24,000 nt of DNA from Inquilinus sp. GTDB taxonomy: Bacteria > Pseudomonadota > Alphaproteobacteria > DSM-16000 > Inquilinaceae. Made by a program: the position numbers and the translations under genes. The stretch's first letter is position 1; each line of letters begins with the position of its first letter. Under the pieces are notes generated by a model that worked only from the letters and a program-made list of their open reading frames with translations, was not told the DNA's origin and ran no database searches. The stretch spans positions 20,589-44,588 of the forward strand of contig NZ_JBCNNF010000006.1 of NCBI RefSeq assembly GCF_039594555.1. Direction: 5' to 3'. This document shows, piece after piece, positions 1 to 24,000 of this stretch.

Positions 1-343
1 GGCCGGTGATCACCTCCGGCATCACCAGCGGCGCCGTGACCATGCCGGCCAGCAGCAACCGGCCGCGGAACCGGCCGAGCCGCGCCAAAGCGATGCCGGC
101 CATGGTGCCGAGCGCCGTGGCGATGGTGGCGGAGACCGCGGCGATCTGCAGGCTCAGCAGCGCCGCGTCCATCACCTGCCGGTTGCCCCACAGCGCCACA
201 TACCACTTGGTCGAAAAGCCGCCCCAGATCGTCGCCAGCCGCGACTGGTTGAAGGAGAACACGATCATCGAGGCGATCGGCCCGTAGAAGAACACGAAGC
301 CGGCCACCAGCCAGAGGGTGAGGAAGCGGGACCGGCCCTTCAC
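1..343 (-). CDS. potI: Putrescine/spermidine-type ABC transporter permease (PotI/PotC-like). Only the 5' part is present; the gene runs off the left edge of the window.
   Basis: Absent from the ORF track because there is no stop in the window. Hand translation of the minus strand from GTG at 343-341 gives VKGRSRFLTLWLVAGFVFFYGPIASMIVFSFNQSRLATIWGGFSTKWYVALWGNRQVMDAALLSLQIAAVSATIATALGTMAGIALARLGRFRG..., which has the N-terminal layout of PotC/PotI permeases (FN.SR....W.GF(T/S)TKWY). GGGAG lies 8 nt upstream of the GTG. It is the last gene of a binding protein-ATPase-permease-permease string. The + strand ORF 6..287 is its antisense shadow. Confidence 0.75.
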   Translation of the reverse strand, partial: MKGRSRFLTLWLVAGFVFFYGPIASMIVFSFNQSRLATIWGGFSTKWYVALWGNRQVMDAALLSLQIAAVSATIATALGTMAGIALARLGRFRGRLLLAGMVTAPLVMPEVITG

Positions 344-368
344 GGCGCCGACTCCCTACGTCCTCCAC

Positions 369-458
369 TGTCATCCTCGGGCTTGACCCGAGGATCCAGA
401 GACTGCCGACGCCCGCACCGGCGGCCCCTGGATTGCCGGGTCAAGCCCGGCAATGACA
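369..458. repeat. Family B composite palindromic repeat (two hairpin modules in inverted orientation), copy 1
   Basis: Sequence: TGTCATCCTCGGGCTTGACCCGAGGATCCAGAG ... CCCCTGGATTGCCGGGTCAAGCCCGGCAATGACA. Module hairpins are ATCCTCGGG/CTTGA/CCCGAGGAT (373-395) and ATTGCCGGG/TCAAG/CCCGGCAAT (432-454). It is the reverse complement of the copy at 5201-5290. It lies between the potH stop (492) and the potI start (343). Confidence 0.9.
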
Positions 459-491
459 ATGGGGGAAATGCCATATCCCGGAGAGGCCCCC

Positions 492-1433
492 TCATGCCCC
501 CTCCCCCCGCGCCTGGCGGTTCTGGAACCACAGGATCGGCAGCACCAGGACCAGCAGCAGCACCACCGCCACGGCCGAGGCCACCGGCCAGTCGCGGTTG
601 GAGTAGAACTCGTTGAACAGCACTTGGCCGATCATCGGGCTGGACGGGTTGCCCAGCAGCGCCGGGATCACGTATTCGCCGGTCGCCGGGATGAACACCA
701 GCAGCGACCCGGCGACGATGCCGGGCAGCGACAGCGGCAGGGTGACGTCGACGAACACCCGCCAGGGCCGCGAGCCGAGGTCCATCGCCGCCTCGACCAG
801 GCTCTGGTCCAGCTTCTCCAGCGTGACGTAGAGCGGCAGGATCATGAAGGGCAGGTAGGAGTAGACGATGCCGAGATAGACCGCGAACTCGGTGTTCATC
901 ATCTCGACCGGCTGGTCGAGGATGCCGCTCCAGACCAGGAAGCCGTTGAGGATGCCCTGCTTGTTGAGCAGCCCCATCCAGGCATAGATGCGCAGCAGGA
1001 ACGAGGTCCAGAACGGCAGGATCACGAACAGCAGCAGGATGTTGCGCGCGCCGGGCGAGGACCGGGCGATGCCGTACGCGATCGGATAGCCGCAGACCAG
1101 GCACAGCGCGGTCGAGATCAGCGCGATCTTGACCGAATTCAGGTATCCCGCGACGTAGAGCCAGTCCTGGGTCAGGAACACGTAGTTGCGCAGCGAGGCG
1201 GTGATGGCCGGCCACGTCCCCTCGCCCCAGTCCAGCAGCGCCGAATAGGGCGGCCGGCCGACGATGCTCTGCGCCAGGCTGATCTTCAGCACGATCAGGA
1301 ACGGCACCAGGAAGAACAGCACCAGCCAGACCGTCGGCACGCCGATGATCAGGCCGCGCCAGGCATCGCCGACCCGGCGCAGGGCCCGAAGCCAGAGCGG
1401 TGCGCTCGGCCCAGGCTCGGGAACGGCCGTCAT
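492..1433 (-). CDS. potH: Putrescine/spermidine-type ABC transporter permease (PotH/PotB-like)
   Basis: ORF 492..1523 trimmed to the ATG at 1433 (MTAVPEPGPSAPLWLRALRR...). That ATG overlaps the potG stop as ATGA (1430-1433). The protein is multi-pass hydrophobic with a permease EAA-type loop, LVEAAMDLGSRPWRVFVDVTLPL. Confidence 0.9.
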   Translation of the reverse strand: MTAVPEPGPSAPLWLRALRRVGDAWRGLIIGVPTVWLVLFFLVPFLIVLKISLAQSIVGRPPYSALLDWGEGTWPAITASLRNYVFLTQDWLYVAGYLNSVKIALISTALCLVCGYPIAYGIARSSPGARNILLLFVILPFWTSFLLRIYAWMGLLNKQGILNGFLVWSGILDQPVEMMNTEFAVYLGIVYSYLPFMILPLYVTLEKLDQSLVEAAMDLGSRPWRVFVDVTLPLSLPGIVAGSLLVFIPATGEYVIPALLGNPSSPMIGQVLFNEFYSNRDWPVASAVAVVLLLVLVLPILWFQNRQARGEGA

Positions 1434-2578
1434 TCGGTCAGCAGCAGCGAAGCGGCGGGGGACCAGGACAGCCAGACCCGGTCGTCCCAGTCGACCGGCC
1501 GGTCCTCCTCTCGCCCGCGGCACTCATTCTGCCGGCTGACCGAGACCAGCCTTCCGTTGCCGAGCTTCACCCGGAACAGCGAGCGGTCGCCGAAATAGCC
1601 AAGGTCGTAGACCATGCCCTGCAGCGTGTTGGCGGCGCCCTGCGGCGGCTCGCGCCCGATCGCGATCTTCTCCGGCCGCACCGCGACCGAGACCTTCGTG
1701 CCCGGCGCCACCGCCCCGGCATGGGCGACGACCAGCGGCCCGGCCTGCCCGGTCGCCACCGTCACCCGCCCGTCGGCCGCGCTCTCCACCGTGCCGTCGA
1801 ACAGGTTGATCGAGCCGATGAAATCCGCCGAGAAGCGGCAGTTCGGATACTCGTAGATGTCGGTCGGCGTGCCCGTCTGCACGATCCGGCCGCGATTCAT
1901 CACCGCAATCCGGGTCGACAGCGCCATCGCCTCCTCCTGGTCGTGGGTGACGACGATGAAGGTGACGCCGACCTGATACTGGATGTTCATCAGCTCGAAC
2001 TGGGTCTGCTCGCGCAGCTTCTTGTCGAGCGCCGCCAGCGGCTCGTCGAGCAGCAGCAGCTTCGGCTTCTTCGCCAGCGCCCGGGCCAGGGCGACGCGCT
2101 GGCGCTGGCCGCCGGACAGCTGGTGCGGCCTGCGCGGGCCGAAGCCCTGCAGCTGCACCAGCTCCAGCAGCTCGGAAACCCGGTCGCGCCGCTCGGCCGG
2201 GGTCATCGCCTCATGCTTCAGCCCGTAGCCGATGTTCTTCTCCACGCTCATATGCGGGAACAGGGCGTAGGACTGGAACATCATGTTCACCGGCCGCTCA
2301 TAGGGCGGCGCCCGGGTGACGTCCTGGCCGTCGATCAGGATGCGGCCGGCGCTCGGCGTCTCGAATCCGGCGAGCATGCGCAAGAGCGTGGTCTTGCCGC
2401 AGCCGGAGCCGCCGAGCAGGCAGAACAGCTCCTTGCGGTGGATCTCGAGATCGACGCCGTCGACCGCGGTGAAGTCGGCGAACTTCTTGGTCAGGCCTTC
2501 GATCCGGAGGATCGGCTTGGCCTGCGGGTCGAGCCAGGGCCGGTCCTTGGTGTCCGGATAACGCTCGGCGGTGGCCAT
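1430..2578 (-). CDS. potG: Polyamine ABC transporter ATP-binding protein (PotG/PotA-like)
   Basis: 382 aa. Walker A GGSGCGKTT, ABC signature LSGGQRQRVALARAL, Walker B LLLLDEP, and a C-terminal TOBE-like regulatory domain. Confidence 0.95.
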   Translation of the reverse strand: MATAERYPDTKDRPWLDPQAKPILRIEGLTKKFADFTAVDGVDLEIHRKELFCLLGGSGCGKTTLLRMLAGFETPSAGRILIDGQDVTRAPPYERPVNMMFQSYALFPHMSVEKNIGYGLKHEAMTPAERRDRVSELLELVQLQGFGPRRPHQLSGGQRQRVALARALAKKPKLLLLDEPLAALDKKLREQTQFELMNIQYQVGVTFIVVTHDQEEAMALSTRIAVMNRGRIVQTGTPTDIYEYPNCRFSADFIGSINLFDGTVESAADGRVTVATGQAGPLVVAHAGAVAPGTKVSVAVRPEKIAIGREPPQGAANTLQGMVYDLGYFGDRSLFRVKLGNGRLVSVSRQNECRGREEDRPVDWDDRVWLSWSPAASLLLTE

Positions 2579-2607
2579 CTAGGGTCGGCGCGGGGTCTGG
2601 CGGCGCG

Positions 2608-2737
2608 AACCCCCTCCCCCTGCCCCCCTCCCGCGAGGGGAGGGGGGACTCGATTGCATTGGCTGAGAGATCTCTCTCCAACCGTCAAAACCCTTGTCCC
2701 CCCTCCCCTCGCGGGAGGGGGCTAGGGGGAGGGGGTT
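2608..2737. repeat. Family A composite, R-spB-F architecture (arm R1 2608-2649, spacer 2650-2695, arm F1 2696-2737)
   Basis: R1 is AACCCCCTCCCCCTGCCCCCCTCCCGCGAGGGGAGGGGGGAC. F1 is GTCCCCCCTCCCCTCGCGGGAGGGGGCTAGGGGGAGGGGGTT. The two 42-nt arms are reverse complements of each other. The spacer contains the perfect palindrome GAGAGATCTCTC (2665-2676). The element lies between the potF stop and the potG start. Confidence 0.95.
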
Positions 2738-2763
2738 GTCGATGCCACGCACCGTCTTTGCCC

Positions 2764-3879
2764 CTACTGCCCGGCCTTGATCTGGCTCCAGGCCCGGGTG
2801 CGCAGCCGCAGCGCCTCCTGCGGCAGGTCGGCCGGGACGTAGAGCTTCGCCCGCGTCGCCGCGTCCGGATAGATTGCCGGGTTCTCCAGGATCTCCTTGT
2901 TCACGAACTCCACGGACGCTTTGTTGGCATTGGCGTAGTTGGTGAAGTTGGTGGCGTCGGCGATCACCTTCGGCCGCAGCATGTAGTTGATGAAGATCAG
3001 CGCATTCTCCGGATGTGGCGCGTCGGACGGGATCAGCCAGCCGTCGAACCAGGCCGGGCCGCCGGTGTCCGGCACCGAATAGGCCAGGTTGACCTTCACC
3101 CCCGCCTCCGCCGCCCGGCTGGCCGCCGTGGCGTAGTCGCCGGACCAGGAGAAGGCCAGGCACAGCTCCTGGTTCGGCAGCTGGTTCAGGTAGTTGGCGG
3201 AATCCACCGCCTTGACGTATTGCCGGATCGGCTTGAACAGCGCCGCCGCGGCCTCGTAATCCTCGGCCTTCTGCGAGTTCGGGTCGCGGTGCAGGTAGGA
3301 CAGCGCCAGCGGGATCATGTCGGTCGGCGATTCCAGGATCGAGATGCCGCAATCCGCCCATTTCGCCGCCAGCTCGGGCTTGAACAGCATGTCGAGCGAG
3401 GTGACCGGCGCGTCGGCCATCCGCTGCTTGATCATGTCGACATTGTAGGCGAAGCCGACCGTGCCCCACATGTAAGGCACGAAGTACTCGTTGCCCGGGT
3501 CGTGGCCGGCGACGACCTTCAGGATTTCCGGGTCGAGATTGCCGTAATTGGTCAGCTTCGACTTGTCGATCTTCCGAAACACCCCGGCCTTGACCAGCGG
3601 CGGGATCAGATGCGAGCCGTGCAGCACCACGTCATAGCCGGAATGGCCGGCCATCATCTTGGCGTCGACGGTCTCGGACGCGTCATAGGTGTCGTAGACC
3701 ACCTTGATGCCGGTCTCGGCCTCGAAATCCTGGATCGTGGTCTCGCCGATATAGTCGACCCAGTTGTAGACGTTGAGAACCTTCTCCTCCTCGGCCCGCG
3801 CCGCGGCGCCGCCGGCGCCGGGACCGACGAGGATGGCGGCCGCGGCCAGCAGCCCGATGGCCAAGGGGGAACGCGTCAT
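2764..3879 (-). CDS. potF: Periplasmic putrescine-binding protein (PotF-like)
   Basis: 371 aa. N-terminal signal peptide (MTRSPLAIGLLAAAAILVGPGAGGAAARA). Blocks I recognise from E. coli PotF: YNW.DYI, ETGIKVVYD, DKSKL, NLDPE(I/L)LK, PYMWGT, YANANKA, RTRAWSQIK. GGGAG lies about 9 nt upstream of the ATG. Confidence 0.92.
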   Translation of the reverse strand: MTRSPLAIGLLAAAAILVGPGAGGAAARAEEEKVLNVYNWVDYIGETTIQDFEAETGIKVVYDTYDASETVDAKMMAGHSGYDVVLHGSHLIPPLVKAGVFRKIDKSKLTNYGNLDPEILKVVAGHDPGNEYFVPYMWGTVGFAYNVDMIKQRMADAPVTSLDMLFKPELAAKWADCGISILESPTDMIPLALSYLHRDPNSQKAEDYEAAAALFKPIRQYVKAVDSANYLNQLPNQELCLAFSWSGDYATAASRAAEAGVKVNLAYSVPDTGGPAWFDGWLIPSDAPHPENALIFINYMLRPKVIADATNFTNYANANKASVEFVNKEILENPAIYPDAATRAKLYVPADLPQEALRLRTRAWSQIKAGQ

Positions 3880-3996
3880 CGCCTGGCTCCCTGTGTCGCC
3901 TCACCTGCCGGCCGTTTGTGTCCGCCGCGGCCATCGGCCTTCCCTATTCAGAGCCCGCTTCGCCGGGATTCTCCAGCGGATTCTTCACCTGAATTC

Positions 3997-5160
3997 CTAC
4001 AGGCCGATCGTGCCCTGCAGCCCGCGCTTCAGCAGGCTGCCGGCGATGATCAGGCGCTGGATCTCGCTGGTGCCCTCCCAGATCCGGTCGACCCGCAGCT
4101 CGCGGTTGAATCGCTCGGCCACGTTCTCGCGCATATAGCCGCGGCCGCCGAAGATCTGCACGGCCCGGTCGGCGACGCGGCCGGCCATCTCCGACGCCAG
4201 CAGCTTGGCCACCGAGCAGCGGGCGTGCAGCGCTTTCACGTCCAGGCCGCGGTCATGCGCGGCGGCAGCCTCATAGGTCACGAGCCGCGCGGCGTGCAGC
4301 TCGGCGACGCTGTCGGCCAGCATCGCCTGGACCAGCTGGAACCGCGCGATGGGCTCGCCGCCGATCTTCCGCTCCGCCGCGAATTCGGTGGCCGCCTCGA
4401 TCAGCCGGTCGGCCGCGCCGCAGCAGCGCGCCGCGATCATCAGCCGCTCGCGCCGGAACCAGGCATGGATGAAGCCCATCCCCTGCCCCTCGGCGCCGAT
4501 CCGGTTGGCCGCCGGCACCCGCACGCCATCGAAGCGCAGGATCGGGTGGTGATGGCGATAGCTGTGGGTGTAGGCCGGGCTGCGCACGGTGCTGAGCCCC
4601 TCGGCCGGCATCTCGACGAAAAACAAGGCGTGGCCGCCATCGGTCCTGGCCTGGACGATCACCGTGTCGGCCAGGTTGGCGCTGGTGACGTGCCATTTCT
4701 CGCCGTCGATGACGTAGTGGTCGCCGTCGCGCCGCGCCGTGGTGGCGATGTCGTCGACATCGGAGCCGGCGCCCTCCTCCGTCACCGCGGTGCAGACATG
4801 CCGCTCGCCGCGCATCAGCGGCAGGATGAAGCGGTCGATCTGGTCCGGCGAGCAGGCCTCGAACATCCAGGATTGCGCCTCGCCATAGCACCAGGCCAGG
4901 GCGTTGGTGACGCGGCCGGTCTGCTCCGCGATCGCCACCTGGTCGAGCAGCGGCAGCCCCAGCCCGCCATGGCGCTGCGGCGCGTCGATCCGCGGCAGGC
5001 CCAGTTCCAGCGCGATGCGCTCATGCCGGGCCGCGACCTCGGCCGGGATCTCGCCGCTGGCCAGCTCGGCCTCCACCTCCCACGGGATCAGCTCGGCCTC
5101 GACAAAGCGGCGGATCCTGTCCTGCCAGTCGCGGGCGCTGTCGGGGAGCGTGAAGCTCAT
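3997..5160 (-). CDS. Acyl-CoA dehydrogenase family protein
   Basis: 387 aa. ACAD layout with VTEEGAGSD, YVIDGEKWHVTSA, FGGRGYMRE and C-terminal RIWEGTSEIQRLIIA. AGGAAGAAGG RBS lies just upstream of the ATG at 5160. Confidence 0.9.
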   Translation of the reverse strand: MSFTLPDSARDWQDRIRRFVEAELIPWEVEAELASGEIPAEVAARHERIALELGLPRIDAPQRHGGLGLPLLDQVAIAEQTGRVTNALAWCYGEAQSWMFEACSPDQIDRFILPLMRGERHVCTAVTEEGAGSDVDDIATTARRDGDHYVIDGEKWHVTSANLADTVIVQARTDGGHALFFVEMPAEGLSTVRSPAYTHSYRHHHPILRFDGVRVPAANRIGAEGQGMGFIHAWFRRERLMIAARCCGAADRLIEAATEFAAERKIGGEPIARFQLVQAMLADSVAELHAARLVTYEAAAAHDRGLDVKALHARCSVAKLLASEMAGRVADRAVQIFGGRGYMRENVAERFNRELRVDRIWEGTSEIQRLIIAGSLLKRGLQGTIGL

Positions 5161-5200
5161 GGCCTTCTTCCTGGTCCTGACTGCCGCCAGCTCCCCTTTT

Positions 5201-5290
5201 TGTCATTGCCGGGCTTGACCCGGCAATCCAGGGGCGGCCAGAGCCGCTCTCCGTGGCCCCTGGATCCTCGGGTCAAGCCCGAGGATGACA
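5201..5290. repeat. Family B composite palindromic repeat, copy 2 (opposite orientation to copy 1)
   Basis: Sequence: TGTCATTGCCGGGCTTGACCCGGCAATCCAGGGGC ... GCCCCTGGATCCTCGGGTCAAGCCCGAGGATGACA. Module hairpins are at 5205-5227 and 5264-5286. It lies between the TetR stop (5303) and the ACAD start (5160). Confidence 0.9.
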
Positions 5291-5302
5291 GTAAAGGAAG
5301 GG

Positions 5303-5971
5303 TCACCCCTTCCCATCCTCAGGCCCTGGCCGGATCGGGCCGTCCCGGGTGAAATGCCGGGGGAAGACCGAGACCAGCATCTCGACCGCGCAGGCCCGGG
5401 CGTCCTCGCGGCCGAACTCCTTCGGCCCCATCATCACATGCAGCCACAGCCCCTCCAGCAGCCCGTTCAGGCTGCGGGCCAGCAGGTCCGGCGACTGGCC
5501 CGGCGCCGCCAGCTCGCGGCACAGGTTCAGCAGGGTCAGGTGGTAGTCCTGGTCGTTGGCGCTGCACAAAGCGCGGTAGTGCGGCCGGGTCTTGGCCTCG
5601 CCCCAGAAGGCGCACCAGGCGGCGATCTTGCGCGGGTTGCAGATGCGGCGGTCGAAATCGGCCAGGACCAGCGCCCACAGCTTCTCCGCCGCGGCCGGCC
5701 CGGCCTCGTGCAAGGCGCGGCGCCAATGGGCGCGGTACTCGTCGGACATGTAGCGCAGCGTCTCGACGAGCAGCTTCTCCTTGCTCTCGAAATGGAAGTT
5801 GACGATGCCGCGCGACAGGCCGGCGCCGTCGGCGACCACGGCCATCGTCGTCTCCTCGTAGCCGCGTTTGGCGATGGCGTCGATCGTCGCCTCGATCAGC
5901 TCCTGCCGCCGCAGCTCCTTCGATTGCCGCCGCCCCCCATTCACCTTGCGCACGGCCTGGCCTTCGGCCAT
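5303..5971 (-). CDS. TetR/AcrR family transcriptional regulator (BetI-like N-terminus)
   Basis: ORF 5303..6100 trimmed to the ATG at 5971 (MAEGQAVRKVNGGRRQSKELRRQELIEATIDAIAKRGYEETTMAVVADGAGLSRGIVNFHFESKEKLL is the HTH region). The longer upstream extension would run through the AT-rich operator region. Confidence 0.85.
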   Translation of the reverse strand: MAEGQAVRKVNGGRRQSKELRRQELIEATIDAIAKRGYEETTMAVVADGAGLSRGIVNFHFESKEKLLVETLRYMSDEYRAHWRRALHEAGPAAAEKLWALVLADFDRRICNPRKIAAWCAFWGEAKTRPHYRALCSANDQDYHLTLLNLCRELAAPGQSPDLLARSLNGLLEGLWLHVMMGPKEFGREDARACAVEMLVSVFPRHFTRDGPIRPGPEDGKG

Positions 5972-6031
5972 CGGCACCCCCGTCAAATATCCATAAAAGC
6001 GTAGCATCGGCGCGGTTTTCTGCAAAGATGC

Positions 6032-6072
6032 TGAATGAACATCCAGCAAGCTTCTAATTGAACGTTCATTCA
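6032..6072. promoter_or_regulatory. Candidate TetR operator in the divergent tetR/aminotransferase promoter region
   Basis: Inverted repeat TGAATGAAC (6032-6040) / GTTCATTCA (6064-6072), with an embedded perfect 10-bp palindrome TGAACGTTCA (6059-6068). It sits in the only AT-rich stretch between the divergent starts 5971 and 6166. Confidence 0.5.
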
Positions 6073-6165
6073 ACACGATGGACAGAAACAGCCCTGCCAT
6101 GCCATCCTGGGTCCTGAAATTGCGGCATCAGAACCGCCGGACCAACGACACAAGGACCCGCTGCC

Positions 6166-7509
6166 ATGACCCGCAGCCTGGCGCGCAGCAACGCGCAGTT
6201 CCGTCGGGCGTCGACCCGCCTGCCGCTCGGCGTCGCCTCCAACTTCCGCTACTGGGGCGACGACCGGACCATCTATGTGAAGCGCGGCCGCGGCGGCCGG
6301 ATCTGGGACCTCGACGACAACCCCTATGTCGACTATCGCCTCGGCTACGGCCCGGCGATCCTGGGCTATGCCGACCCGCGGGTGGACGAGGCGGCGCGGC
6401 AGGGCATGGAGGTCGGCGGCGTCTTCGCCCTGTCGACCGAGCGCGAATTCACCGTGGCCGAGCGCATCGCCAAGATGATGCCGGCGGCGGAGCTGGTGCG
6501 CTTCTCCAACTCCGGCACCGAGGCGGTGATGGCGGCGCTGCGCCTGGCCCGCGCCCACACCGGCAAGGAATCCTATGTGCTGGTCGAGGGCAGCTATCAC
6601 GGGCTGTTCGACGCGGCGATGTGGATGGTGGCGCTGGACCAGTGGGACCCGCAGAGGACCGACCAGGACCCGGCCGTTGTGCCCTATTCCAAGGGCGTGC
6701 CGGAGGCGGTGCGGCCCTTGGTGCATCTGACGCCGATGAACGACGCCGACCGGCTGGAGGACCTGCTGCGCCGCCGCTCGCACGAGATCGCGGCGATGCT
6801 GATCGAGCCGATCATGGGCAATTGCTGCGGCATCACCGCCGACGTCGCCTATGTCCGCGCCGTGCGCGAGCTGTGCCACCGCTACGGCGTGCTGCTGATC
6901 ATCGACGAGGTGAAGTCCGGCTTCCGCGTCGCCCGCGGCGGCACGCAGGGGCTGATCGGCGTGAAGGCCGACATCACCACCATGGCCAAGGCGATGGCCA
7001 ACGGCTATCCGATCGCGGCGATCGGCGGGCGCGAGGACATCATGCGCCGCTACGGCCGCGGCGTCGCCCATGGCGGCACCTACACCGCCCATTCCGTGGC
7101 GCTGGCCGCGGCCGAGAAGACGCTGCAGATCCTGGACGAGACCCCGGCGCTGGAGACCATTGCCGCCTATGGCCGGCGGATGCAGGCCGGAATTAAGAGG
7201 ATCCTGGATGCTCGCGGCGTGGTCCATTGCTTCGCCGGCCACCCGTCGATGGGCGGGCTGTTCTTCGCCCCGGCGCCGCCGCGCGACTACCGCGACTGGA
7301 AGCGCTCCGACTACAGCTTCTACGACGCGCTGGCGCGCGAGCTGCATGAGGAGGGCGTGCTGTGCGAGCCGGATTCGCGCGAGCCCTGGTTCGTCTGCGA
7401 GGCGCATGACGACAGCTGCCTCGCCGACACGCTGGCCGGGTTCGAGCGCGCCGTCGACCGCACCCTGGACAAGGGCGGCGACGCCGCCAAGCGAGCCGTG
7501 GCACACTGA
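6166..7509 (+). CDS. Class-III (omega / glutamate-1-semialdehyde aminomutase-like) PLP-dependent aminotransferase
   Basis: 447 aa. SNSGTEAVMAALRLARAHTGK, DEVKSGFRV (PLP lysine), GGTYTAHSVALAAA. AAGGA lies 9 nt upstream of the ATG. Confidence 0.9.
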   Translation: MTRSLARSNAQFRRASTRLPLGVASNFRYWGDDRTIYVKRGRGGRIWDLDDNPYVDYRLGYGPAILGYADPRVDEAARQGMEVGGVFALSTEREFTVAERIAKMMPAAELVRFSNSGTEAVMAALRLARAHTGKESYVLVEGSYHGLFDAAMWMVALDQWDPQRTDQDPAVVPYSKGVPEAVRPLVHLTPMNDADRLEDLLRRRSHEIAAMLIEPIMGNCCGITADVAYVRAVRELCHRYGVLLIIDEVKSGFRVARGGTQGLIGVKADITTMAKAMANGYPIAAIGGREDIMRRYGRGVAHGGTYTAHSVALAAAEKTLQILDETPALETIAAYGRRMQAGIKRILDARGVVHCFAGHPSMGGLFFAPAPPRDYRDWKRSDYSFYDALARELHEEGVLCEPDSREPWFVCEAHDDSCLADTLAGFERAVDRTLDKGGDAAKRAVAH

Positions 7510-7568
7510 GCGGCAGACCGGGCGGAGGCACGGCCCATGGGGGGAAGCAAGCGAGGCAACCCATCCTC

Positions 7569-7705
7569 GTCCCCCCTCCCCTCGCGGGAGGGGGCTAGGG
7601 GGAGGGGGTTGCCGATCGGAGGGGACAGGGCCTCTATCAGCTTGGCCCGGCGCATGCGGCGCGAACCCCCTCCCCCTACCCCCCTCCCGCAAGGGGAGGG
7701 GGGAC
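7569..7705. repeat. Family A composite, F-spA-R architecture (arm F2 7569-7610, spacer 7611-7663, arm R2 7664-7705)
   Basis: Both arms are 42 nt and near-identical to the other family A arms. The spacer shares GCCGnnCGGAG...AGCTTGGC with the spacer at 18981-19023. Confidence 0.95.
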
Positions 7706-7751
7706 TCAGAAAGAGAAGCCGTTCCTACTCCACCGTCTCCGGCTTCAACCC

Positions 7752-9371
7752 ATGAAGACCTGGGACGTCATCGTCGTCGGGGCCGGGCACAACGGCCTGG
7801 TGGCGGCGGGCTACCTGGCCCGGGCCGGGCTTGAGGTGCTGGTGGTGGAGAAGAACGACTGGGTCGGCGGCGCGGCCGTCAGCCGGTCGCTGCATCCCGG
7901 CATCCTCTATTCCAACTGCTCCTATGTCTGCAGCCTGCTGCGGCCGGAGATCATGCGCGACCTGGAGCTGCCGCGGCACGGGCTGCAGGTCATCCCCTAT
8001 GAGGGCGGCGCCGTGTTCACCCGCGACGGCGACGCGCTGGCGACCTATCGCCAGCACGACGCCCACCGGCGCGAGATCCAGCGCTTCTCGCTGCGCGACG
8101 CCGAGGCCTATGACCGCTACTCGGCCGACGTCACCCGGCAATGCCGCTTCATCCGGCCGCTGCTGCTGCGCACGCCGCCGGACCCGGCGTCGCTGCGGCC
8201 GCGCGATTTGCAGGAGATGCTGTATCTCGGCCGCAGGTTCCACGGCCTGACTGAGACCGAGATGGCCGACACCATCCGGTTCTGGACCATGAGCATCGCC
8301 GAGTTTCTGGACGAGTATTTCGAGAGCGAGGTGGTGAAGGCCGGCTTCGCCCTGTCCGGCATCATCGGCACCGCGCTCGGCCCGTGCTCGCCCGGCTCGG
8401 CCTATGTGCTGCTGCACCACTACATGGGCGATGTCGACGGCGCCACCGGGGCCTGGGGCTTCGCCCGCGGCGGCATGGGCGCCATCACCCAGGCCATGGC
8501 CGGGTCGCTGCGGGCGGCGAAGGGCGAGATCCGCACCGGCGCCGCGGTCGAGCGCATCCTGGTCGAGAACGGCAGGGCCGCCGGGGTGGTGCTGGCGGGC
8601 GGCGAGGAGATCCGCGCCCGGCAGGTCGTCTCCAACCTCGACGTCAAGCGCACCTTCCTGACCTTGCTGGAAGAGCGGGAGCTGCCGGCGCCCTTCGTCA
8701 AGCGCGTCCGCGCCTTCAAGATCCGCGGCTCCTCCGGCAAGGTGAACATCGCGCTGGACGCCCTGCCCCGCTTCCCGGCCCTGCCGGAGGGGTCGCCCTG
8801 CCTGCGCGGCGACATTCACTTCACCGACAGCGTCGAGCGAATGGAGCGCGGCTATGACGACTGGAAGGCCGGGCGATGGTCGGCCGACCCGTTCCTGGAC
8901 ATGATGATCCCGACCACGCTGGACCCGACCATGGCGCCGCCGGGGAAGCACTTCATGAGCTGCTTCGTCCAGTACTGCCCGCCCAGGGTCGAGGGCCGCG
9001 ACTGGACCGATGCCGACCGCGACGCCTTCGGCCAGACCGTGATCGACCAGATCGCCGACTATTCGCCCGGCTTCCGCGACCTGATCCTGCATGCCGAGAT
9101 CCGCACCCCGCGCGAACTGGAGGCCGAGGTCGGCCTGACCGAGGGCAACATCTTCCAGGGCGAGCTGACCTTCGACCAGATCCTGTTCAACCGGCCGGTG
9201 CCCGGCTACGCCCAGTACCGATCGCCGGTGGCGGGGCTGTACATGTGCGGCTCTTCCACCCATCCGGGCGGCGGGGTGATGGGGGCGCCGGGCCGCAACG
9301 CGGCGGCGGAGGTCCTGCGCGACCTGAAGCGCCGGCCCGCGGTGATGAGCGACGCCTATGACGTCCTTTGA
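7752..9371 (+). CDS. NAD(P)/FAD-dependent oxidoreductase, phytoene desaturase (CrtI)/amine-oxidase fold, paralog 1
   Basis: 539 aa. N-terminal dinucleotide fold DVIVVGAGHNGLVAAGYLARAGLEVLVVEKNDWVGG. C-terminal GLYMCGSSTHPGGGVMGAPGRNAA. Confidence 0.88.
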   Translation: MKTWDVIVVGAGHNGLVAAGYLARAGLEVLVVEKNDWVGGAAVSRSLHPGILYSNCSYVCSLLRPEIMRDLELPRHGLQVIPYEGGAVFTRDGDALATYRQHDAHRREIQRFSLRDAEAYDRYSADVTRQCRFIRPLLLRTPPDPASLRPRDLQEMLYLGRRFHGLTETEMADTIRFWTMSIAEFLDEYFESEVVKAGFALSGIIGTALGPCSPGSAYVLLHHYMGDVDGATGAWGFARGGMGAITQAMAGSLRAAKGEIRTGAAVERILVENGRAAGVVLAGGEEIRARQVVSNLDVKRTFLTLLEERELPAPFVKRVRAFKIRGSSGKVNIALDALPRFPALPEGSPCLRGDIHFTDSVERMERGYDDWKAGRWSADPFLDMMIPTTLDPTMAPPGKHFMSCFVQYCPPRVEGRDWTDADRDAFGQTVIDQIADYSPGFRDLILHAEIRTPRELEAEVGLTEGNIFQGELTFDQILFNRPVPGYAQYRSPVAGLYMCGSSTHPGGGVMGAPGRNAAAEVLRDLKRRPAVMSDAYDVL

Positions 9372-10914
9372 CGCCATCGTCATCGGCGGCGGCCATAACG
9401 GCCTGGTCTGCGCCGCGCTGCTGGCCAGGAAGGGCCGCAAGGTGGTGCTGCTGGAGGCGGCCGGGGAGGTCGGCGGCGCCGCCCGGACGGTGGAGTTCGC
9501 ACCGGGCTTCCGCGTCTCCCATGTCGCGCATGTGCTGAACCAGCTGCATCCGGAGGTGATCAAGGCACTGGACCTGAAGCGGCACGGCCTGGCGCTGGCG
9601 GCGAGCACCATCCCGACCACGGCACTGGCGGCGGACGGCCGGCACCTGACGCTGCACGGCGCCTTCGGCGAGCGGCTCGCGGGCAGGCTGCCGGCCGGCG
9701 AGCCCGAGGCCTGGGCCGCGCTGCGCGCCCGGCTGCTGCGCTTCGCCGGCGCGCTGCAGCCGTTCCTGACCCAGGTGCCGCCCCGGCTGCGCGGCGGCGG
9801 GCGCGGCGACGCGCTGGCGCTGGGCAAGCTCGGCTGGGCGATCCGCCGGCTGGGCCGCGAGGAGATGCGCGAATTCCTGCGCATGATCCTGATGGACGTG
9901 GCCGACGTGCTGGAGGAGGAGCTGTCGGATCCACGGCTGATGGGCACCGTCGCCTTCGATGCGGTGCTGGGCACCCATCTCGGCCCCCGCTCCCCGACCT
10001 CGCTGCTGGCGCTGCTGCACCGGCTGGCCGGGCAGGCGGACGGCGTGCCGGCGGCGCTGGCCCTGCCCAGGGGCGGCATGGGCACGATCGCCGCCGCCAT
10101 CGCCGCCGCGGCCCGGGCCGCAGGCGTCGAGATCCGCACCGATGCGCCGGTGGCGAAGATCCTGGTCGAGGAGGACCGCGCCGTCGGCGTCATTTCGGCG
10201 GAGGGGGCGGAGATCCGGGCCCCGGTCGTCGTCTCCGGCGCCAATCCGCGCACCACGTTTCTCGACCTGCTCGGCCCGCGGGCGCTCGATGCCGGCTTCG
10301 TCCGCCGCATCGGCCATGTCCGCATGCGCGGCAACGCCGCCAAGCTGCACCTGGCGCTGGACGGGCTGCCGGAGGGGCTGGACCCGACGCTGCTGGCCGG
10401 GCGGCTGGTGGTGGCGCCGGGCATCGACGCGGTCGAGGCCGCGTTCAATCCCGCGAAATACGGCGAGGCCTCGCCCGAGCCGGTGCTGGAGGCGGTGATC
10501 CCGTCCCTGACCGACCCGGCGCTGGCCCCGGCCGGCAAGCATGTCATGTCGATCGTCGCACAATACGCCCCGGCCGGGCTGCAGGGCGGCTGGGAGGCCG
10601 GCGGCCCCGCCTTCCGCGACCGCATCCTGGCCGTGCTGGAGCGGCACCTGCCCGGCCTGTCGGCGCGGGTGCTGGCGGCGGAGCTGCTGACCCCGGCCGA
10701 CCTGGAGGCCCGCTACCGCATACCCGGCGGCCATTGGCACCATGGCGAGTTGGCGGTCGACCAGCTGATGATGCTGCGCCCGGTGCATGGCGCCGGCCAG
10801 TACGCGACGCCGGTGCCGGGCCTGTATCTCTGCGGCGCCGGCAGCCATCCCGGCGGCGGGGTGATGGGCGCCGCCGGCCTGAACGCCGCGCGCCGGATCC
10901 TGGCGGGAGGGTGA
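9358..10914 (+). CDS. NAD(P)/FAD-dependent oxidoreductase, CrtI/amine-oxidase fold, paralog 2
   Basis: 518 aa. DAIVIGGGHNGLVCAALLARKGRKVVLLEAAGEVGG and C-terminal GLYLCGAGSHPGGGVMGAAGLNAA. Its start overlaps the upstream paralog by 14 nt. Confidence 0.88.
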   Translation: MTSFDAIVIGGGHNGLVCAALLARKGRKVVLLEAAGEVGGAARTVEFAPGFRVSHVAHVLNQLHPEVIKALDLKRHGLALAASTIPTTALAADGRHLTLHGAFGERLAGRLPAGEPEAWAALRARLLRFAGALQPFLTQVPPRLRGGGRGDALALGKLGWAIRRLGREEMREFLRMILMDVADVLEEELSDPRLMGTVAFDAVLGTHLGPRSPTSLLALLHRLAGQADGVPAALALPRGGMGTIAAAIAAAARAAGVEIRTDAPVAKILVEEDRAVGVISAEGAEIRAPVVVSGANPRTTFLDLLGPRALDAGFVRRIGHVRMRGNAAKLHLALDGLPEGLDPTLLAGRLVVAPGIDAVEAAFNPAKYGEASPEPVLEAVIPSLTDPALAPAGKHVMSIVAQYAPAGLQGGWEAGGPAFRDRILAVLERHLPGLSARVLAAELLTPADLEARYRIPGGHWHHGELAVDQLMMLRPVHGAGQYATPVPGLYLCGAGSHPGGGVMGAAGLNAARRILAGG

Positions 10915-10960
10915 GATGGGTGAGATGAGGGCCTTTGCCAAACGCGCGCCCTTGCTCTTT

Positions 10961-11004
10961 GAGTCCCCCCTCCCCCTGCGGGAGGGGGGTAGGGGGAGGG
11001 GGTT
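10961..11004. repeat. Family A single arm F3 (core 10963-11004)
   Basis: GAGTCCCCCCTCCCCCTGCGGGAGGGGGGTAGGGGGAGGGGGTT, located 22 bp from the DUF559 stop codon. Confidence 0.95.
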
Positions 11005-11026
11005 CTCGACGCACGAGCCAGCCCCA

Positions 11027-11368
11027 CTAGGTCTCACTTTCCCGGGTCAGCACGGCCGCGATCGTCTGCACGACACCGGCAAGCTCACTCATGACCTGCT
11101 CGTTGGAGAAGCGCACGACGCGGAAGCCCTGGTTTTCCAGCCAGCGCGTTCTCCGGGCGTCGGCGTCAAAGGTCAGCTCATGCGACGGCCCATCGATCTC
11201 GATCACCAAATGCTCCGAGAGGCAGACGAAATCCACGATGTAAGGGCCGAGACGGTATTGGCGCCGGAAACGGAGGCCGCCGACACGCTTGTCTCGCAAC
11301 TGGTGCCACAGCAGCAGCTCGGCTTCGGTCTGGTTCTGCCGCAGGAACTGAACACGTGGATCGGCCAT
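11027..11368 (-). CDS. DUF559 endonuclease-domain protein (Vsr-like, PD-(D/E)xK superfamily)
   Basis: ORF 11027..11461 trimmed to the ATG at 11368; the first 31 codons of the long ORF are only a translation of repeat arm R4. MADPRVQFLRQNQTEAELLLWHQLRDKRVGGLRFRRQYRLGPYIVDFVCLSEHLVIEIDGPSHE...RWLENQGFRVVRFSNEQV is the typical DUF559 pattern. GAGG lies about 10 nt upstream. Hand count gives 213/342 = 62% G+C. Confidence 0.85.
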   Translation of the reverse strand: MADPRVQFLRQNQTEAELLLWHQLRDKRVGGLRFRRQYRLGPYIVDFVCLSEHLVIEIDGPSHELTFDADARRTRWLENQGFRVVRFSNEQVMSELAGVVQTIAAVLTRESET

Positions 11369-11385
11369 CGGCCTGCTGCCTCGAA

Positions 11386-11517
11386 AACCCCCTCCCCCTA
11401 CCCCCCTCCCGCGAGGGGAGGGGGGACTGGAGCGGTGCAGGTTGAAGGAATGCTCTCCCAACCCGAACAGACAGAGTCCCCCCTCCCCTCGCGGGAGGGG
11501 GCCAGGGGGAGGGGGTT
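11386..11517. repeat. Family A composite, R-spB-F architecture (arm R4 11386-11427, spacer 11428-11475, arm F4 11476-11517)
   Basis: Both arms are 42 nt. The spacer resembles the spacer at 2650-2695 (TGCA..G..TGA..G.AT..CTCTCC(C)AACC(C)G.....AC). R4 starts 17 bp upstream of the DUF559 ATG. F4 ends 31 bp before the GcvT-like start. Confidence 0.95.
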
Positions 11518-11548
11518 CTCACCGCTGGGCAGGGACGGGGCCTGAGCC

Positions 11549-12757
11549 ATGCGACGCCCCCTGCCCCGCGACCATTTCCGCCGCCCACTGCTGCAGACGC
11601 CGTTCCACCCGCGCCTGGCGGCGCTGATGCAGGCCGAGGACTGGTATAATTGGGGCGGCTATGTCTCCGCCCGCACCCTCCGGGACGCCGAGCAGGAATA
11701 CTTCGCCATCCGCAACGCCGCGTCGCTGTTCGACCTGACGCCGATGGTGAAGTACCGCATCGCCGGGCCGGAGGCCGAGGCGTTCCTGGACCGGCTGACC
11801 GTGCGCGACGTCTCGAAGCTCGCCGTCGGCCGGGTGCACTACACCTGCTGGTGCGACGACGAGGGCCATGTGCTGGATGACGGCACGCTGTTCCGCCTGG
11901 GCGCCGCCGAGTTCCGGCTGTGCTGCCAGGAGCGGCACCTGAACTGGCTCCTGGACTCCGCCATCGGTTTCGAAGTCGAGGTCGCCGAGGAGACCGAGCA
12001 GGTGGCCGCCCTGGCGCTGCAGGGCCCGACCAGCCGGGCGCTGCTGACCCGCGCCGGCTTCGACGGCATCGAGACGCTGAAGCCCTTCCAGATCCGCGAC
12101 TTTCACCTGGATGAGGGCCGGGTCACCGTGTCCCGCACCGGCTTCGCCGGCGACCTGGGCTACGAGCTGTTCGCCGAGCCTGAGGCGGCGCTGCCGCTGT
12201 GGGACCGGCTGTGGGCGGCCGGCCCCTGGCACGGGCTGCAGGCGATCGGCTTCGCGGCGCTGGACCTGGCGCGGCTGGAGGCCGGCTTCATCATCGCCAA
12301 CAGCGACTTCGTCACCGCCGAGACCGCGATCCGCGTCGACCGCCGCCGCACGCCGGACGAGATCGGCCTGGGCTGGCTGGTGGACGAGAAGAAGGCCGCC
12401 TACTGGACCGGCAAGCGCGCCATCCTGGCCCAGCGCCGCGACCGGTCGGCCCGCTGGTGCCTGGTCGGGCTGGACATCGACGGCAATGTCCCGGCCGACC
12501 ATGCCATCGTCTACCACAAGGGCAAGGTTGAGGCCGGGCAGATCACCGCCGCCGCCTGGTCGCCCTCGGCCAAGCGCAACATCGCCCTGGCCTCGCTGCG
12601 CCGGCCCTATGGCGACACGGTGAAGGAGGATCTCTGGGTCGAGATCTACGCCCTGCGCGAGCTGGTCTACCACAAGCTGATGGTACGGGCCCGGGTGGTG
12701 GACCGGCCCTTCTACGACCCGCCGCGGCGCCGGGCCACGCCGCCGGCCGAGGTCTGA
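11549..12757 (+). CDS. Aminomethyltransferase (GcvT) family, folate-binding protein, stand-alone
   Basis: 402 aa. FDLTPMVKYRIAGPEAEAFLDRL, YTCWCDDEGHVLDDGTLFRL, VSRTGFAGDLGYELF, LDLARLEAG. Confidence 0.88.
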   Translation: MRRPLPRDHFRRPLLQTPFHPRLAALMQAEDWYNWGGYVSARTLRDAEQEYFAIRNAASLFDLTPMVKYRIAGPEAEAFLDRLTVRDVSKLAVGRVHYTCWCDDEGHVLDDGTLFRLGAAEFRLCCQERHLNWLLDSAIGFEVEVAEETEQVAALALQGPTSRALLTRAGFDGIETLKPFQIRDFHLDEGRVTVSRTGFAGDLGYELFAEPEAALPLWDRLWAAGPWHGLQAIGFAALDLARLEAGFIIANSDFVTAETAIRVDRRRTPDEIGLGWLVDEKKAAYWTGKRAILAQRRDRSARWCLVGLDIDGNVPADHAIVYHKGKVEAGQITAAAWSPSAKRNIALASLRRPYGDTVKEDLWVEIYALRELVYHKLMVRARVVDRPFYDPPRRRATPPAEV

Positions 12758-12758
12758 G

Positions 12759-14819
12759 ATGGGCCACCGGCTGGACCCGCTGCTGCGCCCCCGCTCGATC
12801 GCGGTGGTCGGCGCCAGCGCGCGGCCCGGCTCGGTCGGCGCGGTGATGCTGCGGCAGCTGGTCGAGGGCGGCTTCCCCGGCCCGGTGCATCCGGTCAATC
12901 CGAAGGGCGGGACGCTGCAGGGCCTGCCCTGCCTGCCCGCGATTGCCGACCTGCCCGAGCCGGTGGAGCACGCCGCCTTCTGCCTGGGCGACGAGACCAT
13001 CGCCGAAGCCTTCGCCGCGGTGCTGCGGCATGGGGTGAAGGCCGCGACCATCGTCGCCCCGCTGGCCGATCCGGCCCTGCGCGACCGCATCCGGGCGATG
13101 GCGCTGGAGGCCGGCGTCGTGCTGTGCGGCGGCAACGGCATGGGCTTCTACAACTTCACCGGCCGGGTCCGGCTGTGCGGCTTCGCCACCCGGCCGGACC
13201 ATGTCCCCGGCGGCGCCGTGCTGCTGACCCATTCCGGGTCGCTGTTCACCGCCCTGGTCGATGCCGAGGCGCGGATCGACTACGCCCTCGCCGTCTCCTC
13301 CGGCCAGGAGCTGACCACCACTTTGGCCGATTATCTCGACTTCGCCCTGGACCAGCCGGAGACCCGCGTGGTCGGGCTGTTCCTGGAGGCGGCGCGGGAC
13401 CCGGAGCGCTTCGTCGCAGCGTTGGCGAAAGCGCAGGCGCGCAACATCCCGGTGGTGGCGCTGAAGGTCGGCCGGACACGGGAGAGCGCGGCGCTGGCGC
13501 TGAGCCATTCCGGCGCCATCGCCGGCGACTACGCCGTCTATGACGCGCTGTTCGAGCGCTTTGCCGTCGGCCAGGTCCGGTCGGTGGATGAGCTGGCGGC
13601 GGCGATGATGCTGCTGCCGGTGGCCGCGGATCTCGGCCCCGGCGGCCTGGCCAGCACCCATGACAGCGGCGGCGAGCGCGGGCTGATGGTCGACCTGGCG
13701 GCCGAGGCCGGGGTGCGCTTCGCCAGCCTGTCGCCGGAGACGGTGGTCCGGCTGGAGGCGACGCTGGATCCCGGCCTGCCGCCGGTCAACCCGCTGGACC
13801 ATTGGGGCACCGGCCGCAACCACCCGGCCGATTTCGAGGCCTGCGTCCAGGCGCTGATGGCCGACCCGGACACCGCCCTGGGCGCGCTGGCGCTGGACCG
13901 CTCGGTCGGCGGCCAGGTGACACCGCTGTATCTCGAGGTGGCGCGCCGGGCCCGGGCGGCCAGCGGCAAGCCGGTGGTCATCGTCTCGAACCACCAGGGC
14001 AGCGGCGGCGACCCGGCGGCCGTGGCCTCGACCCGCGCCGGCGTGCCGGTGCTGGACGGGGTGCCGGCGGTCCTGCGGGCCTGCCGCATCGCCTTCGATC
14101 GGCGCGACGCCGCTGCCCGGCCGCCGATGCGCCCGCCGCCGGCCCCGGAGGCGGCGGTGCGGCGCTGGCGGGCGCAGCTGGCCGACGGGCACCCCGTCAC
14201 CGAGGCCGAGGCTTTGCGCCTGCTGGCCGATTTCGGCCTGACCGTGACGCCCTGCGCCATGGCCAAGGACGAGTCCGAAGCGGTCGAGGCGGCGATGCGG
14301 ATCGGCTTCCCGGTGGCGCTGAAGACCGCCGGCACGGCGCATAAGAGCGATGTCGACGGGGTGCGGCTGAACCTGGCTGACCCTGTGGCGCTGCGCCAGG
14401 CCCATCGCGACCTGGCGGTGCGGCTGGGCCCGCGCGTGCTGGTGGCGCGGATGGTCCGGGACAAGGGCGTGGAGATGATGCTGGGGCTGCAGCGCGACCC
14501 GGATTTCGGGCCGGTGGTGGTGATCGGCTTCGGCGGCATCCATGCCGAGATCCTGCGGGACGCCGCCTTCGCCCTGCCGCCCTTCGACGCCGCCGAGGCG
14601 CGGCGGCTGATCGACCGGCTGCGGCTGCGCCCGCTGCTGGACGGCGCCCGCGGCGCCCCGGCCGCCGACATCGATGCCCTGGCCGCGGCGGCCGCCCGCT
14701 TCTCCGCCCTTGCCGCGGCGCTGGGCGACCTGGTCGAGGCGATCGACGTCAACCCGGTCCTGGCCCTGCCGCGCGGCGCCGTCGCCGTCGACGCGCTGGT
14801 CGTGGGGCGGCGCGGATGA
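12759..14819 (+). CDS. Acetate--CoA ligase family protein (ADP-forming acyl-CoA synthetase: CoA-binding, succinyl-CoA-synthetase-like and ATP-grasp domains)
   Basis: 686 aa. N-terminal RSIAVVGASARPGSVG (CoA-binding). C-terminal ATP-grasp GFPVALKTAGTAHKSDVDGVRLNL. The ATG lies 1 nt after the upstream TGA. Confidence 0.85.
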   Translation: MGHRLDPLLRPRSIAVVGASARPGSVGAVMLRQLVEGGFPGPVHPVNPKGGTLQGLPCLPAIADLPEPVEHAAFCLGDETIAEAFAAVLRHGVKAATIVAPLADPALRDRIRAMALEAGVVLCGGNGMGFYNFTGRVRLCGFATRPDHVPGGAVLLTHSGSLFTALVDAEARIDYALAVSSGQELTTTLADYLDFALDQPETRVVGLFLEAARDPERFVAALAKAQARNIPVVALKVGRTRESAALALSHSGAIAGDYAVYDALFERFAVGQVRSVDELAAAMMLLPVAADLGPGGLASTHDSGGERGLMVDLAAEAGVRFASLSPETVVRLEATLDPGLPPVNPLDHWGTGRNHPADFEACVQALMADPDTALGALALDRSVGGQVTPLYLEVARRARAASGKPVVIVSNHQGSGGDPAAVASTRAGVPVLDGVPAVLRACRIAFDRRDAAARPPMRPPPAPEAAVRRWRAQLADGHPVTEAEALRLLADFGLTVTPCAMAKDESEAVEAAMRIGFPVALKTAGTAHKSDVDGVRLNLADPVALRQAHRDLAVRLGPRVLVARMVRDKGVEMMLGLQRDPDFGPVVVIGFGGIHAEILRDAAFALPPFDAAEARRLIDRLRLRPLLDGARGAPAADIDALAAAAARFSALAAALGDLVEAIDVNPVLALPRGAVAVDALVVGRRG

Positions 14820-14910
14820 CTTTGGATCCGGTCACGCCAAGCTGATCGCACGGGCAGCGAATTATTGCCTCTCTGCCTGCGAGGTCTGTTCGCAACGTCC
14901 GCTTCTCACC

Positions 14911-14996
14911 GTCATTGCGAGGAGGCGAAGCCGACGAAGCAATCCATGCCTCCGCTCTTGTGGCCCGATGGATTGCTTCGCTGCGCTCGCAATGAC
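14911..14996. repeat. Family C palindromic repeat (arm 1 14911-14945, arm 2 14970-14996)
   Basis: GTCATTGCGAGGAGGCGAAGCCGACGAAGCAATCC ... GGATTGCTTCGCTGCGCTCGCAATGAC. Its translations (RHCEEAKPTKQS / LRCARNDG) belong to the widespread alphaproteobacterial intergenic repeat type. It lies in a convergent intergenic gap. Confidence 0.85.
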
Positions 14997-15026
14997 GGTG
15001 TTGGAACTCTGGAAGGAATGCGCGCC

Positions 15027-15506
15027 TCAGGCAGTCTGCTCGGCCATTTCCGCAAACGCCCGCAGGACGCCGGTCCAGCCGCCATCGGAGTCGAGCGAGC
15101 GGCGCGCCGCCTCCTCGGCCTCACCGAATTTCTCGATGTCCCGGTGCTCGAGCTCGACCCGCGTGACCGTCTCGGATTCGGGCAGGAACAGGATTTCCAG
15201 CGCGGTCTCGAAACCGGGGTCGAAGCGCCATTCGCCTGTCAACTGCCAGGCCAGCAGCACGCGACCCGGCGGCTCCCAGGACAGCACCCGGCCCCAGTCG
15301 CATTCGCTGCCGTCGACCGCGCGCTCATACCAGCGGCCGCCGGCCCGCGGCTCCATCACCACATCGGCGCGCGGCGCCTTCAGCAGGCTGTGCGAGGGCG
15401 GCCACCATCGGCCCATGCCGGCGGTGAAGACGTCGAAGGCCTTCTGCTGGCCGGCCTTGATGCTCAGGCTCTTGCGAACCGGCGCCGGCTTGATGCCCAA
15501 GGTCAT
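15027..15506 (-). CDS. SRPBCC family protein (Aha1/AHSA1-like domain)
   Basis: 159 aa. Typical pattern ...IKAGQQKAFDVFT...W.P.......(R)GGRWYE...G...DWGRVLSWEPP.RL...W. A 4-nt ATGA overlap with the upstream ArsR gene is the classic ArsR-SRPBCC pairing. Confidence 0.8.
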   Translation of the reverse strand: MTLGIKPAPVRKSLSIKAGQQKAFDVFTAGMGRWWPPSHSLLKAPRADVVMEPRAGGRWYERAVDGSECDWGRVLSWEPPGRVLLAWQLTGEWRFDPGFETALEILFLPESETVTRVELEHRDIEKFGEAEEAARRSLDSDGGWTGVLRAFAEMAEQTA

Positions 15507-15811
15507 GGATCCTCCCGTTCGGCTGCCGCCCTGAATGCCTCCAGGGCGCTGTCCCAGAACTGGTCGAGCCAGGCACGCAACGGCCCCAGCCCGGCAGGGT
15601 CGATCTGGTAGACCCGTCGTGTGCCGTCGGCCCGGTCCAGCACCAGTCCGGCGGCTTTGAGGACGGCGAGATGCTGCGACACCGCCGGCCGGCTAACCGG
15701 CAGGCCGCTCGCCAGCTCGCCCACCGCCTGCGGCCCCCGCGCCAGCCGCTCGAACACGATCCGGCGGGTGGGATCGGCCAGCGCGGCGAGCGCTCTTTCT
15801 TCGTTAGCCAT
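15503..15811 (-). CDS. ArsR/SmtB family transcriptional regulator
   Basis: 102 aa. LADPTRRIVFERLARGPQAVGELASGLPVSRPAVSQHLAVLKAAGLV is a winged HTH. Confidence 0.88.
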   Translation of the reverse strand: MANEERALAALADPTRRIVFERLARGPQAVGELASGLPVSRPAVSQHLAVLKAAGLVLDRADGTRRVYQIDPAGLGPLRAWLDQFWDSALEAFRAAAEREDP

Positions 15812-15835
15812 GGCTTACGGTAAGCCTATGCTTAC
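15806..15835. promoter_or_regulatory. Candidate ArsR operator overlapping or abutting the arsR start codon
   Basis: Perfect palindrome GGCTTACGGTAAGCC (15812-15826) lies directly next to the ATG (15811-15809). An overlapping palindrome AGCCATGGCT (15806-15815) and a third GCTTAC half-site (15830-15835) are also present. Confidence 0.4.
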
Positions 15836-15850
15836 ACAGAGTCAACCCGC

Positions 15851-15892
15851 CCGAACATCCCTCTTCCCCCGAACATACAGTGGTGTACTGTA
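15851..15892. promoter_or_regulatory. Candidate regulatory motifs upstream of soxB
   Basis: Direct repeat CCGAACAT (15851-15858 and 15869-15876) and inverted repeat TACAGT-N5-ACTGTA (15876-15892), in a lower-GC gap 50-90 nt upstream of the soxB ATG. Confidence 0.25.
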
Positions 15893-15942
15893 CCGGCAGG
15901 ATCGGGAGGTGCCGGGCCAATCCGGCGGAGGCGGGCGCGAGG

Positions 15943-17202
15943 ATGCAGCGTTATTCCTTCTTCTCGCTGGCGCGGAAGGCGCTGGGCGGCCATCGCGGCT
16001 GGGAGCCGGCGTGGCGCAAAGCGACGCCGAAGAAAAGCTACGACGTCGTCATCGTCGGCGGCGGCGGGCACGGCCTGTCCACCGCCTACTACCTGGCCCG
16101 CAACCACGGCATCACCAATGTCGCGCTGATCGAGCGCGGCTGGATCGGCGGCGGCAATGTCGGCCGCAACACCACCATCGTCCGCTCCAACTACCTGCTG
16201 CCGGACAACCAGCATTTCTACGAATGGTCGCTCAAGCTGTGGCACGGCCTCAGCGAGGAGCTGAACTACAACGTCATGTTCTCGGCCCGCAGCTCGATCT
16301 TCCTGGCGACGTCGGTGGGCAACGCCATGGCGCTGCGCCGGCGCGGCAACGGCATGCGCCTGGCCGGCATCGATGCCGAGTGGCTGGAGCTGGACGATCT
16401 GCGCCGGATGGCGCCGAACCTCGACTATTCCGACAACGCGCTGTTCCCGATCTATGGCGGCATGCGCCAGGGCCGCGCCGGCACCGCCCGGCACGACGCC
16501 GTGGCCTGGGGCTTCGCCCGCGGCGCCAGCAACCTCGGCGTCGACATCATCGAGGATTGCGAGGTGCTGGACTTCCTGCGCGACGGCGAGCGCGTGACCG
16601 GGGTGATGACGGCCAAGGGCCCGATCAGCGCCGACCGGGTGTGCCTGGCCACCGCCGGCTCCTCCTCCACCCTCACCCGCAAGCTCGGCCTCAAGCTGCC
16701 GATCGAGAGCCACCTGCTGCAGGCCTTCGTCAGCGAGGGGCTGAAGCCGGTGGTCGATCACGTCTTCTCCTGGGGCGGCAGCGGCCATTTCTACATCAGC
16801 CAGTCCGACAAGGGCGGGCTGGTCTTCGGCGGCGACCTGGACGGCTACAACTCCTACGCCCAGCGCGGCAACCTGCCGGTGGTGGAGGACATCGCCACCG
16901 CCGCCATCGCCCTGATGCCCAACCTGTCGCGCACCCGCATCCTGCGGCACTGGGCCGGGGTGATGGACATGTCGATGGACGGCAGCCCGATCATCGGCCT
17001 GGCGCCGATCGACGGGCTCTACCTCAACATGGGCTGGTGCTATGGCGGCTTCAAAGCCATCCCCGGCTCCGGCTGGGTCTGCGCCCACACCATCGCCCAT
17101 GGCGCGCCGCACGAGCTGAACCGGCCCTTCGCGCTCGACCGGTTCGAGCGCGGCCGGATCATCGACGAGAACGGCGTCGGGCCGATCGCGAACCGGCACT
17201 GA
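15943..17202 (+). CDS. soxB: Sarcosine oxidase subunit beta
   Basis: ORF 15880..17202 trimmed to the ATG at 15943 (MQRYSFFSLARKALGGHRGWEPAWRKATPKKSYDVVIVGGGGHGLSTAYYLA is the canonical SoxB N-terminus). Also NTTIVRSNY and GWCYGGFKA. Confidence 0.95.
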   Translation: MQRYSFFSLARKALGGHRGWEPAWRKATPKKSYDVVIVGGGGHGLSTAYYLARNHGITNVALIERGWIGGGNVGRNTTIVRSNYLLPDNQHFYEWSLKLWHGLSEELNYNVMFSARSSIFLATSVGNAMALRRRGNGMRLAGIDAEWLELDDLRRMAPNLDYSDNALFPIYGGMRQGRAGTARHDAVAWGFARGASNLGVDIIEDCEVLDFLRDGERVTGVMTAKGPISADRVCLATAGSSSTLTRKLGLKLPIESHLLQAFVSEGLKPVVDHVFSWGGSGHFYISQSDKGGLVFGGDLDGYNSYAQRGNLPVVEDIATAAIALMPNLSRTRILRHWAGVMDMSMDGSPIIGLAPIDGLYLNMGWCYGGFKAIPGSGWVCAHTIAHGAPHELNRPFALDRFERGRIIDENGVGPIANRH

Positions 17203-17214
17203 GGAGCGGACGAC

Positions 17215-17490
17215 ATGCGAATTCCCTGCCCCTGGTGCGGCCCGCGCGACCTGTCCGAGTTCTTCTATGGCGGCGACGCCGAGACGCCGCGCCCGGCGCA
17301 TGAGGAGACGGCAGTCGGCCCCTGGTTCGACCATGTCTACCGCCACGACAATCCGCGCGGATCGCACCAGGAGTACTGGCAGCACAATTACGGCTGCCGG
17401 TCCTGGATCCTGGTCACGCGCGACACGCTGACCCATGAGATCACGGCGGCCGAGCCGATGCGGCGTCCCGCTTCGGAGGGTGGACGATGA
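17215..17490 (+). CDS. soxD: Sarcosine oxidase subunit delta
   Basis: 91 aa. MRIPCPWCGPRDLSEFFYGGDA...YWQHNYGCRSW. Positioned between soxB and soxA. Confidence 0.93.
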   Translation: MRIPCPWCGPRDLSEFFYGGDAETPRPAHEETAVGPWFDHVYRHDNPRGSHQEYWQHNYGCRSWILVTRDTLTHEITAAEPMRRPASEGGR

Positions 17491-20400
17491 CCTCCCATCG
17501 CCTGGCCCAGGGCGGGCTGATCGACCGGTCGGCGCGGCTGGGCTTCACCTTCGACGGGCAGCGCTACGAGGGCCATCCCGGCGACACGCTGGCCTCGGCC
17601 CTGCTGGCGAACGGCGTGCGGCTGGTCGGCCGCAGCTTCAAGTACCACCGGCCGCGCGGCATCCTGTCCGCCGGGTCGGAGGAGCCGAACGCCCTGGTCG
17701 AGCTGCGGACCGGCGGCCGGCACGAGCCGAACACCCGCGCCACCATGGTCGAGCTGTATGACGGGCTGGCGGCCAACAGCCAGAACCGCTGGCCGTCGCT
17801 CAGCTTCGACGCGCTGGGCGTGGTCAACGGCCTGCTGGCCCCGGTCTTCCCGGCCGGCTTCTACTACAAGACCTTCATGTGGCCGGCCTCGTTCTGGGAG
17901 CCGGTCTATGAGCGGATCATCCGCCGCGCCGCCGGCCTGGGCACCGCGCCGACTGAGGCCGACCCCGACCGCTACGAGCGCCGCCATGCCTTCTGCGACG
18001 TTCTGGTGGTCGGCGGCGGCCCGGCGGGGCTGAGTGCTGCGCTGGCCGCGGCCGAGGCCGGCGCACGGGTGATCCTGTGCGACGAGGGCGACCGCTTCGG
18101 CGGCAGCCTGCTGGGCGAGGACGAGCCGGTCGAGAGCCGTCCGGCGACGGAATGGGTGGCCGACCGGCTGGCGGCACTGCAGGGCTTCGGCGACCGGGTG
18201 ACGCTGGTGCCGCGCGGCATGGCCTTCGGGGTCTACGACCACGGCACGGTCGGCTTGGTCGAGCGCGTTGCCGACCACCTTCCCGAGCCGCCGCCGCACC
18301 TGCCGCGCCAGCGCTTCTGGACCATCCGGGCCGCAGCGATCGTGGTCGCGGCCGGGGCGATCGAGCAGCCGCTGGTGTTCCCGAACAACGACCGCCCCGG
18401 CGTGATGCTGGCCGGCGCGGCGCATCGCTACGCCCATCGCTATGCCGTGGCCCCGGGCAAGCGGGTGCTGGTGGCCGGGATCGACGACGGCGCCGCCCGC
18501 GCCGCCCTGGCGCTGAAGCGGCACGGGGTCGAGGTCGCCGGGCTGGTCGACAGCCGGGCCGCCCTGCCCGGCCCCCTGGCGGAGGCGCTGCGCGCCGCCG
18601 GCATCGCGGTCCATGCCGGCTCCGCCCTTCGCGGCGCCAGGGGCCGCCTCGGCGTCGAGGGCGCCCGCATCGGCGCGGCCGACGGCAGCGGCAGAGCCAT
18701 CGCGATCGATTGCGACGCCATCGCCATGTCCGGCGGCTGGATGCCGACCACGCATCTCTTGAGCCAGCGCGGCATCCGCCCGAAGCTGGACTGGACCCGC
18801 GGCGGCTATGTGCTGCCGGATCTCGACGGCCCGCTGCTGGCCGCCGGCGCCTGCGCCGGCCGCGCCACCACCGAGGCCGCGATCGCCGACGGCCTGGCGG
18901 TGGGACGGCAGGCTGCCCAATTCCGGCAAATTATGAGAGTCCCCCCTCCCCTCGCGGGAGGGGGCAAGGGGGAGGGGGTTGGTGCCGCCGGAGCAGAATC
19001 CGCGGGTTTGAGCTTGGCTTCGACACCCCCCTCCCCCTCCCCCTCCCCCTACCCCCCTCCCGCAGGGGGAGGGGGGACTCCATTGGAGAACCTGCCCCGC
19101 CCTGCTCCCATACCTGCCACAGCCCCCGCGGTCACCGACCCGCAGGTGGCCGGCAAGGCTTTCGTCGACTTCCAGAACGACGTCACCGCCGCCGATGTGC
19201 GTCTGGCCGCGCGCGAGGGCTACACCTCGCCCGAGCATATGAAGCGCTACACCACCCAAGGCATGGCGACGGACCAGGGCAAGACCTCGAACGGCCCGGC
19301 CCTGGGCGTGCTGACCGATGCCCGCGGGCTGCGGCCGGGCGACCTGGCGGCGCCGACCTTCCGTCCGCCCTACACCCCGGTCGCCTTCGGCGCGATCGCC
19401 GGCCGGTCGGTCGGCTGGCACGCCGTCCCCAGCCGGCGGACGCCGTTCGACGAGTTCCACCGGGCCGACGGCGCCGTCTTCGTGCGGTCCGGCGGCTGGA
19501 TGCGGCCGCTCTACTACCCGCGTCCGGGAGAGACGCTGGGCCAGGCATCGCTGCGCGAGGCCCGGCATGTCCGGTCGCAGGTCGGCGTGTTCGACGTCTC
19601 GACCCTGGGCAAGGTCGACGTCTGCGGCCCCGACGCCGCTTCGTTCCTGGAGCGGCTCTATGTCAACCGGATCGAGACGCTGCCGGTCGGCCGCTCACGC
19701 TACGGCATCATGCTGCGCGACGACGGCATCGTGATGGATGACGGTACCGTGACCCGGCTGGCCGAGGACCGCTTCTACGTCACCACCACCAGCGCCAAGG
19801 CGCATGACGTGGTGCGGATGATGGAGCGGCTGACCGAGGTCGACTGGCCCGATCTTCGGGTGGCGGTGACGGAGGTGACGGAGGCCCGCGCGGCGCTGGC
19901 GCTGACCGGCCCCGAGGCCCGCACGGTGCTGGCCCGGCTGGTCGGCGACGCCGCCGACGTCTCGAACGAGGCCCTGCCCTTCATGGCGGTCCGCGACGTG
20001 AGGCTGGGCGGCCTGCCGCTGCGCATCCTGCGCGTCAGCTTCACCGGCGAGCTGGGCTACGAGCTGCATGTCGAATCCCAGCACGCGCCGGAGCTGTGGC
20101 GGCGCCTGATCGCGGCCGGCGAGCCGGCCGGGCTGCGGCGCTTCGGGCTGGAGGCGCTGGAGCTGCTGCGGATCGAGAAGGGCTTCCTGACCGGCGCCGA
20201 GATCAACGGCCAGACCACCCTGGCCGACCTGGCGCATGAGCGCTTCGCCAAGCGCGAGGGCAACTACGTCGGCAAGCCGATGTCGCTGCGCGAGGGCATG
20301 GCCGACCCGGACCGGCCGCGGCTGGTCGGGCTGGTGTCGGAGGATGGCGCGCCGCTGGTTTCCGGGGCCCATCTGGTCGAGGGCGGCATGTACCGCCCGA

Positions 20401-20603
20401 ACGAGCCGACCCAGGGCCATGTCACCTCCAGCGGCACCAGCCCGGTGACGGGGCTGCCGATCGCGCTGGGCCTGCTGGCCCGCGCACGGGAGCGGACCGG
20501 CGGCACTATCTTCGCCACCGACCCGCTGCGCGGCAGCCACATCAAGGTGCGGGTGGTCGAGCCCTGCATGTACGACCCGAAGGGAGAGCGCGTCCGTGGC
20601 TGA
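17487..20603 (+). CDS. soxA: Sarcosine oxidase subunit alpha, carrying an in-frame family A repeat insertion
   Basis: 1038 aa. ATGA overlap with soxD. FKYHRPRGILSAGSEEPNALVEL, VLVVGGGPAGLSAALAAA, KAFVDFQNDVTAADV, YTTQGMATDQGK, and a C-terminal GcvT-like SFTGELGYELH. Residues of about 485-531 (VPPPLAGGGKGEGV...PPSPSPSPYPPPAGGGGT) are a translation of the repeat. Confidence 0.93.
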   Translation: MTSHRLAQGGLIDRSARLGFTFDGQRYEGHPGDTLASALLANGVRLVGRSFKYHRPRGILSAGSEEPNALVELRTGGRHEPNTRATMVELYDGLAANSQNRWPSLSFDALGVVNGLLAPVFPAGFYYKTFMWPASFWEPVYERIIRRAAGLGTAPTEADPDRYERRHAFCDVLVVGGGPAGLSAALAAAEAGARVILCDEGDRFGGSLLGEDEPVESRPATEWVADRLAALQGFGDRVTLVPRGMAFGVYDHGTVGLVERVADHLPEPPPHLPRQRFWTIRAAAIVVAAGAIEQPLVFPNNDRPGVMLAGAAHRYAHRYAVAPGKRVLVAGIDDGAARAALALKRHGVEVAGLVDSRAALPGPLAEALRAAGIAVHAGSALRGARGRLGVEGARIGAADGSGRAIAIDCDAIAMSGGWMPTTHLLSQRGIRPKLDWTRGGYVLPDLDGPLLAAGACAGRATTEAAIADGLAVGRQAAQFRQIMRVPPPLAGGGKGEGVGAAGAESAGLSLASTPPSPSPSPYPPPAGGGGTPLENLPRPAPIPATAPAVTDPQVAGKAFVDFQNDVTAADVRLAAREGYTSPEHMKRYTTQGMATDQGKTSNGPALGVLTDARGLRPGDLAAPTFRPPYTPVAFGAIAGRSVGWHAVPSRRTPFDEFHRADGAVFVRSGGWMRPLYYPRPGETLGQASLREARHVRSQVGVFDVSTLGKVDVCGPDAASFLERLYVNRIETLPVGRSRYGIMLRDDGIVMDDGTVTRLAEDRFYVTTTSAKAHDVVRMMERLTEVDWPDLRVAVTEVTEARAALALTGPEARTVLARLVGDAADVSNEALPFMAVRDVRLGGLPLRILRVSFTGELGYELHVESQHAPELWRRLIAAGEPAGLRRFGLEALELLRIEKGFLTGAEINGQTTLADLAHERFAKREGNYVGKPMSLREGMADPDRPRLVGLVSEDGAPLVSGAHLVEGGMYRPNEPTQGHVTSSGTSPVTGLPIALGLLARARERTGGTIFATDPLRGSHIKVRVVEPCMYDPKGERVRG
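18939..19078. repeat. Family A composite, F-spA-R architecture, inside soxA (arm F5 18939-18980, spacer 18981-19023, arm R5 19024-19078)
   Basis: F5 is GTCCCCCCTCCCCTCGCGGGAGGGGGCAAGGGGGAGGGGGTT. R5 is 13 nt longer than the other R arms because its CCCCCT tract is expanded (19026-19050). Confidence 0.95.
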
Positions 20604-21210
20604 GCTCCTGGTGAATCCCGTCGCGGCGCTGACGACCCTGGACGCCGACGGCCTGACCTTCCGCCCGTGGTGCCCCGCCGCGATCCTGCAGCTGGCCGCC
20701 TGGAGCGAGGACTCCGCCGCCGCTTTGGCGCAATGGGAGCGCGCCACCTTCGGCGCCTCGATCGCCGGGGCCGGCGCGACGCTGGCGCGGGACGGGGTGC
20801 GGCTGTGGCCGACCGCGCCCTGGCGCCGGCTGCTGATCGCCGAGGCCGGCACCACCCTGCCGGCTCTGCCGGCCGATGTCGCGGCGGTGCCCAGCACCGG
20901 CGGCTATGTCGGCCTCAGACTGGATGGCCCGCGCTCGCGCGACCTGCTGGCCAAGCTGGCGGCGATCGACCTGCATCCGGACATGCTGGTGGAGGGCGAC
21001 TTCGCCACCGCGAAGCTGGAGCATGTGCGGGTGCATCTGCAGCGCGCCGGGGCCGACGCCTTCGACCTGCTGCTGCCGGTCTCTTACGCCGAATTCACCC
21101 TCGGCGCCCTGGCTGACGCCGCGCTGGAATACGGCGCCCGGATCGACCCGGCCGTGCTGCACCGCCCGCCCCCGCCCCAGGAATCGCCCCGACTGGTGCG
21201 GCTGAAGTAG
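20596..21210 (+). CDS. soxG: Sarcosine oxidase subunit gamma
   Basis: 204 aa. GTG start overlapping the soxA stop by 8 nt. Size and position match soxG, and the GYVGLRLDGPRSRDLLAKL block is typical. Confidence 0.85.
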   Translation: MAELLVNPVAALTTLDADGLTFRPWCPAAILQLAAWSEDSAAALAQWERATFGASIAGAGATLARDGVRLWPTAPWRRLLIAEAGTTLPALPADVAAVPSTGGYVGLRLDGPRSRDLLAKLAAIDLHPDMLVEGDFATAKLEHVRVHLQRAGADAFDLLLPVSYAEFTLGALADAALEYGARIDPAVLHRPPPPQESPRLVRLK

Positions 21211-21286
21211 GAGCGCAATTTTCTCCAAGCAGCGGCGACCCGTGGCAGCCTAAGCCAGGGCTCCCCGAAGCGAACGGAGAGCCCCG

Positions 21287-21778
21287 ATGCCCACCTATCC
21301 CTCCCTTCAGGCCGCCCTGTTCGCCGACGGCCCGGCGCCGGACCTCGCCGAGAAGATGGGCCTCTATGGCTGGCTGGTAGGCGACTGGGAGATGGACACC
21401 CGCCTCTTCGCCGAGGACGGCACCGCCACGCCCGGCCATGGCGAGATTCATTTCGGCTGGGCGCTGAACGGCCGCGCCATCCAGGATGTCTGGATCCTGC
21501 CCGGCGCCTTCTTCGGCACCACCATCAGGATCTACGACCACGGCCTCGATGCCTGGCACATCCTCTGGCACGACCCGCTGAAGCAGCTCTACACCCGCCA
21601 GCTCGGCCGGGCCGAGGGCCGCGACATCGTCCAGCTCGGCCGGGACGATGGCGGCGCCACCATCCGCTGGAGCTTCCGCGAGATCATGCCGGACAGCTTC
21701 ACCTGGCGGGCCGAGCGGTCGCCCGATGGCGAGCGCGACTGGCGCCTATTGGCCGAGTTCCACGCCCGGCGAGTCTGA
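21287..21778 (+). CDS. Hypothetical protein. A small beta-barrel (DUF1579/lipocalin-like) assignment is tentative.
   Basis: 163 aa. GGAGAG RBS upstream. Good coding-frame composition. LVGDWEMD...W...G....W motif pattern. No confident family assignment without a search. Confidence 0.6.
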   Translation: MPTYPSLQAALFADGPAPDLAEKMGLYGWLVGDWEMDTRLFAEDGTATPGHGEIHFGWALNGRAIQDVWILPGAFFGTTIRIYDHGLDAWHILWHDPLKQLYTRQLGRAEGRDIVQLGRDDGGATIRWSFREIMPDSFTWRAERSPDGERDWRLLAEFHARRV

Positions 21779-21846
21779 GACCGAGGGCTGGCCATCTGTC
21801 GGCTTCGGCCTAGAGTGACTCCGTCCCGCAACCGGGGAGGCCTGCG

Positions 21847-22281
21847 ATGACGGATGACGAGCGCGCGATCCGCGATCTGGTCGAGACCTGGATGGCGGCC
21901 AGCAGGGCCGGCGACACGGCGACGGTCCTGGGCCTGATGGCGGACGACGCCGTCTTCATGGTCCCCCGGCACGAGCCTTTCGGCAGGCAAGCCTTCGCCG
22001 CGGCCTCCGGCCAGTCGGAGTTCCGCATCGAGGGCGGCGGCGAGATCCGCGAGCTGCAGGTGCTGGGCGACTGGGCATATCTGCGCAGCCATCTCGACAT
22101 CACCATGATCCCGCCGGTGGGCCAGAAGGTGCGCCGCACGGGCTGGATCCTGACCATCCTGAGGAAGCAGCCGGACGGGCGCTGGCTGCTGACCCGCGAC
22201 GCCAACCTGCTGACCGTGCAGCCGGCCACGGCCGGAGGAGCCGAGCCTCCGCTGATACCGGAGACGTATCAAAGCGAGTAG
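21847..22281 (+). CDS. NTF2-like / SnoaL-like (DUF4440, SgcJ/EcaC-type) protein
   Basis: 144 aa. MTDDERAIRDLVETWMAASRAGDTATVLGLMADDAVFMVP...GDWAYLRS...TILRKQPDGRWLLTRDANLL is the characteristic pattern. GGGGAGG RBS. Confidence 0.75.
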   Translation: MTDDERAIRDLVETWMAASRAGDTATVLGLMADDAVFMVPRHEPFGRQAFAAASGQSEFRIEGGGEIRELQVLGDWAYLRSHLDITMIPPVGQKVRRTGWILTILRKQPDGRWLLTRDANLLTVQPATAGGAEPPLIPETYQSE

Positions 22282-22350
22282 ACGCGATATTTGATCGATC
22301 AGACACGAATCGCCAAACAGGGCCGGAGCCCACCAGCCCCGGAGGAAGCC

Positions 22351-23418
22351 GTGTCCGTCCTGCACGCGTCCCGAGCCGCCCTTCTCGCCATCGCCCTTGC
22401 CGCAACCCCTGCCCAGGCCGCGTCCGACGTTGTCCGCGAGGAGCTGAGGGCCACCACCGCGGACGGCATCGGCATCCGGGTCCGCGAGGTGCGGCCGCGC
22501 GACGGCGGCGCCGGTGAGCCGATCATCCTGGTGCATGGCGCCCGGGTGCCGGGGATCGCCTCCTTCGACCTCGAGGTTCCGGGCGGGTCGCTGGCCGCCG
22601 ACCTGGCCGACCGGCTGGACCGCGCCGTCTACGTCATGGATGCGAGGGGCTATGGCGGCTCCGACCGCTCGGCGGCGATGGACCGGCCGGCGGCCGAGAG
22701 CCTGCCGCTGGCTCGCGGCCATGAGGTGGTGCGCGACATCGACGCCGTGGCTCGGCTGGCCGCGGCGCGCGCCGGCACCGGCACCGTCGCCCTGGTCGGC
22801 TGGGCCACCGGCGGCATGTGGTCGGCCTGGTATGCCGCGCTGTGGCCGGAGCGGGTCGGCCATCTGGTCGTACTGAACGCGCTCTATGGCGGCGCCGACC
22901 GGCATCCGACCCTCGGCCCCGGCTCGCCCGCCGCCGATCCGGCCCGTCCGGACCGGCTGAACCCGACGATCGGCGGCTACACGCTGAACACCGCGGCGGC
23001 GCTGTTCCCATCCTGGGACCGGAGCATCCCGGCCGACGACAAGACGCTGTGGCGCGACCCGGCCGTCGCCGACGCCTATGCCCGGGCGGCGCTGGCCAGC
23101 GACCCGGCCGCGGAGACCCGCGATCCCCCGGCCTTCCGCGCCCCGTCCGGCGCCATCGCGGACAGCTTCCTGCAGGCGGGCGGGCGCCGGCTGTTCGACG
23201 CCGGGTCGATCACCGCCCCGGTGCTGCTGATCCGGTCCGAGCATGATTTCTGGAGCCGGACGGAGGACATGGCCGCCTTCGCCCATGACGCGGTGCGGTC
23301 GGCCGGGGTGCGCAGCATCACCCTGCCCGGCGCCACCCACTACACGCATCTCGACTGGCCGGAGCGTGGGCGCGACGCGCTGATCGCCGAGATTGTGACC
23401 TTCCTGGGCGGGCGCTAG
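22351..23418 (+). CDS. Secreted alpha/beta-hydrolase-fold protein (atypical nucleophile elbow)
   Basis: The ORF track starts at a TTG at 22291. GTG at 22351 is preferred: GGAGGA lies 4 nt upstream, and the N-terminus VSVLHASRAALLAIALAATPAQA/AS reads as a signal peptide. IILVHGARVPG (HG motif), VALVGWATGGMW (elbow), PVLLIRSEHDFW, PGATHYTHLD. Confidence 0.75.
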   Translation: MSVLHASRAALLAIALAATPAQAASDVVREELRATTADGIGIRVREVRPRDGGAGEPIILVHGARVPGIASFDLEVPGGSLAADLADRLDRAVYVMDARGYGGSDRSAAMDRPAAESLPLARGHEVVRDIDAVARLAAARAGTGTVALVGWATGGMWSAWYAALWPERVGHLVVLNALYGGADRHPTLGPGSPAADPARPDRLNPTIGGYTLNTAAALFPSWDRSIPADDKTLWRDPAVADAYARAALASDPAAETRDPPAFRAPSGAIADSFLQAGGRRLFDAGSITAPVLLIRSEHDFWSRTEDMAAFAHDAVRSAGVRSITLPGATHYTHLDWPERGRDALIAEIVTFLGGR

Positions 23419-23924
23419 CCCCGCGCCATTTCGGCCAGCTTGGCGACGGTGTTCATGTTGCGCGCCGTGCCGGCCTTCGCCGCCGGGATCGCCAGCTTGG
23501 ACCGGGCCATGCCGTCGCCGTAATGGACATAGATCTCGCGCTTGCCGAGCCGCATCTCCTCGGCCTGCACGCCGGTCGCCTTGTCCAGCGCGTCGGCCGG
23601 CGGCGGGGCATCGAGGAAGATCGCGACGGTCCGGTTCGGCGCGGCGTCCGGGAACGGGTTCGCCGCCAGCACCTGCGCCATCTCCGCGGCGCTGCGCACC
23701 AGCACGCCGACCAGCTTGCCGGCATAAGTCTGGAGTTCCGCCTCCACCGCCGCCTTGACCTCGGCCTCGGTCCGGTCGCTGCGGCAGACGACGTTGCCGC
23801 TGGCGATATAGGTGCGGATGTCGGTCAGGCCGGCTTTCTCGCACAGCGCCTTCAGGTCGCTCATCGGCAGCTTGCCGGTGCCGCCGACATTCACCGCCCG
23901 CAGCAGGATGACGAAGCTGGTCAT
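23415..23924 (-). CDS. DUF1697 domain-containing protein
   Basis: ORF 23415..23960 trimmed to the ATG at 23924 (MTSFVILLRAVNVGGTGKLPMSDLKALCEKAGL... is the canonical DUF1697 N-terminus). GGAGA lies 5 nt upstream. Confidence 0.82.
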   Translation of the reverse strand: MTSFVILLRAVNVGGTGKLPMSDLKALCEKAGLTDIRTYIASGNVVCRSDRTEAEVKAAVEAELQTYAGKLVGVLVRSAAEMAQVLAANPFPDAAPNRTVAIFLDAPPPADALDKATGVQAEEMRLGKREIYVHYGDGMARSKLAIPAAKAGTARNMNTVAKLAEMARG

Positions 23925-23940
23925 GGCCGTCTCCGAGGGA

Positions 23941-24000
23941 TCAATAGGCCAGCCGGCCATACATGTCGTCGAAGGGCATCATCACATGCTCGCGATAGGC
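23941..24000 (-). CDS. 3' end of an unidentified gene running off the right edge of the window
   Basis: Hand translation of the minus strand gives ...AYREHVMMPFDDMYGRLAY*, with TGA at 23943-23941, 16 nt upstream of the DUF1697 start. It is too short to identify. Confidence 0.35.
   Translation of the reverse strand, partial: AYREHVMMPFDDMYGRLAY

What the first reader, a model, noticed from the sequence alone, without database searches (positions are those of the whole stretch)
10961..11517. DUF559 (Vsr-like) nuclease gene bracketed by inverted copies of the dominant 42-nt repeat, lying antisense within a co-directional gene string
Arms F3 (10963-11004) and R4 (11386-11427) are inverted copies. 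They enclose 381 bp holding only the 114-codon DUF559 ORF, with gaps of 22 bp and 17 bp. The same F...R arrangement occurs at 7569-7705 and 18939-19078 with only 53 and 43 bp between the arms. That is the pattern expected for an autonomous element and its MITE-like derivatives. The gene is on the opposite strand to both flanking + strand genes (7752-10914 and 11549-14819), and deleting 10961-11517 would leave an ordinary gap of about 80 bp. By hand count it is 62% G+C (213/342), against 47/60 and 49/60 in sampled lines of the neighbours. No transposase or integrase is present. The hypothesis is that the DUF559 nuclease recognises, spreads with, or mobilises these hairpin repeats. This is conceptually like the RAYT/REP or IS200/IS605 TnpA-hairpin relationship but uses a PD-(D/E)xK fold. 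I do not know of this link being established.
Basis: partly seen in the sequence, partly recalled or inferred. Interest (0 to 1): 0.72.

Follow-up and report, generated by a model that had tools for sequence, protein, structure and literature searches.

The report
DUF559 nuclease gene framed by BoxC repeats
A small Vsr-like nuclease gene sits between inverted copies of a widespread orphan DNA repeat (BoxC / triplex motif), gene and repeats were inserted here as one block, and the same pairing recurs across many bacterial phyla and next to E. coli ycjD, which gives this repeat family its first candidate partner protein.

Summary
Window 11027-11368 (-) encodes a 113-aa DUF559/Vsr-like nuclease (Pfam E=4e-37). 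It is framed by inverted 42-44-nt arms (10961-11004, 11386-11428), with a third arm at 11474-11517.

The arms are not an unknown repeat. They belong to the BoxC / PIT / 'triplex motif' family (pyrimidine run, loop, purine run, TTA, purine run), a widespread orphan repeat with no known partner protein.

The 637-nt block 10911-11547 is missing from four sister sequences, where the two flanking genes abut (TGAcATG). Every Inquilinus paralogue examined, at four chromosomal sites, has the same arm-gene-arm unit, and homology ends at the arms.

Of 79 homologues from many phyla, 69 have such a motif within 200 nt (2.4/kb against 0.10/kb background). Only 2 of 417 other ORFs are framed by inverted repeats. 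E. coli ycjD sits next to BoxC copy no. 9.

Conversely, most arms lack the gene (131 of 133 in metagenome loci), as REPs outnumber RAYT.

Gene and arms therefore form one mobile unit. That the nuclease recognises or mobilises the arms is inferred, not shown. I found no paper making this link.

The parts
10911..11547 (.). Block present in the window but absent from four sister sequences; it replaces 8 nt of a TGAcATG gene junction
   Evidence: blastn synteny breaks at 10910/11548 against L085-L088; alignments and raw junctions
10902..10915 (.). Left copy of an imperfect 14-nt direct repeat (GGCGGGAGGGTGAG); carries the present stop codon (10912-10914) of the amine-oxidase gene
   Evidence: 9/14 identical to 11533-11546; both resemble the empty-site sequence GGCGGAGGCCCGCTGA; inconclusive as a target duplication
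10947..10960 (-). Short outer extension of the downstream end of the unit (ACTCAAAGAGCAAGGGCG on the gene strand)
   Evidence: matches ACTCAAAAAGGGC beyond the downstream arm of the I. limosus units
10961..11004 (+). Arm F3, a BoxC/PIT/TM-type motif; it is the downstream arm in gene orientation
   Evidence: folds as alternative hairpins, -17.2 kcal/mol
11027..11368 (-). 113-aa DUF559 (YcjD-like, Vsr-like PD-(D/E)xK) nuclease gene
   Evidence: PF04480 E=4.3e-37; PRK09767/YcjD model E=2e-26 over the full length; PDB 3HRL E=7e-19; D46, E57, D59, H63 conserved; dN/dS 0.10-0.25 among paralogues
11369..11385 (-). 17-nt leader between the upstream arm and the ATG (TTTTCGAGGCAGCAGGCCG region), conserved among paralogues
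   Evidence: alignment A1
11386..11428 (-). Arm R4; it is the upstream arm in gene orientation and matches the family consensus exactly
11474..11517 (+). Arm F5, a third arm. With R4 it forms an R..F doublet, giving the recurrent 'RF|gene|R' layout
   Evidence: doublet 11382-11521 folds at -62.1 kcal/mol, z=-9.8; same layout in 6 other loci and in S. meliloti pSymB
11533..11546 (.). Right copy of the imperfect 14-nt direct repeat (GGACGGGGCCTGAG), with a relic of the old stop codon just before the gcvT-like ATG
2608..2737 (.). Gene-less R..F doublet of the same arm family (arms 2608-2651 and 2696-2737)
7569..7707 (.). Gene-less F..R doublet (arms 7569-7610 and 7664-7707, 53-nt spacer); a diverged counterpart exists in sister locus L085
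   Evidence: folds at -63.2 kcal/mol, z=-7.9
18937..19080 (.). Gene-less F..R doublet (arms 18937-18980 and 19039-19080); absent from sister locus L085

Best explanation
The locus is a compact mobile (selfish or semi-domesticated) module. It consists of a YcjD-like DUF559 nuclease gene embedded between inverted copies of a BoxC / PIT / triplex-motif repeat.

Shown:
- Gene plus arms form a discrete unit of about 470-490 bp that occupies different chromosomal sites.
- In the window the unit arrived, with an extra arm, as part of a 637-nt insertion into a tight gene junction.
- The protein is under purifying selection, and the arms are conserved even more strongly.
- The same gene-repeat pairing holds across phyla.

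Inferred:
- The nuclease is the partner protein of this orphan repeat family, as RAYT is for REP/REPIN.
- It recognises the arm, meaning the pyrimidine/purine hairpin plus the conserved YTAGG..G-rich tail, probably when the arm is extruded or single-stranded.
- It makes a nick or break there.
- Host recombination, replication or repair then copies or relocates whatever lies between or next to the arms. That includes the gene itself and the gene-less doublets.
- This also produces the local instability reported around these motifs.

The joining step must be supplied by the host, because a hydrolytic PD-(D/E)xK nuclease cannot religate DNA.
For: One unit, several sites:
- The same F-arm / 17-22 nt / ORF / about 15-35 nt / R-arm layout occurs at the window site, at site A (Aminotran_5/Bmp), at site B (XdhC/Xdh) and at a fourth site in I. 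ginsengisoli. Homology stops at the arms.
- In the 20-kb locus L004 the only four arms flank the two DUF559 genes.

Empty site:
- Four sister sequences, 92-95% identical, lack 10911-11547 and have TGAcATG instead.

Generality:
- 28 of 73 homologues are framed by inverted repeats scoring 25 or more. The controls give 2 of 417 other ORFs and 0 of 760 random positions.
- 69 of 79 have a triplex-type motif within about 200 nt of a gene end, and 52 of 79 have one on both sides. Density is 2.37/kb near the gene against 0.10/kb elsewhere in the same loci. The dominant polarity is F|gene|R.
- The pairing is also seen in S. meliloti pSymB and a Synechocystis plasmid.

Reciprocal test:
- Among 80 metagenome loci chosen only for the arm, one gene lies between closely apposed inverted arms. 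It is a DUF559, 45% identical to the window protein.

Selection:
- dN/dS is 0.10-0.25 and dS is 0.33-0.78 among paralogues, while the arms are at least 95% identical.
- The motif D46 / E57-x-D59 / H63 is conserved.
- A family profile hits PDB 3HRL (E=3e-37) and the nuclease domain of the homing endonuclease I-Bth0305I, 3R3P (E=3e-4).

E. coli:
- TM_ECO no. 9 of Holder et al. (1,351,204-1,351,239) lies 168 nt from the ycjD stop codon. The chance expectation is about 0.002.
- ycjD is present in 3378 of 5426 genomes, as an indel block that alternates with eefRABCD.
- In a spread sample, chromosomes with the ycjD-linked locus carry a median of 20 repeat copies. Those without carry a median of 6 (uncorrected p=8.5e-9).

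Literature:
- The repeat family has no known function or partner and is linked to local genome instability (PMC4666352).
- DUF559 is enriched (odds ratio 14) among predicted inversion targets, which means genes associated with inverted repeats (PMC9881135).
Against: - No biochemical evidence shows that any DUF559 protein binds or cuts these arms.
- Most arms are nowhere near a DUF559 gene (131 of 133).
- The repeats persist in E. coli lineages without ycjD, at 1-24 copies.
- The arms do not co-diverge with the protein. The same 38-nt core flanks homologues only 45-54% identical.
- The I. ginsengisoli copy is a pseudogene with intact arms.
- Doublet interiors are unrelated to the unit interior.
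- There is no clean target-site duplication, only a 9/14 direct repeat.
- A hydrolytic nuclease has no joining activity.
- Sites A and B have been stable since divergent Inquilinus genomes split. Flanking genes are 83-92% identical, so movement is rare.
- The gene family is rare on plasmids (38 of 72,556 records) and nearly absent from phages.
- Holder et al. found no triplex formation in vivo.
- The E. coli copy-number correlation rests on few independent lineages.
Confidence: 0.6

Rival explanations
1. Passenger or hotspot model. The arms are an independent REP-like repeat family moved by some other enzyme or by host replication errors. DUF559 genes are merely a favoured cargo between two arms, or a favoured landing place, and have no functional interaction with them.
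For: Arms outnumber the gene about 100 to 1, and most are solo or in gene-less doublets. Doublet interiors are unrelated to the gene. Arms keep their sequence whatever the divergence of the enclosed protein. A pseudogene copy keeps intact arms. The repeats persist in ycjD-less E. coli.
Against: The model does not explain why DUF559 specifically is framed. Only 2 of 417 other ORFs are, and the single framed gene in 80 arm-selected loci is a DUF559. It does not explain the conserved polarity and spacing across phyla, nor the purifying selection on a gene that would be useless cargo. No transposase or RAYT domain was found in the window ORFs tested.
Confidence: 0.2
2. Housekeeping or regulatory model. 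The protein is an ordinary very-short-patch or structure-specific repair nuclease. The arms are its cis elements (5' leader hairpin, 3' stabiliser or terminator, autoregulatory sites). The unit was relocated by generic illegitimate recombination at unstable repeats rather than by its own activity.
For: A DUF559 protein (VsrA) of Caulobacter acts in a methylation-linked damage response (PMC12907096). Copy number is low and sites A and B are inherited vertically. Across the family the gene is usually co-oriented with its neighbours. The motifs are known to be hot spots of indels.
Against: The same arms occur in great excess without any gene, so they are not primarily a gene-specific regulatory element. 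Earlier work found no promoter or terminator activity for PIT elements (cited), and no consensus promoter or terminator lies here. There is no methyltransferase in the window. The unit was inserted into a translationally coupled gene pair. GC3 is atypical, 0.80 against 0.94.
Confidence: 0.12
3. Invertible-switch model. The inverted arms are recombination sites, and flipping the segment turns the nuclease gene on or off.
For: [quoted passage not shown] The arms are long, near-perfect inverted repeats.
Against: There is no invertase or recombinase nearby. All seven Inquilinus copies have the same gene-to-inner-flank arrangement. Inversion does not explain the presence/absence polymorphism or the thousands of gene-less arms.
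Confidence: 0.04

Closest known systems
[quoted passage not shown] Sources: Bachellier et al., 1990s; Hoyne, Maher et al. 2000; Holder et al. 2015, PMC4666352
   Same: The arms have the defining layout: pyrimidine block, short loop, complementary purine block, 2-3-nt linker (TTA/CTA/GTA), second purine block. They are intergenic, very highly conserved, often occur as tandem inverted pairs, and lie in indel-prone places. TM_ECO no. 9 is the copy next to E. coli ycjD.
   Different: The literature treats them as orphan structural repeats. It reports no associated protein and no association with mobile elements. Here they frame a nuclease gene and move with it. The Inquilinus variant is CCCCCCTCCCC/GGGAGGGGGG rather than CCCTCNCCC/GGGNGAGGG.
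REP / REPIN elements and their RAYT (TnpA_REP, HUH Y1) genes
   Same: A low-copy, vertically inherited gene is flanked by inverted copies of a short hairpin repeat. That repeat is far more abundant elsewhere as singlets and inverted doublets. The doublets are not deletion derivatives of the gene.
   Different: The enzyme is a hydrolytic Vsr-like PD-(D/E)xK nuclease, not a HUH tyrosine transposase. The repeat lacks the 5' GTAG-hairpin signature and has a third purine block. No cleavage or joining chemistry is known.
EDxHD homing endonucleases (I-Bth0305I, PDB 3R3P; PMC3239194)
   Same: Both have a Vsr-like nuclease domain, and a profile of the family detects 3R3P at E=3e-4. Both are selfish nuclease genes with presence/absence polymorphism at a precise site.
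   Different: I-Bth0305I is about 266 aa (from my own knowledge of the paper) with extra DNA-binding regions, and it lives in a group I intron or intein. The unit here is a free-standing 113-aa protein framed by repeats. Its new site had no pre-existing homologous target in sister genomes.
Vsr / very-short-patch repair endonuclease, and Caulobacter VsrA (PMC12907096)
   Same: Same fold superfamily and the same annotation label.
   Different: Sequence similarity to E. coli Vsr is only marginal (1CW0, E=0.59). There is no linked cytosine methyltransferase in the window. The repeat linker is variable (CT/GT/CC/CA/GC before AGG), so it is not a fixed CTWGG site.
MITEs with an autonomous IS partner, and IS200/IS605 TnpA with hairpin ends
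   Same: Short inverted-repeat elements without coding capacity, polymorphic between strains, share their ends with a gene-bearing unit. The ends form hairpins.
   Different: There is no DDE or HUH transposase. No clear target-site duplication was found. Doublet interiors are unrelated to the gene-bearing unit.

Membership tests
DUF559 / YcjD-like Vsr-fold PD-(D/E)xK nucleases | Significant match to PF04480 above the gathering score, over the whole domain | tested here: met
   126.7 bits against a cut-off of 20.6, positions 8-108 of 109; PRK09767 (YcjD) E=2e-26, positions 11-115 of 117
DUF559 / YcjD-like Vsr-fold PD-(D/E)xK nucleases | Conserved acidic/histidine catalytic core | tested here: met
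   D46, D59, H63 invariant and E57 at least 90% conserved in 21 diverse homologues including E. coli YcjD
DUF559 / YcjD-like Vsr-fold PD-(D/E)xK nucleases | Homology to a solved member of the fold | tested here: met
   3HRL E=7e-19 with the single sequence and 3e-37 with the profile; 3R3P E=3e-4; 1CW0 (Vsr) E=0.59
DUF559 / YcjD-like Vsr-fold PD-(D/E)xK nucleases | Nuclease activity | not testable with these tools
   needs purified protein
BoxC / PIT / intrastrand triplex motif repeats | Three consecutive blocks (Y, R, R) with short loops; stem of 6-15 nt with at most one mismatch | tested here: met
   A generic detector finds all 9 window arms. The stem table gives CCCCCCTCCC / CTCGC / GGGAGGGGGG / TA / GGGGGAGGGGG. 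Definition taken from PMC4666352.
BoxC / PIT / intrastrand triplex motif repeats | Intergenic, multicopy, frequently in tandem inverted pairs | tested here: met
   Nine copies in four intergenic gaps of the window; 35 F..R and 6 R..F doublets among 133 arms in metagenome loci plus the window
BoxC / PIT / intrastrand triplex motif repeats | Formation of a triplex by the isolated strand | not testable with these tools
   ViennaRNA shows only the two alternative hairpins. CD and NMR were done for the E. coli variant in PMC4666352.
REP / RAYT (REPIN) system | A RAYT (HUH Y1 transposase) gene flanked by the repeats | tested here: not met
   No Y1_Tnp or other transposase domain in the window ORFs tested. 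The framed gene is DUF559.
REP / RAYT (REPIN) system | Low-copy gene framed by inverted copies of a repeat that is far more abundant elsewhere as singlets and doublets | tested here: met
REP / RAYT (REPIN) system | Conserved GTAG (or CGTC) tetranucleotide 5' of the hairpin | tested here: not met
   The tetranucleotide after the stem varies (CTAG, GTAG, CCAG, CAAG, GCAG) and lies 3' of the hairpin
Homing endonuclease gene (free-standing, EDxHD-like) | Presence/absence of the nuclease gene at a precise site among close relatives | tested here: met
   E. coli ycjD in 3378 of 5426 genomes
Homing endonuclease gene (free-standing, EDxHD-like) | The empty allele carries the recognition site that the insertion splits | tested here: inconclusive
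   The empty site (GGCGGAGGCCCGCTGACATG) has no arm. Gene-less F..R doublets could be targets, but no orthologous doublet-versus-gene pair was found.
Homing endonuclease gene (free-standing, EDxHD-like) | Site-specific cleavage of the empty allele | not testable with these tools
   needs biochemistry
MITE / autonomous transposon pair | Terminal inverted repeats shared between gene-bearing and gene-less copies | tested here: met
MITE / autonomous transposon pair | Target-site duplication | tested here: inconclusive
   Only an imperfect 14-nt direct repeat, 9/14 identical. No duplication is visible at sites A and B or in I. ginsengisoli.
MITE / autonomous transposon pair | Gene-less copies are internal-deletion derivatives of the autonomous copy | tested here: not met
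   No significant similarity between 35 doublet spacers and unit interiors
MITE / autonomous transposon pair | A recognised transposase | tested here: not met
   The only ORF is DUF559

The most novel reading that the evidence does not exclude
Small YcjD-like DUF559 nucleases are the long-missing partner enzymes of the BoxC / PIT / triplex-motif repeats. Together they would form a previously unrecognised, pan-bacterial class of nuclease-driven mobile or semi-domesticated element. The nuclease would recognise a hairpin- or triplex-forming end and rely on host repair for copying. This would explain both the spread of these repeats in hundreds of genomes and the genome instability around them.
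Probability: 0.4. Interest if true: 0.9.

Novelty: new variant of a known kind. Interest (0 to 1): 0.8.

Why it matters
BoxC / PIT / triplex-motif repeats have been known since the 1990s. [quoted passage not shown] They have no known function, no known partner protein and no known means of spread (PMC4666352).

DUF559 is a very large family of small nucleases, and function is unknown for most members, including E. coli YcjD.

A physical link between the two, conserved across phyla, gives each orphan a candidate partner. It can be tested directly in E. coli K-12, which has one ycjD gene and 23 repeat copies.

If the nuclease acts on the repeats, this would be a second system after RAYT/REP in which a resident enzyme maintains a genome-wide repeat family. 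It would use a different fold and a non-B-DNA substrate.

It would also explain a common annotation artefact: DUF559 ORFs that run into 'PSPL..GEG' tails translated from the arms.

Tried and rejected
- Rfam, at a permissive E-value over 10800-11700: only sub-threshold generic hairpin (miRNA) hits, no family.
- Sigma-70 promoter and intrinsic terminator scans of 10850-11600: none found.
- PADLOC defence models: no hit. PHROGs: only weak families of unknown function.
- Doublets as deletion derivatives of the unit: rejected. The best spacer-to-unit match is a 12-mer at E=0.004 among 881 HSPs.
- Fixed Vsr-type CTWGG site in the arm linker: rejected. The dinucleotide before AGG varies (CT, GT, CC, CA, GC).
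- REP-type GTAG tag: not met.
- Antisense orientation as a family trait: rejected. Counts are 34 same against 6 opposite, from crude ORF calls.
- G-quadruplex as the common denominator: only 14 of 24 diverse arms have a canonical G4 motif, whereas all have the hairpin plus purine tail.
- Vehicles: the gene family is rare on plasmids and nearly absent from phages.
- Look-ups of P0001 and P0011, the exact window protein and a paralogue apparently on the same 45-kb contig, found no record.
- A fuzzy-regex arm scan timed out and was replaced by blastn-short.
- Literature: no paper holding DUF559, ycjD, COG2852 or PF04480 mentions these repeats. The triplex and G4 papers do not mention any nuclease.
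Full report
OBSERVATION

- Window 11027-11368 on the minus strand is a 113-codon ORF. It matches Pfam DUF559 at E=4.3e-37 over the whole domain.
- It lies 22 nt from arm F3 (10961/3-11004) and 17 nt from arm R4 (11386-11427/8). The two arms are 92% complementary over 52 nt.
- Eight copies of the 42-mer within three mismatches occur in the window, against none in 100 shuffles. A ninth, more diverged copy lies at 19039-19080.
- Both neighbours are plus-strand metabolic genes, an FAD amine oxidase at 9358-10914 and a GcvT-like aminomethyltransferase at 11549-12757.
GC3 is 0.80 against 0.94.
- None of the larger ORFs tested has a transposase or integrase domain.

- A third arm, F5 (11474-11517), makes an R..F doublet with R4.
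- The spacer at 18939-19078 is 56-58 nt, not 43.
- A further R..F doublet lies at 2608-2737.

SOURCE AND PARALOGUES

The protein is 100% identical to a DUF559 protein of an Inquilinus sp. It has paralogues and orthologues at 79-88% identity in I. limosus and relatives.

I fetched their contexts. In every case the gene is framed in the same way. The layout, in gene orientation, is '..CACAATGG', F arm, about 20 nt, ATG..stop, about 15-35 nt, R arm, 'CAAAAAGGGC..'.

Four unrelated chromosomal sites are occupied:
- the window site;
- site A, between an aminotransferase and a Bmp lipoprotein gene;
- site B, between xdhC and the xanthine dehydrogenase gene;
- a fourth site in I. ginsengisoli.

Homology between sites is confined to about 470-490 bp, that is arms plus gene. 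In the 20-kb locus L004 the only four arms flank the two DUF559 genes.

Sites A and B are shared by several divergent Inquilinus genomes whose flanking genes are 83-92% identical. They are therefore old, vertically inherited insertions.

EMPTY SITE

Orthologues of the GcvT-like gene at 94-95% protein identity led to one genome contig and three metagenome contigs, 92-95% identical in DNA to the window.
- In all four, the amine-oxidase stop codon and the gcvT start codon are adjacent (..GCCCGCTGAcATGCGCC..).
- Window 10911-11547 (637 nt) replaces 8 nt.
- The insertion gave the upstream gene a new stop codon (10912-10914).
- It is flanked only by an imperfect 14-nt direct repeat, 9/14 identical. 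I regard this as inconclusive evidence for a target duplication.
- The gene-less doublet at 18937-19080 is also absent from the sister genome. The doublet at 7569-7707 has a diverged counterpart there.

GENERALITY

A scan of one genome per species returned 80 loci with homologues, mostly at 43-58% identity. They come from Alpha-, Beta-, Gamma- and Deltaproteobacteria, Dehalococcoidia, Dormiibacterota, Legionella, Pseudomonas and others.

Test for inverted repeats framing the gene:
- 28 of 73 non-redundant genes are framed by inverted repeats scoring 25 or more.
- The controls give 2 of 417 other ORFs in the same loci and 0 of 760 random positions of the same geometry.

The arms differ in sequence between taxa but share one architecture:
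- a 9-12-bp hairpin with a pyrimidine 5' half and a purine 3' half (20 distinct stems, all complementary);
- a 2-5-nt loop;
- a short linker, usually TTA/CTA/GTA and sometimes a second small hairpin;
- a G-rich tail such as GGATGGGGG or GGGTGAGGG.

A generic detector for this architecture gave the following:
- 69 of 79 genes have a motif within about 200 nt of a gene end, and 52 of 79 have one on both sides.
- Density is 2.37 per kb near the gene against 0.10 per kb elsewhere in the same loci.
- The commonest layouts are F|gene|R (29 loci) and RF|gene|R (6 loci). The second is the window's own layout.

Annotated records of S. meliloti pSymB and a Synechocystis plasmid show the same pairing.

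IDENTITY OF THE ARMS

A literal sequence search of the paper library identified the repeat.
- E. coli ycjD, the DUF559 type gene and a full-length homologue of the window protein, has a canonical arm 168 nt downstream of its stop codon: GGTCCCCTCGCCCCTCTGGGGAGAGGGTTAGGGTGAGGGG. A degenerate arm overlaps the stop codon.
- The canonical arm is TM_ECO no. 9 (1,351,204-1,351,239) of Holder et al. 2015.

According to that paper:
- the motifs are highly conserved, intergenic and present in more than 260 genomes;
- they often occur as tandem inverted pairs;
- they are surrounded by unusually variable DNA;
- they show no promoter or terminator activity;
- they are 'not associated with transposons, phages or plasmids', and have no known function.

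Neither that paper nor the related G-quadruplex paper mentions any nuclease or ycjD. No paper holding DUF559, ycjD, COG2852 or PF04480 mentions the repeats.

One large-scale study lists DUF559 as 14-fold enriched among predicted inversion targets, meaning genes associated with inverted repeats, without comment.

With 18 BoxC loci in 4.64 Mb, one within 200 nt of a given gene is expected with probability about 0.002.

RECIPROCAL VIEW

Scanning metagenome contigs for the exact 38-nt core of the arm gave 80 loci (578 kb, 42-75% G+C).
- The loci hold 133 arms.
- With the window's own arms added, 35 F..R doublets, 6 R..F doublets and about 60 unpaired arms were counted.
- Only one locus has a gene between closely apposed inverted arms, and that gene is a DUF559 only 45% identical to the window protein.

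So the arms outnumber the gene by about two orders of magnitude, as REP/REPIN outnumber RAYT.

The doublet interiors are heterogeneous. One family of 17 shares a GCGCGCG hairpin. None shows similarity to the interior of the gene-bearing unit. The doublets are therefore not deletion derivatives of the unit.

THE PROTEIN
- dN/dS among Inquilinus paralogues is 0.10-0.25, with dS of 0.33-0.78, so the protein is maintained by selection.
- The arms are at least 95% identical over the same divergence, so they are even more constrained, or they are homogenised.
- D46, D59 and H63 are invariant and E57 is nearly so in 21 diverse homologues, including YcjD.
- The closest solved structure is the N. gonorrhoeae DUF559 protein 3HRL.
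- A family profile also detects the nuclease domain of the homing endonuclease I-Bth0305I (3R3P, E=3e-4), more clearly than E. coli Vsr (E=0.59).
- There is no hit to defence-system models.

E. COLI POPULATION DATA
- ycjD is single-copy and present in 3378 of 5426 complete genomes.
- The roughly 660-bp block holding ycjD and TM no. 9 alternates with the 7.9-kb eefRABCD operon between fabI and sapF. The eef allele has no BoxC motif.
- In an evenly spread sample of 59 chromosomes, those with the ycjD-linked locus have 14-29 BoxC places (median 20). Those without have 1-24 (median 6). The Mann-Whitney p is 8.5e-9.
- This is in the direction predicted by a functional link. It is not corrected for phylogeny and rests on few independent lineages. 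The repeats clearly persist without the gene.

INTERPRETATION

Shown: the DUF559 gene and its inverted BoxC-type arms form one unit that has inserted at different sites, including recently at the window site. The pairing is specific and conserved across phyla.

Inferred:
- The nuclease recognises the arm, that is the hairpin plus the conserved YTAGG..G tail. This is perhaps only when the arm is extruded or single-stranded, where it can form alternative hairpins or the triplex shown in vitro by others.
- A nick or break at that point is then resolved by host recombination, replication or repair.
- The outcome is copying of the unit or of gene-less doublets, together with local instability.

The joining step cannot come from a hydrolytic PD-(D/E)xK enzyme. 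No clean target duplication was found. Movement is evidently rare.

I put about 0.9 on 'gene plus arms is a mobile unit specifically linked to this repeat family'. I put about 0.5 on 'the nuclease acts on the arms'. The combined statement gets 0.6.

Rivals:
- Passenger or hotspot model, 0.2.
- Housekeeping or cis-regulatory model, 0.12.
- Invertible switch, 0.04.
- Chance is excluded.

COMPARISON AND NOVELTY

The arms are already known (BoxC/PIT/TM) and the protein family is known (DUF559/YcjD). The link between them, and the behaviour of the pair as a mobile unit, appears to be undescribed in the library I could search.

Functionally it most resembles RAYT/REP, but it fails the defining tests for that family: no HUH transposase and no GTAG tag. 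It resembles a free-standing homing endonuclease in catalytic domain and in presence/absence behaviour, but the naive insertion site carries no arm.

I file it as a new variant of a known kind: a resident nuclease gene framed by, and probably servicing, a genome-wide hairpin repeat family. There is a 0.4 chance that it is a distinct new class of nuclease-driven element.

Noticed in passing
window 361-466 and 5191-5300: A second, unrelated palindromic repeat of about 100 nt (TGTCATCCTCGGGCTTGACCCGAGGATCCAG...). Two copies lie in inverted orientation 4.7 kb apart, and each is itself an inverted repeat (D5, I1, I21, I24). One copy is also present in sister locus L085 141-239.
   Followed up: no
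window 12762-15846: The segment with the CoA-ligase/ATP-grasp gene (12759-14819) and the following ORF is present in metagenome contigs L086/L087 but missing from sister genome L085. This is a second indel polymorphism in the cluster.
   Followed up: no
window 7752-9371 and 9358-10914: Two tandem paralogous FAD amine-oxidase genes with overlapping stop and start. Their shared motifs account for several 'direct repeat' families reported by the repeat finder.
   Followed up: no
L003 3391-3625 (I. limosus strain Inq, site B): Compared with strain DSM 16000, an extra F..R doublet has been inserted into the downstream arm of the DUF559 unit, leaving a remnant of the old arm. The arms themselves may therefore be insertion targets.
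   Followed up: partly
L010 5001-5345 (I. ginsengisoli): This copy of the DUF559 gene has two in-frame stop codons, yet both arms are intact.
   Followed up: partly
L209 4164-4822 (E. coli K-12, fabI-ycjD-sapF): The ycjD block contains TM_ECO no. 9, a partial duplicate of the ycjD 3' end, a degenerate arm overlapping the stop codon and a perfect 17-nt hairpin upstream of the gene. The block alternates with the eefRABCD operon in 38% of E. coli genomes.
   Followed up: partly
E. coli complete genomes: BoxC copy number per genome ranges from 1 to 32. In a spread sample it is about three times higher where the ycjD-linked locus is present (median 20 against 6). The comparison is not corrected for phylogeny.
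   Followed up: partly
L117 7416-8040 and L162 10049-10673 (metagenome contigs): Three arms in the same orientation arrayed at an exact 292-nt period. This is a tandem array rather than a doublet.
   Followed up: no
L212 2320-3045 (S. meliloti pSymB): Here the inverted repeat framing the DUF559 gene is a whole R-spacer-F doublet of about 135 nt on each side. An ISRm16 copy lies immediately downstream.
   Followed up: partly
alignment A5, C-termini; L211 2471-2938: Many database DUF559 proteins end in tails such as SPSPLAPLPQGERG or PPPPAPSRKGRG. These are translations of the downstream arm, which is an annotation artefact that betrays the repeat.
   Followed up: partly
L075 4817-5459 (Gammaproteobacteria MAG): A DUF559 gene framed by a different, AT-rich inverted repeat of 110 nt, in addition to short triplex-type motifs. 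Longer composite ends therefore exist.
   Followed up: no

Follow-up and report, generated by a model that had tools for sequence, protein, structure and literature searches.

A complete palindromic repeat of a dispersed family, here called family A, lies in frame inside soxA, which encodes a protein of the sarcosine oxidase alpha subunit family, within the 24,000-nucleotide stretch of Inquilinus sp. DNA that we analyzed (the window). We consider it very probable (roughly 85%) that a selfish palindromic repeat entered the linker-encoding part of soxA in a single ancestral event, was tolerated and filtered by selection on its host gene, and that the resulting alleles were shuffled by recombination. 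A tolerated selfish insertion, rather than an adaptation, is the most economical reading of the data described below.

The host gene spans positions 17487-20603 of the forward strand and forms one unbroken open reading frame of 1038 residues, as the sequence-only reading of this DNA had stated. Its product scores 1217 bits against TIGR01372, above the cut-off of 1164, in a match that is split around the insert, and it contains the Pfam domains Fer2_4, Pyr_redox_2, SO_alpha_A3, GCV_T and GCV_T_C. The solved structures nearest to it are 2gag_A and 1vrq_A. On the same strand, soxA is adjoined by soxB (15880-17202; TIGR01373, 640 bits, and synteny), soxD (17215-17490; TIGR01374) and soxG (20596-21210; a partial TIGR01375 match, and synteny), and this intact soxBDAG operon, together with the full-length TIGR01372 match, identifies the product as an alpha subunit of heterotetrameric sarcosine oxidase. 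The true start of soxB is probably internal to the called frame, its orthologues being 419 residues long.

The element occupies positions 18937-19080 of the forward strand (144 nt, i.e., 48 codons) and is built from an F arm, a spacer and an R arm, with coordinates and sequence as had been described. The F arm (GAGTCCCCCCTCCCCTCGCGGGAGGGGGCAAGGGGGAGGGGGTT, 18937-18980) is read as (R)VPPPLAGGGKGEGV and the R arm (CCCCCTCCCCCTACCCCCCTCCCGCAGGGGGAGGGGGGACTC, 19039-19080) as PSPYPPPAGGGGT. The 58-nt spacer between them (18981-19038) includes a lineage-specific expansion of CCCCCT units, detected by TRF as an array at 19027-19061, which adds the residues PSPS. The composite is translated as R484-T531 (codon-exact span 18936-19079), and residues 485-531 (VPPPLAGGGKGEGVGAAGAESAGLSLASTPPSPSPSPYPPPAGGGGT) match the quoted peptide of about 47 extra Pro/Gly-rich residues. 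The limits first drawn around the composite hold for its 140-nt core (18939-19078) and for the extended 144 nt, but the palindrome itself reaches a few bases further, as the full predicted mRNA or ssDNA hairpin extends over 18933-19083 of the forward strand, 3-4 bp past the core. Each single arm contains a 9-bp stem (CCCCCTCCC / GGGAGGGGG), and the arms are inverted around the spacer, being 77% complementary over 65 nt (18937-19001 and 19016-19080). Over 171 nt, the fold is predicted at -118.2 kcal/mol, with z = -6.3 relative to shuffled sequences. With a length divisible by three, the element lies wholly within a genuine open reading frame whose host frame is free of stop codons.

Family A is dispersed over the window. 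Its 40-nt arm pattern matches nine times (up to 3 mismatches) against 0 expected, as estimated from 100 dinucleotide-preserving shuffles that gave 0 matches. On the forward strand, the intergenic copies comprise an R-spacer-F pair at 2600-2743, flanked by genes for an ABC ATPase and a solute-binding protein, an F-spacer-R composite at 7565-7707, in the same arrangement as the soxA copy and with CTAG in its F arm, between aminotransferase and amine oxidase genes, and a cluster at 10959-11523, bordered by a gene for a second amine oxidase and by a GCV_T gene. This cluster consists of an R/F pair (11378-11523) and a solo F arm (10959-11010); positions 10961-11002 of the latter show 100% complementarity to the soxA R arm. 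In locus L081, the genes flanking the position of the cluster are separated by just 1 nt. Further copies were found in other Inquilinus loci by blastn-short and on 38 metagenome contigs by a DNA pattern scan. Overall, family A has a total length of 132-170 nt, arms of 44 nt, a composition of ~71% G+C and no coding capacity of its own. A (G/C)TAG motif is common in the family (21 of the 39 metagenomic arms have the T) and is flanked by the hairpin and the second G-run instead of being terminal. As in REPs and REPINs, short imperfect palindromic units form inverted dimers with a spacer; as in MITEs, there are terminal inverted repeats, a size within 70-300 bp and no transposase gene. A Y1 transposase was not seen among the genes called in the Inquilinus loci examined. 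A DDE transposase gene adjoins A and B fragments in locus L088. The claim that the repeat is strictly intergenic outside soxA holds for the window, where the other copies are all intergenic, but not across the genus, in which family A also lies in frame in an E2 acyltransferase gene (see below).

The orthologous soxA site exists in several states. Among the 12 closest SoxA orthologues, four have this element at this site, five are empty, one retains a 32-nt remnant and two carry family B, a different palindromic family of similar architecture. Measured from AGACAGR to FVDFQNDV, the segment comprises 195 nt in four of the five empty Inquilinus alleles (82-91% identity) and 186 nt in the fifth, 333-342 nt where family A is present, 357 nt where family B is present and 240 nt in the remnant allele. 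All length differences at the site, at least seven changes, are multiples of three. The net gain over the empty allele is 147 nt in the window copy and 141 nt in its relatives; compared to the orthologous copies, the window copy has 12 nt more in the form of two extra CCCCCT units, 15 nt less in the left flank and 9 nt more in the right flank. The remnant (locus L085), which has lost 99 nt of the element, corresponds to a deletion between two CCCCCCTCCC direct repeats of the arms. The four soxA copies of family A have a common spacer and common flanks that are absent from the intergenic copies, which argues for one insertion event of A. Recombination around the site is directly apparent from loci L083 (empty) and L084 (family B): their identity is 99-100% outside a tract of ~450 nt that surrounds the site and 75-84% within it. 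A target-site duplication at soxA is not definable because the flanks are too diverged.

The insert falls into a hypervariable interdomain linker of SoxA (residues 478-556; 18918-19154, forward strand), located between helix 462-482 and the A3 domain. In a 91-sequence SoxA alignment, this linker measures 24-40 residues in the 83 proteins without an element and 76-84 residues in the seven that bear one; the 79 more distant SoxA proteins all show 24-40 residues. Among the genomic relatives listed, at least 80 from other genera have a soxA span of 2.9-3.0 kb, corresponding to about 970-1005 residues, with identities of at most 50%. On the solved alpha subunit 2gag_A, the insert maps between residues 455 and 482. 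This mapping and the predicted model agree with the proposed position between the N-terminal flavin/NAD-type and the C-terminal folate-binding regions. The AlphaFold model, computed with the 91-sequence alignment, reached a mean pLDDT of 83, with 1vrq_A and 2gag_A as best structural matches; a model from a 16-sequence alignment (mean pLDDT of 52) was discarded. Residues 483-549 form the sole long low-confidence stretch of the model (pLDDT 24-43) and lack secondary structure. Taking low pLDDT as a proxy for disorder, the element-encoded peptide is predicted to be disordered and its site to be a loop or linker compatible with the host fold. A search of the crystal-structure literature for the SoxA linker yielded nothing usable.

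A parallel case is found in a second enzyme. In the linker between the lipoyl and E3-binding domains of the Inquilinus E2 acyltransferase, family A is present in frame in 13 of 16 orthologues and a B-like peptide in the other 3; the outgroups have neither A nor B. Orientation and F-arm reading frame of the E2 copies are identical to those of the soxA copies. That the residues SDGASGRG, which follow the R arm in the E2 alleles, are a vestige of the right hairpin of B found no confirmation, as the single DNA copy compared (L130) matches it weakly. Coding hosts other than soxA emerged when metagenome contigs were scanned for the DNA pattern and the hits were put through an ORF and Pfam screen. 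With the element-encoded peptide as query, no word-sharing candidate protein was retrieved and HMMER gave 0 hits against 1.84 billion representatives, probably because the low-complexity composition defeats peptide searches. Seven of ten long ORFs across the metagenomic copies had no Pfam match and were dismissed as spurious high-G+C frames. Locus L125 was rejected as a coding host, since the real aminotransferase domain is encoded downstream of its element.

Families A and B are found at the same point in three loci, namely soxA, the E2 linker and the spacer between the aminotransferase and amine oxidase genes, so that some targeting of the site or of the element may be involved. In this spacer, a B element of L081 has an A composite nested at its centre, and a CCCATG direct repeat flanks the B-containing unit as judged by comparison with the empty site in L089. 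The linker or a resident element could be a preferred landing site, at which A copies of different lineages and B copies inserted independently. Co-occurrence of A and B, their nesting and the documented role of REPs as targets of other mobile elements (PMC1525189) would agree with such a scenario. The spacer and flanks common to the four soxA copies of A speak against independent insertions of A, recombination tracts are visible around the soxA site, and we regard this scenario as unlikely. For the exchange of B and A at soxA, nesting of A into B followed by the loss of B is plausible.

The arms and the spacer of the element differ strongly in their conservation. Across the four soxA copies, 8 of 86 columns vary in the arms, compared to 565 of 2814 in the whole gene (p = 0.013) and 325 of 938 third codon positions (p = 2e-7), and only 1 change in the arms affects a third position. 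The spacer varies in 21 of 46 columns (p = 4e-6), which is near the neutral rate. Nucleotide conservation of this kind within coding DNA is not expected of a purely neutral passenger, and gene conversion or structural selection is needed to account for it. The element might have been exapted, be it as a longer flexible tether joining the two halves of SoxA, through an intragenic RNA structure, through a PPP-rich pause in translation that aids domain-wise folding or assembly, or as a site for a host factor. Besides the conservation of the arms beyond synonymous expectation, such a role would fit the very stable predicted hairpin, the persistence of the insert across lineages that differ by ~12% in soxA DNA, and the identical orientation and F-arm frame in the linker of the second enzyme. 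Yet five close alleles do without the element, one has lost 99 nt of it, family B can replace A at the site and the spacer-encoded peptide drifts at the neutral rate. The intergenic arms are conserved equally well, so that arm conservation is a property of the family and not specific to soxA. Moreover, comparison of the soxA element with Rfam gave no family match, only sub-threshold matches to eukaryotic miRNA hairpins that represent generic hairpin noise, and neither terminator-like nor promoter-like sites were found in it. Judging from these observations, exaptation is rather improbable. As to the origin of the element, it overlaps with our best explanation.

A further-reaching proposal is that A and B are more than passengers. 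They would form a mutually targeting, related pair that repeatedly settles in DNA for flexible interdomain linkers (of SoxA, E2 and possibly a membrane protein of another taxon), with arms under nucleotide-level selection, and would serve Inquilinus, by now dependent on them, as reusable 'linker cassettes' or as structured RNA or DNA signals within genes, such as translational pauses between domains or host-factor sites. We consider this a long shot.

The host gene itself appears to be under purifying selection, as judged from its codon pattern: between A-bearing alleles, codon positions 1 and 2 show 91-95% identity and position 3 shows 78-84%. In the soxA frame, the family consensus reads GGC-TAG-GGG. 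At position 18966, where many family copies, including most arms in the window, have the T of this TAG, the soxA copy has an A (codon AAG). In the four soxA copies this base is A, C, G and G (AAG, CAG, GAG), resulting in K, Q, E and E, which suggests that the in-frame TAG is avoided. G+C-rich DNA has few stop codons, three to four of the six frames of the element are open and spurious long ORFs are frequent in the genome; soxA might be a pseudogene in the making whose open frame is an accident of composition. The full-length TIGR01372 match above cut-off, the intact operon, the far stronger conservation of codon positions 1 and 2, the length changes in multiples of three, the avoidance of TAG at the exact in-frame base, and the element-bearing ORF retained intact in five independent assemblies render such decay, one of the two refuting conditions set by the sequence-only reading, very improbable. 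Purifying selection, frame-preserving indels and TAG avoidance also lend indirect support to the notion that the insert-bearing protein is expressed and functional. Finally, that the segment is an ancestral linker lost elsewhere or a mis-assembly through the repeat deserves next to no credence even for a linker naturally variable in length and sequence, since it replicates a dispersed intergenic repeat almost exactly, since it is absent from all non-Inquilinus SoxA proteins, and since the same element/soxA junctions occur in independent isolate genomes and metagenome assemblies; the five empty Inquilinus sites and the short linkers of distant SoxA proteins agree with the insertion that had been proposed.

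Taken together, we propose the following history for the tolerated selfish insertion. A non-autonomous, G+C-rich palindromic repeat of family A, with a REP-dimer or MITE-like architecture in which each arm carries its own small hairpin and half of a longer inner stem, entered the DNA that encodes the linker between the flavin/NAD-type half and the A3/folate-binding half of SoxA. Judging from the common spacers, this would have been a single insertion in the ancestor of several Inquilinus lineages. Because the element has a length divisible by three and landed in an open frame, the gene stayed intact, and translation of the element would since yield a surface loop of ~47 residues that is rich in Pro, Gly and Ala and probably disordered. 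Selection on soxA would then have filtered the element, such that only frame-preserving indels survive and no in-frame TAG arises. The spacer would drift nearly neutrally, and the arms would be held near the family consensus by gene conversion or by constraint on the hairpin. Homologous recombination would have shuffled the A, B, remnant and empty alleles among lineages. Within this history, the data show the in-frame insertion and its lack in orthologues, purifying selection on soxA, conserved arms beside a drifting spacer, recombination at the site and the parallel in E2, and we infer the mechanism of mobility, the neutrality of the loop and the expression of the protein.

For in-frame palindromic repeats, Rickettsia is the best-known case, and it is difficult to work with experimentally. 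Inquilinus is culturable, free-living and opportunistic, and it offers one enzyme with A, B, 32-nt remnant or empty alleles and a second enzyme with the same pattern. The kind of event is known from Rickettsia palindromic elements (RPEs) and intragenic REPs, and it is unusually clear here through natural alleles 'with' and 'without' the element. This makes testable what a translated selfish hairpin costs or contributes (enzyme assembly, activity, EF-P-dependent stalling at PPP, mRNA stability), how repeat arms stay homogeneous within coding sequence, and whether such elements survive preferentially in linkers. For annotation, these low-complexity inserts of 45-55 residues in Inquilinus proteins derive from repeats and are not domain features.

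Several known systems resemble family A. Intragenic REPs and REP dimers are likewise short hairpin units in inverted dimers, mostly intergenic and sometimes located inside ORFs. They are already catalogued in free-living species; those inside ORFs encode 20-30 residues, or 43-82 as clusters, and some REP ends give TAG stops (Di Nocera et al. 2013, PMC3733652). In family A, by contrast, the (G/C)TAG is internal rather than terminal, and the 44-nt arms are longer than classical REPs. REPINs also combine two inverted units and a spacer into one long hairpin, and within a genome they make up populations of sequences around a conserved 'master' sequence. What defines REPINs is mobilisation through a single-copy REP-associated tyrosine transposase (RAYT), and they are described as extragenic (Bertels and Rainey 2011, PMC3116915); we liken family A to them by architecture. 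Bacterial MITEs (ERIC etc.; Delihas 2007, cited in PMC10969869) are, like family A, small non-autonomous inverted-repeat elements of 70-300 bp that can give rise to in-frame fusions on landing in genes, and BIMEs form mosaic clusters of alternating hairpin units, reminiscent of the F-R, R-F, solo-arm and A-within-B arrangements of families A and B, but are enterobacterial and extragenic and bind IHF and gyrase (PMC2817692).

The in-frame insertion of RPEs in genes (Ogata et al. 2000, 2002; PMC10969869, PMC3733652) provides a further likeness. RPEs share with family A that they are dispersed palindromic repeats of ~150 bp, lie in frame in unrelated metabolic genes and are translated as an extra peptide (PMC10969869, PMC3733652), and that they are judged fold-compatible and occur in only part of the orthologues. 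Family A is nonetheless most likely an unrelated family, of opposite composition, and its ~71% G+C together with its host makes membership in the RPEs very unlikely; we therefore treat the resemblance as functional only. RPEs reside in reduced obligate intracellular bacteria and have dozens of coding hosts, whereas family A belongs to the large genome of a free-living or opportunistic bacterium, has two to three coding hosts so far, and differs from RPEs in that two related families, A and B, alternate at one site.

The soxA gene, which encodes the alpha subunit of sarcosine oxidase within the soxBDAG operon, forms an uninterrupted open reading frame (ORF) of 1038 codons (17487-20603) that contains a family A repeat. 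It is flanked by soxB, soxD and soxG and scores 1217 bits against TIGR01372 (cut-off 1164), with the match split to either side of the insert. Family A is a dispersed palindromic repeat composed of an F arm, a spacer and an inverted R arm. The soxA copy at 18937-19080 consists of GAGTCCCCCCTCCCCTCGCGGGAGGGGGCAAGGGGGAGGGGGTT, a 58-nt spacer and CCCCCTCCCCCTACCCCCCTCCCGCAGGGGGAGGGGGGACTC, and its ends are inverted copies of a single 44-nt unit that is also present at 2600, 2692, 7565, 7656, 10959, 11378 and 11472. A 40-nt arm pattern matched nine times in the window at ≤3 mismatches and not once in 100 dinucleotide-preserving shuffles. Our data thus confirm the sequence-only reading in that a complete F-spacer-R composite lies here and soxA reads through it; gene positions and synteny with the loci of relatives likewise show that the repeat is otherwise intergenic within the window. 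RNA folding of the element region in soxA yielded a single long hairpin (-118.2 kcal/mol, z = -6.3), whose stem (18933-19083) extends a few bases past the element core. No terminator or promoter signal was found at the element, and an Rfam search of it returned no matching family.

A 635-nt gap at 10914-11549 is full of arms of family A, namely a solo F arm together with an R/F pair. The genes that border it are separated by 1 nt in L081 and by 143 nt in L085, two loci of soxA relatives, and an ORF without Pfam match (10916-11545, 209 aa) spans it. Overlapping soxA on the minus strand, an antisense ORF of 726 aa (17388-19568) also reads through the element and is probably a spurious high-G+C frame. 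A third, unrelated palindromic family (TGTCAT..CGGGCTTGACCCG..ATGACA) occurs at 361-466 and 5191-5300 in copies of ~100 nt and opposite orientation, each a hairpin. Upstream of the sox operon, two adjacent, overlapping paralogous genes for amine-oxidase-type flavoproteins (7752-9371 and 9358-10914) share direct repeats. GCV_T and CoA-ligase-like genes come next, and the region looks like an amine catabolic cluster.

The closest SoxA proteins (82-91% identity) all belong to Inquilinus (I. limosus, I. ginsengisoli and Inquilinus spp.), and their lengths group into classes. We compared the DNA of 11 of 12 alleles, leaving out the orthologue P0006 (family A at the protein level), by aligning the segment bounded by the conserved AGACAGR and FVDFQNDV motifs. 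The site is empty in L081, L083, L089, L090 and L091, with a segment of 195 nt (186 nt in L083). Family A occupies it in L082, L088 and L086 (336, 336 and 333 nt, respectively) and in the window soxA (342 nt). L084 and L087 carry family B (357 nt), a separate palindromic element (GCCTCTCCCGCTTGCGGGAGAGGTCGG...CCGACCTCTCCCGCCACGCGGGAGAGGC), and the 240-nt segment of L085 holds a 32-nt remnant of family A. This remnant (GAGTCCCCCCTCCCGCAGGGGGAGGGGGGACT) is exactly what a deletion between the CCCCCCTCCC direct repeats of both arms would leave. A 32-nt family A hairpin of the same form lies with a cluster of family B hairpins at 22640-23111 of L088, adjoining the end of a DDE transposase gene.

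In an alignment of 91 SoxA sequences, the linker (residues 477 to 557) comprises 24-40 residues in 83 proteins and 45 in the remnant allele, and only the 7 element-bearing Inquilinus SoxA reach 76-84 residues. Eighty relatives belonging to other genera have spans of 2.9-3.0 kb. Orthologues devoid of the repeat therefore carry no homologous segment, and the insert is very unlikely to be an ancestral linker. On the solved alpha-subunit structures, it maps between residues 455 and 482 of 2gag_A and to the equivalent place in 1vrq_A; both were also the best structural matches of an AlphaFold model of SoxA obtained with the 91-sequence alignment (mean pLDDT 83). The only long low-confidence stretch of this model, residues 483-549 (pLDDT 24-43), lacks secondary structure; it follows helix 462-482 and precedes the A3 domain. 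Experimental structures and model agree with the placement of the insert between two domains in the sequence-only reading. The insert peptide is rich in Pro, Gly and Ala and contains two PPP motifs. Such motifs are sites of EF-P-dependent stalling, and those of the insert are putative sites of this kind.

The spacer (GTTGGTGCCGCC...GAGC..GGCTTCGACA) and flanking bases are common to the four family A copies in soxA and missing from the intergenic copies, which argues that these four stem from a single insertion. Specific to the window lineage are two additional CCCCCT units (+12 nt, gaining PSPS), a left flank shorter by 15 nt and a right flank longer by 9 nt. No target-site duplication is definable at the soxA site. 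The presence and absence of elements are at odds with the soxA gene tree, differing states being found inside each of four soxA clades, and this mismatch is explained by recombination. Along soxA, the empty allele L083 and the family B allele L084 share 99-100% identity, but 75-84% over ~450 nt around the site (alignment columns about 1200-1650). The soxA genes of the window and of L088 are mosaics whose clades differ upstream and downstream of the site; the 5' half of the window gene falls with one clade, at 90.5-92.2% identity, and the 3' half with a different one (~92%). Homologous recombination among Inquilinus lineages has left clear mosaicism within soxA.

Length at the site varies in multiples of three without exception (+141, +138, +147, +45, +162 and -9), and element-bearing alleles are 91-95% identical at codon positions 1 and 2 and 78-84% at position 3. 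Read in frame with soxA, the F arm has the codons GGC-NAG-GGG, so that N = T would give a TAG stop. Of the 39 metagenomic arms, 21 have T at this base, as do most arms in the window; the soxA copies have A, C, G and G, encoding Lys, Gln, Glu and Glu. Judging from these sequence patterns, purifying selection appears to act on the insert-bearing soxA.

We further counted the alignment columns that vary between the four soxA copies and compared the arms with each other region by Fisher's test. Variable columns amounted to 8 of 86 in the arms, 21 of 46 in the spacer (p = 4e-6), 565 of 2814 in the whole gene (p = 0.013) and 325 of 938 at third codon positions (p = 2e-7). Of the eight arm changes, only one is at a third position; the arms are thus held at the nucleotide level, while the variable spacer drifts roughly neutrally. 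This conservation results from gene conversion with the many other copies or from a constraint on the hairpin or sequence. Intergenic arms are as uniform as those in soxA; arm conservation therefore looks like a property of the family, and a role of the element co-opted in soxA appears unlikely to us.

Searches with the element-encoded peptide found no other host proteins. A scan of metagenome-contig DNA retrieved 38 loci with exact family A arms, nearly all at 69-73% G+C, and an ORF and Pfam screen of these revealed a second real host, a 2-oxoacid dehydrogenase E2 acyltransferase (L116, 888-2264, plus strand) identical to an NCBI Inquilinus protein. Its 159-nt family A composite (1167-1325) lies in frame between the lipoyl and E3-binding domains, and the insert was confirmed at the DNA level in L130 (10001-11383). 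At this linker site, 13 of 16 Inquilinus orthologues carry family A and three a B-like peptide (AGEVGLAERDRVR...) that matches the soxA family B peptide (E = 2e-8); outgroup E2 proteins have neither. In a TMEM260-like membrane protein (L122, 4805-6790, minus strand; contig of 58% G+C), a candidate third host, two tandem ~87-nt units (RPLPLAPSREGRGD..LPPPVA..) lie in frame at about residues 405-470 between hydrophobic segments. Exact arms occur on contigs of 58-60% G+C that are not Inquilinus-like (L122; L095 at 8908 and 9072), so the family may extend beyond Inquilinus.

Both families also occupy the intergenic spacer that separates the aminotransferase gene from the amine oxidase gene. It is empty in L089 (300-353; 25 nt) and holds a ~205-nt B unit with a flanking CCCATG direct repeat in L085 (2337-2592), L088 (978-1236) and L091 (661-919). 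In L081 (2292-2709) an A composite is nested in the centre of B, and in the window (7509-7752) A is accompanied by mere vestiges of the B flanks. The two are alike in architecture, each having a long inner stem set between two outer hairpins, and their inner stems start similarly. Alternation of A and B at one point in three loci suggests a tendency of A to insert into B and subsequently take its place, which may also apply to soxA.

Taken together, the results support the sequence-only reading, and we propose, with a probability of about 0.85, that a selfish palindromic repeat inserted into soxA and was tolerated, being translated as a disordered linker loop; the insertion would be old and its polymorphic alleles shuffled by recombination. 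At this site a culturable genus offers a natural series of alleles, together with nucleotide-level arm conservation inside a coding sequence. Family A may belong to the RAYT-mobilised REPs or REPINs, or to the MITEs proper; its (G/C)TAG is internal, not terminal. The Rickettsia RPEs, summarised in PMC10969869, are well-documented in-frame palindromic elements, and REPs or REP dimers that lie inside genes and encode 20-82 residues are on record from many bacteria (PMC3733652). The soxA copy behaves like both: it belongs to a dispersed family, is palindromic, lies in frame, is absent from orthologues and sits in a loop, the five features that define the in-frame palindromic class for which the sequence-only reading named the RPEs as precedent. 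To a phenomenon known already in other bacteria, soxA family A adds a further case.
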